A DNA stretch of 64,000 bases from Nannocystales bacterium (GTDB lineage Bacteria > Myxococcota_A > Polyangia > Nannocystales > Nannocystaceae). Positions 1 through 64,000 of this stretch are shown here, piece by piece; the stretch's first letter is position 1; the number at the start of each line of letters is the position of its first letter. The notes under the pieces are model-generated. The model ran no database searches. It was given only the letters and a program-made list of their open reading frames with translations, and had not been told where the DNA came from. The position numbers were made by a program, and so were the translations under genes. The stretch is from NCBI GenBank assembly GCA_050633305.1, contig JBOEGF010000024.1:373702-437701 (forward strand). The letters run 5' to 3'.

Positions 1-147
1 GCCGGTTTGGCGGCTCTGGATCGGCTGAGCGGAGAGCCCTCGGGGACAGCGCGGGTCGAAGCGATGGCTTCAGACTATGCTGGACGTCTCGAAGCGCTGG
101 GCAGCGTGCCCGGAACCGTTACGGGTCCGCAAGGAAACCAGGGATGA
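1..147 (+). CDS. 3' end of a CDS truncated by the window edge (hypothetical)
   Basis: Frame 1 is open from base 1 (AGLAALDRLSGEP...PQGNQG*) and its TGA overlaps the next ATG (ATGA, 144-147). Confidence 0.6.
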   Translation, partial: AGLAALDRLSGEPSGTARVEAMASDYAGRLEALGSVPGTVTGPQGNQG

Positions 148-734
148 GCATGAAGTTCGGTCGAAGCAAGGTCGCCATCGTGGCGGTGGTCGTCGGGCTG
201 AGTGCACTGACCGGGTGCGATGAGAGCTCGCCGGAAGCTGGAGCCGGAATGAGAGCGGGGTCGGCGGAGCCTGTCCTCGGTGAGGCGGAACAGGCCGCGC
301 CCGATGCTCGGCTGCAGACGCACGAGATCGTCGCGAGTACGCCGACGACCGCGGGACTTGCGTACATTCAAGCGGTGGCGGCAGCCCATCGCGAGGCCGA
401 CACGCAGCAGGGTGATGCTCGCATGGCCGCGCTCGAGGCCGCGCTGGACCTGCCCGTGCCCTCCGGGTTACCCGAGGCGGAGATCTTACGGCTCGAGGTG
501 GCGTCCCGGATCGCATCCGAATGGATCGATCGCGGCAGTGCCGACAAAGCTCGAGCGCTCTTGGTACCCATGCTTGAACCAGCACGCTCGGTTCCACTGG
601 ATCGGTCCAGTGCCGAAGCGTTGGTCTTGCTCGGTGACGCGGCGACGCGAACCGGCGATGATGCGCTGGCTGCTGGCTCCTACGCCCGCTCGATTCGGAT
701 GATGTCGATTCTGCGACAGGAGATCGAACGATGA
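144..734 (+). CDS. Lipoprotein with a helical/TPR-like C-terminal region
   Basis: Signal peptide with lipobox LTGC; Ala/Leu-rich helical repeats (AEALVLLGDAA...AAGSYARSI); ATGA overlaps at both ends. Confidence 0.75.
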   Translation: MSMKFGRSKVAIVAVVVGLSALTGCDESSPEAGAGMRAGSAEPVLGEAEQAAPDARLQTHEIVASTPTTAGLAYIQAVAAAHREADTQQGDARMAALEAALDLPVPSGLPEAEILRLEVASRIASEWIDRGSADKARALLVPMLEPARSVPLDRSSAEALVLLGDAATRTGDDALAAGSYARSIRMMSILRQEIER

Positions 735-1237
735 CCCTGCCAAGCCTTCCCCGAACCACACTCGCTGGGATGCTGTGGCTCGCGGGTTCTATTGCAACCG
801 GCTGTGGCCCAATCGCCGGTGGCAGCACGGTCACCCCCGGCGGTCGAATCCCGGGGACCCGCGAGGGGCCCGCCCCGGTCGGGACTCAGGAGGGAGACAG
901 TGTTCCCGAGCTGGAGAAACGTCTCGAGCGTTTGTCGGGGGAACAGGCGGCGCGCATGGACGACGCGATGACCGACACCCAGGCGTGTCACGACTTGTGC
1001 AGCCTTTCGTCGAGCATCTGCGAGGTTGAGGTGAAGCTCTGCGACATCGCCGACCGGCACCCGCAAGAGAGCGGGTTCCAAGAGCTATGCCGAGAGGCAC
1101 AGCAGGAATGCCGCCAGGCCGAACTCAGCTGTGCCGACTGCGTCGGTGAGCACACCGACAACAACATGACACCCCAGCCCCCGGCCGATCCTCCCGTCGC
1201 TGCGCCGACCCCTACCGAGCCCGCTACAGCCTCGTGA
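731..1237 (+). CDS. Cys-rich lipoprotein (hypothetical)
   Basis: Lipobox ATGC; eight further Cys in a helical pattern (CHDLC...IC...LC...LC...EC...SCADC); Pro-rich tail. Confidence 0.75.
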   Translation: MTLPSLPRTTLAGMLWLAGSIATGCGPIAGGSTVTPGGRIPGTREGPAPVGTQEGDSVPELEKRLERLSGEQAARMDDAMTDTQACHDLCSLSSSICEVEVKLCDIADRHPQESGFQELCREAQQECRQAELSCADCVGEHTDNNMTPQPPADPPVAAPTPTEPATAS

Positions 1238-1271
1238 CGCTCGCGGCGACTGGCCCCGAACGCCGTCGGGA

Positions 1272-1895
1272 CTAGCAGGCGCCGAAGTCGGGGGCGTCCT
1301 GGCAGTCTCGTGCGGGGTCTCCCGGGGGGCGGGCGCCCTCGCTGCAGCTGAGCACGTACTCGTGGTCTCCGCCGTTGCAGCTGAACTTGATGACCGTCTC
1401 GCCGGCTCGTAGCGCGGCGAAGTCATCGGCGGTCAGCACGACCTCGTGGCAGTGCCCCGATGCTCCGCTGGCGTCGTAGCTGGCCTCCACGCCCGCATCG
1501 ATGTCGGCGAGCGGGATCTCGAGCACGTGTCCGTGGTTGTTCGAGATCACGGCCGCGACGATGCCCTCGACGCAGACGCTCGCTTCGCCGCCCGTGCTCG
1601 AGCCTGAGGAACTGCCGCCCTCGCCGCCGGAGCTCGAGCCGGTGTCCGCGCCGCCGGAGCTGCTGCTCCCACCTTCTGAGGTCGTGGCGTCGGTGGGGTC
1701 GGTCGTTCCCGAAGTCGTGGTGCCGGGGTCCGTGGTGCCGGTCCCCGGGTCGGTCGAGCCGGTGGGGTCGGTGGTCGCATCCGTATCGGTGTCGTTGCCG
1801 TCGGAGTCGTCGCTGTCGCAGCCGACTGCCAAGGCGGCGAGTCCGCATGAGAGCTGTAGAAGGAAGGTCTGTCGAGTAAGCGTACGGTCAGTCAT
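1272..1895 (-). CDS. Lipoprotein with a Tat-like signal and a His-rich putative metal-binding domain
   Basis: MTDRTLTRQTFLL...AVGC (degenerate Tat-like signal plus lipobox), S/T/G linker, then NHGH...GHCH...DHE. The 399-aa ORF track entry is over-extended; the start is placed at ATG 1895. Confidence 0.75.
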   Translation of the reverse strand: MTDRTLTRQTFLLQLSCGLAALAVGCDSDDSDGNDTDTDATTDPTGSTDPGTGTTDPGTTTSGTTDPTDATTSEGGSSSSGGADTGSSSGGEGGSSSGSSTGGEASVCVEGIVAAVISNNHGHVLEIPLADIDAGVEASYDASGASGHCHEVVLTADDFAALRAGETVIKFSCNGGDHEYVLSCSEGARPPGDPARDCQDAPDFGAC

Positions 1896-2048
1896 CGTCC
1901 CTGGGCGGACGCTAGCACTCAGGTGGGTCGGTTCGAGGGGCCCCCCAGGGCTCTGTTGGTACCGGAGACCACGTCCGTTGCGCTGTCTCGCCCATGCGGC
2001 AGTCCGGACCCGATTCCCGCGCGAACGGTGCGCGAAAACGAGCAAGCC

Positions 2049-2083
2049 TTGACATGCCTGTCTGGGTGCGACAACTTGTCGCA
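2049..2083 (+). promoter_or_regulatory. Sigma70-type promoter with a palindromic operator over the -10 box (probably leaderless)
   Basis: TTGACA (2049-2054), 17 bp spacer, CAACTT (2072-2077); perfect inverted repeat TGCGACAA-C-TTGTCGCA (2067-2083) ending on the A of ATG 2083. Confidence 0.6.
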
Positions 2084-2490
2084 TGATGCGGGCAGCACCC
2101 GAACGAGGCCGAACCGGGCTGGCGCTGGTCGCCGCTTTGGTCTCGCTCATGCTGCTTGCAAGCGCCGGTTGGTCGGGCTCCTTGGCGTGTGCCATGGACC
2201 GCTCGTCCGAGCGTGCCTGCCCGTGTGAAGGGGAGGGGGCTGGCTCGGAGGGGCCACCCGCTGCGAGTGCACACCGGCCGAGTTGCTGCGCGTCCGAGGA
2301 CCCCTCGGATGTGTCGGTGACTGGTGTGCTCGGGGATTCGTCCGAGCCGTCGGGTGCGGAACTCGGCCAACGGAACCCCACGCTGAGACCGTTCTGCTCG
2401 CCGTGTTTGAGCCCGCCGCAACGCGGCACGAGCCGAGGCCCGCCGACGTTGCTGCGGGTCTTCCTGCGCAATCAGGCGCTGCTGATCTGA
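2083..2490 (+). CDS. Small Cys-rich exported leader protein with an RGPP motif (DUF2946/CzcI-like architecture)
   Basis: N-terminal hydrophobic helix; CPC, CC and CSPC motifs; SRGPP near the C-terminus; first gene upstream of a heavy-metal RND operon. Confidence 0.65.
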   Translation: MMRAAPERGRTGLALVAALVSLMLLASAGWSGSLACAMDRSSERACPCEGEGAGSEGPPAASAHRPSCCASEDPSDVSVTGVLGDSSEPSGAELGQRNPTLRPFCSPCLSPPQRGTSRGPPTLLRVFLRNQALLI

Positions 2491-2575
2491 GGGGCGTCGT
2501 CGCCGATCTTCGCGACCGCGACGACACGCTGTCGTCTGCGCCCTCACGTCTTCTCGTGTCACCCAAGGACTCCCC

Positions 2576-3991
2576 ATGATCTTCTTTGGCCGCAGCAGCG
2601 GTCTGTCCATCCGCGTCTGCCTCGCGCTGAGCTTGCCCGCGTGCGCATCGTCGTCGCCACAACAGAACCGCGACCTTCGCAGCGTCGAAGAGACGCTCTC
2701 CGACCCAGTGTCCCAAGAGGACACCGCGGCGCCTGCCGGAGAGTTCGACGGAACGCTCGGCGGGTATGTTGCGTACGCCTACGCCCACAGCCCCGCGCTC
2801 CGGGCGAGCTTTGAGACCTGGCGCGCGGCGACGTTTCGCCCGGACCAGGAACGTCGGCTGCCGGAGCCGACCATCTCCTACGCCGTGTTTGTGCGGAGCG
2901 TGGAGACCCGCGTCGGTCCACAGCGCCACCGATTCGGAGCCTCGCAGTGGTTCCCGTGGCCAACGACGCTGCGGGCTGGGAGCGAGGCGGCCGGGCTCGA
3001 AGCCCAGGCGGCCCAGCGCAGGTTCGAGAGCCACGCCCTCGTGATCGCGGCGGAGGTGTCGGTGGCCTACTGGACGTTGTGGCGTCTTCGTCGACAGGGC
3101 GAGGTGCTCCGCGACGAGATCGACGTGTTGCAGAGCCTCTCTGAACAGGTTCAGGGTCGACTCGCCGTGGGTGCGGCCGAGCTTTCGGACCTCGCCCAGA
3201 TCGACCTGGTGGGCTCTCGAGCGCGGGACCGGCACGCGAGCGTGCTGCAGCATCAACGCGTTGCGAGTGTGCAGCTCGTACGGGTGCTCGGCGCCCCCTA
3301 CGACACCGTGACGCCGGTCAGCCCCCGAGAACCCGAAGTTGCTGGCTTGGCCGAGACGTCCCAGGAGCTGCGCACGGCAGCGGGCGAGCATCCGGACGTG
3401 CAGACGCTGGCTACCCTCTCCGACGCCGCCGGGCACCGGGAGCGTGAAGCCCGGGCGGAGCGAGCCCCGAGCTTTGGCGTGGGTGTCGACTGGATCCTCA
3501 CCGGGGAGGCGCCCGCCCATCTGGGCTCCGTGGACAGCGGAAAGGACGCGGTCGCACTTTCGCTTTCGATGAAGGTGCCGCTGTGGTCGCGGGCCTACAA
3601 AGCCGGCGCGTCCGAGGCTCGAGCTCGCGGAGCCGCGCTGCGCTCGCGAGCGCTTGACGCTCGCAACGGCGTGGCGGCCCAAGTTGGCGAACACGCGGCG
3701 TTGGTCGAGGATGCCGTTCGCCGGGTCGAGGCCTACGGCAGCACGCTCATCCCCCAGGCTCAGACCGCGTTCGAGTCGGTCTTGGCCAGCTTCACCTCCG
3801 GCCGGGCGACCGTGGCCGAGCTGTTGATTGCCGAGCAGGCGCTGTTGGGCCTTCGTGCGGAACGGTTCGCCGCGCAGGCCGACTACGGCACACACCTGGC
3901 CCAGCTGGAGCGCGCCGTCGGGCGTCCGGTCCGCAGATCCCGTCCAAACTCTCTACCCGACAAGGCGGCTTTCGATGACGACCCACGCTGA
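2576..3991 (+). CDS. cusC: TolC/CusC-family outer-membrane efflux lipoprotein
   Basis: Lipobox LPAC; OEP-like repeats (SQWFPWP, LSMKVPLW, C-terminal LAQLERAVG); lies upstream of the adaptor and RND permease genes. Confidence 0.85.
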   Translation: MIFFGRSSGLSIRVCLALSLPACASSSPQQNRDLRSVEETLSDPVSQEDTAAPAGEFDGTLGGYVAYAYAHSPALRASFETWRAATFRPDQERRLPEPTISYAVFVRSVETRVGPQRHRFGASQWFPWPTTLRAGSEAAGLEAQAAQRRFESHALVIAAEVSVAYWTLWRLRRQGEVLRDEIDVLQSLSEQVQGRLAVGAAELSDLAQIDLVGSRARDRHASVLQHQRVASVQLVRVLGAPYDTVTPVSPREPEVAGLAETSQELRTAAGEHPDVQTLATLSDAAGHREREARAERAPSFGVGVDWILTGEAPAHLGSVDSGKDAVALSLSMKVPLWSRAYKAGASEARARGAALRSRALDARNGVAAQVGEHAALVEDAVRRVEAYGSTLIPQAQTAFESVLASFTSGRATVAELLIAEQALLGLRAERFAAQADYGTHLAQLERAVGRPVRRSRPNSLPDKAAFDDDPR

Positions 3992-5924
3992 TGCTGAACG
4001 CTCGGATGACGAGGAGAATCCGCAGGGCCAAGGGGGTGCTTCCGGCCTGACGCCGGAGGCCTTGCCAACACTGAGCCCGCGAGACTCGGCCGGGCCGGGT
4101 GGGGTGCAGCGTGCGGTGCTGTTGGTGGTGGCAGGGTTCTTCCTGGGCGCCGGAGTTCTGGTGCTGCTCTCTGCTGGTGCGGCGCAGACCGCCGGCGTCC
4201 ACGCCCATGACGATGCGTCCGAGGGCGAGACGACCTGGACATGCGCGATGGATACTCAGGTTCGGCAACCCGAGCCTGGGCCGTGCCCGATCTGCGGAAT
4301 GGACATGATCCCGTTGTCGAGCGACGCCGACAAACCCGGCGAGCGCATCGTGCTTTCACAACGGGCGCAGGTGCTCTCGAAACTCACGACGGCTACGGTC
4401 CGTCGGCAGGCCCACGCGACCGCCGACCTGCGCCTGTTGGGGCGCATCGAGCCCAACGAGGCTTCCCTCAAGACCGTCACCGCCTGGATCGGTGGACGCA
4501 TCGACAACCTGCGGGTGAAAGAGACCGGGAAGCGTGTCCGTAAAGGTCAGGTCATCGCGACACTGTACAGTCCCGAGGTCTTTGCGGCCCATCAGGACCT
4601 GCTCGTTGCGAAGCGGCAGGTCGAGCGGATGCGTGATAGCCCACCGACGTCGCGTTGGGCTGCCGATGCCGCCCTCGATGCGTCCCGGGAGAAACTCGGG
4701 CTGCTCGGTGTCCCCGATGCCGAGGTCACGCGGATGGAAGGCCAGAAAAAGCCGACCCGCGCGGTGGCAATCCGCTCTCCGTTCTCGGGCACGGTGATCG
4801 AGCGCATCGCCACCGAGGGCGCGTACATCACGACCGGGGCGTCTTTGTATCGCATCGCCAACCTCAACTCGCTTTGGGTCCAGCTCGACGCGTACGAGAG
4901 CGACCTCGCCCGACTCTCGCTGGGGCAGACCGTCCTCGTCTCGGTCGAGGCGGTTCCCGACGAGGTGTTCGAGGGGACGGTCACGTTCATCGACCCGATC
5001 CTCGACCCCAAGCGCCGTACTGCGCGGGTTCGCGTTCAGCTCGAGAACCGTGATGGCCGTCTGCGGCCCGGCATGTTCGCCGAGGCCACGGTCGCGACGA
5101 AACAGCCCGAGGGCTCGCCCACACCCTTGGTCGTCCCCTCGACCGCGCCGCTGTTCACCGGGCGGCGCGCGGTCGTCTACGTGGAAGTGGACGCCGGCGA
5201 CCGTGTTGCTTACGAAGCTCGGACCGTTCGGCTTGGCCCGAGGCTCGGCAAGGTCTACCCCGTCGTGGCGGGCCTCTCCGAAGGCGAAAGAGTTGTGACG
5301 CGCGGCGCCTTCGCGTTGGATGCCGACCTCCAGATCCGGGGTGGGGCGAGCATGATGACCTCGGCCGACGACCACGAAGTCGGGGTCTGGGACCGCATCG
5401 TCGAGCTCTCCGATGAGCAGCGAAAGGGGCTTGCCCCCGTGGTCTCCGCGTACCTGGACGCCCAGGTGGCGCTGGCCGACGACGATCTGGAGGGCGCCAA
5501 GACCTCGGCATCGGCGCTGATCGATGCGGTCGTCGCGGTGGAGATGTCTCGGCCCACCGAGGCCAAGGACGCGTGGTCGGAGAACTCGGTCGCGCTGCGG
5601 GGTCACGGACAACACGTCTCCAAAGCCGAGACGCTCGAGGATGCCCGGGCGGGGTTCGAGCCGTTGAGCGAAGCGGTCATTCGGTTGCTCGGGCGATTCG
5701 GGAACCCGCTCGAGGCGGCGGTCCGCCTCGCCCACTGTCCGATGGCGTCGCGGAACGAAGGGGCGCTGTGGTTGCAACAGGGGGCCGTCGTCGACAACCC
5801 TTACTTCGGAGCATCGATGCTGGACTGCGGTGAGATCCGCAAGGAGGTCGCCCCTGGCGCATACCTGAGGCCCCCTTCGACCAGGCCGCTACGCACTGCG
5901 GGCGGGGGAGGGCACCAGCATTGA
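3975..5924 (+). CDS. cusB: CusB-like RND periplasmic adaptor with a heavy-metal-binding motif and a DUF3347-like C-terminal domain
   Basis: WTCAMD...PGPCPICGMDM motif, LYSPE, LRPGMFA, and C-terminal HCPMA...WLQ...NPYFGASMLDCG; start at ATG 3975. Confidence 0.9.
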   Translation: MTTHADAERSDDEENPQGQGGASGLTPEALPTLSPRDSAGPGGVQRAVLLVVAGFFLGAGVLVLLSAGAAQTAGVHAHDDASEGETTWTCAMDTQVRQPEPGPCPICGMDMIPLSSDADKPGERIVLSQRAQVLSKLTTATVRRQAHATADLRLLGRIEPNEASLKTVTAWIGGRIDNLRVKETGKRVRKGQVIATLYSPEVFAAHQDLLVAKRQVERMRDSPPTSRWAADAALDASREKLGLLGVPDAEVTRMEGQKKPTRAVAIRSPFSGTVIERIATEGAYITTGASLYRIANLNSLWVQLDAYESDLARLSLGQTVLVSVEAVPDEVFEGTVTFIDPILDPKRRTARVRVQLENRDGRLRPGMFAEATVATKQPEGSPTPLVVPSTAPLFTGRRAVVYVEVDAGDRVAYEARTVRLGPRLGKVYPVVAGLSEGERVVTRGAFALDADLQIRGGASMMTSADDHEVGVWDRIVELSDEQRKGLAPVVSAYLDAQVALADDDLEGAKTSASALIDAVVAVEMSRPTEAKDAWSENSVALRGHGQHVSKAETLEDARAGFEPLSEAVIRLLGRFGNPLEAAVRLAHCPMASRNEGALWLQQGAVVDNPYFGASMLDCGEIRKEVAPGAYLRPPSTRPLRTAGGGGHQH

Positions 5925-8900
5925 CCTCTGCACCGCCGCCCGGCGACGACGCGCCCCAGGGCTTGTGGGAGGCGATCATCGGCTGGTTCATCGAGAACAA
6001 GCTGATCGCGTTTGTGCTGGCGACAATGCTCGTCGCTGGCGGCATCTACGTGGCGCCGTTTTCCTTCGAGAGTGGCTCGATTCCGCGGGATCCGGTTCCG
6101 GTCGATGCCATCCCGGACATCGGGGAGAACCAACAGATCGTCTTCACCGCGTGGGAGGGACGATCGCCGCGAGACATCGAAGACCAGGTCTCGTATCCGT
6201 TGACGACCGCGTTGCTGGGCATCCCCGGGGTGCGCACCGTCCGGAGTTCGTCGGCGTTTGGCTTCTCTACGATCTCGGTGATCTTTGGCGACGAGGTCGA
6301 GTTCTACTGGTCGCGGTCGCGGGTGCTGGAGAAGCTGGCCTCGCTGCCGCCAGGGACCGTGCCCGAGGGCGTCACGCCGACGCTCGGCCCCGACGCAACC
6401 GCCTTGGGGCAGATCTTCTGGTACACGCTCGAAGGCCAAGACCCGCAGGGGAGAACGGTCGGAGGTTGGGACCCGGACGAGCTCCGAAGTATCCAGGATT
6501 GGACCGTTCGGTACGCGCTGCAGGCCGTCGAAGGCGTCAGCGAAGTGGCCTCGGTCGGCGGGTTTGTGCGGGAGTACCAGGTCGACGTCGACCCCGAGGC
6601 GATGCGGGCCCACGGGGTCACGCTCGCCCAGGTCGCGGGTGCTGTGCGCAACAGCAACCTCGATGTGGGGGCCCGGACGCTCGAGATCAACGGCGCCGAG
6701 TACATGGTGCGGGGGCTCGGGTTCCTCGAGAACATCGAAGACCTGGAGGCGACCGTCGTGGTGGCCCGCGAGCACACCCCGATCCGGGTTCGAGACGTGG
6801 GGCGGGTTTCGATGGGGCCTGGACTGCGCCGCGGAGCGCTCGACGACGAGGGCGCTCCTGCTGTGGGGGGCGTGGTCGTGGCGCGCTACATGGAGAATCC
6901 GTTGGCGGTGATCTCGGCGGTCAAGGAGAAGGTCGAGCAGATTCAAGCTGGGCTTCCCAGTCGCACCCTCGAAGACGGCACGGTCAGTCAGGTCACCGTC
7001 GTCCCGTTCTACGACCGGACCACGCTGATCGAGGAGACGCTGGGCACGCTGTCGACCGCACTCTTTCAGGAGGTCCTCATCACGATCATTGTGGTGCTGG
7101 TCATGCTTCGGAACATGCGGAGCTCGATGCTCATCTCGCTCATGCTGCCGTTGGGCGTCCTCGCCGCGTTCGTCGCGATGAAGCTCTGGGGCGTGGACGC
7201 CAACATCATGGCGCTGGGCGGGATCGCGATCGCCATCGGGACGATGGTCGACATCGGCATCGTCTTCGTCGAGAACATCAGCCAGCACTTGCAGGAAGCT
7301 CCTGCCGGCGCATCGAGGGCGGCCGTGGTGCGTCGGGCGACGGCCGAGGTCGCGCCCGCAGTGGTCACTTCGGTGCTCACGACGGTCGTCAGCTTTCTAC
7401 CGGTCTTCGGCCTCTCCTCCACCGAGCTGCGGCTGTTCGGCCCGCTCGCGTTCACGAAGACGTTTGCGATGGGCGGGGTTCTCCTGCTCGCATTGCTCGT
7501 GCTTCCCGGCGCCGCGCTGGTCGTGTTTCGAGAGCGCCCGGCCGCACCGAAGACGTCCCGCACGGGGCTCCACCGGGTCGCGCGGTCGCTGTTTCGTGCC
7601 GAGCACGCGCGAGATTGGGTCCTGCTGGGGCTCGGGGCGCTGCTGCTTCCGTATTCGTTGTTGGGGGGCGCGTTCGTCCTCGGGCTCGGTGTCTACCGTC
7701 TCGTGCGGCCGCTGCTGAGTCTTGGCGTGAACCGCAGCGTGACCGTGGCCGAGAACGTGCTGGCGATCATCGCGGTGACGCTCCTGCTCGCGGAGAACTG
7801 GATGCCGCTGGGGGGTGGACAGAGCCTCGCGCTCAACGGCGTGTTCGTCGGGGCCCTCATCGCGTTGGTGATGGGCACGTTCCGGTTGTTCGAGTCGGCG
7901 TATCCAAGGCTGTTGTGGTCGATCCTTCGTAACAAGGCGTTGTTCTTGATGCTCCCCGCGTCCGTGGTGTTGTTTGGCACCACCGCTTGGCTGGGATTCG
8001 ACACCGTCTTCGGCCCGCTTGCCGGGCAGGTCCGCACCGTGCAACCGGTGTCGAAGGTCAGGCACGCGTTCCCGGGGCTTGGGCGCGAATACATGCCGCC
8101 CTTCGACGAGGGGTCGTTCCTGTTCATGCCCTCGACGATGCCGCATGCGTCGATGGGCGAGGTCCTGGAGATGCTCTCGGCGATCGATGCCGCGATCGCC
8201 CAGATCCCCGAGGTCGACCGGGTGGTGGGGAAGGCGGGGCGCGCCGACACGGCGCTCGACCCGGCGCCGCTGTCGATGTTCGAGACCGTCGTCACCTACG
8301 TTCCGGAGTATGCGGTGGCGCCCGATGGGTCTCGCGTTCGGCAGTGGCGTGACCACATTCGGACGCCCGCGGACATCTGGACCGAACTCGTCGCAGCCGC
8401 AGAGCGTCCCGGGGTCACCAGCGCGCCGACGCTCATGCCGATCGGCGCACGAATCGTGATGTTGCAGAGCGGGATGCGGGCGCCGATCGGGATCAAGGTT
8501 CACGGCCCCACGCTCGAGGCGATCGAGGTGTTTGGCCTCCGTCTCGAGGAGGTGCTCAAAGGCGTGCCCGCGGTCCGCTCGGACACCGTGTTCGCGGACC
8601 GGGTGGTCGGAAAACCCTACCTGGAGATCGAGCTCGACCGGGAGGCCATCGGACGATTCGGACTCACGATCGTCGACGTGCAGAACGTCCTGCAGGTGGC
8701 GCTGGGCGGCATGACGCTGACCCGCACCGTGGAGGGGCGAGAGCGGTATCCGGTCCGGGTCCGCTACATGAGGGAGGAGCGCGACAACCTCGAGGCCCTC
8801 GACCGCGTGTTCGTCCCGACGCCGGGCGGGGAACAGGTTCCTCTGGCCCAACTCGCCGACATCCAATACGTGCGCGGCCCTCAGGTGATCAAGGCGGAGG

Positions 8901-9697
8901 ACACCTTTCTGACCAGCTTCGTCCTGTTTGACCGCGAGCCCGAAATCGCCGAGGTCGAGGTCGTCGAGCAGGCGCGGGCGGTGATCGAGGCACAGATCGA
9001 CAGCGGAGCGCTGCAGGTCCCAGCGGGCGTCAGCTACGAGTTCTCCGGATCCTACGAGAACCAGATCCGCAGCGAGAAGCGGCTGATGATGTTGATCCCG
9101 GTCGCGCTGGCATTGGTCTTCATCCTGCTCTACCTGCAGTTCCACCGCGTCGCGACGACCGCGATCATCTACACGGGGGTCGCCGTCTCGGTCTCCGGTG
9201 GCTTCGTGCTCTTGTGGCTGTACGGCCAGCCGTGGTTTCTGAACTTCGAGCTGCTGGGCATGCCGATGCGGGAGCTGTTTCAGGTCCACACGATCAACAT
9301 GTCGGTCGCGGTCTGGATCGGCTTCATCGCGTTGGTCGGCATCGCCACCGATGACGGTGTGGTGATCTCCACCTACCTCAAGCAGCGCTTCGAGCAGGAC
9401 CCGCCCACGACGGTCACCGAGGTGCGGCGCCGAACGCTGGAGGCGGGGTCGCGACGCGTCCGGCCGTGTCTGATGACCACCGCGACGACGATCCTGGCCC
9501 TGTTGCCGGTCATCACCTCCCAAGGACGTGGGGCGGACATCATGATGCCGATGGCGCTTCCCGCGGTCGGTGGTATGGCGCTCGAGCTGCTCACGTTGTT
9601 CGTCGTCCCGGTGCTGTACTGCGCGGTCGAGGAGCGCCGGCTGTCCAAGCGCCTGCGCGCGACCGCGTCGCATCTCGAGGAGACCCTCGAGGACTGA
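5921..9697 (+). CDS. cusA: CusA-family Cu(I)/Ag(I) RND efflux permease
   Basis: VDAIPDIGENQ, LGPDATALGQIFWY, NIMALGGIAIAIG; Met-triad equivalents in FLFMP, PLSMFET and IVMLQSG; RVRPCLMT. Confidence 0.95.
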   Translation: MTSAPPPGDDAPQGLWEAIIGWFIENKLIAFVLATMLVAGGIYVAPFSFESGSIPRDPVPVDAIPDIGENQQIVFTAWEGRSPRDIEDQVSYPLTTALLGIPGVRTVRSSSAFGFSTISVIFGDEVEFYWSRSRVLEKLASLPPGTVPEGVTPTLGPDATALGQIFWYTLEGQDPQGRTVGGWDPDELRSIQDWTVRYALQAVEGVSEVASVGGFVREYQVDVDPEAMRAHGVTLAQVAGAVRNSNLDVGARTLEINGAEYMVRGLGFLENIEDLEATVVVAREHTPIRVRDVGRVSMGPGLRRGALDDEGAPAVGGVVVARYMENPLAVISAVKEKVEQIQAGLPSRTLEDGTVSQVTVVPFYDRTTLIEETLGTLSTALFQEVLITIIVVLVMLRNMRSSMLISLMLPLGVLAAFVAMKLWGVDANIMALGGIAIAIGTMVDIGIVFVENISQHLQEAPAGASRAAVVRRATAEVAPAVVTSVLTTVVSFLPVFGLSSTELRLFGPLAFTKTFAMGGVLLLALLVLPGAALVVFRERPAAPKTSRTGLHRVARSLFRAEHARDWVLLGLGALLLPYSLLGGAFVLGLGVYRLVRPLLSLGVNRSVTVAENVLAIIAVTLLLAENWMPLGGGQSLALNGVFVGALIALVMGTFRLFESAYPRLLWSILRNKALFLMLPASVVLFGTTAWLGFDTVFGPLAGQVRTVQPVSKVRHAFPGLGREYMPPFDEGSFLFMPSTMPHASMGEVLEMLSAIDAAIAQIPEVDRVVGKAGRADTALDPAPLSMFETVVTYVPEYAVAPDGSRVRQWRDHIRTPADIWTELVAAAERPGVTSAPTLMPIGARIVMLQSGMRAPIGIKVHGPTLEAIEVFGLRLEEVLKGVPAVRSDTVFADRVVGKPYLEIELDREAIGRFGLTIVDVQNVLQVALGGMTLTRTVEGRERYPVRVRYMREERDNLEALDRVFVPTPGGEQVPLAQLADIQYVRGPQVIKAEDTFLTSFVLFDREPEIAEVEVVEQARAVIEAQIDSGALQVPAGVSYEFSGSYENQIRSEKRLMMLIPVALALVFILLYLQFHRVATTAIIYTGVAVSVSGGFVLLWLYGQPWFLNFELLGMPMRELFQVHTINMSVAVWIGFIALVGIATDDGVVISTYLKQRFEQDPPTTVTEVRRRTLEAGSRRVRPCLMTTATTILALLPVITSQGRGADIMMPMALPAVGGMALELLTLFVVPVLYCAVEERRLSKRLRATASHLEETLED

Positions 9698-9744
9698 GGC
9701 CGCAGGACATTCCCCGTGCCAGCGGGTAGGGTCGCGAGGGCAGC

Positions 9745-11160
9745 ATGAGCGAGCGTGACGACAGCCTCGACCCTCCCGACTGGGACGTCTTTCGCCGACT
9801 TGCGCACGAGGCCCTCGATCACGCGATCGACACGATGGCCAGTGTTCGGGAGCGTCCGGCTTGGCAGGCGCCTCCGCAGCGGACCGAGGGGGACGTGCTT
9901 CCGTGGGACCCGACGCCACTGCGCGAGGTGTGTGCGGCGATCGAGCGGGATGTGCTGCCCTTCGGCGTCGGCAATACGCACCCGCGTTTTTTTGGGTGGG
10001 TTCATGGCGCGGGAACGGTGGAGGGCATCGTGGCTGCGATCTACACCGCGGCGATGAACGCTAACGTCGGAGGCCGCGAGCATGCGGCCGTGCATGTCGA
10101 ACGGGAGGTCCTGGGATGGTTCAAGCAGCTGGTCGGATTCCCGCAGTCGGCCCAAGGCATCCTGCTCAGCGGAACGTCGATGGCCACGATGATCGCGCTG
10201 GCGGTGGCCCGTCATGGCCGCGAAGACCGGCTCGACGCGGTCCGCATCTACACCTCCGACCAGGCGCATATCTCGGTGGCCAAGGCGCTGCGGGTGCTGG
10301 GGATGCCCCCGGCGTCCTTGGTCAAGGTCCGCTCCGACGAACGACTCCGCATGGACGTGCAGGCACTCCGCGATGCCGTGGAGCGGGACCGCGGGGAGGG
10401 CCTAACCCCGCTGGCTGTGGTGGCGACCGGGGGCACGGCCCTGACGGGTGCTGTCGACCCTTTGGAGGCCATCAATGAACTCTGCCGGTCCTCGGGGCTG
10501 TGGCTTCATGTCGATGCCGCCATCGGAATCGGCTTGCGTCTGCACCCCAGGCTTCACGACCGGTTGGCGGGGATCGAGCACGCGGATTCGGTGGCCTTCG
10601 ATGCCCACAAGTGGCTGCATGTCCCCTACGACGTGGGCTGCGTCCTGGTGCGGAATGGCGAGGCTCATCGTGCTGCGTTCCGGGAGGGTGCGTCGTACCT
10701 GCAACGGGCGACCCGCGGGACCGGGAGCGGAGACCCGTGGTTCTGCGATGCGGGCCCGGAGCTGTCCCGAGGCTTTCGGGCCCTCAAGGTGTGGATGGTG
10801 CTCAAGACGCACGGTTTGGCCGCACTGGGGCAGCAGGTGCTGAAGAACTGCGTGCAGGCGGAGTCCTTCGCCGCGCAGGTCGAAGCGTGCGAGGAGGCGG
10901 TGCTTGTCGCGCCGACGGATCTCGCGATCACGTGTTTTCGTTGTGTGGGTGCAGGCTCGGACGAGGCCGATGACCAACTCAACGATGAGATCGTCGTGCG
11001 GGTTCAGGAGAGCGGCGTGGCGGTGCCCAGCAGTGGACGGGTGCACGGTCGAGCGGTGATCCGCGTCAACATCACCAACCATCGGACGACCACCGCCGAC
11101 CTCGACCTGTTGCTCGAAGCTGTGCTGCGTCACCGCGCCGAGATCCTTGCCGCGGGCTGA
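9745..11160 (+). CDS. Group II PLP-dependent amino-acid decarboxylase
   Basis: HPRFFGWV, SGTSMAT, AHIS, WLHVDAA, DAHKWL (PLP lysine), SRGFRALKVW. Confidence 0.92.
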   Translation: MSERDDSLDPPDWDVFRRLAHEALDHAIDTMASVRERPAWQAPPQRTEGDVLPWDPTPLREVCAAIERDVLPFGVGNTHPRFFGWVHGAGTVEGIVAAIYTAAMNANVGGREHAAVHVEREVLGWFKQLVGFPQSAQGILLSGTSMATMIALAVARHGREDRLDAVRIYTSDQAHISVAKALRVLGMPPASLVKVRSDERLRMDVQALRDAVERDRGEGLTPLAVVATGGTALTGAVDPLEAINELCRSSGLWLHVDAAIGIGLRLHPRLHDRLAGIEHADSVAFDAHKWLHVPYDVGCVLVRNGEAHRAAFREGASYLQRATRGTGSGDPWFCDAGPELSRGFRALKVWMVLKTHGLAALGQQVLKNCVQAESFAAQVEACEEAVLVAPTDLAITCFRCVGAGSDEADDQLNDEIVVRVQESGVAVPSSGRVHGRAVIRVNITNHRTTTADLDLLLEAVLRHRAEILAAG

Positions 11161-11173
11161 CGCAGGCGCCGTT

Positions 11174-11575
11174 CTATTGGGGCGGAGCTTCGTCGTGCTG
11201 CGGGGCGTCGCCGCCGATGTGGTCCCAGGGCGCGCGGGATCCGACGAACTGGTGGTGCTCGATCTGCACGCCGGGGTCGCCGTCGACGCAACCGAGCGTG
11301 ACCCCGTGCGCCTGTGCACCGACCATGCCCGCGAGCGTCGAGCCACAAGACCCGCAAAAGGCGATGCCCCACGGACCGCCGCCGACTCGGTAGAGCGTCG
11401 GCTCCGCCTTTGTCCACGTGAGGGCGCCGGGCTCAACCTCGGCGTAGGCCGACCCCGCACCGCTGAACGCCTTGCGGCATCGTGAACAGTGGCACGAACG
11501 CGCGTGTTTGAGCGGCGCGTCGATTCGGTACGCCACGGCGCCGCAGAAACAGCCCCCCGTGAGTGGGTCCGGCAT
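11174..11575 (-). CDS. GFA-family (CENP-V-like) zinc protein
   Basis: GGCFCGAVAY, CHCSRCRK, FCGSCGS; the ATG at 11575 overlaps the upstream TGA by 1 nt. Confidence 0.9.
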   Translation of the reverse strand: MPDPLTGGCFCGAVAYRIDAPLKHARSCHCSRCRKAFSGAGSAYAEVEPGALTWTKAEPTLYRVGGGPWGIAFCGSCGSTLAGMVGAQAHGVTLGCVDGDPGVQIEHHQFVGSRAPWDHIGGDAPQHDEAPPQ

Positions 11576-13008
11576 CAGTGCCCCGAGAGAACCATCGCGG
11601 GCTGCATGCGAGCGGCACGACGCGCCGGGAGGAAGGCTCCAAAGACGCAGAAGGCGACCGAGAACCCGAGGGAAGAGGCGATGAGCCACCACGGGAACAT
11701 GAAATAGCTCTGCGGCTTATAGGGAAAGTCCGGGATGTAGTTGGCCGACACGGCGTCGAACAACTCCGCGGCGCCCAGGGCCATCAACACGCCTGCGAGT
11801 CCGGCCATGACGCCGAGCACCGCGGCTTCGCCAAGGATGATCGCGGTGATGTCCCCTCGGGATGCCCCGACGGCCCTCATGATGCCGATCTCGTGTTGGC
11901 GCTCGTACACCAACATGAAGAACACGTGCATGATGTTGACCGCCGCGATGCCGACGATGACGGCGCTGACCAGGCTGAACACCGCGATGAAGATCGCGAT
12001 CAGCAAGGCGGCTTGCTCGGCGCCCGTGTCTGCGACCTCGAGGTTGAGCCCCTCTACGGCCACGGCCACGGCGGCAACGTCGTCTTTCTCGGGAACCATC
12101 AGGATCACCGAGTGGTAGCGCTGGGCATCCTCGGGTTTGCCGAATGCCACGTTGAACCGCTTGGTGTAGCCGATGGGCATGGTGATGCCCAACGTGATCG
12201 CCTTGCGCGAGAAGCCGACCAACATGCCCTTTTCGCGGATGATATTGTCCTTGGCCGACGCGCCGACCATGGAGGCGCCGATCTTCAGGTCGAACTTGAT
12301 GCCGAGCACGAAGTCCGGGTTGAGCTTGGGGAACCCGTGAGCCCGTCGGAGGGCACCGTTGTAGAGCTCGACGACATGCTCGGACGCGAGGACTGGGATG
12401 TAGTGGCGGCACACCTTGGCCGGCTTTTCCGCGCCTTCTTTCTTGTCCTTGTTGCGCCGCGCTTCCTGGTAGCCGGCCGGCATCCCGCAGTAGCGGTCTT
12501 CTCCGCAGTCCGCGTCGGCCTCACAGGCTTGTGGCGGGGTGTAGTCGGGACTCTTCGGGTCATCGAAGTCGCGGAAAGGCCGGTCGCTGTCGACATCCTT
12601 CTGCACGAGGTCGGGTTCGATGCCGTCGGCGACCATCTCCGAACGAAGATCGGTCCCGAGCACTTCTTTGCCGCCGATGCCGAGGGACGGCACGGTCAGG
12701 CGCATCTTCGGGTAGACGACCTCCACGCCCTCGATCGCTTCGAGTTCCTCGACCTTGGCCTGGTCGATCACGGCGCCGCCGCCGAGCGAGAGCGGACCGA
12801 CCGCGAGGTCGAGGGACTTAGGCACGACCTCGAGCTGGTCCAGCGGGAAAATCTTGCCGAGGACGACCGTGCGGACGCCGAGCCCGAGGGAGATGAAGAA
12901 GGCAAAGGTGGCGATGCCGACCACGATGCCCACGGAGGCGAGCAAGAAGTGGTTTCGGCTCCGGTTGAGGTTGGCGGTCACCACCCGCAGCAGACGGTTG
13001 AGTCTCAT
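11575..13008 (-). CDS. MacB/FtsX-type ABC transporter permease
   Basis: N-terminal TM helix, large periplasmic domain, VYERQHEIGIMRAVGASR, PARRAARMQP. Confidence 0.92.
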   Translation of the reverse strand: MRLNRLLRVVTANLNRSRNHFLLASVGIVVGIATFAFFISLGLGVRTVVLGKIFPLDQLEVVPKSLDLAVGPLSLGGGAVIDQAKVEELEAIEGVEVVYPKMRLTVPSLGIGGKEVLGTDLRSEMVADGIEPDLVQKDVDSDRPFRDFDDPKSPDYTPPQACEADADCGEDRYCGMPAGYQEARRNKDKKEGAEKPAKVCRHYIPVLASEHVVELYNGALRRAHGFPKLNPDFVLGIKFDLKIGASMVGASAKDNIIREKGMLVGFSRKAITLGITMPIGYTKRFNVAFGKPEDAQRYHSVILMVPEKDDVAAVAVAVEGLNLEVADTGAEQAALLIAIFIAVFSLVSAVIVGIAAVNIMHVFFMLVYERQHEIGIMRAVGASRGDITAIILGEAAVLGVMAGLAGVLMALGAAELFDAVSANYIPDFPYKPQSYFMFPWWLIASSLGFSVAFCVFGAFLPARRAARMQPAMVLSGH

Positions 13009-13748
13009 GTCCGTGCCTCTTGTTCGGGCGTGTCGTCGTTGGTCTTGACGCCGAGGGCCTCGTTGGCGTCTTCCACTTCGGTCAGCGCCCCATCCGCGAC
13101 CAGGATCTTGCGTGCCGTCGAGGCCGCGATGCCGGGGTCGTGTGTCACGACGAGGACGGTGATGCCGTCTCGCTCATTGAGCGTGCGGAACAGCGCCAGG
13201 ATTGCGGCCCCGGTCTTGCTATCCAGGTTGCCTGTCGGCTCGTCGCACAGAATGATCTTGGGCTTGTTGAACAGCGCCCGGGCGATCGCGATGCGTTGAC
13301 GTTGGCCGCCGGAGAGCATCGTGGGCAGTGCGTCGGCCTTCTCGGACAGGTCGACCTGCTCGAGCACGGCTTTGGCACGGGCATTGGCGCCCGCCTCGTC
13401 GAGGTCCCCGCCGCGTTTGAACATCGCGGGGAGGGCGATGTTCTCCAAGCAGGTCAGATGCGGCAGCAGGTAGAACGACTGGAACACGAACCCGACGGTC
13501 TCGTTGCGGTACGCGCTCAGCTCGGCATCGCTGAGTTTGGCGAGGTCGGAGCCGTCGACTTCGATCGAGCCTTTGTAGTCGCTGTCCAAGCCCCCGACGG
13601 CGTGTAGCAGTGTGCTCTTGCCCGACCCAGACGGGCCGATGATGGAGATGAACTCTCCGTCATCGATGTCCAGGTCGACGCCGCGCAGCACCTCGGTGAC
13701 CACCTTGCCGGTGGAGTAGCTCTTGTGCATGCCGCGGATGCGGATCAT
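13005..13748 (-). CDS. ABC transporter ATP-binding protein (LolD/MacB-type)
   Basis: GPSGSGKST, GFVFQSF, LSGGQRQR, CDEPTGNLD, VTHD; start MIRIRG at 13748. Confidence 0.95.
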   Translation of the reverse strand: MIRIRGMHKSYSTGKVVTEVLRGVDLDIDDGEFISIIGPSGSGKSTLLHAVGGLDSDYKGSIEVDGSDLAKLSDAELSAYRNETVGFVFQSFYLLPHLTCLENIALPAMFKRGGDLDEAGANARAKAVLEQVDLSEKADALPTMLSGGQRQRIAIARALFNKPKIILCDEPTGNLDSKTGAAILALFRTLNERDGITVLVVTHDPGIAASTARKILVADGALTEVEDANEALGVKTNDDTPEQEART

Positions 13749-13788
13749 CGGCCGCAGAGTAGCAGCGGAACGCCCAGCGCTGCGCGTT

Positions 13789-14787
13789 CTACCGCGAGGC
13801 TTTGTAGACGTACTCGTACCGAGCGATCTCGAAGTCGGTCTTCTTTCCGTCGGTGCCGACAGCGGCCTTGAACTTGGTCTTCCGCAGGGCTTTTTGGGCG
13901 ATCTCATCGCAGCCGTTGCCAATGCCCTTGACGACCTTGGCGCTGCGCACCGAGCCGTTGCTGCGGACTTGGACCTTGAGGACGACCACCCCCGAAATCC
14001 CGAGGTCGCGGGCCGCGGGGCACTCGAGTTTCACCTGCTTGAGGGCGCGGGGGAGCTGCGCGATGTACAGCTCGTTCTTCGGGGCCCACGACTTTCCCGC
14101 ACCCTTCGCGGGACCCGTGGGGGCGGTGCCTGTGCCGCCCTTGACCTTCCCTTTGCCCCCCGGGCGCCCGCCTTCGACACCGTCGCGGCTTCCGCCTGCG
14201 ACTCCGGGGCGTGACTTGTCGCCTCCGATGACGGTCACACCCGAGTTCCCGCCCTTGATGACGGTATCCATCGGCAGCTCGATTGCCGGAGCTGGGGGGG
14301 CGTCTGCCGGAGCGGGCTCGGAGGGCTTTGAGGGCTTGGGTGCCCGCTTCTTCACCTTCTTCGGCGGAGGAGGCGGAGCTTCGGGAGGAGGCTCGGGAGG
14401 AGGCTCGACCTCGAGTTCGGGCTCGGGCTCGGGCTCCGGTTCCGGTTCCGGTTCCGGTTCGGGCTCCGGGGGGAGCTCGACTTCGCGGAGCTCGAGCTCC
14501 AGTTCGCACTGACTGTTGCAACCGTCGCCGTTGACGGTGTTGCCGTCGTCGCACTTTTCGTCGCCTTCGATCTTCGCGTCGCCGCAGACGGGATCGATCT
14601 CGCACATCGGCGTGCAGCCGTCGCCGGGCCGGAGGTTGCCGTCGTCGCACTCCTCTGAGCTCGCCACGACACCGTCCCCACAGACCGGCTTGACCCAGTC
14701 GACCACGAAATACGCCAAGGCGTGGATCACCACCGAGACGATCAGCGGAGGCAGAACCTCATCGACGATGGATCGGGGACGCGCCAT
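13789..14787 (-). CDS. tonB: TonB-family energy transducer with two myxobacterial cysteine-rich (DUF4215-like) repeats
   Basis: TM helix with SxxxH (SVVIH), two CGD...(E/K)CDDGN...GDGC...C repeats, (EP)n linker, TonB_C-like CPAARDLGISGVVVLKV...FKAA. Confidence 0.85.
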   Translation of the reverse strand: MARPRSIVDEVLPPLIVSVVIHALAYFVVDWVKPVCGDGVVASSEECDDGNLRPGDGCTPMCEIDPVCGDAKIEGDEKCDDGNTVNGDGCNSQCELELELREVELPPEPEPEPEPEPEPEPEPELEVEPPPEPPPEAPPPPPKKVKKRAPKPSKPSEPAPADAPPAPAIELPMDTVIKGGNSGVTVIGGDKSRPGVAGGSRDGVEGGRPGGKGKVKGGTGTAPTGPAKGAGKSWAPKNELYIAQLPRALKQVKLECPAARDLGISGVVVLKVQVRSNGSVRSAKVVKGIGNGCDEIAQKALRKTKFKAAVGTDGKKTDFEIARYEYVYKASR

Positions 14788-14823
14788 GGGAGGGACGGGT
14801 GGGGGCGAGGTGCGCAGAACGAA

Positions 14824-15246
14824 CTAGCCGCCCGCAGCGGGCTTCTTGGTCGCGATGGCGTACTTTTTCACGCCCGCATCTCGGAGGAGATCGATGAGTC
14901 GGACCATTTGGCCGACGTTGGACTTCTCGTCACATTGAACGATCCCCTGGACGTTCGGGTCTTCGGCGAGTTTGGCCGCGATCGCCGCCTTGATCTCGCC
15001 GTCGTTCGCCGTGGCTTTTGCGTCGACGGCGACGTTGCCGTCGGGGTCGCACTGAATCAGCAGGCTCGCACCTTCGATCGTGCTGCCCGAGCTGGCCTCA
15101 GGCTTGTCGATCGCGAGTCCTTCCGGGTTGGTGATCGTGCTGGTGGTGACCATGAAGATGATCAGCAACACCAACATGATGTCGACCAGGGGCGTAACGT
15201 TGATCCCAACGATCTCGCCGTCGTCGTCGGCTGCTCCGCCTGCCAT
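14824..15246 (-). CDS. exbD: ExbD/TolR-family protein
   Basis: INVTPLVDIMLVLLIIFMVT. Confidence 0.93.
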   Translation of the reverse strand: MAGGAADDDGEIVGINVTPLVDIMLVLLIIFMVTTSTITNPEGLAIDKPEASSGSTIEGASLLIQCDPDGNVAVDAKATANDGEIKAAIAAKLAEDPNVQGIVQCDEKSNVGQMVRLIDLLRDAGVKKYAIATKKPAAGG

Positions 15247-15249
15247 CGT

Positions 15250-15921
15250 CTACGCCTCCTCGGACTTGTCGCTCAAGCCCTGCTTCTCGAGGATGATTGC
15301 GAACGCGGAGGTGGCCAAGCTGTCCGCGTGGGACAGCGTCCGCTTCACGCGACGCTGGTAGACGTTGTAGACGGTGACCGCGGGAATGGCGACCAGCAGG
15401 CCGACCGCGGTGGCGACGAGAGCCTCCGAGATGCCACCCATGACGGCGGCGCTCTGCTCCCCGCCGGGCTTGATGCCGGACTTTCCCAGCTCGTTGAAGG
15501 CTTGGATGATCCCGAGCACCGTCCCGAACAGACCGATGAACGGCGCGTTGGCGCCGACGGTGCCCAGGAAACTGAGGTTGCGGTCCAGCCGAAGCTTTTC
15601 TTCCGAGTGCCCGCTGTTCATGGCGGCCTGCAGCGCGGCCTTGCCCTTTGGGGCGACCGCGACCATCTCGCCGATGATGCTCGCGCCGGGGCCCGTGGTG
15701 TCTCGCGTGAGTTTGGCTGCAGCGTCCAAGTCGTCGTCGCCCAGGGCTTCGAACAGCTTGCGCCGGACGTCTGCGTCCGCCTTGGTCGCGGCGCCGAAGT
15801 ACAGCAGCCGCTCGACCATGACGTACACGCTGATCAGGCTCAGCAAGACCAGAACCCACATGACCCACTCCGCACCCAGGAGGGCGAAGTCGAGGAACTT
15901 CTCGGTGATGTTGAACCCCAT
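15250..15921 (-). CDS. exbB: ExbB/TolQ/MotA-family proton channel
   Basis: FLGTVGANAPFIGLFGTVLGII, GISEALVATAVGLLVAIPA. Confidence 0.93.
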   Translation of the reverse strand: MGFNITEKFLDFALLGAEWVMWVLVLLSLISVYVMVERLLYFGAATKADADVRRKLFEALGDDDLDAAAKLTRDTTGPGASIIGEMVAVAPKGKAALQAAMNSGHSEEKLRLDRNLSFLGTVGANAPFIGLFGTVLGIIQAFNELGKSGIKPGGEQSAAVMGGISEALVATAVGLLVAIPAVTVYNVYQRRVKRTLSHADSLATSAFAIILEKQGLSDKSEEA

Positions 15922-16096
15922 GGCGTCGACGGCGGAACGTTAGCCGAAACGAATGGGCGGGGCCAGCCATCGTGGCTCTAACAGCGTTTGAAACGGCGTT
16001 TTCCGGGCAGCGTCGAGACGCAGATCACGGCGGGCGCGACATCCTGTCACAGCGCCGGCACAATCCGCCGGCGCCGAGCCATTTCGTCATCGTTCG

Positions 16097-16138
16097 CGCG
16101 GCGTCCCTTGGGCCGACGACCGCGGCGTCCCTTGGGCC
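16097..16138. repeat. Intergenic direct repeat, 2 x 18 bp with a 24-bp period
   Basis: CGCGGCGTCCCTTGGGCC at 16097-16114 and 16121-16138. Confidence 0.8.
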
Positions 16139-16189
16139 AAACGATGATGGGGTCTGCCGACTGCTCGATCCGCGGCCACGTCGCCGGGG

Positions 16190-16897
16190 TTACTTCGGGC
16201 TTGCCGTCATCTTCAGATAGACGCGGCAGCTGCGGTTGGTGGGGTCCTCGCGCATGACGTGCTCCCACTCGGCCCGCGCTTCGTCGATCCGCTCCGCCCG
16301 CCACAGCGTCACGCCCAGGTGGATTCGGCCCTGGAGGAAATCGGGGGCCGACTCACGGACGGAGACGAGTTCGTCGAGCGCGTCTTCGATGCGTCCGAGG
16401 TCGCGCAGGGTGTTGCCGAGCTTGGTCCGGATGTCGACGAAGGTCGGGCAGACCCGCAGTGCCTTTCCGTATTCTTTGGTGGCGTGGTCGAGGAGCCCGA
16501 CCGCGACGTAGGCATCACCAAGCTCGGCGTGCATGTTGGCGATCTTGCCCCGCACGAAGCTGTCGAGCTTGTCGATGCCGGTGGTGTCGCGCTGGCCTTG
16601 GGCTTGGGCGTAGACCTCCTTGGCCTCGTCGTATCGCCCGAGTTCGTTGTAAACCACGGCCAGGTTGAGCGCGGCCTCCGTGTACGTCGGGTTGATGCGC
16701 AGCGCAGTCTCCAGGGACTCGCGCGCCTTGCTCGGGCGACCCGCTTCGTAGTGGATCACGCCCAGCATGTTGTGAACATCCGCGAAGTCGTCGTGTGCCT
16801 CGAGGATGGCTTCGAGGTGCGGCGCCGCTTTGTCGAACTCGCCCGCCTGGTAGTAGTCGCGGCCGACAGTCAGGTGATGCTTGAGTTGCCCGTCCAT
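16190..16897 (-). CDS. TPR-repeat protein
   Basis: Multiple TPR motifs (FADVHNMLGVIH, YTEAALNLAVVYNELGRYDEA, FVDIRTKLGNTL); start MDGQLK. Confidence 0.9.
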   Translation of the reverse strand: MDGQLKHHLTVGRDYYQAGEFDKAAPHLEAILEAHDDFADVHNMLGVIHYEAGRPSKARESLETALRINPTYTEAALNLAVVYNELGRYDEAKEVYAQAQGQRDTTGIDKLDSFVRGKIANMHAELGDAYVAVGLLDHATKEYGKALRVCPTFVDIRTKLGNTLRDLGRIEDALDELVSVRESAPDFLQGRIHLGVTLWRAERIDEARAEWEHVMREDPTNRSCRVYLKMTASPK

Positions 16898-17023
16898 CGA
16901 CCAGCATCCTATCGCGGTCTCGGCAGGGGGCTTTTGAAAAGACCCTGATGACGGCACCCCAACCGTACCCGCGCGGACGTGGTCCGGAGCGCCGCGCAGG
17001 CGCCCGGGCGGAGGGAGGACGGG

Positions 17024-17968
17024 CTACTTCGTGGTCTTGGGCGGCGTCGTGCCCTCAGGCCTGACCGGCGCGGCAGCCTCGGGTTTGACCGGGCGCTTGC
17101 GGTTCTTGGGCTCTTTGGGCGGGATCGGCTTGGGCAGCTCTCGGTCGGGACGCTGGCGGTTGGGATCCGAAGGCCCGAACTCGTCGTAGATGTACTTGAG
17201 GTAGATCCGAGCCTGCTTGCCGTGGTGGTGCGCAGGGTGCTGCGTCTGCAACTCGGTGAAGGTGTTGCGCGCCAGCTCGATCTCGTCCATCCGCAGGTAC
17301 GTGATCCCGAGCAGGAACAGCACCTCGCCGTCGAGGCCGATGCCGGGGTAGGTCGCGTGCGCGGCTTCCAGGCGGCCGATGGCCCCTTCCGGCTTGTCGC
17401 GGTCGAGGTAGAAGCGAGCCACGTAGAGCTCGTGCTCGAGCAGCTGCCGCTTGACCTCGTCCCGAAGCTTGACCGCAAAGACCTCGGTCTTGGTGCCGGC
17501 GTAGTGGTCGAAGTAGTAGCGCAGCTCGGTCATCGCCTCGCGCAGCGGCGTCTGGTCGCGCTGCTCGGGCGGCGGCAACAGGAAGAAGCCACGCGGCGCG
17601 TTCATGAATGCGGACGCGGCGGCCATGAAGCTCGCCCATCCGTCCCGTGTGTGGGCGTGGGTCGGGTGAAGCTTGGCGAACTGGCGGAACGCGTCTTGCG
17701 ACGTGATGTAGTTGCCTTGCTCGAACTCGGCGCGCGCGATCAGAAGTTCGGCTTCGACCGAGTAGCGGGAGAAAGGGAACCGGATCCGGACGAAGTCGGC
17801 GTACTGAATCGCCTCTTCCCAGTCCTTGTCGGTGAACTCGCCCACGGCGAGCTCGTAGTTCTCCCGCGCGGTTTGGGCATAGTCGGCGGACAGGTCGGGG
17901 CCCGTCTTGCAGCCGGTCCCGAGCGCGAAGCCGAGCGTGGCTGCGAGGATGACGCGTAGGAATCGCAC
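17024..17968 (-). CDS. bamD: Outer-membrane protein assembly factor BamD
   Basis: Lipobox GTGC, RFPFSRYSVEAEL, FAKLHPTH, RDQT, HELYVARFY; GTG start at 17968. Confidence 0.9.
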   Translation of the reverse strand: MRFLRVILAATLGFALGTGCKTGPDLSADYAQTARENYELAVGEFTDKDWEEAIQYADFVRIRFPFSRYSVEAELLIARAEFEQGNYITSQDAFRQFAKLHPTHAHTRDGWASFMAAASAFMNAPRGFFLLPPPEQRDQTPLREAMTELRYYFDHYAGTKTEVFAVKLRDEVKRQLLEHELYVARFYLDRDKPEGAIGRLEAAHATYPGIGLDGEVLFLLGITYLRMDEIELARNTFTELQTQHPAHHHGKQARIYLKYIYDEFGPSDPNRQRPDRELPKPIPPKEPKNRKRPVKPEAAAPVRPEGTTPPKTTK

Positions 17969-18148
17969 GGAATCCGCGCGAACGTACGTTCGGCCTCGTG
18001 GGGTGTCAACGCGCGTGCCGCGGACATCACACTGCTGCTGTTTCCGCCCTCCAGGGCGATCTGCGCCGGGTTGGGAATCCCTGACGCGTCCTTGCGCGTC
18101 CTTGGGCGAACGTTCGCGGCTGGGGTACGCTCCGGCTCCTCTTCGCCT

Positions 18149-19534
18149 GTGTCCGACTCGACGCAACAGACCCGCGCTCTCGGGGCGCTGCCCGCCATGG
18201 CGTTGGTGGCAGGATCGATGCTCGGCATCGGGATCTTCATCGCGCCACCGGTGGTGGCTGCCCAGATGGATCGCCCTGGCGCCTTCTTGGTCATGTGGAT
18301 GGTCGGGGGCATGTCGGCGTTGTGCGGGGCCCTCTCAGTGGCCGAGCTCGGCAGCATGATGCCGACCGCAGGCGGCGACTATCCTTATTTGAAGCGCGCG
18401 TACGGGCCCGGTTGGGCCTATGCGGCCGGTTGGCTGCAACTGCTGGCCATTTTTCCAGGGTCGCTGGCGGCCATGGCTGTGGCCACGGCAGCGTTTCAGT
18501 TCCCGATCGTCTTTGGCGATGCCTACGACGTCCCCGCGATGCTGGGCCTGCCGATTGACCCGACCATGTTCTGGGCGATCGGGATCGTCGTCACGCTCAC
18601 GACGCTCAACCACGTGGGCGTGGTGCTGTCCGGTCGTTTTCAGGTCGCGCTGACGGGGGTGCCGATCGCGATCCTGGTCGTGGTCAGTGTCGCGGTGTTG
18701 CTCTTCTCCGAGCACGAGGGCGCATGGTCGGCCGCCAGCCCCCAGACGTTTGAGCTTCCTGGCATCTCGGCCATCGCGCTCGCGTTTTTGCCGGTCTACT
18801 TCGCCTACTCCGGCTGGAACGCGGCCATCTTTGTCGGCGGTGAGATCCGCAACCCCGGGCGCAACCTCCCGCGGGCGCTGGTGGGCGGAACGCTTGGCGT
18901 CACCGTCTTGTACTTCATGCTCTGCGTCGGGTTCCTGACTGTGTTCTCGATGGACGACCTGGCGAACACCGGCGAGGCCGGCACCGCTGCTGCCAGCTCC
19001 TTGTTCGGCGGGTTTGGAGTCTTGGTCGTGACCACCTTGATCCTGCTCGCGATGCTCGGGTCGATCAACGGCACGGTGATCACCGGCTCCCGGATCGCGT
19101 ACGCCATGGCCAAGGACGGACAATGCGTGCGTCAGGCAGGCCACCTCGGCCGCTTCGGCACCCCGGCGGTCGCGCTGTGGATGCAGGCGGGCTTGGCCAT
19201 CTTGCTGATCCTCAGTCAGGGCTTCGAGCAGCTCGTCAACTACACGTCGGCTGCGATGCTGATCACCGGGACCATGACGGTCATGGCGGTCTTCGTCCTC
19301 CGCCGAAAATTGCCCGACATGCACCGCCCCTACCGTACCTGGGGCTACCCTGTCACCCCGCTGCTCTACGCGGGTTCGAGCGTGTTCGTGCTCGTGATGC
19401 TGGCCAAGGATCTCGATCCTTCGGTGTTCCTCGGCATGGTCTGGTTCGGCGCGGCGTGGGCATTTCACCGCTGGGTCATCGCCCCCCGGACCGCCAGCCC
19501 CGACGTTCCGGCTGGCGCGCCAGAGAACGCCTGA
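18149..19534 (+). CDS. APC-family amino-acid permease
   Basis: GSMLGIGIF, AELGSMMP.AGGDY, FAYSGWN, GGEIRNPGRNLPRA, RPYRTWGYP; about 12 TM helices; start uncertain (GTG 18149). Confidence 0.92.
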   Translation: MSDSTQQTRALGALPAMALVAGSMLGIGIFIAPPVVAAQMDRPGAFLVMWMVGGMSALCGALSVAELGSMMPTAGGDYPYLKRAYGPGWAYAAGWLQLLAIFPGSLAAMAVATAAFQFPIVFGDAYDVPAMLGLPIDPTMFWAIGIVVTLTTLNHVGVVLSGRFQVALTGVPIAILVVVSVAVLLFSEHEGAWSAASPQTFELPGISAIALAFLPVYFAYSGWNAAIFVGGEIRNPGRNLPRALVGGTLGVTVLYFMLCVGFLTVFSMDDLANTGEAGTAAASSLFGGFGVLVVTTLILLAMLGSINGTVITGSRIAYAMAKDGQCVRQAGHLGRFGTPAVALWMQAGLAILLILSQGFEQLVNYTSAAMLITGTMTVMAVFVLRRKLPDMHRPYRTWGYPVTPLLYAGSSVFVLVMLAKDLDPSVFLGMVWFGAAWAFHRWVIAPRTASPDVPAGAPENA

Positions 19535-19582
19535 CAACCACAACTTGCCAGCGCGGCTGTTGGGGCGCGAGGATGGTTGTGG

Positions 19583-20731
19583 ATGCGTGGCTTGATCATT
19601 GGACTGGGACTTCTTGGGGGCGGACTGCTGAGCACGGCATTGGCGTGTGACTCGGACACCGGGCAGAGCTGCACCGTCGGCTCGCTCGACTGCGCCTGCA
19701 CAGCCGGAGGGGGCTGCGATCCGGGCCTCTCCTGCGCCGGGGACGTCTGCATCGTCGTCGACAACGGCACCTCCGGGCAGCCGCCGAGCGGCAGTTCGAG
19801 CGCCTCCGACCCCAGCGCCGGCGTGACGACCACACCCACCAGCGCCGGGTCTTCTACGTCGCCGGACAGCGCCGACACCAGTGGAGGTGGCCTCATCCTC
19901 GACGTCGGCAACGGTGAGACCGGGGTTGGGCCGACCTCCGGGTGTCAGGCCATCGACATTCTGTTCGCCCTCGACTCGTCCGGTTCGATGATCGAGGAGC
20001 GGGCGGCGTTGGCTGCGACCAACGCGTTCAGCCAGATCCTGTTGACCCTCGAAGGCCTCAACGGCGGCGGCATCGACTACCGCGTCGGACTGACGACGGC
20101 CAATGACCATGGGTTCTTGACTCCACTGGGGTGGCTGGAGCCCGAGCCTTGGTTTGACTCGACAGTGACCGAGCTGGATCTGATGTCGCTCGCGTTCAAC
20201 GGCGCGGCGGGGCAGATCGGCGGGCTCGGGGATCCCGCTGCTGGGTGTGAGCACGTGCTGACCTCCGCAGTGAACCTCCTGGTCGCGGATACCACGGAGT
20301 TCGTTCGTGATGACGCGCTGCTCGTGTTGGTGCTCGTCACCGACGTGGACGACTTTGGTGCGTATGACCAACTCGGCGGTAACTCTTGCGGGCTGGGCTG
20401 CACCACGCCTCCGAGCGACCTTGGAGCGCTGAGGACGTTGCTCGTCGACACCGTCAAGGCGGGTCAAGAGGATGGCGTCGCGGTGATCACGGTCGCAGGC
20501 GACCCGACTTCGAACGATGGTCTGAACTTCTGTGAGCAGCCCGGGAGTTGTGGCTGTGCCGGGCTGGATTGCGCCGTGTTTCATGCGACGCGGCTGTACG
20601 AGTTCTCCGACATGTTGGGCGACCAAGGGATCACCGCGGACCTTTGCGGGGCGAACATCCCCATGGTCGTGGAGACGGTGCTGACCGACAGCATCGACCA
20701 GATCTGCCAGGACTTCGAACCCGAGGGGTGA
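19583..20731 (+). CDS. Myxobacterial vWA-like Cys-rich lipoprotein
   Basis: Lipobox ALAC, small Cys module, S/T linker, DILFALDSSGSM (MIDAS-like), FVRDDALLVLVLVTDVDD. Confidence 0.85.
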   Translation: MRGLIIGLGLLGGGLLSTALACDSDTGQSCTVGSLDCACTAGGGCDPGLSCAGDVCIVVDNGTSGQPPSGSSSASDPSAGVTTTPTSAGSSTSPDSADTSGGGLILDVGNGETGVGPTSGCQAIDILFALDSSGSMIEERAALAATNAFSQILLTLEGLNGGGIDYRVGLTTANDHGFLTPLGWLEPEPWFDSTVTELDLMSLAFNGAAGQIGGLGDPAAGCEHVLTSAVNLLVADTTEFVRDDALLVLVLVTDVDDFGAYDQLGGNSCGLGCTTPPSDLGALRTLLVDTVKAGQEDGVAVITVAGDPTSNDGLNFCEQPGSCGCAGLDCAVFHATRLYEFSDMLGDQGITADLCGANIPMVVETVLTDSIDQICQDFEPEG

Positions 20732-21240
20732 GCGACTTCGTCGCGGTCTGGGACGCCGCAGAGGATGCGCCACCAAGTCGAGTACGCCCGCGCCGTCGGC
20801 GCCCCGATGGCGACCACGCCTTCGTTAACCGTGGACCACCCAGGTGTCACCGACCCGCGAAGAACTGCTCCAGAATGGCGGCGGCCGGACCTTCGCGTCG
20901 GGCAGGGACTGGGTCTGCCCATCCTCTGCATACGTGCCGAGCCCCAGGTTCCGGCCCGTGGATCCAGAGCTCCCAGAGCCCTTGGGGTCCATCGAGGCCG
21001 CTCGGACGCAGGACGATGTCTCCGCCAACCGCAACCGCACCGGGTCGGTTGCCGAAGATCCTCTGCAAGCGAAGCGGCGCGCCGCCACAGATGTCGACGA
21101 CGTGGTGCTGCCTTTCGCCGCCCGATCGTGAGCGCGCTGGCGCAGTGGCAGACCACGGCAGCGTTCACTCGCGGGGGACGCGTGCGGACAAAACACCGCG
21201 ACCCCTGCAACGCGAGCCGCCACGATCCGTCTCGTTCGTC

Positions 21241-22671
21241 GTGCAGCTCCCTCTGCGTCCGCGCCCCGCCTTTCTGCTTGGAATGCTCATCGTCGCGGTC
21301 ACGGCGTGTGGTGACGATGCGGTGGATGGGGCCGACACCGACGATGTGGCGTCGACCAGCGCCGCCGCCCCCGGGTCCACCGCTCCATCTGGAGTTACGA
21401 GCGAAGGAACCCAAGGCGAGGATACGTCCGGAGGCTCGGGCTCCGACACCAGCGTAGACCCAACGTCGGGCCCGGACAGCGACTCCGACTCTGGTTCTGA
21501 GACCGATGACAGCTCGGACCGACCGCCTTGCGTCGGCACCCACTTTGGCGACGCCCTCGAGTGGATGGTGCCTTATCCCGCCGATGTCGCGGCCAACGGC
21601 TACCACGCTGTGCTCGACATGAACGACGACGGCTTCCCGGACTTCGTTCAGACCGATCAGGAAGCCGGCAGCGGCTCGGCCCAACTGGGCGAGACGCACT
21701 GGGTCGTGTACTTCGGGTCCGGGTCCGGGTTCTCCGATAGCCCCCAAGATTGGGCACTCCCGTACCCCGCGGACGTGCTCGCCAACGGCTACCACGCCAT
21801 CCTCGACATCGATGGCGACGGGCTGCCCGACTTCGTCCAGACCGATCAAGAAAACGGCAACGGGCCCGACACCCTCGGCATGACTCGTTGGGACGTCTAC
21901 CTCGGCGACGGCGTGGGCTTCGCAGACTCTCCCACGGCCTGGGCTATCCCATACCCCGCCGATGTCCTGTCCAACGGATATCACGCCGTGCTCGACATGA
22001 ACGCCGACGGCATCCCCGACTTCGTCCAGACCGATCAAGAAAGCGGAAACGGGGCCAACGAGCTCGGCATTTCCCGGTGGGACGTCTACCTGGGCGGCGC
22101 CTCAGGGTTTGCCGAAGTTGCCGCTGCATGGGCGATCCCGTACCCCGCGGACGTGCTCGCCAACGGCTACCACGCTGTGCTCGACCTCGACGGCGACAGT
22201 TTTGCCGACTTCGTCCAGACCGACCAGGAGAATGGCAATGGCGCCGACGAACTGGGCATGTCGCGATGGGGTCTGCACACCGGGAACGGAGCAGGGTTTG
22301 CCAACGCTGCGCACGGCTGGGCGATCCCATACGCCGCGGACGTGCTAGCCAACGGCCACCACAGCGTTCTGGACATGGACGGACAAGGACCGCCGGACTT
22401 CATCCAGACCGACCAAGAGGGGGGCGTGGGCCCGAATGCGGGGATGGACGCCTGGGTCTTGTACAGCAACGACGGCAGCGGATTCGCCGACGCGTCGCCG
22501 TGGCCGATTCCATATCCTGCGGATGTCTTCGCCAATGGGTATCACGTGGTCATGGACCTGACCGGCGACGGCCTACCCGACTTCGTCCAGACCGACGACG
22601 AAGCGGGCAACGGCACACCCGACATCGGCACCTCGCACTGGCGCGTATTCCCGGGCGCCTGCGACGAGTAG
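21241..22671 (+). CDS. Lipoprotein with six FG-GAP/VCBS-like repeats (probable beta-propeller)
   Basis: Lipobox VTAC, S/T/D linker, six repeats of about 63 aa (WxxPYPADVxxNGYHxxLDxxxDGxPDFVQTD); start uncertain. Confidence 0.85.
   Translation: MQLPLRPRPAFLLGMLIVAVTACGDDAVDGADTDDVASTSAAAPGSTAPSGVTSEGTQGEDTSGGSGSDTSVDPTSGPDSDSDSGSETDDSSDRPPCVGTHFGDALEWMVPYPADVAANGYHAVLDMNDDGFPDFVQTDQEAGSGSAQLGETHWVVYFGSGSGFSDSPQDWALPYPADVLANGYHAILDIDGDGLPDFVQTDQENGNGPDTLGMTRWDVYLGDGVGFADSPTAWAIPYPADVLSNGYHAVLDMNADGIPDFVQTDQESGNGANELGISRWDVYLGGASGFAEVAAAWAIPYPADVLANGYHAVLDLDGDSFADFVQTDQENGNGADELGMSRWGLHTGNGAGFANAAHGWAIPYAADVLANGHHSVLDMDGQGPPDFIQTDQEGGVGPNAGMDAWVLYSNDGSGFADASPWPIPYPADVFANGYHVVMDLTGDGLPDFVQTDDEAGNGTPDIGTSHWRVFPGACDE
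21562..22668 (+). repeat. Coding tandem repeat, 6 units with a 189-bp period
   Basis: Units start at 21562, 21751, 21940, 22129, 22318 and 22501. Confidence 0.9.
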
Positions 22672-22716
22672 AGGGCAGGAAGCTGGCATGGAGGACCGCG
22701 GGAAGCTCCTCGCCGC

Positions 22717-22736
22717 GGGAGGGAGGGAGGGAGGGA
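22717..22736 (+). repeat. (GGGA)5 tract with a G-quadruplex-forming pattern
   Basis: Five G3 runs separated by single A in intergenic DNA. Confidence 0.75.
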
Positions 22737-22877
22737 GTTCCGCGGGTGTGCGCCCAAGGGGCGAAGTCGAGGCTCGCCAGAGCGACCTCATCGGATTCTT
22801 CGCGACTTCGATGTTCGGCCCGCGTGGCAGGGGCAGACAGGCGAAAAAATGCGAGAGCAGATGGGCATCAATCAAGG

Positions 22878-23084
22878 TTGGGTACATCCGTGGCTGCGGG
22901 TGTGTGGCTGAGTCTCGTTCTCACCTCGGCTGTGAACGGATGTGGAACTGCTGGGACCGACGGAGGCCCGTGTACGCAGGGGGAGACTCAGCCGTGCGTG
23001 TGCGCAGACGGCGAGCTCGACCGCCCCATGACCCGACGCATCGCAGGGGGTTGGAGGAGCAGCACTCCGACGACCAAAGCGTGA
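22878..23084 (+). pseudogene. Truncated lipoprotein gene remnant
   Basis: Hydrophobic signal plus VNGC lipobox plus the start of a Cys module (CTQGETQPCVCADG), followed by unrelated sequence and an early stop. Confidence 0.45.
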
Positions 23085-23249
23085 GGGACAGCCGCCCCGC
23101 GAAGTCTGTCTTCGCATGGTCGGCCAGGAGCGTCCGCCACGAGGTTCTTGGTCCTCGCGTACCCCGCCGGGCAGCCCGGCGGTCGTTCCTCGTAACCGAA
23201 TGCTCGCTCGAGACTAACCCCTCTCGTACATGCTTTCGGAAGCGAATCG

Positions 23250-23615
23250 ATGACGAAACACCTGACCCAGATCCTTGAAGCAGTTGCACTTTCTGCTGGC
23301 CTTGCCCTGACCCCAGCGTGTGACAATGACGACGATGGCGACACCGGCGCAGGCTCCGACTCGGAGACAGCCGGTTCAACCTCCTCGGCTGGATGCCCTG
23401 GGGCGACGTCGAGTTCTGGATGCCCCAGTGGCACCACGACCTCGGGCTGTCCGGGTGCGACCTCGAGCACCGCCGGATGCCCAGGTGCGACGTCGAGCAC
23501 CGCCGGATGCCCAGGTGCGACGTCGAGCACCGCCGGATGCCCGGGGGCGACGTCGAGCACCGCCGGATGCCCAGGTGCCACGGGTTCGTCGTCTGGCAGC
23601 TCTTCGAGTGGCTGA
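23250..23615 (+). CDS. Small lipoprotein with seven GCP(G/S)-Ser/Thr repeats
   Basis: MTKHLTQILEAVALSAGLALTPAC signal/lipobox, acidic linker, seven GCP units. Confidence 0.75.
   Translation: MTKHLTQILEAVALSAGLALTPACDNDDDGDTGAGSDSETAGSTSSAGCPGATSSSGCPSGTTTSGCPGATSSTAGCPGATSSTAGCPGATSSTAGCPGATSSTAGCPGATGSSSGSSSSG
23391..23582 (+). repeat. Coding tandem repeat (27-bp units, then 30-bp units)
   Basis: GCP codons start at 23391, 23418, 23445, 23475, 23505, 23535 and 23565; near-identical unit GGATGCCCAGGTGCGACGTCGAGCACCGCC. Confidence 0.92.
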
Positions 23616-23890
23616 GCCGTAGGGCCTCCGGACGCCCCGGGTCGCCTGGGAGAGCCCCCGGTCTCGGCGGATGAGGTGCTTCTCAGGGGCGCGAAGAATG
23701 TCTCGAGCCGTACTGGTTCGGCGTTGAACTCAGGCTCGAGCCATCTTCGCTTCCGGTTGGACCCTTTGGCCTCCGGTTTTCTCGCAAGCTCGGCGGCCAC
23801 CGGGAGGGGTCAGCTTCAAGGAGCCTTCGTAGACACTTCTTCACACGATCCGACGTAGGACGCTCACAAACGCCGGCTACCGTCTCCGCC

Positions 23891-24334
23891 GTGAGACGAC
23901 TTCTCCCGCCTCAGTTGCTCGTGTTGTCGCTGATGACAATGCTTGCGTTGCATTGGCTCGCGCCTGTTGTCGAGTTCGTTCCATGGCCGTGGCGAGCCGG
24001 CGGCGCGCTGCTCATCGCGGGAGGCTTGGGGATGGCGGTCCGGGCAAAGCGGGTATTCCAGGGACTCGGTGCCAACGTGCCGACGTTCAACGACCCCACC
24101 CATCTCGTGGAGGTGGGGCTCTTCGCTCATTCGCGAAACCCGATGTATCTCGGCTTCGCGGTCGCGCTGTTGGGCGCCGCGACCCTGTTGGGTTCCGCGA
24201 GCGCGTTCGCGGTCATGCTCACGAACACTGTCGTCACCGACGTTTGGTACATCCGCTACGAGGAACAGGCGATGAGAGCCTCTTTCGGCGAGGCGTACGC
24301 CGACTACTGTCGACGGGTCCGCCGGTGGCTCTGA
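23891..24334 (+). CDS. Isoprenylcysteine carboxyl methyltransferase/PEMT-family membrane protein
   Basis: GLFAHSRNPMYLG, EEQAMRASFGEAYADYCRRVRRW. Confidence 0.9.
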   Translation: MRRLLPPQLLVLSLMTMLALHWLAPVVEFVPWPWRAGGALLIAGGLGMAVRAKRVFQGLGANVPTFNDPTHLVEVGLFAHSRNPMYLGFAVALLGAATLLGSASAFAVMLTNTVVTDVWYIRYEEQAMRASFGEAYADYCRRVRRWL

Positions 24335-24459
24335 GCTGTCGATGGCTCTTCCCTGGACGCCTCGAAGGCACCGCGCTCCCCTGGGGGGGAGGCCGCAACT
24401 CGGCGTGGGCGCGTGACCTCGGGAGCGCCGGCGCCTTTCCTTGCTAAGGTGGAACGGCG

Positions 24460-25443
24460 ATGCCGCCAACGATCGAAGAGTCCGAGCGCGAGCTCGAGCG
24501 GTTCTCTCGGGGTGTTGGGAGCTCGGTCGCAGTCGAGGCCCTCAGTGCCTCCGAACGGAGAGCCCGGTGGGGCGACTCGGGCCGCAGCGGCAGTGTCACC
24601 TCTTCGGTGCTGCGCTCAGGTGTTGCCCTCAGCCTGTCGACGGTCCGCTGGGAACGGTCTTGGTCGGTCTCGATCGACCAGCGTCCGGCCGCGCTGAAGT
24701 TCGTCCTCCTTCGAGGGCGAGGTCCACGGCTCACGACGTCGGACGGTGCTGACCTCTCGCTGGACGGAGGCATGCTCCACCTCGGGAGTATCAACCGACC
24801 GGTCCGCATGACGTTCGCGTTCGAAGCATCGCCGGTGCCTGCGACCCACGAAGAACTCTCGGCGGAGATCGAGCCCAAGCGCCTCTGCGAGCTCTTGGGA
24901 TCGTCGGTCCTGCCGGATCCGGTCGAAGCGCTGCTTGGCAGCGAGCGTGCGTACCCATTTGTTTCGGTTCCGATGGGGCCAGCGTTGTTGCGAACGTTCG
25001 ATGACCTGATCGCCAGCGGTACCCGCGGTGCGACCCGAATGCTGCACCAGGAGGCAGTGGGGCTCGAGCTTGTCGCGGCGGCGCTTGATCGAATCGAGGA
25101 GAGCGCGCGCGTCGCGTCTCACTTGTCCCCGCATCATCAGGAGTGCCTGGAGAACGCCCGAACGCGATTGCTGGCGCAGATGGAAGACCCGCCGTCACTG
25201 GCCGAACTCGCTCGCGCTGTTGGACTGAACGAGTTCAAACTCAAGGCTGGGTTTCGGGCTCTGTTTGGCCAGCCTGTGTTCGCCTACCTGCGGGACCAAC
25301 GCATGCAAAAGGCCCGGGAGTTGCTCAGCGGCCGTCGTCATTCGGTGGCCGAGGTGGCCTTGATGGTTGGCTACCGCAACCCGAGCAAGTTTGCGGCGGC
25401 ATTCCGAAAGCGGTTCGGCATCCGTCCCTCCGCGCTCAACTGA
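24460..25443 (+). CDS. AraC-family regulator (PchR/YbtA-like)
   Basis: PPSLAELARAVGLNEFKLKAGFRALFG, VAEVALMVGYRNPSKFAAAFRKRFGIRP. Confidence 0.93.
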   Translation: MPPTIEESERELERFSRGVGSSVAVEALSASERRARWGDSGRSGSVTSSVLRSGVALSLSTVRWERSWSVSIDQRPAALKFVLLRGRGPRLTTSDGADLSLDGGMLHLGSINRPVRMTFAFEASPVPATHEELSAEIEPKRLCELLGSSVLPDPVEALLGSERAYPFVSVPMGPALLRTFDDLIASGTRGATRMLHQEAVGLELVAAALDRIEESARVASHLSPHHQECLENARTRLLAQMEDPPSLAELARAVGLNEFKLKAGFRALFGQPVFAYLRDQRMQKARELLSGRRHSVAEVALMVGYRNPSKFAAAFRKRFGIRPSALN

Positions 25444-25465
25444 CCGTTCGGCCCCGCGGGCGAAA

Positions 25466-25502
25466 TGCTCCGGTTCGGAGCCAATGTGCTCCCGCGTGGA
25501 GC
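25466..25502 (+). promoter_or_regulatory. Putative tandem AraC-family binding sites (21-bp period)
   Basis: TGCTCCGGTTCGGAGC (25466-25481) and TGCTCCCGCGTGGAGC (25487-25502) between the AraC gene and the next gene. Confidence 0.55.
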
Positions 25503-25545
25503 GGCGCGTCGCTGCGCGCTGTCGCTACGCTGCATGCCGGACGAC

Positions 25546-26544
25546 ATGAGAGCCGTTGTGTTTCACAAGTATGGGCCGCCGGAGGTCCTCGCGGTCGAGG
25601 AGGTCGCGAAGCCCACTCCGAAGGCCGATGAGATCCTCATCAGGGTGCACGCTTCAACGGTGTCGGCGGAGGACCCGAAGATGAGGAGCTTCAACCACCC
25701 GCCGATGCTGTGGATCCCGATCGCGGTGTTGTTCGGGTATCCGCGTCCACGGACGCAGGTGCTTGGAATGGAGCTGTCGGGAACGGTCGAGGCCGTGGGG
25801 CGCGCGGTCACACGCTTCCAGGTCGGTGACGCGGTCTTCGGGTACACGGGGGTCGGCCTGAGGGCGCATGCCGAGTATCGCTGCCTCCCGGAGAACAGCG
25901 TCCTGACCCGGAAGCCAGACTCGGTGAGCTTCACGGATGCCGCGGCGGTTCCGAACAGCGCGCTGACTGCCCTGGTCTATCTCCGCAACATGGGGAAACT
26001 GGTACGAGGCGAGCGCGTCCTCATCTACGGTGCCTCGGGCGCCGTGGGCTCGGCGGCGGTGCAGATCGCGAAGTCTCTCGGCGCTGACGTCACCGGCGTG
26101 TGCAGCACCCGGAACGTGCAACTCGTGCGTTCCCTGGGAGCCGATCATGTTGTCGACTATACGTGTGAGCGGTTCACGGATGGCGGACGGGTGTACGACG
26201 TCGTATTCGACACGATCGGGAAAACCAGCTTCGGAGACGTACGGTCAGTGCTCGACGATGAGGGCCGATATCTCGTCACCGTGTTTGGGGTTCTCGACCT
26301 CCTGAGGATGCTGTGGACACGGCTTCGTGGCGGCCCCCGGGTCCTCGGCGGAGCCTCCAACCTCTACTGGAAGCGCGACGACCTCGAGCTCCTCGTGGAC
26401 CTGATGGCTGAAGGCTCGTTCCGGGCGGTGGTCGACCGCTGCTACCCGATGACCGCAGCGATCGAGGCCCACCGGTACGTCGAGACGGGGCGGAAGCGGG
26501 GCAACGTGGTGCTTCAGATCAGGCCTGAGGACGCCGGCGGCTGA
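25546..26544 (+). CDS. NAD(P)-dependent MDR-family oxidoreductase (quinone reductase-like)
   Basis: YGPPEVL, LGMELSGTVEAVG, GASGAVGSAAVQIAK, AHRYVETGRKRGNVV; alternative start at 25534. Confidence 0.92.
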   Translation: MRAVVFHKYGPPEVLAVEEVAKPTPKADEILIRVHASTVSAEDPKMRSFNHPPMLWIPIAVLFGYPRPRTQVLGMELSGTVEAVGRAVTRFQVGDAVFGYTGVGLRAHAEYRCLPENSVLTRKPDSVSFTDAAAVPNSALTALVYLRNMGKLVRGERVLIYGASGAVGSAAVQIAKSLGADVTGVCSTRNVQLVRSLGADHVVDYTCERFTDGGRVYDVVFDTIGKTSFGDVRSVLDDEGRYLVTVFGVLDLLRMLWTRLRGGPRVLGGASNLYWKRDDLELLVDLMAEGSFRAVVDRCYPMTAAIEAHRYVETGRKRGNVVLQIRPEDAGG

Positions 26545-26576
26545 GGGGCGTCTGCGCCATCACGGGCCGGGCCCGC

Positions 26577-27095
26577 TCAGTAGGGCCGCTTCGGAACTTC
26601 TTCGTCGACGCGGGCGCGGAACCGGCCCACGGCATCGATCGCGTCCGCGGCCGCATAGTCGAGGGAGAGATGCTGCGTGAGCTCGGGGACGAGCCAGGCC
26701 ATCGTCGTGGGGACCGCGTCGAACACTTTGTGCTGGTACGGCTGCCTGGCGAGCATGGTCAGGCCTGAAACGATGCTTCGCACCGCGGCCGCGCGGAAGC
26801 CGGTGCCCTCGAAGGCCACACCGGACCCACGGATGTAGTCCGCGGTTCCAAGGAAGTTGGCGATCGCTGCGCGCGCGTCGTTCTCGGGGGCAGGGGCGTT
26901 CGCCTCGATGATCGTCAGGAGCCCGATCCCCTCGGACCGGCTCCTTCCAAACTCGGCGCAGTGCTTCTGCAGCTCGTCCGCACCCTCCATCGTGGTGCGC
27001 ACCCGCCAGCAGCAGATGAACAGGTCCCGCCAGTAGCCGAGCGCGAAGTCGGGGGTCGCCTGCACGCACGCTGGCTCTGTCACGAAACCGTGCAT
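26577..27095 (-). CDS. Hypothetical protein, STAS/SEC14-like alpha/beta domain
   Basis: Myxobacterial-type pattern (GLLTII...P...AR...EGTGFRAAAVRSIV...KVF...AWL); start uncertain (27095 or 27113). Confidence 0.65.
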   Translation of the reverse strand: MHGFVTEPACVQATPDFALGYWRDLFICCWRVRTTMEGADELQKHCAEFGRSRSEGIGLLTIIEANAPAPENDARAAIANFLGTADYIRGSGVAFEGTGFRAAAVRSIVSGLTMLARQPYQHKVFDAVPTTMAWLVPELTQHLSLDYAAADAIDAVGRFRARVDEEVPKRPY

Positions 27096-27141
27096 CAGCC
27101 GGAACCGTATCACTAGCTAGAGGCCACGGTACACTGTTCAC

Positions 27142-29385
27142 GTGGTCATTCCTGGAACTTCCTGTCGACCGCTCATCCTGAATCCGGACGCTGTCGAGGA
27201 CGCGAAACGGCTCGCCGAGCTTCAGGCACGCCCTGAGGTCCAGACCTGCGATGAGCTTCAAACGCAGCTGGAGGGGCTTGCCGTCTGTCGCTCCCCGAAA
27301 GCTCGGTTGGACCGAGATGCACCGGGGCTGCAGAAGGCGGTTGCGGCACTCGCGGCCTCACCGGTCTACCAAGCGAGGCGTTGGGTCTACTACCCGTGGC
27401 GGAACCGACTCGTCCACGTGCTTGGCCCGGACGAATTCGCGGAGCTTCGCTCGAACCGCAACCTCTTCAAGCTCGACCCCCAGCAGCAGCGGGACCTTCG
27501 CACGAAGACCGTCGGCATCGTCGGGCTGTCGGTGGGGCGCGCGAGTGCAGCGACGATGGCTCTGGAGGGGCTCGCGGGCTGCTATCGGCTGGCGGACTTC
27601 GACACGCTGGAGCTCTCCAATCTCAACCGGCTTCGGTGTTCTGTCGCCGACCTGGGGATCAACAAGGCGGTTCTTGCCGCCCGGGAACTCTACGAACTCG
27701 ACCCGTACTTGGACGTCGAGGTCTACGAGGATGGCATCACCGAGGGCAACATCGAGGACTTCCTCGGCGGGCTCGACCTGCTCGTGGAGGAGTGTGACGA
27801 GCTGTCCATGAAGGTCCTGCTTCGAGAGCGCTGCCGGGACCTGCGGATCCCGGTCATCATGGAGACGAGCGATCGAGGCATGGTCGACGTCGAGCGGTTC
27901 GACCTGGAGCCGACCCGACCCCTTCTTCACGGGCTGATGGACGACGTCGCGGCGGCCTCACTCAAGGGGCTCTCCGACAAAGAAAAGGTACCTTTCGCAC
28001 TGCGGGTCCTCGGGGCGACGGATATGTCGGTTGACCTCGCAGCGTCACTGGTCGAGGTCGGGGAGTCGATCACGGGATGGCCTCAGCTCGCATCCGCGGT
28101 GGCAGTGGGCGGAGGCATCGTTGGGGACTTTGGCAGGCGAATCCTGCTCGACCAGCATCGCGCGTCGGGGCGGTTCTACGTCGACCTCGATGCGTTGCTG
28201 CACCCCGACCGCGCCGTGGCTATCGAGGTCCCGGAGTCACCGACATCCGACGAGCCTGCAGCGACCGAGGCTCTTTCTCCGCTGCGCAAGCGCGCCGCAC
28301 CGACGCAGCCGGTGACGGAGTCCGAGGTTCGGCAGCTCGTCGAGTACGGGATCCGTGCGCCCTCGGGAGGAAACAACCAGGGATGGAGCTTCCGGTTCGA
28401 CGGGAGCGCGCTGGAGTGCGCGATCGATCCCTCTCGCGTGCAAGACTTTCTGGAGTTCAACCGAACAGGCTCGACCCTGTCGCTCGGTGCGGCTGTCGAG
28501 AACATCGTGCTGGCCGCCGGCATGATGTCTGTCGAGGCGAACGTCGACTTCCAGCCCGACGGTGCGGATTCCGACGTCGTGTGCCGAATCCATCTGAGCA
28601 ACGCGACGGACGTCGAGGCCGACCCTCTATCTCGATGGATCGACGAGCGTTGTACGTCCCGGGCTCGTGGGAACGGGCGGCGACTCGAACCAGACCACGC
28701 CGCGGCCATCGAGGCCGCGGTGCCGGCCCGTCAAGCTCGCCTGCAGCTCCTGCGGACGGACGAGGAGTTGGAAGCGGTAGGGGCGATCATGGGCACGAAC
28801 GACCGTGTGGCCATGCAGCACGAGGCGGTCCACAAGGAGTTGATGGGCGACGTTCGTTGGACCCAGCGTGAACTCGACACCCGCCGCGATGGCCTGGATC
28901 TGAGCACCTTCGACATGAAGCCGTTCGAGAGAGCCGCGATGCGGGTACTGACGCGGTGGCCCGTGATGGAGAAGCTACGGGCCGGAAATCGGGGCATGAC
29001 CCTCGAGACCGCCACACGGCGCTCGGTCGCAGCATCCGCCGCCGTTGGCCTGTTGTCGGTGAAGGGTAGCGACGCCAAGGCCTACTTCGAGGGGGGCCGG
29101 GCCGCGCAGCGGATGTGGCTGGAGGTGACTCGGCTGGGCATCGCGATGCAGCCGATGACGGTCTTCCCCGCTCTGCTCGCGCGCCTGCGACGTGGGGGTG
29201 GTGCCGGGTTTGCCCAATGGCACAAAGCTCGGCTCACCGAACTCGGGGCGCGTTTCGACCGTCTGTACCCGCGGCCCTCGGACAGCGCGGACATCATGCT
29301 GTTCCGACTCGCCTACGCCCCCCTGGAGCAGACCCGAAGCGTGCGTCGGCGCATCGACGACGTCTTCCGCTACGAGCCACAGTGA
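27142..29385 (+). CDS. ThiF-family adenylyltransferase fused to a nitroreductase-like domain (Rv1355c/MoeY-like)
   Basis: WVYYPWR...VH, VGIVGLSVG, DFDTLELSNLNR, DVERFDLEP, WPQLAS; nitroreductase signature APSGGNNQGW and GGRAAQRMWL. Confidence 0.9.
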   Translation: MVIPGTSCRPLILNPDAVEDAKRLAELQARPEVQTCDELQTQLEGLAVCRSPKARLDRDAPGLQKAVAALAASPVYQARRWVYYPWRNRLVHVLGPDEFAELRSNRNLFKLDPQQQRDLRTKTVGIVGLSVGRASAATMALEGLAGCYRLADFDTLELSNLNRLRCSVADLGINKAVLAARELYELDPYLDVEVYEDGITEGNIEDFLGGLDLLVEECDELSMKVLLRERCRDLRIPVIMETSDRGMVDVERFDLEPTRPLLHGLMDDVAAASLKGLSDKEKVPFALRVLGATDMSVDLAASLVEVGESITGWPQLASAVAVGGGIVGDFGRRILLDQHRASGRFYVDLDALLHPDRAVAIEVPESPTSDEPAATEALSPLRKRAAPTQPVTESEVRQLVEYGIRAPSGGNNQGWSFRFDGSALECAIDPSRVQDFLEFNRTGSTLSLGAAVENIVLAAGMMSVEANVDFQPDGADSDVVCRIHLSNATDVEADPLSRWIDERCTSRARGNGRRLEPDHAAAIEAAVPARQARLQLLRTDEELEAVGAIMGTNDRVAMQHEAVHKELMGDVRWTQRELDTRRDGLDLSTFDMKPFERAAMRVLTRWPVMEKLRAGNRGMTLETATRRSVAASAAVGLLSVKGSDAKAYFEGGRAAQRMWLEVTRLGIAMQPMTVFPALLARLRRGGGAGFAQWHKARLTELGARFDRLYPRPSDSADIMLFRLAYAPLEQTRSVRRRIDDVFRYEPQ

Positions 29386-29394
29386 GCCGAGGGC

Positions 29395-30954
29395 TCAGCT
29401 CTTGGCTCGGCGGCCCAGCTCTGCCATGCACGCATGGTGGTCCGGGAGCGTGGCCAAGAGGTGTTTCGTTCGCATTTGCACCTTCTCGATCGCCGAGTCT
29501 CCCACCGTGACGTGCTCGAGGATCGGGTAGGGGTTCTTTGGGATCCGTCCCATGCCGTCGAGGATGCAGGCGTAGCTCTGTCCCTTGAACACGGTGAACT
29601 TGAGGCCGTCGAGGACCGGGAGGCAGACGTCAAACAGCTCCAACTTCTGTTGGAGGGAGTCTGGGACCTCGGTCTCGTTCGCGACCAACTTCCAAAACGA
29701 GGTGTCCCGGCGAGGCGAGGCCACGTAGTGCATCACGATGAAGTCGCGGAGCTCCAGGTACACGTCCTCCACCATGGCGTTGTACTTCCGCCGCAGGGGG
29801 GCCTCCATGTCGACGGTGGGAAACACCGGAAGCAGGGCGCCCAGCTGGTACTCGGTCAGGAAGATCCCCGTGGACTCGAGAGGCTCCAGGAAACAACTCG
29901 AGAGCCCGATCGCGATGCAGTTCTTGACCCACGGCGCAGGGTTGCGACCGATCCTCATCTGCAGATGGCGTGCGGGTTTGCCTTCGGCACGCTCTCCGAG
30001 GAAGGTTCGTAGCTCCGTTTCGGCCTGGTCCTTGGAAATGCAGTCATCCGAGTAGACGTAGCCACACCCGCTGCGGTTCATCAGCGGGACATCCCAGACC
30101 CAGCCGTGCCCGATCGCGGTGGATGTTGTGTAGGGACGAAGGCTTCCGTCCTTGGGATCATCGCTGGTCTGGATCGCAACCGCTGCGTTGCACTTGAGCG
30201 AAGCGTGGTCGCTCAAGAAACGCTCGCCCAAGGCTTCGTTGATGATGCGGCCTCGGAACCCAGAGCAGTCGAAGAACAGTTCGCCTTCCAGGCGGCGGCC
30301 AGACTCCAAGGCGAGGCTGTCGACAAATCCGCGTTCGTCCAACTCGACATCGACCACGGTGTCGACCACGTGCTGAACACCCCGCGACTTCGCGGTCTCG
30401 CGCAGGACATCGGCGAGCAGTCCGGCGTCGACATGGTAGGCAGACCGAATCTCGTGCTCTGGGCTGTCCACGCGCCGAGGAGCCTTCATCGCGTCGCACA
30501 GCGCCGCGGTGGGGTGGCACTCGTACGTCATCGGAAGACTGGTGCGACCCTCCAGACGTCGCTTGAGCCACTGGTGGTACATCGCAAAGCCGTGGTCGAC
30601 GACGGGGAAGTACGGCTTCTCGTACGGGGACAGCTGCGGGTCGGGCCGATCTCCGAACGGGTGGTAGAAGCCATCGAGAGGCCGGTCAGCGCTCATCCAC
30701 CCGTTGAACCGAATCGCGGTTTTGTAGGTTGCCGAGCAGCGGGGCATCCAGACGTCTTCCTCGAGCCCGAGGAACTCCAGCGTCGTTCGTAGCGTGGGGA
30801 TCGTGGCCTCACCGACGCCGACGGTCGGGACGTCGCGCGACTCCACGAGCGTGATGCGGGTCTCCGGGCTGAGGGCGCGGTTGAGGTACGCCGCGGTCAT
30901 CCACCCCGCCGTTCCGCCACCCAGGATGACAATCGATTCGACCTTCTTACCCAT
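29395..30954 (-). CDS. Flavin-dependent tryptophan-halogenase-family protein
   Basis: GGGTAGW, VGVGEATIP, catalytic Lys in ATYKTAIRF, FFDCSGF, GWVWDVP, FLEPLESTGI; RBS before ATG 30954. Confidence 0.93.
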   Translation of the reverse strand: MGKKVESIVILGGGTAGWMTAAYLNRALSPETRITLVESRDVPTVGVGEATIPTLRTTLEFLGLEEDVWMPRCSATYKTAIRFNGWMSADRPLDGFYHPFGDRPDPQLSPYEKPYFPVVDHGFAMYHQWLKRRLEGRTSLPMTYECHPTAALCDAMKAPRRVDSPEHEIRSAYHVDAGLLADVLRETAKSRGVQHVVDTVVDVELDERGFVDSLALESGRRLEGELFFDCSGFRGRIINEALGERFLSDHASLKCNAAVAIQTSDDPKDGSLRPYTTSTAIGHGWVWDVPLMNRSGCGYVYSDDCISKDQAETELRTFLGERAEGKPARHLQMRIGRNPAPWVKNCIAIGLSSCFLEPLESTGIFLTEYQLGALLPVFPTVDMEAPLRRKYNAMVEDVYLELRDFIVMHYVASPRRDTSFWKLVANETEVPDSLQQKLELFDVCLPVLDGLKFTVFKGQSYACILDGMGRIPKNPYPILEHVTVGDSAIEKVQMRTKHLLATLPDHHACMAELGRRAKS

Positions 30955-32860
30955 CGTGTTCTTCCTCTGCGTCGAGCTCATGCACCATCGGGTGCGGGCG
31001 TGTGACGAACTCCCGAATCCGCTCGATCAGGTCGGGCCCGTGAGACGCGTTGAGTACGGTCATCCACGCGTCGCCCAAAGATACGACGCGGTCGATCTCG
31101 AGGAGAAGCGCTTCGTCCTCCCGGGCAAAGTGGACGAAGTGGGAGCGCCCAAGTCCTGAGAACCACTGGCATGCGTGCGCCAGGAGTGCCGCGAACGCGC
31201 CAGGGTGGAGTGCCCCGTCGAGGGAGTAGAGCCGGCACGAATCTGTGAGGCGAAACAGATGGAGCCCCTCTTCGGTCGCGTCCAGAATCGACAGGGCGCT
31301 CGCTTCGCCGTCCACTTCGGCGACCATCACCACGCGCCGTCGCTCGAGCCCACCGGCGCTCCAATGCCCGTCACGGTCCGCCGGTTGCGTGAGTGTGTCC
31401 AGGCCCAGCGCGCTGATGTAGGGGCGGGTGAAGTCGCGGGTGAAGGCGGCGGTGGCTTTGGGGAGGTCGGAGTCCACAAGCTCTCGCACCAAGACTCCGT
31501 CCGGTGCCGTCACCTGCACGTCGGTGGGCACCTCGTACGCCGAGAACTCCGTGACGGATGCCTCGCCGGAGGACACAAACTCCGCCGGAACGTCGACATG
31601 CACCTTGCGGCTCCAGGTCGCGGACTTCTGGACGTAGGTGACCAGCCACTGCGCACCGTGCTCGCGCACGTACTCGTAGGCGTGACGGTAGGCCTCGTAG
31701 AGCGCGCCTGCCCCCACTTCTCCGACGCCCTGTGGTTGGCGGCGACGGCTCACGTGATAGAGCAGCCAGGCACCCGGCCACTGCTGCAGCTGATGCATGG
31801 TGACGTCCGTATCACCGCTGACGATGTGCGTGCCCACCGGCGCCGCATTGCTGAGCTTTGCGTTCGCGTGGACGAAAGGCCCGCGCAGCTTTGCGAAGTC
31901 GGCAGTGGTTTTTCCCGAGAGCTGGAAGTAACCAGACTCGTCGTAGATCGACCAGAGGGTCTCCGGCGTTGCGGTTCCGGCAGCGCTCCGCGCGTAGAGG
32001 ATCCTGCTGATGTCCTTGGCAAAGGAGTCCGGCGCTGAGGTCAGCTCGACGCCGACGAGCCGGAGCTCGGGTGTCTGAGTGGGCGAGACGTGTCGCACCA
32101 CGCAATCGACCTGCGAAGACCTTCCGCGCTCGGCTCCCACCGCCAGTCTCAACTCGAGACCTGGCCAAACCACATTTTGGGTCTGTGAGGCGTAAAAGGA
32201 GAGCCCTGCGACGGAGACGTCGTTGGCGGTTCCGCGAACCTTGACCCCAGCCAGCTCTGGGTGGGTACCCGTGACCGAAACCCGGGGATCGAGTCGCACT
32301 CGCCGGTGACGGCGTCGGCGAACTCGGTCGAGGAACGGTGGGAGTCGTCCCGGATTGGCTGCCGGGATCCGCACCGTAGAGTACTCAAACTCTCGGTCCA
32401 CGGTCTGTTGCTGTCCCAAGGCATCGAGGGCCTCTCGGGGGTCGTCCCACAGACAGGACAAGAGTCGGCGGATGCGAACCGGTTCCGAGATCCGCTCCGT
32501 CGTGTCGGTCGTGCCGTTTGCGTGGCCGGGTCCGGTGCGTCCCGCGGCGGTGCGCGACAGACGGTATTCCCATTCTGCGAGGCGCTGCGAGCCGTCCGAG
32601 GTCGCGGCCTCGAACAGGACCCCCCGGGGTGCTTGCGGTGCCGTCGCGACACTTCGGTGGACCAGAAGGCTGCCTAGACCGACGTGTTCGAGGTTGGCGA
32701 GGAGAACGTCAGCGTTGCTGTAGTCCTCGGTCAGCTCGACGAGGAGACCTCCCGCCTTCGCTCGTCTTGCCCTCAGCCTAACCGCGCGTCCCGTCGCGGG
32801 CTCTTCAAAGTCGACGACCCATTTTTGTTTCGATTGGACCGTAGGAATTCCTTTTATCAC
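30947..32860 (-). CDS. PilZ-domain protein with a large C-terminal domain (possibly acyltransferase-like)
   Basis: c-di-GMP motifs RRHRR (RxxxR) and DVSVAG (DxSxxG) followed by a beta-barrel-like stretch; stop overlaps the halogenase start by 8 bp; start uncertain. Confidence 0.75.
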   Translation of the reverse strand: MIKGIPTVQSKQKWVVDFEEPATGRAVRLRARRAKAGGLLVELTEDYSNADVLLANLEHVGLGSLLVHRSVATAPQAPRGVLFEAATSDGSQRLAEWEYRLSRTAAGRTGPGHANGTTDTTERISEPVRIRRLLSCLWDDPREALDALGQQQTVDREFEYSTVRIPAANPGRLPPFLDRVRRRRHRRVRLDPRVSVTGTHPELAGVKVRGTANDVSVAGLSFYASQTQNVVWPGLELRLAVGAERGRSSQVDCVVRHVSPTQTPELRLVGVELTSAPDSFAKDISRILYARSAAGTATPETLWSIYDESGYFQLSGKTTADFAKLRGPFVHANAKLSNAAPVGTHIVSGDTDVTMHQLQQWPGAWLLYHVSRRRQPQGVGEVGAGALYEAYRHAYEYVREHGAQWLVTYVQKSATWSRKVHVDVPAEFVSSGEASVTEFSAYEVPTDVQVTAPDGVLVRELVDSDLPKATAAFTRDFTRPYISALGLDTLTQPADRDGHWSAGGLERRRVVMVAEVDGEASALSILDATEEGLHLFRLTDSCRLYSLDGALHPGAFAALLAHACQWFSGLGRSHFVHFAREDEALLLEIDRVVSLGDAWMTVLNASHGPDLIERIREFVTRPHPMVHELDAEEEHDG

Positions 32861-32956
32861 GACCGTCGTAAAACGACCTCGGTCTGGACCGCATTCCCGC
32901 AGTCCCTTCGTAGCTCATGCACGGCTTAGCCTGCATGGCCGAGGTGTCAAGGCGAG

Positions 32957-33529
32957 CTACCAGCCGCCCCAACCGTGGTTCATGTCGTCCCAGTCCCAAC
33001 AGACCAAGCCGGCGTAGGTGCCTGAGACGTTCCCCGTTGCCAGGTCGAGCTTCCCGCGGATGTGGATGAAGCCAGCGCCGCCTTCGAGGATCGTCAGCAA
33101 CGTGCTGAAGCGACCCGAGCCGGTGTCACCCGGAGGGCTCAGGTTCATCGAGCCGGTGTCGACACCGACGAACTCTCCATAGGTGGAATCGATGACGCTT
33201 GTCCCGGTGAAGAAGTTGACGAACGGAACGCGCGGGTCGTTCGTCGACATGAGTTGGTCCATCTCCAGGGCGTACTGTCCATTGAGGACACCGGAGAGTT
33301 CACCTGCGGTGCACAGGCCAACATCGGACTCGCACGGCGGAACAGGGACAGACATGGCACCGAACCAGCCGAACGCAGGAATGCAGATCATCTGATCCAT
33401 GTCCTGCTGCGGGTACGAGGCTGCCTCCTCCATCTGGCTTGAGACATGTCCGGCTTCTGCCTCTGCGGTAGGGGCGAGCCAGAGACCTGCGGCGAGTGCG
33501 AGCGGGGTGAGTTTTTTAATACCTTCCAT
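32957..33529 (-). CDS. Secreted beta-rich protein (hypothetical)
   Basis: GGAAAGG RBS, signal peptide ending AEA, four Cys, alternating beta-strand pattern with many Gly. Confidence 0.75.
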   Translation of the reverse strand: MEGIKKLTPLALAAGLWLAPTAEAEAGHVSSQMEEAASYPQQDMDQMICIPAFGWFGAMSVPVPPCESDVGLCTAGELSGVLNGQYALEMDQLMSTNDPRVPFVNFFTGTSVIDSTYGEFVGVDTGSMNLSPPGDTGSGRFSTLLTILEGGAGFIHIRGKLDLATGNVSGTYAGLVCWDWDDMNHGWGGW

Positions 33530-33588
33530 AGCTACCTTTCCGGAGGCCCGCGATGCTCGCGCAGCCCGCAGAATCGGTCTACGGGTCG

Positions 33589-33605
33589 GTTGCCACATTG
33601 GCAAC
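33589..33605. promoter_or_regulatory. Palindromic operator-like site in an AT-rich upstream region
   Basis: GTTGCCA-CAT-TGGCAAC, 60 bp upstream of ATG 33529. Confidence 0.5.
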
Positions 33606-34042
33606 AGATATTTTGGGAAGGCAGGTTGCAATTATTTTCGCAGTTCGAAGATCCGGCTCACATCGACCCCTAGCCAGTCGAAATCGGCTCAACGACCTGC
33701 TGTCCACGTGGATTGCGGTTGGGACGAAAGGCCCACGCCAGGACAGCCGGCCGGCGCGCGCGCGGACCACGTCCCCCCCGAAACGCGGTCCGACCGCCGT
33801 TTCCAGGGCCGTTTACGCCCGATTATGACCTCGTGGAAACCCGGAGTCACGAGCTTCTTCGCTCAGTCCGCTGGGTCCGCCGCGGGCGTTTTCGCTCTGG
33901 TCTGCGGCCCGTTCTTGCACGGCAAGAGCGACGTGGTGCGAGCTGGCCGAAGGAACGGCGCGGATGAAAACGCGCAGAGGGGGGGGCGGATCGGGCTGGC
34001 CGCAGCGGTGATCGGCCGAGGTCGGGCAGCCGGTCGCCTGGA

Positions 34043-36619
34043 TCACCGGCCCGCGCGTTCCGACCAATTCTGCCGCTGCGGTCCCCGCGGTCCTCGCCGA
34101 GTCAACGCGCTGGCGACTCCGATCCATAGGAGCCACGTCGGGGCGAGAGGACACTGGCTCGTGGTGCACGCGCAACCGGACGGATCACCTTCGCTCTGGG
34201 CCTGTTCGGGTTCGGTATCGCTCTCGTCCTCGCCCTCGTCGTCGCCGGTCGCTCCCGAGCTCGCATCGGTCTCCCCGGCGTCGGGCTCCGCCACCCGAAC
34301 CATGACTTGCTCGGTCGTTTCGTTGCCCGCGTGGTCGATCCCGCGGACCTCGAGGAGGTGCTCCCCCGGGGGCAGGTAGACGTCGTCGCGCGCATCGCTG
34401 GGGTCCAACGTCTTGCGAATGCCCAAGCTCGGTACCCGTAGCTCCACACCGGGGTTTCCGGAGTCATCGGCGACCTCGAAGCGTAGGAGAAACGGGTCGC
34501 CGGCTTCGAGTTGCACCTCGTCGTTGGGCAAGCCGAGGAGGACTGGGGCTTGCGTATCGACGCGCTGCGGTCCGAACCGCGCCATCATCTCGCTGCGCTC
34601 GTTCTGCTCTCCAGGTGGGCAGAAGTTCGCATGTTCCTCGATGCACACCGGGCTGCTGGTCTCTTCGGAGATCTCCACGCAGCGGTCCAGGAGTGTGGCC
34701 TCCTCGACCGGAGAGAACGGCGACATCAATGATGCGTTGTCGATGACGTGGTCCAGTCCCCATGCGTGGGCGGCTTCATGCACGATCGTATTGGCGAGGG
34801 CTTGCTCCGAGTTGTTCTCAAAGGCGAGAACAAGCTCGCCCGAGAGACGGTCGCCGCAGTCGACTTGGCAGGCGTAGCCCTGCGTCGACGCGTCGAAGCC
34901 GAGTTGTTCGGGGGCGCCGCCGACGAGCACAGTCGTGTACGGCAGGCTTGGCTCGGGGCGGGACTCCCACACGACGTTGATGTCGAAGGGCTCCAGCTGT
35001 TGTCGAACATGCTCGACGGTCGCCTCGACAAAGGCTCGGTCGGCATCCAGTCCGGGGTAGTCGAACGCACCGTCGATGCAGCTCAATTGCTCGAGTCGAC
35101 CGTCGTTCCCCGGGCTCACGGACGCGCCATCGAAATCGAGATACAGAGTCTGTCCGCGGGGGACGACAGACCCCGCTTGGGTCGCTGCTGTGGCCTGCAC
35201 CGTGGGCGGTGGGGAGGGGCGCTCGACTCGCTCGGCGTTGGGGGGCAGTTCGAACTCGGCAAGCAAACCGACCTCGGCCGCGGCCAAACCCATGGACGTG
35301 CCACTGGCCAGCACGCGGTCTTCGTCCAAGACCACGAGTGCGGAAAAGTTGTCGGCGTGGTGCAGAGGGCCGTCATAGCGGATTTCCCTGCCTCGCGTTC
35401 CGTCGCCGCGATACTCGACGAGGAGACCGTCGCGGTCCCAGTCGACAGGTGCCGCCAGGCCCTCGTGTTCTTGGTAGCCCGCGACGATGACGGAGTCTTC
35501 GCCGGTCGCTGCCACGGCGGTGAGGCCGTCGTTACCGGGAAACGAGGCGGCTTCGATCGCATCCCACTGGTGCTCGCCTTCGAACGTGTACGCCGCGACC
35601 CAGCCTTGCGAATGAAAATCTACCGTCTTCGTTGCGGTGTACCGGGCGGTGCCAACGATGACGACCTGTTCGCCTGCCACTGCGAGCCCATTTGCGCTGG
35701 ACTCGAACGCGCCCTCGGGCATCGGCGGCCGGTCCTCCCAGAGCCGTTCGCCGGAGTTGGGGTCCAGCCTGAGGACGAACGCCTCGAGTCCGAGTTCTCC
35801 GCTGAAGTACAGGCCAACCTCCGGGTCGAACGCCCCGGATCGAACATTCTCAGTCACGCCGAAGCGAGGCTCGGACGAGCTCCAACGCAAGCCGTCGTCG
35901 GCGATGGAGTAGCGACCGAACCAGAGATCGATGTCATTCGTTTGAAGCTGTCCGCCGAGGAAGAGGTCACCATCGGGGCCGATCAGGACGACGGAGATGC
36001 CTTCGACGCCCAGAAGCTGCGACTCGCCGATGACGGAGCCATCGAGCGTGTAGGCGCCGATCACGGCGTCCGTACCTCCGTGCGCGCCGAAGCGCCGACC
36101 CCCGACGAACAGCCGGTCGCCCCAGACGACAACGTCGCCGATCTGGTTGTGCGGAGGCGGTCCGAAGAACGACTTCCACTGTAGGTTGCCGTCCAGATCG
36201 TAGGCGAGCAGGGTGCTCGACCATTCCTGCCAAACGTCGGAGGCGTGATGGAGCACGAAGATCTGGTCGCCGGCGTGTTCGAGGCCATCGAACCATTCGG
36301 TGACCGCAGCGTCCGCGTCGATGCTCACCGACCAGCGAGGCTCGGACTCGTCCCGACACTCGGCGCTGCAGCCATCACCGGAGAGCGTGTTGTTGTCGTC
36401 GCACGCTTCCGCGTTGCTTTGGACACCGTCCCCGCAGACCGCGGTCGTGCAGTGGGGCGTGCAGGACAGGCCGGCCTCGTTGCCGATGCCCAGGTCGCAT
36501 GCCTCCGCCGAATCGACCAGACCATCGCCACACACCTCGGCGTGGGCTTGTGCTGGAAGGGTCAGCAGCAGCGTACACAGGCCCCACGATGCTGCACGCC
36601 CACTCCGTCGTCCGGCCAT
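34043..36619 (-). CDS. Surface zinc metalloprotease with Cys-rich repeats, a propeller-like region and a MYXO-CTERM-like tail
   Basis: Signal peptide, two CGDG repeats, HEAAHAWGLDH plus Met-turn SLMSP, Ig-like DHAGN, GCAC...hydrophobic...RR. Confidence 0.85.
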   Translation of the reverse strand: MAGRRSGRAASWGLCTLLLTLPAQAHAEVCGDGLVDSAEACDLGIGNEAGLSCTPHCTTAVCGDGVQSNAEACDDNNTLSGDGCSAECRDESEPRWSVSIDADAAVTEWFDGLEHAGDQIFVLHHASDVWQEWSSTLLAYDLDGNLQWKSFFGPPPHNQIGDVVVWGDRLFVGGRRFGAHGGTDAVIGAYTLDGSVIGESQLLGVEGISVVLIGPDGDLFLGGQLQTNDIDLWFGRYSIADDGLRWSSSEPRFGVTENVRSGAFDPEVGLYFSGELGLEAFVLRLDPNSGERLWEDRPPMPEGAFESSANGLAVAGEQVVIVGTARYTATKTVDFHSQGWVAAYTFEGEHQWDAIEAASFPGNDGLTAVAATGEDSVIVAGYQEHEGLAAPVDWDRDGLLVEYRGDGTRGREIRYDGPLHHADNFSALVVLDEDRVLASGTSMGLAAAEVGLLAEFELPPNAERVERPSPPPTVQATAATQAGSVVPRGQTLYLDFDGASVSPGNDGRLEQLSCIDGAFDYPGLDADRAFVEATVEHVRQQLEPFDINVVWESRPEPSLPYTTVLVGGAPEQLGFDASTQGYACQVDCGDRLSGELVLAFENNSEQALANTIVHEAAHAWGLDHVIDNASLMSPFSPVEEATLLDRCVEISEETSSPVCIEEHANFCPPGEQNERSEMMARFGPQRVDTQAPVLLGLPNDEVQLEAGDPFLLRFEVADDSGNPGVELRVPSLGIRKTLDPSDARDDVYLPPGEHLLEVRGIDHAGNETTEQVMVRVAEPDAGETDASSGATGDDEGEDESDTEPEQAQSEGDPSGCACTTSQCPLAPTWLLWIGVASALTRRGPRGPQRQNWSERAGR

Positions 36620-36688
36620 CGCGTCATCGTGCCACGGCGGGTCCACACGAATGGAGCGTTGGGATGGACTCGCTTCCGGGTCGTGGCG

Positions 36689-38122
36689 CTACTTCTTTGG
36701 CGTGGCCGGAATCTCGGCACCCTCGGCCAACGCAAGCGTGATTCCCAGGACCAGCTCTCCGATCTCCGCGATCCCGTCGAGATTCAAGGTCTCGAACTCA
36801 TCGGATGTGCGGTGGTAGTCCGCGTGAAGTCCCGTGAAGAAGAAGAGCACTGGGATCCCCTGCCGAAACCAGTGGGCGTGGTCGCTTCGCCCGGTCACCG
36901 AAGCGGGGTGCTTGATCTCGAGGTCCTTGGGGGTCGCCGCAGCGATGAGCCCGGGCCAGGCTGTGCTTGTTTTCTCACCGCCCACCTCGACGCCGTCTTC
37001 GGCAAGCCGGCCCACCATATCCATGTTGAGCATCGCGACCACATGACCGCTGTTGAACGGCGCAGCCGCAGGTGGGGACTCTGCGAGGCCTCGGGATCCG
37101 TGCAGGCCGAGCTCTTCCCCTGCGAAGTGGGCGAACACCAGCGAGCGTTTGGGGCGGTACCCACTCTCCCCCATCGCACGGGCGATGTTCATGAGCAGGG
37201 CTGTCCCGCTGGCGTTGTCGTCGGCCCCATTGCAGATCACGTCGTCTGGATCGGTGTCGTTTTCAGGGCCGCGACAGAACGTCCCAAACTCTTTGGTGCC
37301 GATGTGATCATAGTGAGCACCGAGCAGAACGATTTCATCGGGGCGTTCCGAGCCCTCGATCCAAGCGACGACGTTGGGCGCGGTGGAGTGGACCTCCTTC
37401 TCCGAACGCGCCATCGAGATCTTGATCCCTTCGAGGTCGATGGCCTCCTTGGGGGCTTCGCCACCAGGAAGGTTCAAGGACGCGGTCGCGGTGGCCGTGG
37501 TGACCCATGCGGCACCGATGCTGTCCGTCGGCGGTTTGGCGATGGGGTCAGGCAGGGACTCGGTCACGAAGAGGACCGCAGAGGCGCCGGCGGACGCCAG
37601 CGCTTGCACGCGGCCGTGAACGTCCGTGCTCGGCGCGGGCGTGAGGACGGCTCGGCCCTCAACGCCCCGTGTGCTGTCGGCAGCGACCCACACCGGGGTG
37701 CCAACGACCGCGCGCCGGGGACCAAACGCGGCGGGCGGGACGTCGGCCTGCGGAATTTGGAGCGTGTCCGAGCCACGCACGATCCACAGGTAGTAGGCGT
37801 CTCCTGGCTCCTTGCCGTTCGGGTACTCGAACTCGACGCGGTACGAGGACCCCACCGGTTTGATGCCCGCGGCCTTGTGACTCGCCGCGATGTAGTCGGC
37901 TGCGGCGCCCAGATGTTCGAGGTCTTTGGTGAACCGCCCGGCCCAGCCATCGTCGGCGAGTGTTTGAATGTCCTTCGCGAGCTGGTCGGGGTCGAGCTGC
38001 GGGGCGGAGGTCTCCTCTGCTCCGTGCTCGTGGGGCGGCTTCGTCGTCGCCGCGTCGGAGGGTCGGTTGCAAGCGGTGGCAAGCAGCGCCAGGGACACAA
38101 GCGAAACGAACGCACGGGACAT
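36689..38122 (-). CDS. M28-family aminopeptidase lipoprotein
   Basis: Lipobox ATAC, GAHYDHIG, NGADDNASG, GEELGLHGS, NMDMVGR, SDH, DYHRTSD. Confidence 0.93.
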   Translation of the reverse strand: MSRAFVSLVSLALLATACNRPSDAATTKPPHEHGAEETSAPQLDPDQLAKDIQTLADDGWAGRFTKDLEHLGAAADYIAASHKAAGIKPVGSSYRVEFEYPNGKEPGDAYYLWIVRGSDTLQIPQADVPPAAFGPRRAVVGTPVWVAADSTRGVEGRAVLTPAPSTDVHGRVQALASAGASAVLFVTESLPDPIAKPPTDSIGAAWVTTATATASLNLPGGEAPKEAIDLEGIKISMARSEKEVHSTAPNVVAWIEGSERPDEIVLLGAHYDHIGTKEFGTFCRGPENDTDPDDVICNGADDNASGTALLMNIARAMGESGYRPKRSLVFAHFAGEELGLHGSRGLAESPPAAAPFNSGHVVAMLNMDMVGRLAEDGVEVGGEKTSTAWPGLIAAATPKDLEIKHPASVTGRSDHAHWFRQGIPVLFFFTGLHADYHRTSDEFETLNLDGIAEIGELVLGITLALAEGAEIPATPKK

Positions 38123-38142
38123 CGCGGCTGCACCTTACACGC

Positions 38143-38541
38143 TCAGCCATCGGGGTGGGCGGGGCTCCAGGAGTCACTGCCCCAGAGCTCTGCTCGTTCG
38201 TCGAGGAACGTCAGGAGGTCGAAGCACGCATCGAGGGCCTCTGCTGGGGCCTCATCCAGATGTGCCTCGAGCCGACGCAGCGAGGCGCCGATGCGACCGA
38301 AGTCGGCCTCGCCGGTCTCGAGCAGGACTCGCCTACCCAGCTCGAGCGCGAGGGCGGTCGCGTCCTTGCGGACGGACAGCAGCAGCTCCCGCAGGTCGTC
38401 GGAGATCGCCGTTTGAGCCTGGTCGTCGAACAGGTTCGCGAATACCGGACGCATCCGCTGTTTGCTCTGCATGGATGCGATGGTCCTGTCTCGCTCTCGC
38501 AAGGCGGCGTAGCGTGCTCGGGCCTGGGCAGGGTCAATCAT
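38143..38541 (-). CDS. Hypothetical helical protein
   Basis: AAGGA RBS before ATG 38541; protein-like Leu/Glu/Arg composition; ends 20 bp upstream of the M28 gene. Confidence 0.6.
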   Translation of the reverse strand: MIDPAQARARYAALRERDRTIASMQSKQRMRPVFANLFDDQAQTAISDDLRELLLSVRKDATALALELGRRVLLETGEADFGRIGASLRRLEAHLDEAPAEALDACFDLLTFLDERAELWGSDSWSPAHPDG

Positions 38542-38917
38542 CGGCATCCTTTGCAGAACAGGGGCTGTCGCGAACGACTTCGAGACTGTCACGACGAAGC
38601 GTACCGTGCGGAAGCGTTGGTTCTGCGGTGGGACGATTGCGTCGTTAGCGCCAAACGGGTTCGGAGCGGAGTTGGCCGAATCGGCCGGAGCGGACACGTC
38701 GGGCAGGGGGGTTGCTCAAACCACGAAACGGCGTGCCCCCGACCTCGCAGGCGGCCGCGGTCACGCCGTCTGCGGATTGCCGAGTCCAACGCCGGAGGAC
38801 AGCTGGGCTCACGCGTACGGGCGGGAGGATGGAGGGACGCGACGGGGCGCTCCAGGCCAAATGCCGCAGCGGAGGCGGCTGCTGACGATGCTCGCCGTGG
38901 TGTAGAGTCCCCGCCGC

Positions 38918-39700
38918 ATGGGCGGCGAGCTCACCATCACCACGTGGAATGTGAACTCCATTCGGGCGCGACTCGACCACGTCACCGAGTACCTGGCCGA
39001 ACACGAGCCCGACATCGTTTGCCTTCAGGAGAGCAAGGTCGAGGACGCCTTGTTCCCCAAGGTGCCGTTCCTCGAGCTCGGCTACAACGTCACGATCCAC
39101 GGCGGGCGAGCGTTGGCCGGTGTGGCGACCCTGACCAAGTCGAAGCCCGAGGAGACCCACGGTGGATTCCTCGCCGACCCGCCGGACAAGCACCCGCGCA
39201 TCCTCAACGTGCTGGTCGACGGCGTTCGGGTCTACAATCTCTACGTGCCCAACGGCACCTCGTTGGGGAGCGCGGCCTTCGAGTACAAGCTGGCGTGGCT
39301 GGAGCGTTTGCGTGAGGAGATCGCGACCAACTACAAGCCCGACCAACCGATCGCGGTGGTGGGGGACTTCAACATCGCCTTGGAGGATCGTGATCTGTAC
39401 GACCCGGAGCGGTTGCGGGACCAGATGCTGTTTACCGAGGATGAGAAGTCTCGCCTGCGGGCGATCCTCGACTTCGGGTTCACCGACTGCTTTCGGAAGT
39501 TTGAGTCCGGAGGGGACCACTTCACCTGGTTCGACTACCGAACCCAGGGGTTCGAACGAAACCAAGGGTTTCGCATCGACCACATCTACGCGACGGACTC
39601 GCTGGCCGAGCGTTGTCTGGGCGTGACGCACGACATGGTGCCCAGGGGCTGGGATACGCCGAGCGACCACGTGCCGGTCACGGGACGCTTCACACGCTGA
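38918..39700 (+). CDS. xth: Exodeoxyribonuclease III
   Basis: TWNVNSIRAR, CLQESK, YVPNG, GDFNIA, FTWFDYR, RIDH, PSDHVPV. Confidence 0.95.
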   Translation: MGGELTITTWNVNSIRARLDHVTEYLAEHEPDIVCLQESKVEDALFPKVPFLELGYNVTIHGGRALAGVATLTKSKPEETHGGFLADPPDKHPRILNVLVDGVRVYNLYVPNGTSLGSAAFEYKLAWLERLREEIATNYKPDQPIAVVGDFNIALEDRDLYDPERLRDQMLFTEDEKSRLRAILDFGFTDCFRKFESGGDHFTWFDYRTQGFERNQGFRIDHIYATDSLAERCLGVTHDMVPRGWDTPSDHVPVTGRFTR

Positions 39701-39729
39701 GGCCTCCGGAGAACTTCGGCAGAACCAGC

Positions 39730-39764
39730 AAAAACGCCACCGTGGGAGGACCCCGGTGGCGTTT
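39730..39764 (-). terminator. Intrinsic terminator between convergent genes
   Basis: 11-bp stem AAACGCCACCG/CGGTGGCGTTT; T5 tract on the minus strand and TTT on the plus strand. Confidence 0.8.
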
Positions 39765-39793
39765 CCTTGTTGCCGCGTGGGCAGCGAGCGCTG

Positions 39794-40093
39794 CTACTTG
39801 ATGACGTTGCCCAGCTTCATCGCCACGGCCATGTCGCCGTCGAGCTGGAGCTTGCCCAGGGAGAACGCAGCCATGGGGTCGAGGTCACCACTGATCATCG
39901 CCTCGAGGTCTGCAAGCGAGAGCTTCACGGTGCAGGCCGCGTCGCTGTTCTCGTTGTTGACCACGTTGGGCACAACGTTGGCGTCGAGAAAGATGACGCC
40001 GTCGTCGCCACAGTCGAACTTCAGGGTAGAGGCCAGACCGCAGTCTTCGCCGACCTTGTCTTTGATCGTCGTCGTCGCCGATTCGATGCTCAT
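39794..40093 (-). CDS. SCP2 sterol/lipid-binding domain protein
   Basis: MISGDLDPMAAFSLGKLQLDGDMAVAMKL. Confidence 0.9.
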   Translation of the reverse strand: MSIESATTTIKDKVGEDCGLASTLKFDCGDDGVIFLDANVVPNVVNNENSDAACTVKLSLADLEAMISGDLDPMAAFSLGKLQLDGDMAVAMKLGNVIK

Positions 40094-40263
40094 CGGCCAC
40101 CTTCCTACCATCCCGCTCGGCGTTCAGCCATCCTGCGAGTTTGCAGCCATTGCCTGCGCCGCCCGAGTGCGAATCTGCAGGCGCGGCCGGTTCGTTATTT
40201 GACGCACATTCTCGCTACGCTCGCGGTGGGTGGAGGCTCAGACGTCCTCGCCTGAAGGTGGGC

Positions 40264-41133
40264 ATGACGTATCGATCTGTGTTTCGTCCGGGGTTGTTCG
40301 AAGGCCAGACCATCATCGTGACCGGTGGTGGGAGTGGCATTGGGCGCTGCACTGCTCACGAACTCGCGTCGCTTGGGGCGAGCGTCGTGTTGGTGGGCCG
40401 CAAGCGAGAAAAGCTGGAGGCGGTTGCCGCCGAGATCACCCAGGACGGTGGGAAGGCGGACCTCGAGACGCTCGACATTCGCGATGAGGAGCGGGTGAAG
40501 GCGGTCGTCAAGGCGCTGCTCGAGCGCCACGATGCGATCGACGGCTTGGTGAACAACGCGGGCGGCCAGTACCCAGCCCCGTTGGCCGCGATCAACCAAA
40601 AGGGGTTCGAGACCGTGGTGAGGACCAACCTGGTCGGTGGCTTCTTGGTGGCGCGGGAAGTGTTCATGCAGTGCATGAACCGCCGCGGCGGCAGCGTGGT
40701 GAACATCGTCGCGGACATGTGGAACGGCATGCCTGGCATGGGGCACTCGGGGGCGGCCCGGGCCGGCATGGTGAACCTGACGAAGACCGCCGCGGTCGAG
40801 TGGGCAGCGGCCGGAGTCCGGGTCAACGCCGTCGCTCCGGGTTGGGTCGCGAGCAGTGGAATGGACACCTACGACGGTGCGGTCAAAGCGATGATCCCCA
40901 AGCTCAAGGAAGCCGTCCCACTGAAGAGGCTCTCGACCGAAGCGGAGATCAGCAGTGGGATTTGTTTCCTGCTCAGCGAGGGGGCCGCGTTCATGACCGG
41001 CACGACCCTGGCCATCGACGGCGGCGCGCCCTTGTTCAGCAGCGTGTGGCCCACCCCGGCGCACAACGAGTCGAAGCCCTACAACGGCTTCCATCGTGCC
41101 GTGACCCCCAAGGTGCTCGAGGAGGGCGAATAG
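40264..41133 (+). CDS. atuB: SDR oxidoreductase, citronellol/citronellal dehydrogenase-like
   Basis: YRSVFRPGLFEGQ...TGGGSGIGRCTAHELA, NNAGGQ, GMGHSGAARAG; first gene of an atuBCDEF-order cluster. Confidence 0.85.
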   Translation: MTYRSVFRPGLFEGQTIIVTGGGSGIGRCTAHELASLGASVVLVGRKREKLEAVAAEITQDGGKADLETLDIRDEERVKAVVKALLERHDAIDGLVNNAGGQYPAPLAAINQKGFETVVRTNLVGGFLVAREVFMQCMNRRGGSVVNIVADMWNGMPGMGHSGAARAGMVNLTKTAAVEWAAAGVRVNAVAPGWVASSGMDTYDGAVKAMIPKLKEAVPLKRLSTEAEISSGICFLLSEGAAFMTGTTLAIDGGAPLFSSVWPTPAHNESKPYNGFHRAVTPKVLEEGE

Positions 41134-42750
41134 ATGCCGCAACTGCGAACGAAAATCGATGCCAAGTCCGAGACGTTTGCTCGGAACCGCGAGCAGATGC
41201 TCGGCCTCATTGAGAGCTTCCGGGCGCTGGAGGGCAAGGTCCGCGAGCACTCAGCGTCGAAGGCCGCCAAGTTCTCCAAGCGTGGTCAACTGCTGCCGCG
41301 GCAGCGGGTGGAACGTCTGCTCGACCGCGGGGCACCGTTCCTGGAGCTGTCGACCCTTGCCGGCTACAAGATGCACGATGACGACGGCAAGTCGGGCATC
41401 GCTGGGGGAAGCAACATCATCGGTATCGGTTTCGTGGAAGGGCGACGGTGCCTGGTGTCCGCCTCCGACAGCGCGATCAAGGGCGGCGCCGTGTCGCCGA
41501 TGGGACTCCGCAAGACCTTGCGCGCCCAAGAAGTCGCGCTGCAAAACAAGCTGCCGATGATCAACCTGGTGGAGAGCGCCGGGGCCAACCTGCTGTATCA
41601 GAGCGAGCTATTCGTCGAGGGGGGCCGGGTGTTTGCAAACATGGCTCGTCTGAGCGCCGCCGGCCTACCGCAGGTCACCGTGGTGCACGGGTCCTCGACC
41701 GCAGGTGGTGCATACATCCCGGGCCTCTCGGACTACGTGATCGTGGTGCGGGGTCGTTCGAAGATCTTCTTGGCGGGTCCGCCGTTGGTGAAGGCGGCCC
41801 TCGGCGAGGACGCCGAGGAGGAAGCCCTCGGTGGCGCGGAGATGCACACCAAGGTCGCTGGAACCGCCGAATACCTGGCCGAGTCGGACGGCGATGCCAT
41901 CTGCGTCGCGCGAGAACTGTTCTCGAAGATTCGGTGGGATGACGCGGGCGCGCCTGCGCCTGCGCCCGTACGTCCACCGCTGTACGATCCTCAGGAGCTG
42001 GTCGGGGCCGTGCCGGTGGACTACCGGGAGCCCTACGACGTTCGCGAGATCATCGCTCGGATCGTCGACGATTCGGACTTCCTCGACTTCGGTCCCGACT
42101 ATGGTCCTCAGACGGTCTGCGGGCACGCGAGGATCGAGGGGCACGCGTGCGGCATCATCGGAAACAACGGGCCGATCTTCGCCGAAGGCGCTGCAAAGGC
42201 AGGCCATTTCATTCAGGCGTGCTGTCAGTCGGGGACACCGATCATCTACCTGCAGAACACCACCGGCTACATGGTGGGGACGCAAGCCGAACAAGCCGGC
42301 ATCGTCAAGCACGGCTCGAAGATGATCCAGGCCGTGGCGAACGCGACGGTTCCGCAGATGACCGTGCTCGTAGGCGGCGCATTCGGGGCTGGCAACTACG
42401 GCATGTGTGGGCGGGCCTTCGATCCCCGCTTCATCTTCTCCTGGCCCAACGCCCGCATCTCCGTGATGGGTGGAAGCCAAGCTGCCAAGGTCATGGAGAT
42501 CATCACCGTGGCCAAGTTTGCCCGGCAAGGCGTCGAGATTCCCCCGGAGAACCTCGAGAAGATGACCGGGGCGATCCGAGACAAGCTCGACTCCGAGTCC
42601 GATGCCCTGTTCGCCTCGGCGCGAATCTGGGACGACGGAATCATCGACCCTCGGGACACTCGCCGCGTGCTCGGCATGTCCCTGGCCACCTGCCGCGAAG
42701 CGGGGGCCCGCACCGTTCGCCCCAATACGTTCGGTGTCGCTCGCTTCTAA
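41134..42750 (+). CDS. atuC: Geranyl-CoA carboxylase beta (carboxyltransferase) subunit
   Basis: ESAGANL, HGSSTAGGAY, QNTTGYMVG, GAGNYGMCGR, DDGIIDPRDTR, FGVARF. Confidence 0.88.
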   Translation: MPQLRTKIDAKSETFARNREQMLGLIESFRALEGKVREHSASKAAKFSKRGQLLPRQRVERLLDRGAPFLELSTLAGYKMHDDDGKSGIAGGSNIIGIGFVEGRRCLVSASDSAIKGGAVSPMGLRKTLRAQEVALQNKLPMINLVESAGANLLYQSELFVEGGRVFANMARLSAAGLPQVTVVHGSSTAGGAYIPGLSDYVIVVRGRSKIFLAGPPLVKAALGEDAEEEALGGAEMHTKVAGTAEYLAESDGDAICVARELFSKIRWDDAGAPAPAPVRPPLYDPQELVGAVPVDYREPYDVREIIARIVDDSDFLDFGPDYGPQTVCGHARIEGHACGIIGNNGPIFAEGAAKAGHFIQACCQSGTPIIYLQNTTGYMVGTQAEQAGIVKHGSKMIQAVANATVPQMTVLVGGAFGAGNYGMCGRAFDPRFIFSWPNARISVMGGSQAAKVMEIITVAKFARQGVEIPPENLEKMTGAIRDKLDSESDALFASARIWDDGIIDPRDTRRVLGMSLATCREAGARTVRPNTFGVARF

Positions 42751-42786
42751 ACCCCAGCCCTCACACCGCCAGCCCAGGACGCATTC

Positions 42787-43947
42787 ATGAAACTCACCGA
42801 AGAACACGAGCAGCTCCGTGACACCTTGCGCAAGTTCATCGACCGCGAGATCAACCCCAACGTCGAGGCATGGGAGGATGAAAAGATCTTCCCCGCGCAC
42901 GAGCTGTTCAAGAAGCTCGGCGACCAGGGATTCCTTGGGGTGAGCAAGCCAGAAGCCTCGGGCGGCATGGGGCTGGACTACTCGTATTCCGTCTTGATGG
43001 CGGAGACTCTCGGTTGGGTCGACTGCGGCGCGATCCCGATGGCGATCGGCGTGCAGACGGACATGTGTACGCCTGCGCTGGCCAAGTTCGGCAGCGATGC
43101 GCTCAAGAAGGAGTTCCTCGAGCCGGCCATTGCGGGTGATGTCGTCGGGTCGATCGGCGTTAGCGAGCCCGGTGCGGGAAGCGACGTGGCGAGTATCAAG
43201 ACGACCGCTCGGCGGGACGGGGACGACTACGTCATCAACGGTACGAAAATGTGGATCACCAACGGCATGCAGGCCGACTGGATCTGCTTGCTCGCGAACA
43301 CGTCGGAGGGCAAGCCCCACAAGAACAAGTCGCTCATCATGGTGCCGCTGGACTCCAAGGGTGTGGAGCGGGCTCGCAAGCTCGACAAGATTGGGATGTG
43401 GGCTTCGGACACGGCGCAGCTGTTCTTCGATGACGTGCGGGTCCCGGCTCGAAACGTCATCGGACAAGAGGGCATGGGGTTCACCCTCCAGATGCTCCAG
43501 TTCCAAGAAGAACGGCTGTGGGGCGCGGCGAATGTGATCGGAGCGCTCGAGCACGCCTTGCAGATCACCAAGGAGTACACCGGTCAGCGTGAGGCGTTCG
43601 GGGCGACGATTCTCGACAACCAGTACGTACACTTCCGACTGGCCGAGCTCGCCACGGAGGTGGAGTGTCTGCGGGCGTTGGTCTGGAGCGCCACCGAGCA
43701 GTACATCTCGGGCAAGGACGTCACCCGGCTTGCCTCCATGGCCAAGCTCAAGGCTGGACGGTTGGCGCGCGAGGTGTCGGACGGCTGCCTGCAGTTCTGG
43801 GGCGGCATGGGCTACATGTGGGAATCCAAGATCTCGCGGTTCTTCCGCGATGGTCGGCTGATCTCGATCGGTGGCGGTGCGGACGAGATCATGCTCAGCA
43901 TCATCTGCAAGCTCGAGGGGACTCTGCCCCGACGAAAGAAGGCCTGA
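42787..43947 (+). CDS. atuD: Citronellyl-CoA dehydrogenase-like acyl-CoA dehydrogenase
   Basis: GVQTDMCTPAL, SEPGAGSDVA, QFQEERL, CLQFWGGMGY, SIGGGADEIML. Confidence 0.88.
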   Translation: MKLTEEHEQLRDTLRKFIDREINPNVEAWEDEKIFPAHELFKKLGDQGFLGVSKPEASGGMGLDYSYSVLMAETLGWVDCGAIPMAIGVQTDMCTPALAKFGSDALKKEFLEPAIAGDVVGSIGVSEPGAGSDVASIKTTARRDGDDYVINGTKMWITNGMQADWICLLANTSEGKPHKNKSLIMVPLDSKGVERARKLDKIGMWASDTAQLFFDDVRVPARNVIGQEGMGFTLQMLQFQEERLWGAANVIGALEHALQITKEYTGQREAFGATILDNQYVHFRLAELATEVECLRALVWSATEQYISGKDVTRLASMAKLKAGRLAREVSDGCLQFWGGMGYMWESKISRFFRDGRLISIGGGADEIMLSIICKLEGTLPRRKKA

Positions 43948-44765
43948 TGTCGCTGCCCGAGACTGAGCATCTACGCCTGTCGCTTTCGGATGGTGTCCTC
44001 ACCGTCCTGTTTGATCGTCCGCAGGTTCGCAACGCGATGAGCCTGCAAACGGTCTCGGAGCTGGAGGCGAGCTTCGAAGCGATCGCGGAACGACGGGATG
44101 TGCGCGTGGTGGTGCTTCGCGGAACGGGCGGACACTTCTGCGCCGGAGGCGACATCAAGGACATGGCTTCGGCCCGTGGCCGCCCACCGGGTGAGGATGG
44201 CAAGGACGCCCTGGCGGTCGTGAACCGGCGGTTCGGTTCGATGATCACAGCCGTGGACCGGGCGCCCCAAGCCGTCGTCGCGGTGTGTGAGGGGGCGGTG
44301 CTGGGTGGGGGCTTCGGTCTGGCCTGCGTCGCCGACGTCACGCTCACGCTGGCCGGGGCGAAGTTCGGCCTCCCGGAGACGGGGCTGGGCATTCCGCCGG
44401 CCCAGATCGCACCGTTTCTGGTCCGGCGCCTGGGGCTCTCGCAAGCTCGCCGACTCGCGGTGACCGGGGGTCGCTTCGACGGGCACCGTGCTGTCGCGAT
44501 CGGGCTGGCCCATGAGGTTGCCGAGGATGCGGACGCCCTCGAGGCCGTGCTCGCCGCGACGCTGAAGCAGGTGCTTCGATGTGCGCCCGGGGCGGTCGCC
44601 GTGACGAAACAACTGATGAACGACGCCGGGGATGTGGAGCTCGAGACACTTCTCGACGGAGCCGCGGATGCGTTCGCAGTTGCGGCACGAGGAGCCGAAG
44701 GCATCGAGGGAATGACTGCGTTCATGCAAAAACGCGAGCCGAGCTGGCCTGGAGGGGGCGCGTGA
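43947..44765 (+). CDS. atuE: Isohexenylglutaconyl-CoA hydratase-like enoyl-CoA hydratase
   Basis: FCAGGDIKDM, GGGFGLACV, LPETGLGIPPAQIAPF; TGATG coupling with the upstream gene. Confidence 0.88.
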   Translation: MSLPETEHLRLSLSDGVLTVLFDRPQVRNAMSLQTVSELEASFEAIAERRDVRVVVLRGTGGHFCAGGDIKDMASARGRPPGEDGKDALAVVNRRFGSMITAVDRAPQAVVAVCEGAVLGGGFGLACVADVTLTLAGAKFGLPETGLGIPPAQIAPFLVRRLGLSQARRLAVTGGRFDGHRAVAIGLAHEVAEDADALEAVLAATLKQVLRCAPGAVAVTKQLMNDAGDVELETLLDGAADAFAVAARGAEGIEGMTAFMQKREPSWPGGGA

Positions 44766-46726
44766 GCGGCTTCTCAACCGTCCTGGTCGCGAACCGGGGA
44801 GAGATTGCTGTGCGGGTCCTACGCACGGCCAGAGCGCTGGGCTACCGCACGGTTGCCGTCTACTCGGATGCCGACGCGGACGCTCCGCACACAACGTTGG
44901 CCGACGTCGCGGTGCGCATCGGTCCGGCTCCGGTGGGGCAGAGCTACCTCGATGTCGACGCCATCTTGGACGCAGCGCAGCGTAGCGGTGCGGATGCCGT
45001 TCATCCGGGCTACGGCTTCCTCAGCGAAAATGCCGAGTTTGCCCAGCGGTGTGCCGATGCAGGCCTGACGTTTGTCGGCCCGCCGCCGGAGGCCATCACG
45101 CTGATGGGCGACAAGGTCCAGGCGAAACTGCGGATGATCGCCGCCGACGTTCCGACCGCGCCCAGCTTCCTGGGCGGGGACGCATCTGTCGATACGCTGG
45201 TGGCCGAGGCGGGGAAGCTGGGGTTGCCGTTGTTGGTCAAAGCGAGTGCCGGGGGAGGCGGTCGCGGCATGCGGAAGGTCAGGCAGACCTCGGAGCTTGC
45301 CGAGGCGATCACGTCGGCGCAGGCCGAGGCCGGCTCCGCGTTTGGCAACCCGCACGTGTTTCTCGAGCGGCTGATCACCGGAGCGCGCCACGTGGAGGTG
45401 CAGGTGTTCGCCGACACCCATGGCAACGTGTTGCACCTGGGGGAGCGAGAGTGTTCGGCGCAGCGCCGTCACCAAAAGGTCGTGGAGGAAGCTCCATCAC
45501 CGGTGGTCGATGGGGCTCTGCGTGCCAAGATGGGGGATGCCGCGGTCGCTGCGGCGCGCGCGATCGGGTATGTGGGCGCGGGCACCGTTGAGTTCCTGCT
45601 CGACGACGAGGGCAACTTCTACTTCCTCGAGATGAACACGCGCCTGCAGGTTGAGCACCCCGTCACGGAGTGTGTGACCGGGCTGGATTTGGTCGCGTGG
45701 CAGCTCGATGTTGCCGCGGGCAAGCCGCTGCCGATGACGCAGGACGAGCTGCGGATGGATGGTCACGCCATCGAGGTGCGGCTGTACGCGGAAGACCCGT
45801 ACGCCGGGTTCTTGCCGCAGACGGGACATATCGTGCGCTTTGACGCCGCACCGGGAGTTCGTGTTGACTCGGGCATCTGTAGCGGCGGCGATGTCTCCGC
45901 CTTCTACGACCCGATGCTGGCCAAGTTGATCGCGCACGGTCGGGACCGTGACGAGGCGCTTCGCAAACTCCGTCGCGGGCTTCGAGACACGGTGTTGTTG
46001 GGGCCGGTGACGAACCTCGTGTTCCTGCAGGCTCTGATGGATGACCCCGACATGGTTGCGGGGACGATCAAGACCGACACGCTCGATGCCCGATTTGCCG
46101 AGCCTCCCGAGCGACCCGCCATCGCCATCGAGGCCTGGGCTCTCGCGGGGTTGGTGATGGCCCGCTCGCACGGTGTTGACCCCGAACTCGGCGACGGACA
46201 GGCGTGGCGCAGCAGCGGGGTTTTGCGAACGCCGATGACGCTTCGTTGTGGGGAAGAGCAGCGCGATGTGTCGGTCGAACTCGAGAACCGCGACGTCGCC
46301 GTGGTCAGCGTTGCCGAGGACTCCGTGTCGCTTCACGTCGTCTCGGACGTCGGTGGCTGTCTCCGCTTCGCAACTGGCGGCCTGCAGCGAACGGCCGTCT
46401 ACGCGGTTGACCGGACTCGGGCCTGGGTGAGCATCGACGGGGTTTCTCATGCGTTCGAGGAGCCAGACCTCCGAGCTGAGGCGGCCGAGTCCAGCGACGG
46501 CACAATCCGTTCTCCTCTGTCGGGCACCATCATGACGGTGCAGGTGCAGGAGGGGGAGAGCGTCAGCCGCGGTCAGCTTCTGGTGACGGTCGAGGCGATG
46601 AAGATGGAACACCGAATCGAGGCCCCGATCGACGGGGTGGCACGAGAGGTGACGGTGACCGCGGGTGACCAGGTCGCGGGCGAGCAAACGCTGCTGCGAA
46701 TCGAAAGCGAGGAGACCGAAGGATGA
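44762..46726 (+). CDS. atuF: Geranyl-CoA carboxylase alpha subunit (biotin carboxylase plus BCCP)
   Basis: ANRGEIA, HPGYGFLSEN, GGGGRGMR, EMNTRLQVEHPVTE, EAMKME; GTGA overlap. Confidence 0.9.
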   Translation: MSGFSTVLVANRGEIAVRVLRTARALGYRTVAVYSDADADAPHTTLADVAVRIGPAPVGQSYLDVDAILDAAQRSGADAVHPGYGFLSENAEFAQRCADAGLTFVGPPPEAITLMGDKVQAKLRMIAADVPTAPSFLGGDASVDTLVAEAGKLGLPLLVKASAGGGGRGMRKVRQTSELAEAITSAQAEAGSAFGNPHVFLERLITGARHVEVQVFADTHGNVLHLGERECSAQRRHQKVVEEAPSPVVDGALRAKMGDAAVAAARAIGYVGAGTVEFLLDDEGNFYFLEMNTRLQVEHPVTECVTGLDLVAWQLDVAAGKPLPMTQDELRMDGHAIEVRLYAEDPYAGFLPQTGHIVRFDAAPGVRVDSGICSGGDVSAFYDPMLAKLIAHGRDRDEALRKLRRGLRDTVLLGPVTNLVFLQALMDDPDMVAGTIKTDTLDARFAEPPERPAIAIEAWALAGLVMARSHGVDPELGDGQAWRSSGVLRTPMTLRCGEEQRDVSVELENRDVAVVSVAEDSVSLHVVSDVGGCLRFATGGLQRTAVYAVDRTRAWVSIDGVSHAFEEPDLRAEAAESSDGTIRSPLSGTIMTVQVQEGESVSRGQLLVTVEAMKMEHRIEAPIDGVAREVTVTAGDQVAGEQTLLRIESEETEG

Positions 46727-47589
46727 GCAACAAAGCCGTGGTGACGTGTGCCCTGACCGGGGTACTGACCAATCCCAAACAACATCCGGTGCCGGTGACG
46801 CCCGAGGAGATGGCCGCCGCTGCGAAAGAAGCGTTCGATGCGGGGGCCAGCGTGATGCATGTGCACTACCGGCGTCAGGAAGACGGGATGGGTCACCTCC
46901 CGACCTGGGACCCGGAGGTCTGCGGCACGATCACCGAGGCCATCCGAGCGGCCTGCCCCGGGGTGATCATCAACATGAGCACTGGGGTCATCGGACCGGA
47001 CGTTTCCGCTCCGTTGGCTGCGATGCCCCGTGTCAATCCGGAGATCGCGGCTTGCAATGCGGGAACGCTGAACTACCTCAAGACTCGCCGGGACGGGTCC
47101 TGGGCTTGGCCTCCCATGGTCTTCGACAACCCCGTCGCGAAGATCCAGGAGATGATCGAAGCGATGACGCCTCTGGGAGCGAAGCCAGAGTTCGAGTGTT
47201 TCGATACCGGCATCGTTCGCTCGGTCGGACTGTTCGTGGAGAACGGCATGGCGGAACGTCCGCACTACAACTTCGTCATGGGCGTTGCCTCGGGCATGCC
47301 AGCCGATCCCGACCTGCTGCCGTTGTTGCTGCGCTACATCAAGCCTGGCAGCACTTGGGAGGTCACGGCGATCGGTCGGGCCGACATTTGGCCGCTGCAC
47401 CAGAAGGCAGCCGAACTCGGAGGCGCGTTGAGAACCGGGGTGGAGGACACCTTCTACTTGCCGGGCGGCGAGCGTACCTCGGGCAACGGTCCGTTGGTCG
47501 AGAGCATCGTGGAGTGTGCTCGCAACGCGGGACGCGAGGTCGCGTCACCGCAAGAGGCAAGGACGCTGTTGGGACTGCGTGCTGGGTGA
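46723..47589 (+). CDS. BKACE/DUF849 beta-keto-acid cleavage enzyme
   Basis: TCALTG, PVTPEE, AGASVMHVH, KPEFECFD, RTGVED, GREVASPQEAR. Confidence 0.92.
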   Translation: MSNKAVVTCALTGVLTNPKQHPVPVTPEEMAAAAKEAFDAGASVMHVHYRRQEDGMGHLPTWDPEVCGTITEAIRAACPGVIINMSTGVIGPDVSAPLAAMPRVNPEIAACNAGTLNYLKTRRDGSWAWPPMVFDNPVAKIQEMIEAMTPLGAKPEFECFDTGIVRSVGLFVENGMAERPHYNFVMGVASGMPADPDLLPLLLRYIKPGSTWEVTAIGRADIWPLHQKAAELGGALRTGVEDTFYLPGGERTSGNGPLVESIVECARNAGREVASPQEARTLLGLRAG

Positions 47590-47604
47590 CGGGGTTGGAC
47601 CCCG

Positions 47605-47952
47605 TCAGGCTCGGGCCTGGGACGTCGCATGGATGACGGCCGCGATCTGATCGAAGACGCTCTTGGGACAGGCCGCGTCCGCGCCCGCGGAGCACAAGGC
47701 CGCGTTTCCCTGCGCGTGTGATGAGATCGCGATGATGACGAGCTGGGACGCGTTGGCTCGCAGACTGCGAACGACCGCGTCGCCTTTGCCATCGGGAAGG
47801 TCGTAGTCCACCAGCGCGCCGTCGAAGCCGCGGACACGGAGCCCGATGGCCTCGGCAACCGTGGTCATGAGCGTGACATCGTGCTCGAACAGGAATCGCT
47901 CGATGACGACTTCGGCGAACCGCTCGTTGTCCTCCACCATCAGCAACTTCAT
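47605..47952 (-). CDS. Single-domain response regulator receiver
   Basis: LLMVEDN, LVDYDLPDGKG, IIAISS, AGADAACPK; ATGA-coupled to the MocR gene. Confidence 0.85.
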   Translation of the reverse strand: MKLLMVEDNERFAEVVIERFLFEHDVTLMTTVAEAIGLRVRGFDGALVDYDLPDGKGDAVVRSLRANASQLVIIAISSHAQGNAALCSAGADAACPKSVFDQIAAVIHATSQARA

Positions 47953-49391
47953 CCGTCCGGGGCTCCTTCGTGATAGGCCGAGGCGAGGCGCTCGACAGCC
48001 TCGAGCAACTCGTCGGGGGTGTGGCGCGCGAACCCGATGCGGAGGTTCGGGGCGGCACGTCGGCTCAGTGTGAAGCTGCGGCCCGGGTTCACCCGAACCC
48101 CCCTCGCGAGCGCGCGCTCGGCCCACGACTCGGCGGAAACACCAGGCCGCACCTGGGTCCACAGCGCGAGGCCGCCCGCAGGCACGGTGAAGTGGAGGGC
48201 ACCATCGAGCCGAGCCCGAAGCGCATCACACAACGCGTCTCGACGCTCGGCGTACTGACGACGGGTTCGCCAAATGTGGCGCTGGACTTCGCGGTCTTCG
48301 AGAAGGTCCGCCACGGCGGCCTCGAAGGCCAGACCTCCTTGGCCGTCGAGGCTCGTCCGCAACGCGAGCATCGCCGCGAGGAGGTTGGGCGGGGCGACGA
48401 CCCATCCGATGCGGATGCCCGGCGCCAGCACCTTCGAGAGCGTCCCGAGGTAGACGACGACACCGCGGGGATCGTGGGCCGCGAGGGGCTGCACGGGCTG
48501 GGTGTCGTAGTGGTATTCGTTGTCGTAGTCGTCCTCGATCACCGCCACGCGTTGCTTGGCCGCCCAGGCCAGCAGTTGCAATCGCCGGCTCGCGTTCAGC
48601 GTCGCGGTGGTGGGGTACTGGTGGTGGGGGGTCACATAGACGGCGCGCGGAGATGTGCCGTCGAGCTGTTCGACCTTGAGTCCGGCTTCGTCGACGTCGA
48701 TTCCCCGAAGCGTCGCGCCGGCATGTTCGAACGCGTCCCAAGCCGGTGCGTAGCCCAGGCGCTCTACGGCGAGTTCGTCCCCCGGCCGCAGCAGCGCGCG
48801 GGCGACCAGTGCGAGCCCCATCTGGCTCCCGCGGGTGATCAGAATGTCGTCTGCGGTCACCGAGAGACCGCGCGTGTGGGCGAGCATGGTGGCGATCTGT
48901 TCACGCAGCCGGAGCTGGCCCTGCGGATCTCCATACTCCAGGGTGCGACCCCCAGGCTGTCGTACCACCCTCCCGAGGGCCCTGGCGAGCAGTTTCCGAG
49001 GGACGAGCCGAGGGTCGGGGAGGCCGCCTCCGAGGTCGAAGGGGGCTTGTACCCGGGGACAGCGTCGGGCTCGGACGGGGTCCACGGTAAACCCCGTCCG
49101 AGCAGCAAGCGCGCTCGAGCCCCCCACCGACTTGCGCGTGGGCAGGCCGATGGCGATCACGGTGCGCCGTGCTTGGACTTCGATCCAGCCTTGGGACTCG
49201 AGTTCACGGTATGCGGCCACGACGGTGTTGCGATGGACACCCAGGCTCCGCGCCATTGTTCGGCTACCGGGGAGAGTCGAGCCGGGCTTGAGCCGTCCGC
49301 GCCGGACACACTCCGCGAGAGCGCTTGCGAGCTGGGCGAACAGCGGGACGGAGTCGCCGCGGTCCAGCGAGAGTAGGAGTGGCCAGTCCAC
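47949..49391 (-). CDS. MocR/GabR-family regulator (GntR HTH plus PLP-binding domain)
   Basis: LPGSRTMARSLGVHRNTVVAAY, YVTPHHQYPT, IEDDYD, GTLSKVLAPGIRIG. Confidence 0.93.
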   Translation of the reverse strand: MDWPLLLSLDRGDSVPLFAQLASALAECVRRGRLKPGSTLPGSRTMARSLGVHRNTVVAAYRELESQGWIEVQARRTVIAIGLPTRKSVGGSSALAARTGFTVDPVRARRCPRVQAPFDLGGGLPDPRLVPRKLLARALGRVVRQPGGRTLEYGDPQGQLRLREQIATMLAHTRGLSVTADDILITRGSQMGLALVARALLRPGDELAVERLGYAPAWDAFEHAGATLRGIDVDEAGLKVEQLDGTSPRAVYVTPHHQYPTTATLNASRRLQLLAWAAKQRVAVIEDDYDNEYHYDTQPVQPLAAHDPRGVVVYLGTLSKVLAPGIRIGWVVAPPNLLAAMLALRTSLDGQGGLAFEAAVADLLEDREVQRHIWRTRRQYAERRDALCDALRARLDGALHFTVPAGGLALWTQVRPGVSAESWAERALARGVRVNPGRSFTLSRRAAPNLRIGFARHTPDELLEAVERLASAYHEGAPDG

Positions 49392-49420
49392 TGGTCTGTC
49401 CAGAATATCGAAAGTGGACC
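49386..49420. promoter_or_regulatory. Putative MocR operator (direct and inverted TGGWC boxes)
   Basis: GTCCA at 49386 and 49398, TGGTC at 49392 and TGGAC at 49415, clustered at the short divergent junction. Confidence 0.45.
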
Positions 49421-49455
49421 TTTTGGGGCATCCATATGTCTCGCAAGGTTGCGGG

Positions 49456-50499
49456 ATGCGAAAGTCGATCTACCGGGCGAGCGAGGCCGAGGCGGTGGCT
49501 GTCTTCGAACGGGCGCCCTTCGTCCATGTTGCGGGGACGAACGCGGTTGGTGACGTGATCCTGCGAACGTTGCACGCCGTTGTGGTGGGGGACGCCTTGG
49601 TGTTTCACGGTGCGTTGGCCGGGGAGAAGCTGGAGCTCGAGGGCCGCCCGGTGGTGGTCTCGGCGGAGGAGGTCGTCGCGGAGGTTCCCAGCTACGCGTC
49701 GGACCCCGAGCGTGCGTGCCCCGCAACGACCTATTACCGCGCCGCCCAGGTCCGGGGGGTCTTTGAGCCTGTCGAGGTTGCGGAAGCCAAGGCGTCCGTC
49801 ATGCAGGCGCTGATGGTCCGCTTTCAACCCGAAGGTGGGTACGTCCCGATCACTTCGGATGGCCCCTTGTACCGCCAGGCACTGCGTGGGCTCCGGGTCT
49901 GGAGGGTCGGGCTGCGGGGCGCGGTCGCAAAACACAAGCTTGGTCAGAACCGCCGGCCGGAGCAGCTGACGAAGGTCGTGGAGATGCTGTGGCGTCGAGG
50001 GGCGTCCGGAGACCTCGCGGCAATCGAGCTGCTCCGCCGCAGCCGCCCTGACCTTCCGGTCCCGGCGGCTCTTGGCGCGCCCGATGGGGTCACGTTGTGC
50101 TGCGCACCGTCGGCCGACGACGCCCGGGCGGTCGCGGACCTACTCGAGGGGACGTACTGGAACGAGGGCGTGACGCGGGAGCGTCGGGCTCGAGCTCACC
50201 AAGGGTCGGCGGCGTGGCTGGTTGCACGTTGGGGTGAGGCGGTGATCGGTAGCGCTCGCGTTGTCAGTGACGGTGCGCGCTTCGGGTACCTGGCAGACGT
50301 CGTTGTCGACGCGCAACACCGAGGTCGAGGGGTCGGTTCGGCCTTGTTGAGGGCGGTGCTCGATCACCCCGCCGTCCGTGACGTTGACCGAACCCTGCTA
50401 CGCACACGCGATGCCATGCCGCTGTACGAGGCGTTCGGGTTTGGGCTCGACTGCGGCCGGTCGGAGATCCGCTCGATGGTTCGACCCCGACAGCCGTAG
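49456..50499 (+). CDS. Split-barrel FMN-binding (PNPOx/PaiB-like) domain fused to a GNAT acetyltransferase
   Basis: FHGA..GEK, CPATTYY, KHKLGQNR; C-terminal YLADVVV...HRGRGVGSAL...LYEAFGF. Confidence 0.85.
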   Translation: MRKSIYRASEAEAVAVFERAPFVHVAGTNAVGDVILRTLHAVVVGDALVFHGALAGEKLELEGRPVVVSAEEVVAEVPSYASDPERACPATTYYRAAQVRGVFEPVEVAEAKASVMQALMVRFQPEGGYVPITSDGPLYRQALRGLRVWRVGLRGAVAKHKLGQNRRPEQLTKVVEMLWRRGASGDLAAIELLRRSRPDLPVPAALGAPDGVTLCCAPSADDARAVADLLEGTYWNEGVTRERRARAHQGSAAWLVARWGEAVIGSARVVSDGARFGYLADVVVDAQHRGRGVGSALLRAVLDHPAVRDVDRTLLRTRDAMPLYEAFGFGLDCGRSEIRSMVRPRQP

Positions 50500-50690
50500 T
50501 TGGGCGCCGCTTGCGATGCGCGTTCGTCGCACTGGCTTCGATTCACGCCGCGCAAGCCACACACCCGGGTCCTTTCGGTGTCTGAGGGCCTGCGATCGCC
50601 AAAAGAGGCCGCGCGGTGAAGGAACGGACTGTTGGCGGACATTCAAGCGCTGTGGGCGGCTCGCGCATGCCCTCACACGCAGGTTCGATC

Positions 50691-51812
50691 ATGAATACAC
50701 ATCGATTGTTGGCGACGTCTGTTCTGGCTCTCTCCTTGGCCGCTTGTGATGACACCGGGGGTGGTGACACCGGGGGGACGAGCGGGGCGGGCTCGACGGG
50801 TTCTACGTCGGGCGCGTCGGACTCGGCATCGGCATCGGCATCGGCATCGGCATCGGCTTCTGCATCCGGAACCACGACGACGGACGGAACGACGACCAGC
50901 GACAGCGCGACGGTCGGCGAGTCCTCGACCAGCGGCGGCAGCTCTTCGGGCAGTTCGGGTGGAGCCTCGGAGTCGACCGGCGGCGAGGGGTCTTCGACTG
51001 GAGAAGAGACCTCCTCGACCGGCGCCGCAAAGGCTCTTCCCGACCTCGACATGAACGACCCTGGTGTCATCAGTGACACCCAGGACAGCGTGTACATCGA
51101 GACGATCAACGTCACGAAGGCGTCCTGCGGTTTCCAGGACGGGTGTCTTGCGGGCACGGGCGAACGGCGGGTCCTCCGGTTCGACACGATCACCCCGAAC
51201 CTGGGAGACGCCGACTTCTTCGCCGGAAACCAGATGACGAACCCGGACCTTTTCGAGTTCAGCGAGTGCCAAGGCAGCTACGTCCTGGCTGACTACGCGC
51301 AGTACAGGCTGCTCGACGGCGACGGCAACGTCGTCGCAAACGGTCACAAGGCGGCGTTCGCCCTGATCGACCTGGCGATGTGGGTCCCGGGCTCGGGCCC
51401 GGGGCAGTACGGGTTCAACAACATGGGCATCACCGTCGGTTGGGCCGACATCTACGGCGCCGGCCTGACGTGCCAGTGGGTCGACATCACGGATGTGCCG
51501 CCGGGTGACTATGTGTTGGAGCTGAGCATCAACCCCGAGCACGTCATCGAAGAGTCCAACTTCGACAACAACATCCTTCTGCTCGATGTCGAGGTGACCG
51601 AGGGCGACACGGGACCTGGCGGCGTCGAGGTGCCCAAGGGCTGGAACTGCCCTGGCGGCTACTACGACGCAGCTGACGGGTGCGACTGCGGATGCGGAAT
51701 TGTCGACCCCGACTGCGCGGACGCGACGGTCGAGTCGTGCGGGTTCTGTGGCGATGGTTGCGGTACCACCTGCCTCGACATCGATCCGGACGACAACGCC
51801 ATCTGCATCTGA
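50691..51812 (+). CDS. Lysyl-oxidase-like lipoprotein lacking the Cu-binding His triad, with a C-terminal Cys-rich module
   Basis: Lipobox LAAC; LPDL, RRVLRFD..TPNLG.ADF, GHKAAF, GWADIY..LTCQWVDITDVPPGDYVL..INP..IEESNFDNN; tail WNC..YY...GCDCGCG..DPDC. Confidence 0.9.
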   Translation: MNTHRLLATSVLALSLAACDDTGGGDTGGTSGAGSTGSTSGASDSASASASASASASASGTTTTDGTTTSDSATVGESSTSGGSSSGSSGGASESTGGEGSSTGEETSSTGAAKALPDLDMNDPGVISDTQDSVYIETINVTKASCGFQDGCLAGTGERRVLRFDTITPNLGDADFFAGNQMTNPDLFEFSECQGSYVLADYAQYRLLDGDGNVVANGHKAAFALIDLAMWVPGSGPGQYGFNNMGITVGWADIYGAGLTCQWVDITDVPPGDYVLELSINPEHVIEESNFDNNILLLDVEVTEGDTGPGGVEVPKGWNCPGGYYDAADGCDCGCGIVDPDCADATVESCGFCGDGCGTTCLDIDPDDNAICI

Positions 51813-53641
51813 TGAGACGCGCACGGATCTTGTCTTCGGTATTGGGCGGCGTGGGACTGCTGGCTTCGGGCGTGGCTGAGGCCGCGCCCACGCAGCCGGG
51901 CGAGCTGACCAATCCGCTCGTCCGCGTGGAAGAGTGCGAGTACTGCCACACGTTCAACAACGACGCCGACGACCTCGAGGATCCAAGCTACGCGCCGTAC
52001 TTCAGCTGGCGGGGGTCGATGATGGCCAACGCCGCGGTCGACCCCGTGTTTTGGGCGGGCGTCGCCATTGCGAGCCAGGACGCGGCCGCGGCCGAAGAAA
52101 CCGAAGCGTGCATTCGTTGCCACTCGCCCCGCGCCTTCCTCGAGGGCCGGGGGAGCGCAACCTCCATCGATGACTTGCAGGATCGCGATCTAGCCGGGGT
52201 GACCTGCGAGTTGTGCCATCGCATGGAGGATGACGGCGGCATTGGGAATGGGCAGTACGCCGTCGACGACACGCTCGTCGGCGGCAACGTGCCACGGCGT
52301 GGGCCGTGGATCTACGGTGCGGACGATATCGAACCGCCCCCGCACAGCTGGGTTCAGGACACGTTTGTCGGGTCCTCCGAGGCCTGCGGAACCTGCCACG
52401 ATGTCACCACCGAGCGCCCGCGGGTCGACGATGATGGCGAGCCGACCGGTTCCAACTTCAATGAGCAGCGCACCTACAGCGAGTGGGCCGGCAGCGCGTT
52501 TGCGGATCCAGGCGTGGACTTCCGGTCTTGCCAGGACTGCCACATGCCCGCGGTCGAGGACGTGGCGGGCTGTCGCGACCACGTGGGTGTGCACGAGCAC
52601 GAGAGCGGCGGACGACGGCACGACATGGTGGGCGCCAACCGCTTCGTCGTCAGCCTGTTGGCGGAGGACGCGACCGTCTTGGATAACGTGGCGTTCAGCC
52701 ACACGCTCAACGTCATGGACGAGTTCCTGGAGACGGCCGCGACGCTGGAGGTGAGCTTCGCAGGCCCTGCGGACCTGGGAGAGGGACTCGACGGCCCCTT
52801 CGTGACGGTGACGAACCTGACCGGGCATAAACTGCCGACCGGATACTCCGAAGGCCGCGTGATGTGGCTCGAGGTCATCGTCCGCCACGAGGGCGAGGTT
52901 CTGTGGGAGTCCGGGACATGGGACGAGGCCCAGGGGACGATGCTCGAGGACCCGCAGTTGCGGACGTATCAAGGCGTTGCGGATTCGTATTCCACCGGTG
53001 AAACGCTGCATCTGCTTCGCAACGACCACTGGGTCCTCGATACCCGCATTCCGCCCCGAGGTCTGACGCCCGATCCGCAGACGGATCCCGTCGGTTCCCG
53101 ATACGCGGTCCAGGACGACGGCACGTGGCCGCACTTTGACGAGGTGGAGTACGCCTTTGACCCGGTGCCCGAGCTTGCCGACCTGGATGAAGGGGAGCTG
53201 GAGGTTTCGGTCCGGCTGCTCTATCTGGTGAACACGCGCTCGTACATCGACTTCCTCGCCGCGGAGAACCAGACCAACGACGCGGGCAACGACGTCGCGA
53301 TGTTGTTTGACGGCGCTGGGGGAGCGACACCGATGGTGCTCGCGCACGATGTTCAGCTCGTCCCGATCGCCAACCTCGGCGGAACCTCCACCGGGCAAGG
53401 GAGTACGTCCGCTGGGAATCCGAGCTCGAGCGGAGATGTCACCTCCGGTGGAGGCGGTACGACCACGAGTGGTTGGCCGTCGTCGGCGACGACGACGGCC
53501 AACGATGCCGGCACGTCATCGGGCACGGACGAAGTCTGTGACACCTGCGAAGGTGGCTGCGGCTGTACGAGCGGGGAGGGCGGCAGCGGATGGCTTCTTC
53601 TGGGGTTCATCGGCTGGGCGATACGCAGGAGGCGACGATGA
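51812..53641 (+). CDS. Pentaheme c-type cytochrome with a MYXO-CTERM-like anchor
   Basis: Signal peptide; CEYCH, CIRCH, CELCH, CGTCH, CQDCH; WRGSMMANAAVDP, GHKLPTG; C-terminal GCGC...WLLLG...RRRR. Confidence 0.9.
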   Translation: MRRARILSSVLGGVGLLASGVAEAAPTQPGELTNPLVRVEECEYCHTFNNDADDLEDPSYAPYFSWRGSMMANAAVDPVFWAGVAIASQDAAAAEETEACIRCHSPRAFLEGRGSATSIDDLQDRDLAGVTCELCHRMEDDGGIGNGQYAVDDTLVGGNVPRRGPWIYGADDIEPPPHSWVQDTFVGSSEACGTCHDVTTERPRVDDDGEPTGSNFNEQRTYSEWAGSAFADPGVDFRSCQDCHMPAVEDVAGCRDHVGVHEHESGGRRHDMVGANRFVVSLLAEDATVLDNVAFSHTLNVMDEFLETAATLEVSFAGPADLGEGLDGPFVTVTNLTGHKLPTGYSEGRVMWLEVIVRHEGEVLWESGTWDEAQGTMLEDPQLRTYQGVADSYSTGETLHLLRNDHWVLDTRIPPRGLTPDPQTDPVGSRYAVQDDGTWPHFDEVEYAFDPVPELADLDEGELEVSVRLLYLVNTRSYIDFLAAENQTNDAGNDVAMLFDGAGGATPMVLAHDVQLVPIANLGGTSTGQGSTSAGNPSSSGDVTSGGGGTTTSGWPSSATTTANDAGTSSGTDEVCDTCEGGCGCTSGEGGSGWLLLGFIGWAIRRRRR

Positions 53642-54912
53642 CGCGAACGAGAATCCTTGGAGTTGTGTTCGCTCTTGCCGCATGCGGCGACGCTCCCGGT
53701 ACGCGTTCCACCGATGGTTCGAGCGGGTCAACGGCGGAGGCAGGCTCGACCACTGCGTCCTCCGATGGAGGCGCGTCATCGGAGTCGAGCGGGGGCGGCA
53801 CAACGTCTCCAAGGGCGACCGGGTCCAGCGGGTCCAGCGGGGCGGATTCGAGTGAGACCAGCACGGGAGCCGGTCCGCTCGAGGTGACTCCGTGGGAATG
53901 GGCTCTGCCGCCAGGCTTCCCGCAGCCGGTCGTCCCGCAGAGCAATCCGATGACCGTCGAGGGGGTGGAGCTGGGTCGACACCTCTTCTTCGACACCCGG
54001 TTGTCGGTCGACGGCACATACGCCTGTTCGAGTTGTCACGACCCCGAATCTGCCTTCACCGACGGCCTCGCGATGGCCGAAGGCGTCACGGGCCAGATTC
54101 ACACCCGGGGCTCGATGAGCCTCGCGAACGTCGCCTACGCGGGCACGCTTGCCTGGGCGAACCCCGAGCTCCTCGACCTCGAGACCCACGCGCTGGTTCC
54201 GATGTTTGGCACCGAGCCTGTCGAGATGGGCTTGATCGACGAAGACGACCTCGTCTCACGGATCGCCAGCGAGCCGGTGTACGACGAACTCTTTGCGGCC
54301 GCGTATCCCACGGACGCTGACCCCATCACGCTGGCTCATGTGACCCAGGCGCTCGCGTCGTTTCAGCGCTCGCTGATCTCGGGCCGCGCTCCGTTCGACC
54401 GTTGGTTCTTCGAGGGCGACGAGGAGGCGATCAGCGAGGCAGCCAAGCGGGGGTGGGACCTCTTCAACGTCCCCGGCGAGTGCACCTACTGCCACTTCGG
54501 ATTCAACTTCTCCAACGCGTCCTACTTCGAGGGGATGCCTCAGCGGCCGCTGGAGTTTCACAACACCGCGCTCTACAACGAGGATGGCCAGGGCGGATAC
54601 CCGGCGGGCAATGAGGGGCTCTACGCGTTCTCCGGGGAGGATGCGGACATGGGCAAGTTCAAATCCCCGACCCTGCGAAACATCGCCGTGACCGCGCCGT
54701 ACATGCATGACGGCAGTATCGCGACGCTGGAGGAGATGCTGGAGCACTACTCGGTCGGCGGCCGTGTCGAGTCTCCCAACGCCGACCATCGGATGCGCAC
54801 GTTCACCCTCAAGGACGACGAGGTGGCAGACCTCATCGCATTCTTCGAGAGCCTGACGGACGACGCATTTCTCACCAACCCCGCCCACGCCGACCCTTGG
54901 GTCGGCCGCTAG
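53638..54912 (+). CDS. MbnH/MauG-type di-heme enzyme (bCCP superfamily) lipoprotein
   Basis: AGGAGG RBS, lipobox LAAC, WALPPGFP.P.VP..NPMT...ELGRHLF, CSSCH, CTYCH, FKSPTLRNIAVTAPYMHDGS, LEHY (Tyr at the heme-ligand position). Confidence 0.9.
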   Translation: MTRTRILGVVFALAACGDAPGTRSTDGSSGSTAEAGSTTASSDGGASSESSGGGTTSPRATGSSGSSGADSSETSTGAGPLEVTPWEWALPPGFPQPVVPQSNPMTVEGVELGRHLFFDTRLSVDGTYACSSCHDPESAFTDGLAMAEGVTGQIHTRGSMSLANVAYAGTLAWANPELLDLETHALVPMFGTEPVEMGLIDEDDLVSRIASEPVYDELFAAAYPTDADPITLAHVTQALASFQRSLISGRAPFDRWFFEGDEEAISEAAKRGWDLFNVPGECTYCHFGFNFSNASYFEGMPQRPLEFHNTALYNEDGQGGYPAGNEGLYAFSGEDADMGKFKSPTLRNIAVTAPYMHDGSIATLEEMLEHYSVGGRVESPNADHRMRTFTLKDDEVADLIAFFESLTDDAFLTNPAHADPWVGR

Positions 54913-54952
54913 GCGGGGCGCCATCCCACGGGGGGCCGGGGCCGGGCGTAGG

Positions 54953-56530
54953 CTAGCCTGGCTCTTGCTCGTCGTCCTCGGGGCTCGTGCGGACGGCTTT
55001 GGCGAGCAAGGCCGTGCCCAGAGCCGCAGCGCCGATGCGGCTCTCGCCTTGCACGCTGCAGCCTCCGCCGCCGCCCGAGGCTCCACCCGACGCGTCGGTG
55101 TCGGTGTCGCCCCCGGTCACGTCGTCCGCGGAGCTGCCCGAGGAGTCGCCACCTGGCGTTGCGGTGGTGCCACTCGCGGAGTCACTGTCGCTGGTCTCGC
55201 CGGGTCCTGTGGTTTGCTCGCCTGTCTCACCACCGGACTCGCCTCCCGTGCTGGAGTCGCCTCCCCCGGACCCGTCGGGGAACGGACCGGTCACCATGAG
55301 CGTGAGCCCTTCCTCCTGGATGTTCACGAACAGCGCCGTGCCATCCGGAGAGAAGCAAGCGCCGGTGAGCTCGCTGTCGCTGAGGGCGTTGCGTGCGAAG
55401 TCGCAGAGGGTCCCGTCTTCGGCGAGCACACGGACGAACTGGTCGTTGTTGCCGTCCTCGCAGATGAACAGCTCGCCCCATGGGGCGACGGTGAGGTTGT
55501 CGGGGAAGTCGAGGGTTGCGGCGCCGTCGGAGACCGCGATGAGCTCGAGGGTGCCGGTGTCGCCGTCGTCGATGACACGGAAGATCTGGCCGAGCCCAGC
55601 GGGGCCGCCGTTGGTGCAGGAGAAGTAGATCTCTCCTTCGAAGTACCAGAGACCTTCGCCGCGGATGAACACGCTTGCACCATCCGCCTGTGCGGCGTAA
55701 CGAACGGTGTCGTCATCGGGGGCGGGCTCCGCGATGTCGACCCATTCGATCTCGAAAATCTCTCCCACTTTGCCCAAACCGGCGGTGTTGAGCGTGTCGG
55801 TGTCGAGGATTCGTAGCGCCTGGAGACGGCCCTCAAACGGAAACTCGAGGTCGTCGGGGACGTGTCGGTAGAAGCAGCCGTCGCCGCGGTCCTCGGTCAG
55901 GTACGTGACGAGGGTGTCGGGGTCGACCGCGGCCGCTTCGTGGTTGTAGCGGCCAAACCCGATGATCGGCTCGGCGGGGACGACCGACTCGGCGTCTTGA
56001 GGGCAGGCGAAGACGTAGCCGTGCTCGCCCACCGTGTTCTCCTCGCAGGAGAGCCAGCCCCAGGGGCTCGGGCCGCCCGCGCAGTTGCGGACGGTCCCGG
56101 TGAGCACGAGGTTGGTCGAGATGACCGTGCCCGTCTCTGCGTTGATGACGACCCGCGTCACGCCGCCGAAGCCGTCCGGATCGTAGGCTTCTTTGGGTGC
56201 TTCTCCATCGGCGTACGCGCCGTTGGCGTCGTCGCCCGCGCTGACCTCGTGGTTGCGCATGAGCAGCCAGGTGCCGTCAGCTCCGGCGAAGCAGGCCATG
56301 CCGTCGGGGCGGCCGGGTACGACGTAGCCGTCGGCCATCGAGGCGCCAGCTTCTTGCAGCACCGTGTAGGAGAAGCCTTCTGGGAGATCGAGGATCCCGT
56401 CCGGATCGGCGACCAGCTTGCCGTACTCGCTCGCCGAGGCTCGACGGGAGAACAGGCTGGAGAACAGTGCCGCGGCTCCAGCAGCGCCCAGCGACCCCTT
56501 CACAAACACACGACGGCCTAAGCGATTCAT
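54953..56530 (-). CDS. PhoX/DUF839-family alkaline phosphatase (Tat-exported, with a C-terminal anchor)
   Basis: GRRVFVK Tat motif, PDGM, RNHE, NCAGG.SPWG.WLSCEE, GRYNHEA, RGEG, PDNL, ELTG..FSPDG; S/T/G linker then GGGCSV tail. Confidence 0.9.
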   Translation of the reverse strand: MNRLGRRVFVKGSLGAAGAAALFSSLFSRRASASEYGKLVADPDGILDLPEGFSYTVLQEAGASMADGYVVPGRPDGMACFAGADGTWLLMRNHEVSAGDDANGAYADGEAPKEAYDPDGFGGVTRVVINAETGTVISTNLVLTGTVRNCAGGPSPWGWLSCEENTVGEHGYVFACPQDAESVVPAEPIIGFGRYNHEAAAVDPDTLVTYLTEDRGDGCFYRHVPDDLEFPFEGRLQALRILDTDTLNTAGLGKVGEIFEIEWVDIAEPAPDDDTVRYAAQADGASVFIRGEGLWYFEGEIYFSCTNGGPAGLGQIFRVIDDGDTGTLELIAVSDGAATLDFPDNLTVAPWGELFICEDGNNDQFVRVLAEDGTLCDFARNALSDSELTGACFSPDGTALFVNIQEEGLTLMVTGPFPDGSGGGDSSTGGESGGETGEQTTGPGETSDSDSASGTTATPGGDSSGSSADDVTGGDTDTDASGGASGGGGGCSVQGESRIGAAALGTALLAKAVRTSPEDDEQEPG

Positions 56531-56712
56531 GCTGGCATCATGCCCTGAGCCCGGTCGCGGCGCAGTCACGAACTGGAAAACTGACCGAAACATGAGCTGG
56601 AGACCGGAAGCCGAGCTCGGTGCGGGGTGGAGCCACGCGGGTCGGCGTGGGGAAGCGAGGGATGGACGACGGGTTGAAATCGTTTGGCCCGCTCGCGCGT
56701 ATTCGTCTCCCT

Positions 56713-57456
56713 ATGGCCCGCGAACCTGCTTCTTCGTCGTCTTTGGTCGCTCGCGTCGCGGCCGTCTTGGTGCTCGGGCTGTCGTGTACCGCCGCGATGA
56801 ACGCGTACGCCACCGTGGCTGCAGGTGCCGATTGGCTCGCCGCCTGGACGGCCGCCAGCGCGCTGTACACCGTTGTGGGGGCGGGGCTGTGGCGCCGGAC
56901 GCCGTGGGCTCGGAGCCTGGGCCTGGGCGTGGTGCTGTGGGGCTTGCTGGCCTGGGTGCAGTCGATGTTCGCAGGGCTGGGGTTCCACCCCTTGCTGCTG
57001 GGAATTGTGGGCGGGCATGCGGTTGTGGCAGCACTGCTCGCACTGTGTGAGTGTGGACTCGAGCCGCGGCATCGTTGGTCGTTGCTCCTCGCCGGCGCTG
57101 CGCTTCCGGGGGCCTTGATGTACGGCTTTGCACCGCTTGCCGACCCCCAAACTCGGGTAATGCTGGTGGGGGGAGCTGGACTCTTGTTCGCGATGGCGGT
57201 CGGGCTGTCTCGCGGCCGTACCTGGGGACTGCTCGCAGCGTTGCCCGCGGTCCCGATGTTGTGCACGGGGGCGTTCGTCGCCCCCGCGGTGGTCCCGATC
57301 TCGCTCATGCACCCGCTGCTCGCCGCTGACCTCATGCCCCATGGCGTCTTGATGCTGCGATTTCTCGGTGTGAGCGCGGCGGTGCTCGCCTGTGCTTCGG
57401 TGCTCCCCTTTGCAGGTCCCGTGGCTCGTTTCCTCCGAGGCACCCCAGCCTCGTGA
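56713..57456 (+). CDS. Multi-pass membrane protein (hypothetical)
   Basis: About 8 hydrophobic segments; start uncertain (56662 or 56713). Confidence 0.7.
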   Translation: MAREPASSSSLVARVAAVLVLGLSCTAAMNAYATVAAGADWLAAWTAASALYTVVGAGLWRRTPWARSLGLGVVLWGLLAWVQSMFAGLGFHPLLLGIVGGHAVVAALLALCECGLEPRHRWSLLLAGAALPGALMYGFAPLADPQTRVMLVGGAGLLFAMAVGLSRGRTWGLLAALPAVPMLCTGAFVAPAVVPISLMHPLLAADLMPHGVLMLRFLGVSAAVLACASVLPFAGPVARFLRGTPAS

Positions 57457-57472
57457 GGCGGTCCGCCCGACG

Positions 57473-58435
57473 TTACGGGCAGCTGAGGTCGATCTCCGCG
57501 TAGGTGGAGTTCTCGTAGATGAGGGCCCCAAGGTAGGGCAGCGGTCCGCCCTTCACGTGGAAGTCGACGACGCCTTCGAGCGCTCCGACGTTGCCGCTGA
57601 CGAACTCGACACCCCAGTCATCGACCACGAGCTCCTGGCCGAGGTCCGCGCGGGCTGCATCGGCGCCGAGAAGCTCGAACTCCATCGGCGCTGCGCCGAG
57701 CAGCGCGGCGGCCGACATTCGTGTGGTCTGCACGTCGTACCGGACGGTCGTTTCTTCCTGCGGGTCGCTGACGGTGATCGTGGACTCGAACAGGAGCGTG
57801 CCGAGTTGGTCCTGTGCTTGGTCCCAGGTGTTGAGCGACAACGCGATCGGGCTCTGCGGCTCGGCTCCGAACCCGAGCATCTCGGCGTACGGCCCCGGGG
57901 CGTCGAAGTGCAACTGGGCGGTGGCGGCGAGCGGATCGCTGGGGTCGAAGTCGACCGCGACCCGAGCTCCGCGAAGGTACGTGGTCACCTCGAAGAGGTT
58001 CTCGCTGACAGGGTCGCCGGCCCGCCCGAAACTGTAGTCGGTCGCGAGGTAGAACCGAGTCGTCATCTCGGCGCCTGCGGCATCCGAGGTGTACAAACCC
58101 TCGCCTTCGAAACGCCACCCTTCCGGGGTCGCATCCGAGCGGTTGTCGACGATGGCATCGACGATACCGGTGACGATCGAGGAGCAGAGGGTGACCGAAA
58201 GCCCCCCGCACGCGACCATCTCGTGGATGCTGAGGTCGAAGTCGGAGACGATCTGCGTCGCGTCGTCGACGTCGTGGTCCTCCCGGCATTCCGCGAGGAA
58301 CTCCTCGGGCATCTCCTGCGTGCCCTCGGCGCTCTCCTGTTCGTCGAGGCCCCCGTCGTCGTCGCCGGATGTGGTGGTGATGAGGCAGCCGGGCGCGATC
58401 GCCGTGGTCAGGATCAGGGGCAGAGCAAGCTTCAT
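57473..58435 (-). CDS. Acidic beta-rich lipoprotein (hypothetical)
   Basis: MKLALPLILTTAIAPGC lipobox; codon bias is typical for the window. Confidence 0.75.
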   Translation of the reverse strand: MKLALPLILTTAIAPGCLITTTSGDDDGGLDEQESAEGTQEMPEEFLAECREDHDVDDATQIVSDFDLSIHEMVACGGLSVTLCSSIVTGIVDAIVDNRSDATPEGWRFEGEGLYTSDAAGAEMTTRFYLATDYSFGRAGDPVSENLFEVTTYLRGARVAVDFDPSDPLAATAQLHFDAPGPYAEMLGFGAEPQSPIALSLNTWDQAQDQLGTLLFESTITVSDPQEETTVRYDVQTTRMSAAALLGAAPMEFELLGADAARADLGQELVVDDWGVEFVSGNVGALEGVVDFHVKGGPLPYLGALIYENSTYAEIDLSCP

Positions 58436-58486
58436 GACCGTGGGTGCCCGCATGCGGCCCGGATTCGTGAACCGTCCCGGTAAAAC

Positions 58487-60190
58487 TCAGCGCACGGGGG
58501 GAAACCAGACGATGAAGCCCTGTTCGAGCAGGTCCTCGGTGGCCTCTTGAGAGGAGAGGACGCCGGTGTCAGCGGCTTCCAGCGCGGCCTGGACCTCGGG
58601 AGTCTCTTCGAGCACCCGAGGCTCGCCGGCCCAGCGAATCGCGACGACGGCCGCGATCGGGGCGTCGCTTCCCTCCGGGTCTTCGCCGAGAACTGTATCC
58701 AGGGTGTCGCGGGAGATCGCATCTCGACGCAGCGTGGTGTTCACCCGGACACGGCCGGGAGCGTCGAGGTCCTCGGGAAGTCCGCCGAACCGCTCTGCCT
58801 CGAGATCCGCACCGGGCGGCTGTCGCAGCCAAGCTTCGAACGAAGCCGCTTCGCAGTGGGGGGAAGCTTGCTGCTCCAAGTAGTCGGCAAACCGCGCTGC
58901 AAGTGCGCGAGGTTCCTGCGGCTCGTCGGCTTCGGCGAAGTCGCGGGCGAGCCCGGCCACGTCTACGCCCTCGAGCGCTCGGGGGAGCGCGGTTCGGAGG
59001 CCGGCGATCAGCGAGGTCCGCGCTCCGTCGGTGGTCGGAAGCCAACCCCAACCCCCGGCTACGGTCCGGTCGGCGACGTCGGGGTCGAGCGCGCGAAGCC
59101 GGGCCGGGAGCTCGCGAAGCGTGTCCTGGGTCGGGTGTCCGCCCGCGAGGGCGTCGACGCAGGGCATGAGGGCGTCTTCTGCCTCATCGCTGTCGAGGGC
59201 CTCGATGTGTAGGAGCAATCGGTACGCGAGGTCGGACGCGGTCCTTCGTTCCCGGGCGGCGACTCTCTCGGCGTGGGGGGCGAGCGCGTAGGGTTGCGTC
59301 AACAGGCCGTTGGCAAGCTCGCGGACGTGCGCGAGGTGGTCCGCGCAGCTCTCGAACCGGTCGACGCCCACGTCGGCGAATCGCTCGACCCAGGCTCCAA
59401 AACTCCAGGCGGTGAGACGGTTCCAGTGGGCGCGCAGGTACCCGACCGCGTCGCTGCTGGCGTCGAGGCCCGGCCGTGGGGTGGACACGATCCGTCCGGA
59501 GGACAGCTCCCTCTCACAGGCGTCGAGTTCGGTCTCCAGGTGCTCCAGTGCGTGGGCCGCAGCGGCTTCGGCATGCTCGGGCGCGGTGTCGGCTTGCCAC
59601 GCAGGGACGAGGGATTGCTCGCAACGCTCGCACAGGGTCCGATCGGGTCGCGTACCGGCGTGCTCGGGGCAGGTGTGTCGACCGATCTCGTCAAAGCCGT
59701 ACCAGTGGACGACGGGGAGCAGCTCGGAGAGACGGGCCGAGAGGTAGGCCTCGAATCGAGTGAGCTCGGGTCGCCAAGCGAAGCGAGCCAGCCGGTGCAG
59801 CAGCTCGTGGGGGCGCCACTTGGATCGGTGACTCGGGTGGAAGACCGGCAGCGGCCCCTCGAGAAACGCGGAGAAGTACTTGGGCACATGCAAGACGCCC
59901 TCGCGCCACTGCTCTGGGACGAAGGCATCGTCGTCCATTCCGACATCGATCTCCGGTCGCGCCCCTTCGGGCAGCAGGGGGGAGAGGCGGTGCTCATGGT
60001 GGACGAAGCAACGCCCCTCGTTGGCGGCGGCGATGGCGATGCGGGCCGATATGGCGCTGGCCTCCAGCTCGACCGCAGGCGCTCCGAGGAACGAAGCGAC
60101 CTCGCCCAGGGGCGTCGCCTCTTGAGCGAGGACGGCACGGGCCAGGGTGGGGGCATCGGGAAAGGAGCCGACGAGCGCGGGGAGCTGCAC
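58487..60190 (-). CDS. Hypothetical HExxH-motif protein with a Cys/His cluster
   Basis: KWRPHELLH with a downstream Glu (RLSELLP); CPEH...CERC; no signal peptide. Confidence 0.75.
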   Translation of the reverse strand: MQLPALVGSFPDAPTLARAVLAQEATPLGEVASFLGAPAVELEASAISARIAIAAANEGRCFVHHEHRLSPLLPEGARPEIDVGMDDDAFVPEQWREGVLHVPKYFSAFLEGPLPVFHPSHRSKWRPHELLHRLARFAWRPELTRFEAYLSARLSELLPVVHWYGFDEIGRHTCPEHAGTRPDRTLCERCEQSLVPAWQADTAPEHAEAAAAHALEHLETELDACERELSSGRIVSTPRPGLDASSDAVGYLRAHWNRLTAWSFGAWVERFADVGVDRFESCADHLAHVRELANGLLTQPYALAPHAERVAARERRTASDLAYRLLLHIEALDSDEAEDALMPCVDALAGGHPTQDTLRELPARLRALDPDVADRTVAGGWGWLPTTDGARTSLIAGLRTALPRALEGVDVAGLARDFAEADEPQEPRALAARFADYLEQQASPHCEAASFEAWLRQPPGADLEAERFGGLPEDLDAPGRVRVNTTLRRDAISRDTLDTVLGEDPEGSDAPIAAVVAIRWAGEPRVLEETPEVQAALEAADTGVLSSQEATEDLLEQGFIVWFPPVR

Positions 60191-60238
60191 GAGGGGGAGG
60201 GTAGTGGCCCCCGTGCTCGCTTGCTACAACCGGCTGCG

Positions 60239-61129
60239 ATGCCCACCGCAACCGCCGGCGCGCTGCAGTTGAACTACGACCTCCGCGGGGAGGGGACGCC
60301 GCTGTTGCTGGTGATGGGCTTGGGCGCACAGAAGGTGCTGTGGCCGGAGGGGTTGTGCGACATGCTCGCGGAGCGGGGATTCGCCGTGGCTCGCTTCGAC
60401 AATCGCGACGTGGGCGAATCCACGCGGCTGGATCACTTGGGTGTGCCCTCGTTGCGCAAGGCCATGCTGCGGTGGACGGCGGGGCTCGACGTCCAGGCTC
60501 CCTACCAGCTCTCCGATCTCGCCGACGATGCGTTCGCCGTGTTGGACGCCTTGGGCTGGTCTGCTGCGCACGTCATGGGGGCTTCGATGGGCGGAATGAT
60601 CGCGCAGAGAATGGCGATCGCGCACCCCAAGCGGATCCGAACCCTCACATCGATCATGTCCCACCCCGGTGACCGACTCTCGATGCTTCCGCACCCCCGC
60701 GCATTGCGGGCGATGCTGGGTCCGCGGCCGCGCACGGCCGAGCAAGCAGGGGAATCGTGGGTTCGGCTGTTCCGCGAGATCGGCAGCGGCCAGCCTCACT
60801 TTGAGTTCGAGGGCGAGTTTCACCGCGCCATGGGACGGCTGCACTTCGAGCGGGGACCCTCCCCGCAGGGGTTCGTCCGGCAAACGCTGGCGGTTCTCGC
60901 CGACGAGGATCGACGTGAAGCCTTGGCGGGCCTCGAAGTTCCCGCGCTCGTCGTGCACGGCACCGCGGATCGGTTGGTGCGATATCGCGGTGGACTGCAG
61001 ACGGTGCAGGCGCTTCGCTCGGCCGAACTGCTGTCCATTGAAGGCATGGGACATGACCTTCCGAAGGACATGTGGCCAACGCTGTGTGACGCGTTCGAGC
61101 ATACCGCGGGGCGAGCTGCGGCCGTGTAG
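60239..61129 (+). CDS. Alpha/beta hydrolase
   Basis: LLVMGLG, FDNRDVG.S, GASMGG, HGTAD, GMGHD. Confidence 0.93.
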   Translation: MPTATAGALQLNYDLRGEGTPLLLVMGLGAQKVLWPEGLCDMLAERGFAVARFDNRDVGESTRLDHLGVPSLRKAMLRWTAGLDVQAPYQLSDLADDAFAVLDALGWSAAHVMGASMGGMIAQRMAIAHPKRIRTLTSIMSHPGDRLSMLPHPRALRAMLGPRPRTAEQAGESWVRLFREIGSGQPHFEFEGEFHRAMGRLHFERGPSPQGFVRQTLAVLADEDRREALAGLEVPALVVHGTADRLVRYRGGLQTVQALRSAELLSIEGMGHDLPKDMWPTLCDAFEHTAGRAAAV

Positions 61130-61202
61130 TCAGCCGCCGCGGTTCTCGCCGAACTTCAGGTGAGACGTTGCGCTGCGAGGCGGGCAGTGTCCGTCCTGCG
61201 CA

Positions 61203-62474
61203 TCATTCGTTTCCTTGGCTGCGTGCCTCGCGGGGCTTCCCGGGAATCTTTGGGTTCCTCAGCGGCGTTGCGAAGCCGTCGATGCCGGGGTGTTCGATCG
61301 GCTTGGGTCCGCCATCGAGATGTCGGAGCTCGATGCGCTCGCCCTCGTACATCAGGTCGGGTCCGTCGTAGAAGAACAGCAGCGGCATCCTCATCCGTGT
61401 GGCGAGAACGGGGTGCTCCTCCTGTGAAAGGTTCGTTTGGTCGAGGTGTTCGATGACGCAGGCATCTCCGAGCCCGTCGACGACATCTCCAGACACGACC
61501 GTCACGTCGCTGACCGACCCTACAGGCGTGACCGTCAGCTCGAGTGTCGCGTCGGTCTCCAGCTCTCCGCCCCGAGCGGCAGCTTCTCGGTAGCAGTCCC
61601 GGAGACCTTCGCGAGAGGCGCGGAGGACCGAACGGGCGAGCGTCCGGACCGCCCGGCGGTGCGGGAGCGGGACGCCCTGGAGTTCGATGGTCTCGAGGGT
61701 TCCGGTTCGGCGAACCATCGGGCGCGGACCGGAGAGGACGGCGATGCCCGGTGTGGTCATGAAGGTGTAACCCCCGGAATCCGCGAACCATCCCTCCAGT
61801 TTCTCTCGAACCTGAGGATCGTCGGGGTCGTAGAACCACTCACGGCGGACGCGGACATCTCGGGACAGTGTGTCGGTGAGCTCCTCTCCCTCGTGAGTAT
61901 CGAATTCGTTGTCGAGAACCCGGGAGCGGAGAACACGCTTGTCGCCTCGGGAGCCGGCTGGGGATACCGCCGACTGGGGAGCCGGTGCCTCGAGCGCCTC
62001 GGCGAATGTCTCTGCGTCGTACAGCAGCTCGTAGATGTCTTCACGCTGTTTCGCGTGCTCCTCCCCGAACAGCTCCGCATGACGCTCGGCGTACGACAGC
62101 AGCATCTGGGCGGCGTCGCGCGCATAGGCACTGTCGCGCTCTGCGTTCGCCGCGAGCAGTTGGACATGGGCCATGCGCATCAACAAGGCGTGTCGCAACT
62201 CGTCGTTCTGGGTCTTGCGGGGGAGCGAGAGGATCGAATGCCGCATCAGCCGGACCGCATCCGCATAGTGGCCAGCATCGGCCATGGCTTCGGCGGTCTC
62301 GTACATTCGTGCGGCGCTGACTCGAGCCGAGCGGACTCGCTTGGTCGGGGGCTTGGTCGGGGGCTGGCTGCCGGTGCTGCTGCCGTCCGCGCAACCGAGT
62401 AGCCAGATCGCTCCTATCGCCGTGATGAACCCCCTCACGTGTTGGCCAACGCACAGGGGGAGGCCTGCTTTCAC
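61203..62474 (-). CDS. Lipoprotein with TPR-like helices and an AgmX/PglI-type (TonB_C-like) C-terminal domain
   Basis: LLGC lipobox; LRDCYREA...LTVTPVGSV...ACV...P pattern; start may be GTG 62438. Confidence 0.7.
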   Translation of the reverse strand: MKAGLPLCVGQHVRGFITAIGAIWLLGCADGSSTGSQPPTKPPTKRVRSARVSAARMYETAEAMADAGHYADAVRLMRHSILSLPRKTQNDELRHALLMRMAHVQLLAANAERDSAYARDAAQMLLSYAERHAELFGEEHAKQREDIYELLYDAETFAEALEAPAPQSAVSPAGSRGDKRVLRSRVLDNEFDTHEGEELTDTLSRDVRVRREWFYDPDDPQVREKLEGWFADSGGYTFMTTPGIAVLSGPRPMVRRTGTLETIELQGVPLPHRRAVRTLARSVLRASREGLRDCYREAAARGGELETDATLELTVTPVGSVSDVTVVSGDVVDGLGDACVIEHLDQTNLSQEEHPVLATRMRMPLLFFYDGPDLMYEGERIELRHLDGGPKPIEHPGIDGFATPLRNPKIPGKPREARSQGNE

Positions 62475-63643
62475 CCCACGGGGACGAACTCATCACAGGC
62501 GGAGCCGATCGTCTCCACGGCGGAGTCGAAGAACGCGACATAGCTGTCTGCACACACCGAACCCACGATCCCGTGCTCTCCCCACAGCTCGGTGAACTCG
62601 CGAATCCTCGGGGCCGGTTCAGCCCCCTCAAACGTGTTTGGGTCGAGCGGTGCGCAGATGCCCTCGGGGACATCGCCGTCCCCGATCAGGGCCATCGCAA
62701 TGATGGCGTCACCGTTGCCATTCTTCGCCTCGACCAACGCGTCGACCCATGCGTGCGGCGAGCCGGCGGAGTCGCCCTGCAGGTCGTTTGCGTTGGGACC
62801 ATTGTCATCCTCGTCCGTGATGATCACGACCACGAGCACGGCGTTGTCCCGCAAGAAGCCCTCGTTGCACGCCGCGACGTCGCCGGCGCCCGTCAGGCCT
62901 TGAATCATCGCTTCCATGGGCTTCTCGCCCAGCGAGGAGTTGGTCCCGACTCGGGCCGCGCACTCGAAAGAGCCGGAGAGGTCGGGCTCTCCCGAGGCGA
63001 TGAAACGCCTGCCGGAGGCGAAATCGCAGGTCTCGTTGGAGGCATCGCGGCCGCGGGGGTGCGTGACGCCGGCTCCGAGGACGTCTTCGCATTCCATGGG
63101 CTGGGTTTCCCCGCAGACATAGTCCCCGATGCCCGAACACAGTTCCCGCAAGGCACACGGGTATCCGCAATCGCACGAGCCGTCGGCGCTTTGCGCTTCG
63201 CACGAGGAGGCCTGCGCGCATGCGTCTTCGCAGCCACCGTAGACCCAGGGGTCCGAGTCGGTGACCATGATGTGATAGGTGCCCGAACCGACCGGAAGGC
63301 GCTGCTCGATCGCGGAGACGAAACCGGGGACGGAGTCGACCAGCTGCTGTTGCTCGTCTGCCATCGAGCCGCTGTTGTCGATCACGAACAGGAAGTCGAC
63401 CGCGTCGCAGCCCACGTCTGCGTCGGGGTCCACACCCGAACCCGGAGCCTCGGTCGGATCGGCTCCGGTCGTGTCGCCGCTGGATTCACCGTCAGCCGTA
63501 TCTGCTGAGTCCGTTGGGTCCATGCTTTCGGTGGCCGATGAGGCCGGCCCGGGGTTGACGGAGGTGTCGAGTCCCCCTTCTTCACGGCTGGGTTCCGAGC
63601 ATGCAGGCACAAGCGCGGCGACGAGCAGGAGGCGGGGCAGCAT
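62471..63643 (-). CDS. Myxobacterial vWA-like Cys-rich lipoprotein
   Basis: VPAC lipobox, DFLFVIDNSGSM, FECAARVG, FLRDNAVLVVVIITDEDD. Confidence 0.85.
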   Translation of the reverse strand: MLPRLLLVAALVPACSEPSREEGGLDTSVNPGPASSATESMDPTDSADTADGESSGDTTGADPTEAPGSGVDPDADVGCDAVDFLFVIDNSGSMADEQQQLVDSVPGFVSAIEQRLPVGSGTYHIMVTDSDPWVYGGCEDACAQASSCEAQSADGSCDCGYPCALRELCSGIGDYVCGETQPMECEDVLGAGVTHPRGRDASNETCDFASGRRFIASGEPDLSGSFECAARVGTNSSLGEKPMEAMIQGLTGAGDVAACNEGFLRDNAVLVVVIITDEDDNGPNANDLQGDSAGSPHAWVDALVEAKNGNGDAIIAMALIGDGDVPEGICAPLDPNTFEGAEPAPRIREFTELWGEHGIVGSVCADSYVAFFDSAVETIGSACDEFVPVG

Positions 63644-63774
63644 GTCGTAGGTGCAGGTCATCGTGTGCGTCCTGCCCAGGGGGTGCGCCCGTGCCTCCCG
63701 AAGGTTCCCTCGGACGCCTGGGGCGTGGCGGAGGTGTCCGTGGCGGGGTGCTTCGAAGAGGGGCGGCGCGCCTG

Positions 63775-64000
63775 CTAGACCGACCACAGGGCGTCGCGCA
63801 GGCCGGAGGCCCGCTCGACGCGGCGCTCGACAGCCTGTTGCAGGACTTCAGGCGTGCCGTAGAGCCGGACGGCCTTCTTGGCTCGAGTGACGCCCGTGTA
63901 GACCAGCTCTCGAGTGAGGATGGGCGAGAGTGCGGGCGGAAGGAGGAGTCCGACGCGTTCGAACTCCGAGCCTTGTGACTTGTGCACCGTCATCGCGAAC
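63775..64000 (-). CDS. recD: RecD (exodeoxyribonuclease V alpha) C-terminus, truncated by the window edge
   Basis: FAMTVHKSQGSEF, LTRELVYTGVTRAK, RASGL. Confidence 0.9.
   Translation of the reverse strand, partial: FAMTVHKSQGSEFERVGLLLPPALSPILTRELVYTGVTRAKKAVRLYGTPEVLQQAVERRVERASGLRDALWSV

Follow-up and report, generated by a model that had tools for sequence, protein, structure and literature searches.

Linkage to an MbnH-type di-heme enzyme suggests a heme-built cofactor in a His-less lysyl-oxidase-like surface protein

Our analysis suggests that heme, not copper, builds the cofactor of a His-less lysyl oxidase (LOX)-like surface protein of some myxobacteria, because His-less LOX always adjoins its own di-heme enzyme of the MauG/MbnH type. 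We propose that genes 1 and 3 of a three-gene unit encode a maturation pair: the di-heme enzyme would oxidatively mature the LOX-fold protein, probably by making a Lys-Tyr quinone without copper, and the cytochrome encoded between them would be optional. Our confidence in this proposal is evenly balanced. According to a 2025 review (PMC11951088), the formation of lysine tyrosylquinone (LTQ) is autocatalytic and dependent on copper and O2; the same review describes the formation of TTQ and of the kynurenine in MbnP as enzymatic, carried out by MauG and MbnH, respectively. We infer an interaction between the products of genes 1 and 3, the residue that would be modified, the resulting activity and a role for the cytochrome. 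The earlier note on this DNA had read the LOX-fold protein as a possible substrate of the di-heme enzyme, for an LTQ-type quinone, a different cross-link or Trp oxidation, and the cytochrome as an electron acceptor, and our results support that interpretation in part.

Three overlapping genes for anchored proteins

In the window (the whole 64,000-nucleotide stretch of DNA that was analysed), positions 50691-54912 hold three overlapping genes, all on the plus strand, at 50691-51812, 51812-53641 and 53638-54912. Both overlaps described in the earlier note were located: TGATG at 51810-51814 between genes 1 and 2, and ATGA at 53638-53641 between genes 2 and 3, the latter with AGGAGG immediately 5' of it. 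Its view that all three products are anchored also agrees with our annotation, which finds a lipobox in genes 1 and 3 and a MYXO-CTERM tail in gene 2. The 5' neighbours are a GntR-aminotransferase gene and a PNPOx+GNAT gene, and the 3' neighbour of the unit is PhoX on the opposite strand; the flanks of nine other LOX-MbnH loci, when compared, had nothing in common. As had been noticed before, no MbnP gene (TIGR04052) lies in the neighbourhood of the three genes, and no mau genes are present other than the MauG-like gene 3. The two MbnP genes of this genome sit on other contigs (C8 and C14), each directly 5' of its own MbnH. Since both adjoin an MbnH of their own, no MbnP elsewhere in the genome requires gene 3.

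Gene 1 (50691-51812) encodes a His-less lysyl-oxidase-fold lipoprotein of 373 aa, which matches Pfam Lysyl_oxidase (PF01186; E 1.6e-32, 113.3 bits, cut-off 20.4) and, by sequence, human LOXL2 (5ze3; E 1.6e-24). The model of its domain compares with 5ze3_A at a TM of 0.83, an rmsd of 2.4 and 34% identity. A signal peptide with lipobox (LAAC, Cys19 at 50745-50747) and a Ser/Thr/Gly-rich linker (residues 20-111) occupy 50691-51023, and a signal peptide ending in Cys also starts the orthologues at loci L012, L013, L016 and L018. These are followed by the LOX catalytic-type domain (residues 112-305, 51024-51605; alignment A2, model pLDDT 88.2) and by a C-terminal Cys-rich module (DGCDCGCG...DPDC, 51633-51809; alignment A1), which is the C-terminal module of many other Myxococcota proteins and is lacking in the second LOX copy that two genomes carry (L020 and L021).

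The copper site of this domain is degenerate: CQGSYV (51267-51284) stands in place of the canonical CHxHxH, and the LOXL2 (5ze3) motif WHDCHRHYH corresponds to FSECQGSYV in gene 1, with GHK (220) and DIY (255) retained. All three Cu positions are His in 57 of 57 His-bearing rows of our LOX alignments and in none of the 39 rows of the His-less clade, save for one His in P0031; in this clade the former His positions drift, with S/Q/G at the first, T/A/S at the second and L/V at the third. Lys220, which is followed by Ala221 (51348-51353), and Tyr255 (51453-51455) correspond, in the alignment, to the GHK and DMY of LOXL2, whose K653 and Y689 we take to be the LTQ residues, and these two positions are Lys and Tyr, respectively, in all 39 His-less and all 57 His-bearing rows. 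For human LOX, K320 and Y355 are named as the LTQ residues (PMC4448552). At position 221, 51 of 57 His-bearing rows have the Gln of canonical LOX and all 39 His-less rows have Ser or Ala, and Met245 (51423-51425) is specific to the His-less clade (39/39, versus the canonical Gln in 51/57). The clade thus changed five active-site positions together, namely the three His and the two Gln adjoining Lys and Tyr, and the earlier description of a His-less lysyl oxidase is correct.

Such a protein might be regarded as a pseudoenzyme, either a noncatalytic binder or scaffold that presents a third substrate to the gene 3 enzyme or a neighbour that merely shares its regulation and location. The metal site is indeed gone with no conserved replacement for its ligands, both proteins are carried on long flexible linkers, and the Cys-rich module of gene 1 is widespread in Myxococcota surface proteins. 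However, Lys220, Tyr255 and the residues around them do not vary across the 39 rows, although identity among these is only 47-93%. This conservation, together with the drift of the Cu site, is what a protein still dependent on its Lys and Tyr would show, and it does not fit a dead enzyme. In addition, the second LOX copy that lacks the Cys-rich module still has its own MbnH. We consider the pseudoenzyme explanation quite improbable.

Gene 2 (51812-53641) encodes a pentaheme c-type cytochrome of 609 aa with a MYXO-CTERM anchor, as had been recognized before. Its five CxxCH motifs lie at 51935-51949, 52109-52123, 52205-52219, 52385-52399 and 52529-52543, and its sorting tail (53549-53638; TIGR03901, E 4.4e-6, 27 bits, cut-off 20) reads ...GCGC...WLLLGFIGWAIRRRRR, that is, a Cys-rich stretch, a hydrophobic helix and an Arg tail. 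The matches to Pfam multiheme families are weak, and a sequence match to the pentaheme cytochrome c552 5ze8 was not obtained at E up to 0.1. The model of its C-terminal beta domain resembles the pentaheme cytochrome c552 5ze8_A (Z 11.4, rmsd 3.4, 162 aligned residues, identity 20%), a comparison confined to this domain because the heme-domain model, with a pLDDT below 50, was too poor for it. Paralogues of gene 2 pair with unrelated FG-GAP/ASPIC proteins.

Gene 3 (53638-54912) encodes an MbnH-family di-heme lipoprotein of 424 aa, in which the lipobox (LAAC, Cys16 at 53683-53685) is followed by a Ser/Thr/Gly-rich linker. It scores 425.1 bits against the MbnH family model TIGR04039 (cut-off 362.85) and 201.6 bits against the MauG model TIGR03791, below the cut-off of 443.85; it also matches the bacterial di-heme peroxidase superfamily (PF03150, E 7e-45), and the closest solved structure is 6e1c (E 8.6e-88). 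The first heme motif, CSSCH (54025-54039), is invariant in 10 of 10 LOX-linked MbnH (alignment A3), and so, in the same alignment, are the second, CTYCH (54481-54495), and Tyr371 (54748-54750), a candidate axial ligand of the six-coordinate heme. Tyr371 aligns with a Tyr of 6e1c and with the Met that ends "...AVKIM" in the di-heme peroxidase 2c1u, and the HMMER stretch of gene 3 against MauG 3l4m ends at query residue 371 and chain residue 294. Trp173 is conserved at the inter-heme Trp position. We take these two residues to be the distal-ligand Tyr and the inter-heme Trp, roles that come partly from papers on MauG and BthA. The two CxxCH motifs, Trp173, Tyr371 and the score on the MbnH model bear out the MbnH/MauG-type assignment made from the sequence alone.

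Linkage of His loss to an MbnH-like gene

Our linkage survey covered 60 genomes of the window's family, with 62 LOX matches, and JGI metagenomes. Ten of the 62 matches, from 8 genomes in 3 genera, are His-less, and each of them is immediately followed, on the same strand, by an MbnH-like gene. Of the 52 His-bearing LOX, none has such a gene; the available 3' sequence is 1500 bp or longer for 31 of them. The JGI metagenomes gave 79 His-bearing LOX matches, 43 of them with 1500 bp or more on the 3' side, and none had an MbnH-like neighbour; the sole His-less LOX locus there with enough flank did have one. The MbnH matches that share 63% or more identity with that of the window all adjoin a His-less LOX (n = 10, including G052, which is locus L061, where the LOX is cut by the contig end and falls outside the count of 10 His-less LOX genes), and the next match, at 61% identity, is MbnP-linked. 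LOX-MbnH fusions were absent among 47 longer LOX homologues. The co-occurrence of triad loss with an MbnH-like neighbour, which the earlier note had put forward as a check, is therefore strict and specific. These counts are not independent, since the co-occurrence is probably a single evolutionary event inherited in three genera of one family. Only 2 of the 7 genomes from the window's own genus were found to have the unit, so it is dispensable.

A similar association had been expected for the multiheme neighbour, and with it a conserved three-gene order; both held at 5 of the 10 His-less loci (6 of 11 with L061), those that branch early, and the remaining loci are LOX-MbnH pairs lacking the cytochrome. 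Since the order is kept in only half of the loci, the cytochrome is not obligatory.

These counts also bear on a redox partnership without protein modification, in which gene 3 would be a peroxidase or an electron partner working with the pentaheme cytochrome, removing H2O2 or shuttling electrons. Its membership in the di-heme peroxidase superfamily (PF03150) and the multiheme cytochrome between the LOX and MbnH genes in half of the loci are in keeping with such a role. Scavenging, however, predicts the opposite of the linkage seen: the H2O2-producing His-bearing LOX never have an MbnH-like neighbour (0/52 and 0/79). Gene 3 has Tyr at the position of the peroxidase Met ligand and scores above the MbnH cut-off, and poor peroxidase activity is attributed to MauG-type members (PMC11892367). 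A purely redox partnership thus seems to us to have little probability.

In our trees, all 11 LOX-linked MbnH group together in a clade of their own (SH-aLRT 100, branch length 0.46), nested among MbnP-linked MbnH genes; MbnP is directly upstream in 31 of 34 other MbnH loci. The LOX-linked proteins are 61-69% identical among themselves versus 45-58% to the MbnP-linked ones, and the His-less LOX proteins likewise form one clade. Two LOX-MbnH pairs occur in each of two genomes, and in both trees the two kinds of pair belong to separate subclades; LOX and MbnH were thus copied as a unit.

Complex prediction and a proposed maturation mechanism

Modelling of the complex, which the earlier note had recommended, gave an ipSAE of 0.46 for genes 1 and 3 (runs 0.47, 0.46 and 0.35), and the best of three controls reached 0.11. 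The runs share at least 80% of their contacts, with a partner pLDDT of at least 87. Of 157 solved complexes, 116 reach the calibration mark, as do 2 of 215 mismatched pairs; among values of 0.60 or less, however, it is reached by no more than 18 of these 157 and by both passing mismatches. The prediction, which came with no interface, stands above its controls and points, weakly, to an interaction.

The descent of gene 3 from within the MbnP-linked genes is the chief argument for what we rank as the main rival, unlikely as we find it: an MbnP-like outcome on a LOX scaffold, in which a Trp (e.g., Trp251) would be converted to kynurenine and a new His/Met/kynurenine metal site would replace the His triad, so that the gene 1 protein would bind copper for handling or catalysis. 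The known MbnH reaction from Trp to kynurenine gives a Cu site of His, Met, kynurenine and solvent (PMC11951088), and this conversion in MbnP, with no Tyr oxidation, is the sole known chemistry of the MbnH family itself, a point against quinone formation. The His-less clade has gained the invariant Met245, near which, in sequence, His219 and the invariant Trp251 (four residues before Tyr255) are kept. However, His-bearing LOX conserve Trp251 and His219 to the same degree, so that neither is a new feature, the WxW-type motif of MbnP is absent from gene 1, and no TonB-type or copper-transport gene is linked to the loci. Kynurenine formation would also leave unexplained why Lys220 and Tyr255 are invariant alongside a drifting old metal site.

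We prefer quinone formation and suggest a mechanism for it. Gene 3 would be a MauG-type oxidant in which H2O2, or O2 and electrons, generate a high-valent bis-Fe(IV) state, and it would oxidize residues of the co-encoded gene 1 lipoprotein at a distance; this action would replace the copper- and O2-dependent self-processing of canonical lysyl oxidases. The likeliest product would be an LTQ-type Lys220-Tyr255 quinone, formed by hydroxylation of the Tyr, cross-linking to the Lys and oxidation, in parallel to the three steps of MauG on methylamine dehydrogenase. The mature gene 1 protein would then oxidize primary amines copper-free, either in the cell envelope or on the surface. Where gene 2 is present, it may carry electrons: it could take them from the reduced quinone, or supply them to the di-heme enzyme so that O2 can drive its activation; a role as electron acceptor is a guess. 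Loss of the His residues alone need not require an MbnH-like partner, since the His core is likewise absent from LOX-like proteins of red algae and, to our knowledge, MbnH would not be expected in a eukaryote.

Comparison with known systems

The earlier note knew of no described system of this kind, and our literature search likewise found no description of a heme-built cofactor route for a His-less LOX with a di-heme partner. Gene 1 shares with canonical LOX (human LOX, LOXL2 and bacterial His-bearing LOX) the fold, the Lys and Tyr, and most Cys positions, but it has replaced the three Cu His and two neighbouring Gln; canonical LOX needs no helper gene and has none linked. LOX-like proteins of the acidophilic red algae Cyanidium and Cyanidioschyzon have no His core and keep the LTQ Lys and Tyr (PMC6508830, PMC4448552). 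They differ in being eukaryotic and, in excerpts of these papers, no di-heme partner is reported; we liken them to the myxobacterial clade by description only. The Thermochromatium tepidum pentaheme cytochrome c552 (5ze8) has five hemes followed by a beta-sandwich domain, an arrangement that gene 2, with its five CxxCH motifs and C-terminal beta domain, may share; gene 2 differs in adding a MYXO-CTERM anchor and shows no sequence match to it.

In QHNDH with QhpG, and in LodA/GoxA with their flavoprotein, a protein-derived quinone is installed by a dedicated co-encoded enzyme (PMC7876137), and in QHNDH the quinone is joined to c-type hemes. In contrast, the helpers in these systems belong to the flavoproteins and the radical-SAM enzymes, and Trp is the source of their CTQ cofactor; this likeness, too, is one of description only. 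MbnH/MbnP is, like the present pair, a lipoprotein or periplasmic two-gene partner system: gene 3 belongs to TIGR04039 and matches 6e1c, but its upstream partner has a LOX fold in place of MbnP and it lies in a clade of its own. From MauG and pre-methylamine dehydrogenase the pair differs in the score of gene 3, which is below the TIGR03791 cut-off, in its partner, a LOX fold and not the MADH beta subunit, and in its putative targets, Tyr and Lys where MauG acts on Trp and Trp. Both systems nevertheless have a di-heme enzyme of the CCP_MauG superfamily with a Tyr in the axial position, encoded beside the gene of its putative substrate, and the hydroxylation, cross-link and oxidation to quinone proposed for gene 3 would mirror those of MauG in TTQ biogenesis.

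The three-gene unit and its surroundings

The unit at 50691-54912 consists of three plus-strand genes with overlapping ends, and both translational overlaps described in an earlier note on this DNA were borne out: the gene 1 stop and the gene 2 start have a common TGATG (51810-51814), and the gene 2 stop and the gene 3 start overlap in ATGA (53638-53641), with AGGAGG just 5' of the overlap. Gene 1 encodes a 373-aa protein in which a signal peptide with the lipobox LAAC (Cys19) is followed by a Ser/Thr/Gly-rich linker of about 90 residues, a lysyl oxidase (LOX) domain (PF01186, E 1.6e-32) and a C-terminal Cys-rich module. In the product of gene 2 (609 aa), an ordinary signal peptide is followed by five CxxCH motifs and a conserved C-terminal domain without heme; beyond these come a second low-complexity linker and a MYXO-CTERM tail (TIGR03901, 27 bits with a cut-off of 20). 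Gene 3 encodes a 424-aa lipoprotein (LAAC, Cys16) with a linker and a di-heme domain, which scored 425.1 bits with the MbnH model TIGR04039 (cut-off 362.85) and only 201.6 bits with the MauG model, below its cut-off of 443.85; its nearest solved structure is 6e1c (E 8.6e-88).

GC content is about 67% throughout the window, and our promoter and terminator scan of 50300-55200, which at such GC content in a myxobacterium is uninformative, found none. The upstream flank holds leucine-catabolism-type genes, a GntR-aminotransferase regulator and a PNPOx+GNAT gene, all unrelated to the unit. Also unlinked to it are the genes at 43665-47589, encoding an enoyl-CoA hydratase, a biotin carboxylase of the methylcrotonyl-CoA carboxylase alpha type and a BKACE-family beta-keto acid cleavage enzyme. 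On the minus strand, a PhoX-type alkaline phosphatase gene (54953-56593) converges on the end of gene 3 and is not conserved beside the unit at other loci. Since the flanks of nine other loci with His-less LOX, that is, LOX without the three copper histidines, have no family in common, no further component of the unit was found there. The Cys-rich module (W.C...DGCDCGCG..DPDC...; plus strand, 51633-51809), the C-terminal part of gene 1, had no Pfam or NCBIfam match at E up to 0.01. Modules of this type are also found at the C-terminus of many Myxococcota proteins that are unrelated in other respects (loci L028-L089), and about 60 of the 78 loci of our GTDB scan match the module alone.

The gene 2 family has several copies per genome, with two more in the window's genome, and copies 56-58% identical are found elsewhere in genomes whose LOX loci are without the cytochrome. 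Seven loci of gene 2 paralogues were examined: in four, the gene immediately upstream encodes an FG-GAP/ASPIC-UnbV protein that has a MopE-type putative metal-binding motif, and in two the paralogue follows a spermine-synthase-like methyltransferase. Because its paralogues stand behind other types of protein, gene 2 seems to be a modular carrier of electrons that serves envelope proteins, not a part specific to LOX. The FG-GAP/ASPIC-UnbV gene with its cytochrome paralogue (53-58% identical; L264 6076-9969, L267 1568-5733, L268 6259-10127 and L269 4259-8145) itself looks like a second conserved envelope-protein/cytochrome pair. Searching the PDB with the gene 2 sequence gave a best E of 0.022. 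Its heme-domain AlphaFold model has a pLDDT below 50 over residues 1-246, and the structural comparison concerns the C-terminal domain only: this beta domain matched that of the pentaheme cytochrome c552 of Thermochromatium tepidum (5ze8_A; Z 11.4, rmsd 3.4, 162 aligned, 20% identity).

A LOX lineage and its active-site residues

From the superposition of its domain model (pLDDT 88.2) on human LOXL2 (5ze3_A; TM 0.83, rmsd 2.4 A, 34% identity), the modelled fold of gene 1 is a lysyl oxidase fold. In the HMMER alignment with 5ze3 (E 1.6e-24), FSECQGSYV of gene 1 stands opposite WHDCHRHYH of LOXL2, GHKAAF opposite GHKASF, and GWADIY opposite CWDMY. According to the available text of Grau-Bove et al. 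2015 (PMC4448552), LOX activity requires the histidine core and K320/Y355, which are kept in all groups but one red alga; the accessible part of another paper (PMC6508830) describes LOX-like proteins without the histidine core in red algae too.

We aligned with the query the best 120 of 129 gene 1 homologues from a collection of 5.8 billion proteins, keeping rows with at least 150 residues of LOX domain and a lysine at position 220. Matches to the Cys-rich tail only and P0053 (a long branch without Lys220) were left out, as were the His-less P0081, P0086 and P0099, which fall outside the clade. The rows analysed among the matches listed comprise 57 His-bearing proteins and 39 of the His-less clade, the latter made up of 37 clusters with none of the three His, P0031 with one of them left, and the protein of the window itself. 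In the FastTree phylogeny of the matches listed, the His-less clade has a local support of 99 and is sister to 13 His-bearing proteins with a common Cys-rich tail. The residue pattern, again among the matches listed, differs from position to position: the former His positions are variable in the His-less clade (S/Q/G, then T/A/S, then L/V), whereas Lys220 and Tyr255 are retained in 39/39 rows. Position 221, adjoining the lysine, is Ser or Ala in all 39 rows versus Gln in 51 of the 57 His-bearing ones, and position 245 is Met in 39/39 versus Gln in 51/57; Thr130, Gly241, Phe242 and Leu296 are also specific to the clade. From this pattern across the His-less rows, we infer that five active-site positions were altered jointly and that the cofactor residues are kept under selection. 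Judged by these sequences, the His-less LOX is a conserved lineage rather than a decayed gene.

Other, independent His-less LOX variants lie outside the main clade: P0081, P0086 and P0099 (motifs CQQRYD, CQMTFD and CQESYD among them) and L135 3234-3788 (CTMQYR); locus L091 has another. In the window's family, a genome can hold as many as four LOX genes, and most of the genes are long His-bearing forms (open frames of about 600-750 aa) with the motif FHYSxCHxHYH; this bacterial LOX expansion is large and unstudied.

Linkage with a dedicated MbnH-type enzyme

For our GTDB scan, each species was represented by one genome and the query was an alignment that combined His-less with His-bearing LOX homologues; 78 distinct loci were obtained, 16 of them with a LOX domain. 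A same-strand downstream MbnH-like gene is present at all nine His-less LOX loci versus none of the seven His-bearing ones (at least 1500 bp of downstream sequence at five of the seven). At L061, additional to the 16, the pentaheme and MbnH genes are present and the LOX gene is cut by the contig end. The multiheme neighbour that the earlier note had also proposed to look for was found in part: the pentaheme gene lies between LOX and MbnH at four of the nine His-less loci, but the other five are without it. Our census of the window's family took in 60 genomes, with all LOX sites fetched, and gave 85 MbnH matches and, in 32 of the genomes, 62 LOX matches. Ten of these are His-less and come from three genera (one each in the window's genome G000 and in G053, G024, G014, G033 and G022; two each in G044 and G050). 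Here the proposed co-occurrence of triad loss with an MbnH-like neighbour was complete, such a gene following 10/10 His-less versus 0/52 His-bearing LOX. Because the census contigs are those of the GTDB scan, the two sets of counts are not additive. In the JGI metagenomes, none of 79 His-bearing LOX matches (80 loci; at least 1500 bp downstream in 43) has an MbnH-like neighbour, and among three His-less matches the single one with enough flank has it. In the reverse test, the window's MbnH has ten genomic matches of 63% identity or more, and all ten adjoin a His-less LOX (in G052, which holds L061, the LOX is cut off), and the next one, 61% identical, has MbnP, the partner of MbnH, upstream. 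A role of gene 3 as an H2O2 scavenger is unlikely, since the His-bearing LOX genes, which do produce H2O2, never have an MbnH-like neighbour.

The LOX-MbnH association, seen in three genera of one family, probably had a single origin; the unit is patchy, occurring in two of the seven genomes of the window's genus. As weak negative evidence on fusion of the two proteins, 0/47 longer LOX homologues have a CCP_MauG domain. Candidate fusions in L020 and L021 (ORFs of 822 and 842 aa) were rejected: the LOX match is in another reading frame, and the ORFs owe their length to the MbnH frame running on upstream in GC-rich DNA.

Three proteins of the window's genome exceed the MbnH cut-off. Besides gene 3 these are two proteins encoded immediately after an MbnP gene, one on contig C8 and one on C14, and the genome has no other MbnP gene. 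Since each MbnP gene is thus paired with its own adjacent MbnH, we reject the possibility, raised earlier, that the di-heme enzyme acts on an MbnP encoded elsewhere. These ordinary MbnP-MbnH pairs (G000:C8:282983-285115 and G000:C14:244033-246463; L001-L004) have no methanobactin context where looked at. In a quick IQ-TREE phylogeny of 45 sequences, the 11 LOX-linked MbnH form one clade (SH-aLRT 100, stem 0.46) nested among MbnH with MbnP upstream in 31/34. All early branches of this clade fall among pentaheme-bearing loci (L016, L061, L018, L012, the window and L013), which suggests that the three-gene form came first and that the pair arose later, by loss in one genus. Two genomes have two pairs each, one with a full-length LOX and one with a LOX lacking the Cys-rich tail; these two types lie apart in the LOX tree and in the MbnH tree alike, so LOX and MbnH were duplicated together.

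Both CxxCH motifs, Trp173 and Tyr371 are invariant in ten aligned LOX-linked MbnH, as expected of a MauG-type enzyme. Tyr371 aligns with a Tyr of 6e1c and, in the peroxidase 2c1u, with the last residue (Met) of '...AVKIM', and the HMMER stretch of gene 3 against MauG ends at query residue 371 and chain residue 294. Tyr294 is the axial ligand in MauG. In the text available of PMC6405878, Tyr-His ligation is described for the six-coordinate heme of MauG. At L018 (11065-12027; G033:C40), the MbnH match stops at query residue 300 by tblastn or 221 in the genome search, and this LOX-linked MbnH may have a truncated or frameshifted C-terminus.

One complex was modelled, as the earlier note had suggested: the LOX domain was combined with the MbnH domain and two hemes, and both proteins were supplied as alignments. 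The LOX-MbnH complex reached an ipSAE of 0.46 (runs 0.47, 0.46 and 0.35), above the best of three controls (0.11), with at least 80% contact agreement between runs and a partner pLDDT of at least 87; no interface was reported. Of 157 solved complexes 116 pass the ipSAE mark, as do 2 of 215 mismatched pairs, and the range up to 0.60 holds just 18 of those 157 together with both passing mismatches. The predicted complex gives weak support and adds little to the case for contact.

Proposed mechanism and relation to known systems

We propose that the gene 3-type enzyme would act on the His-less LOX protein as its substrate. Stated in this general form, the proposal seems to us likely on comparative evidence: the loss of the copper ligands, the retention of Lys and Tyr, the remodelling of the residues around them, and the co-inheritance and co-duplication with a private MbnH-type enzyme. 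More specifically, the di-heme enzyme would install a Lys-Tyr quinone, after which amine oxidation would be copper-free; whether this product and this copper-free activity of the mature protein are both right we regard as evenly balanced. Copper-depleted bovine LOX is reportedly still active; if so, a pre-formed quinone would be enough for activity. In the main rival reading, a Trp of the LOX-fold protein would be converted to kynurenine by the enzyme, which would so build a new His/Met/kynurenine metal site. This is the reaction of the enzyme's nearest relatives, and the newly fixed Met245 lies near His219 and Trp251; we nevertheless consider it improbable. Returning to the quinone, we join the steps only tentatively into one scheme: a MauG/MbnH-type enzyme, and not copper-dependent self-processing, would put in place a tyrosine-derived quinone cofactor (lysine tyrosylquinone, LTQ, or a related one), which would be the first such case, giving a copper-free LOX fold on the myxobacterial surface, and the ancestral three-gene form would pass electrons to the pentaheme cytochrome, acting as an amine dehydrogenase and not as an H2O2-producing oxidase.

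In the literature searched, with subscription journals mostly outside it, we found neither a link of lysyl oxidase to MbnH, MauG or di-heme enzymes nor a mention of a bacterial His-less LOX, and the word 'lysyl' is absent from the accessible text of the superfamily network paper (PMC6405878); within this literature, the view that no such system had been described still holds. If our proposal is true, a natural LOX lineage that dropped its copper site and gained a dedicated MauG-family enzyme would provide a second, enzymatic route to the LTQ cofactor class. It would also widen MauG/MbnH substrates from Trp to Tyr and Lys, or place kynurenine sites on a new fold, and supply a bacterial system, free of copper and perhaps simpler to handle, for producing and studying a LOX active site.

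According to the part of PMC11892367 available, enzymes of the MauG type reach the Fe(IV)Fe(IV)=O state when given H2O2, and their peroxidase activity is poor. As far as the available text of PMC11951088 goes, TTQ is made by MauG and the kynurenine of MbnP by MbnH; LTQ is described there as strictly self-made by canonical LOX with copper and O2, its mature site being without any structure. The unit is probably a maturation pair of this known MauG/MbnH kind, with a new substrate fold and a new product: canonical LOX relies on its own copper/O2 self-processing, whereas gene 1 is without copper ligands and lies beside an MbnH-type enzyme.

Follow-up and report, generated by a model that had tools for sequence, protein, structure and literature searches.

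A lysyl oxidase clade without copper ligands, paired with an MbnH-type di-heme enzyme in the Nannocystaceae

Introduction

In a 2025 review, the quinone cofactors LTQ and TPQ are described as products of autocatalytic, copper-dependent processes, with the biogenesis of LTQ, the Lys-Tyr quinone of lysyl oxidases (LOX), given as unresolved and with no structure containing mature LTQ (PMC11951088, PMC9694262). For LOXL2, whose active-site numbering we take from the relevant part of PMC9659206, each of the substitutions H626Q, H628Q, and H630Q is reported to abolish LTQ formation, and H652Q to lower LTQ to below half (PMC9694262, excerpt of section 2.8). A LOX that has lost its histidines but keeps Lys and Tyr has already been published for red algae: the secreted LOX-like proteins of Cyanidioschyzon merolae and Cyanidium caldarium lack the His core and retain the Lys/Tyr pair, C. 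merolae being the sole exception in a 2015 LOX survey, and the excerpted text of these reports describes neither a partner enzyme nor a demonstration of the cofactor (PMC4448552, PMC6508830).

Di-heme enzymes offer a second point of comparison. MauG, passing through a bis-Fe(IV) state, matures the TTQ cofactor of a separate protein, pre-methylamine dehydrogenase; MbnH turns a Trp of its neighbor MbnP into kynurenine (PMC11951088, PMC11892367, PMC3621798, in excerpt). The targets described there for MauG and MbnH are Trp and not Tyr, and MauG starts from a Trp that is already hydroxylated (PMC11951088, in excerpt). A Tyr axial ligand, Tyr294, separates MauG from the peroxidases (PMC7567364). 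Here we describe a bacterial LOX lineage that lacks the copper ligands and is encoded beside an MbnH-type gene; the open-access literature searched yielded no paper linking a LOX to a di-heme enzyme.

Results and Discussion

A LOX domain without its copper ligands

The window (the whole stretch of DNA analyzed, 64,000 nucleotides) carries a LOX gene, here called LOX*, which is the sole LOX gene found in its source genome (Table 1). The protein has a lipoprotein signal that, as read from the sequence, ends at Cys19 and is followed by a Ser/Thr/Gly linker, and residues 130-303 match PF01186 with an E value of 1.6e-32 (113 bits, against a cut-off of 20.4). The LOXL2 structure 5ZE3 is the top match both by sequence (phmmer, E = 1.2e-24) and by fold: an AF2 model built with 89 sequences (pLDDT 92.5) superimposes on it with Z = 21.8 and an rmsd of 2.3 over 187 residues at 32% identity (VIA-align; the runner-up has Z = 8.2), and Foldseek gives a TM of 0.64.

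Table 1. Positions of LOX*, its active-site features, and the adjoining heme protein genes in the window
Feature	Position	Strand	Description
LOX* gene	50691..51812	+	373 aa lipoprotein: signal, linker, lysyl oxidase domain, C-terminal Cys-rich module
Former copper motif	51267..51284	+	C193-Q194-G-S196-Y-V198 replaces C-H-x-H-x-H
H219 and K220 (in GHKAAF)	51345..51350	+	H219 = LOXL2 H652; K220 = LTQ lysine, LOXL2 K653
A224	51360..51362	+	Ala in place of FCL cysteine
M245	51423..51425	+	clade-specific, invariant
Y255 (in GWADIY)	51453..51455	+	LTQ tyrosine, LOXL2 Y689
E288..N293-N294	51552..51572	+	invariant in 48/48 clade domains
C-terminal Cys-rich module	51642..51809	+	10 Cys, GCDCGC
Pentaheme c-type cytochrome	51812..53641	+	MYXO-CTERM anchor; start overlaps LOX* stop (TGATG)
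MbnH-family di-heme lipoprotein	53638..54912	+	CxxCH at 130 and 282; start overlaps cytochrome stop (ATGA)

A sequence-only reading of this DNA had claimed that all three copper-ligand histidines are gone, and this is borne out: the codons are TGC at 51267, CAA at 51270, AGC at 51276, and GTC at 51282, phmmer sets CQGSYV on the LOXL2 CHRHYH (and GHKAAF on GHKASF, WADIY on CWDMY), and the alignment does not place the triad elsewhere. Its view that a sequencing error is unlikely also holds, as 39 of the 89 sequences in our first homolog set lack the triad (one of them retains a single His). The absence of both the FCL Cys, now Ala224, and its partner Cys was likewise read correctly. The spacing of K220 and Y255 is 35 residues, as had been said, but a value of 35 is not diagnostic, since K653 and Y689 of LOXL2 are 36 apart.

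LOX* thus shares with the LOX family (human LOX, LOXL2, 5ZE3, PF01186) the domain and fold, the LTQ Lys and Tyr, the His before the Lys, and a secreted location, but it lacks His-x-His-x-His and one disulfide, comes from a bacterium as a lipoprotein, and has a di-heme enzyme encoded nearby. In spite of the missing triad, LOX* likely resembles copper LOX in its cofactor chemistry. Because the LOXL2 His-to-Gln mutants make no LTQ, self-processing at the old copper site of LOX* should be impossible, and with the triad lost the cofactor would have to come from the action of another agent. The E288..N293-N294 segment we take to be the LOX calcium-site motif. The C-terminal Cys-rich module gave no Pfam match in a sequence scan. 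The same GCDCGC module is found in 7 to 17 repeats in unrelated proteins (P0095, P0097, P0099, P0100, and P0170), two of which were scanned and matched no Pfam family.

A single clade under selection

The His-less domains form a single branch within the Nannocystaceae (SH-aLRT 98) in a LOX tree of 96 rows, which includes 40 of 135 ordinary LOX rows. Its sister group (18 rows, support 96) shares the architecture, including the Cys-rich module, as well as the absence of the Cys pair, but has all three histidines. Because it is common to the His-keeping sister clade, the loss of the Cys pair is an older and separate change, which rules it out as part of the loss of the histidines; the sequences place the Cys pair first and the His triad later in the probable order of loss.

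To describe the clade we used 48 distinct domains with at least 85% coverage, 31 of them below 90% identity to one another, leaving out two unrelated degenerate paralogs at locus L062. K220, Y255, D227, M245, W251, D253, four Cys, E288, N293, and N294 are each present in all 48, as is Val or Leu at position 198, and H219 is present in 46. No His stands at the triad columns in 47 of the 48, and the remaining domain has a single one. M245 occurs in 31/31 nonredundant clade sequences and in 0/19 sister sequences, most His-triad LOX having Gln there, whereas W251 is found in 100% of the sister clade and 91% of other His-triad LOX. Ratios of dN/dS (Nei-Gojobori) range from 0.056 to 0.38 in 10/10 clade pairs, and together with the loss common to homologs they rule out sequencing error or decay of the gene. 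The earlier proposal of a selected variant rather than a decaying gene therefore stands: the orthologs in the cassette are also His-less, and the Lys/Tyr pair is conserved throughout the His-less clade.

The fate of Lys and Tyr in other LOX domains bears on what kind of variant this is. Searching 1.84 billion representatives with a profile turned up 142 new proteins, of which 124 carry 158 LOX domains in total. Outside the clade, 117/120 triad domains keep both residues, and the 38 that lack the triad divide into 27 with neither residue, 7 with both (5 without any His, 2 with two His), and 4 that are gapped; none has lost just one. A further set of 65 contributed 7 triad-less domains without the Lys/Tyr pair and 2 additional clade members. 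Since most triad-less domains have lost the pair, the LOX fold requires neither residue; dead domains drop them together, and by this measure the LOX* clade resembles the catalytic group. Of the two options left by the sequence-only reading, a Cu-independent variant is accordingly favored over a pseudoenzyme on sequence grounds, because evident pseudo-domains lose Lys and Tyr together and because LOX* has a dedicated di-heme neighbor, which that reading did not mention (see below).

LOX* could instead be a noncatalytic partner of the di-heme enzyme, either a scaffold or a substrate- or Ca-binding subunit, in which unmodified K220 and Y255 serve in binding or in a radical relay. The replacement of the triad by small and hydrophobic residues and the readiness with which LOX domains turn into pseudo-domains (27/38) would suit this reading, and the complex predicted below is compatible with any binding model. 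We nonetheless think it quite unlikely, as pseudo-domains lose both Lys and Tyr whereas the cassette-borne LOX* proteins keep both down to 57% identity, and H219, whose LOXL2 equivalent aids LTQ formation, is retained along with them.

LOX* is consistently linked to an MbnH-type gene

Downstream of LOX* in the window lie genes for a pentaheme cytochrome and for a di-heme enzyme that belongs to the MbnH family (TIGR04039, 425 bits against a cut-off of 363) and falls below the MauG equivalog (TIGR03791, 202 bits against a cut-off of 444). Its Y371 aligns with MauG Tyr294 and is present in 13/13 LOX*-linked clade rows, and W173, invariant in 45/45 rows, is on that ground probably the inter-heme Trp. 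No promoter or terminator matches were found, and no other mau genes were seen beside this MbnH. Upstream, a GntR/MocR-type PLP regulator is divergent from a pyridoxamine-oxidase-like/GNAT fusion (window 47949-50499), an arrangement that is not kept at other cassette loci.

The linkage was examined in 159 loci, 16 with clade members and 141 with triad LOX. Thirteen clade loci have at least 3.5 kb downstream; two of these duplicate others, leaving 11 distinct loci plus the window. An MbnH/MauG-type gene lies within 3.5 kb downstream in 13/13 of these clade loci (counting L054, where it is at 8822) and in 0/85 His-triad loci with equal flank, a contrast that reflects one evolutionary event and not a statistical sample, the pairing having a single origin in our data. 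Among the 15 sister-clade loci examined, none of the 7 with ~8 kb downstream carries MbnH. The nearest approach to a heme enzyme at a triad locus is a distant peroxidase gene ~2 kb upstream at L085. Neither a clade MbnH without LOX* nor a clade LOX* without MbnH was seen in the loci examined, and two genomes hold two LOX*-MbnH pairs each. LOX* is patchily distributed, occurring in 8/72 family genomes and in 1/6 other genomes of the genus.

Our search for a second lineage in which a His-less LOX is joined to a di-heme enzyme turned up none, either among P0190 relatives (401 genomes) or in another 80 loci with 85 domains and flanks of 1.5-3.5 kb. These 80 loci overlap the earlier samples and apparently come from the same phylum, not a different one. 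A single plasmid match was rejected as such a lineage because it keeps the triad.

The pentaheme cytochrome separates LOX* from MbnH in 7/12 distinct cassettes; in the other 5, MbnH stands directly behind LOX*. It is an extra paralog of a family-wide gene found in 69/72 family genomes at 49-70% identity, and these two facts rule it out as an obligatory part of the cassette. The cytochrome family has no constant neighbors and no solved relative by sequence, and its matches in Atlas are limited to unnamed multiheme clusters.

It is very improbable that the linkage is mere hitch-hiking, in which a single cassette would have been passed on whole although LOX* and MbnH do not work together. The single origin and the patchy spread would both be consistent with block movement, and the correlation of LOX* and MbnH distances (Mantel r = 0.87 for 12 pairs) is expected from coinheritance alone. 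However, the flanking genes differ at most loci while the LOX*-MbnH pair stays constant, the pair has survived the loss of the middle gene, overlaps of start and stop codons recur, and neither partner has been seen alone in the loci examined. We regard a functional partnership of some kind as highly probable.

Descent of the linked MbnH and a predicted complex

Of the three MbnH genes above the cut-off in the source genome, two come after mbnP and one after LOX*; no mbnP was found near any LOX*-linked mbnH in the loci examined. In two MbnH trees (IQ-TREE quick, 87 rows; FastTree, 94 rows including 91 of 94 family matches) the LOX*-linked enzymes form one clade of 13 rows, with support of 92 and 99, and the enzymes closest to it have either MbnP or no partner at all. 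The MbnH of L288, a contig that ends inside the LOX* tail, falls in this clade. Because the clade is nested among MbnP-partnered enzymes, the LOX*-linked MbnH descends, on these trees, from an MbnP-partnered MbnH, and LOX* appears to have replaced MbnP. Private to the clade are the invariant residues F257, G280, Y284, F287, Y296, and F297, and 11/13 members have an 11-residue loop deletion. The cassette is thus like the MbnH-MbnP pair (TIGR04039/TIGR04052; 6E1C, 7L6G) in its enzyme family and in having the partner gene directly upstream, but it differs in that the partner has the LOX fold and is not MbnP, in its own set of aromatics, and in a proposed target that is Tyr and not Trp.

The predicted MbnH-LOX* complex scores 0.55, against 0.01 for the best control, with contact agreement of at least 89% between runs and a partner pLDDT of at least 88. 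It lends weak support to the pairing, at a mark reached by 116/157 solved and 2/215 mismatched pairs, with scores of 0.60 or lower including 18/157 solved pairs and both of the mismatches. Judged from sequence, then, the LOX* clade is a real, selected, copper-ligand-free lineage with a dedicated MbnH-derived partner, which is more than the loss of a motif.

Other MbnH paralogs without an upstream mbnP were also seen: L282 (4951-6021) and L285 hold a partnerless pair that falls near the LOX*-linked clade, and those at L271-L279 form a group preceded by a small unknown lipoprotein.

Proposed copper-free cofactor formation

How might a LOX without copper ligands acquire its cofactor? We propose, with slightly less than even confidence, that the MbnH/MauG-type enzyme oxidizes Tyr255, that Lys220 adds to it, and that an LTQ-type quinone forms without copper. 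H2O2 would take the di-heme enzyme to a bis-Fe(IV) state; holes would travel via F257, Y284, F287, Y296, and F297 of MbnH to Y255 of LOX*; Y255 would be oxidized to a dopaquinone-like state; and addition of K220 would create the cross-link, with further oxidation giving the quinone. Two later steps are weaker: mature LOX* may act as an oxidase on a primary amine outside the cell, and either O2 or hemes (those of MbnH or of the pentaheme cytochrome) may then reoxidize the quinone. LOX* would in that case act like an amine dehydrogenase built on the LOX fold. Reoxidation through the cytochrome is the less secure because that protein is optional and family-wide. The cassette MbnH shares with MauG the di-heme arrangement, the Tyr axial ligand, and the putative inter-heme Trp, and its product would likewise be a cross-linked quinone within another protein that oxidizes amines; the substrate fold and residues differ, however (Lys-Tyr versus Trp-Trp), as does its standing relative to the MauG cut-off. 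Two points count against oxidation of Y255: the known targets are Trp, and LTQ requires insertion of oxygen into Tyr, where MauG starts from a Trp that already carries a hydroxyl. Nor does retention of the Lys/Tyr pair require MbnH, because no di-heme neighbor was found at L187, L039, or L459, three His-poor loci with context that keep the pair, and the red algal proteins keep it as well. The red algal proteins are like LOX* in His loss, Lys/Tyr retention, and secretion, but they come from eukaryotic acidophiles, and the accounts cited above name no partner enzyme.

A different role for MbnH would follow if it modified LOX* elsewhere, for instance by turning Trp251 into kynurenine, and so used M245 and H219 to make a Cu(I) site like that of MbnP; LTQ formation would then still be supported by copper, or LOX* would be a copper-binding protein. 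M245 is the sole clade-specific invariant residue able to bind metal, H219 and W251 are present in 46/48 and 48/48 domains, the cassette MbnH descends from partners of MbnP, and MbnP after MbnH action binds Cu through His, Met, kynurenine, and water (PMC11951088, in excerpt). We consider this unlikely, given that W251 is conserved also in His-triad LOX without MbnH, that H219 is replaced in 2/48 domains, that LOX* has no WxW motif, and that no copper transport gene was found among the neighbors scanned at a subset of loci.

It is also improbable that the quinone is made by other means (another metal, an unlinked enzyme, or ROS) and that MbnH serves turnover, removing H2O2 or reoxidizing the quinone, while the cytochrome carries the electrons. 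MauG-type enzymes are described as poor peroxidases in an excerpt of PMC11892367, the cassette MbnH keeps the Tyr axial ligand, and His-triad LOX, which make H2O2, have no such neighbor (0/85). A turnover role would nevertheless fit the Lys/Tyr-keeping His-less domains that lack an MbnH neighbor and the red algal proteins, and because copper also takes part in reoxidation in copper amine oxidases (PMC9694262, in excerpt), a LOX that has lost it would need a redox partner.

Maturation of LOX* by MbnH, if true, would open a new route to this class of cofactor and would mean that MbnH enzymes have substrates of two kinds. With a small bacterial LOX domain that is matured by an added enzyme, the steps of LTQ formation could be separated and tested, and the His-keeping sister clade would be a ready control. 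The fuller picture, in which the first tyrosine-derived quinone to come from a separate enzyme without copper is made by an enzyme recruited from MbnP and is reoxidized by the cytochrome, in a heme-coupled amine dehydrogenase at the myxobacterial surface, is one we hold to be rather doubtful. Even under the rival readings, LOX*-MbnH would be an uncharacterized but conserved enzyme-partner cassette.

Other arrangements of LOX domains

The searches also returned LOX domains in other settings. Tandem LOX-LOX proteins (P0098, P0101, P0103, and ~20 more) have a first domain without the triad, Lys, or Tyr and an intact last domain, and are a widespread enzyme/pseudo-enzyme architecture. Lys and Tyr are also retained by His-poor domains that fall outside the clade, namely P0111, P0116, P0159, P0190, P0227, P0066, L161, L187, L039, and L459, several of which read C-R-x-x at the motif. 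One protein, P0096, on a contig of 1341 bases, has a clade-like architecture and the clade Met, yet its Lys and Tyr are both gone, which counts against the proposal above; no similar locus was found in 72 family genomes. Locus L062 (2338-11065) has two degenerate tandem LOX genes near an intact LOX that is itself followed by a GSDH-type dehydrogenase, and at L187 a GSDH domain is fused to the His-poor LOX domain.
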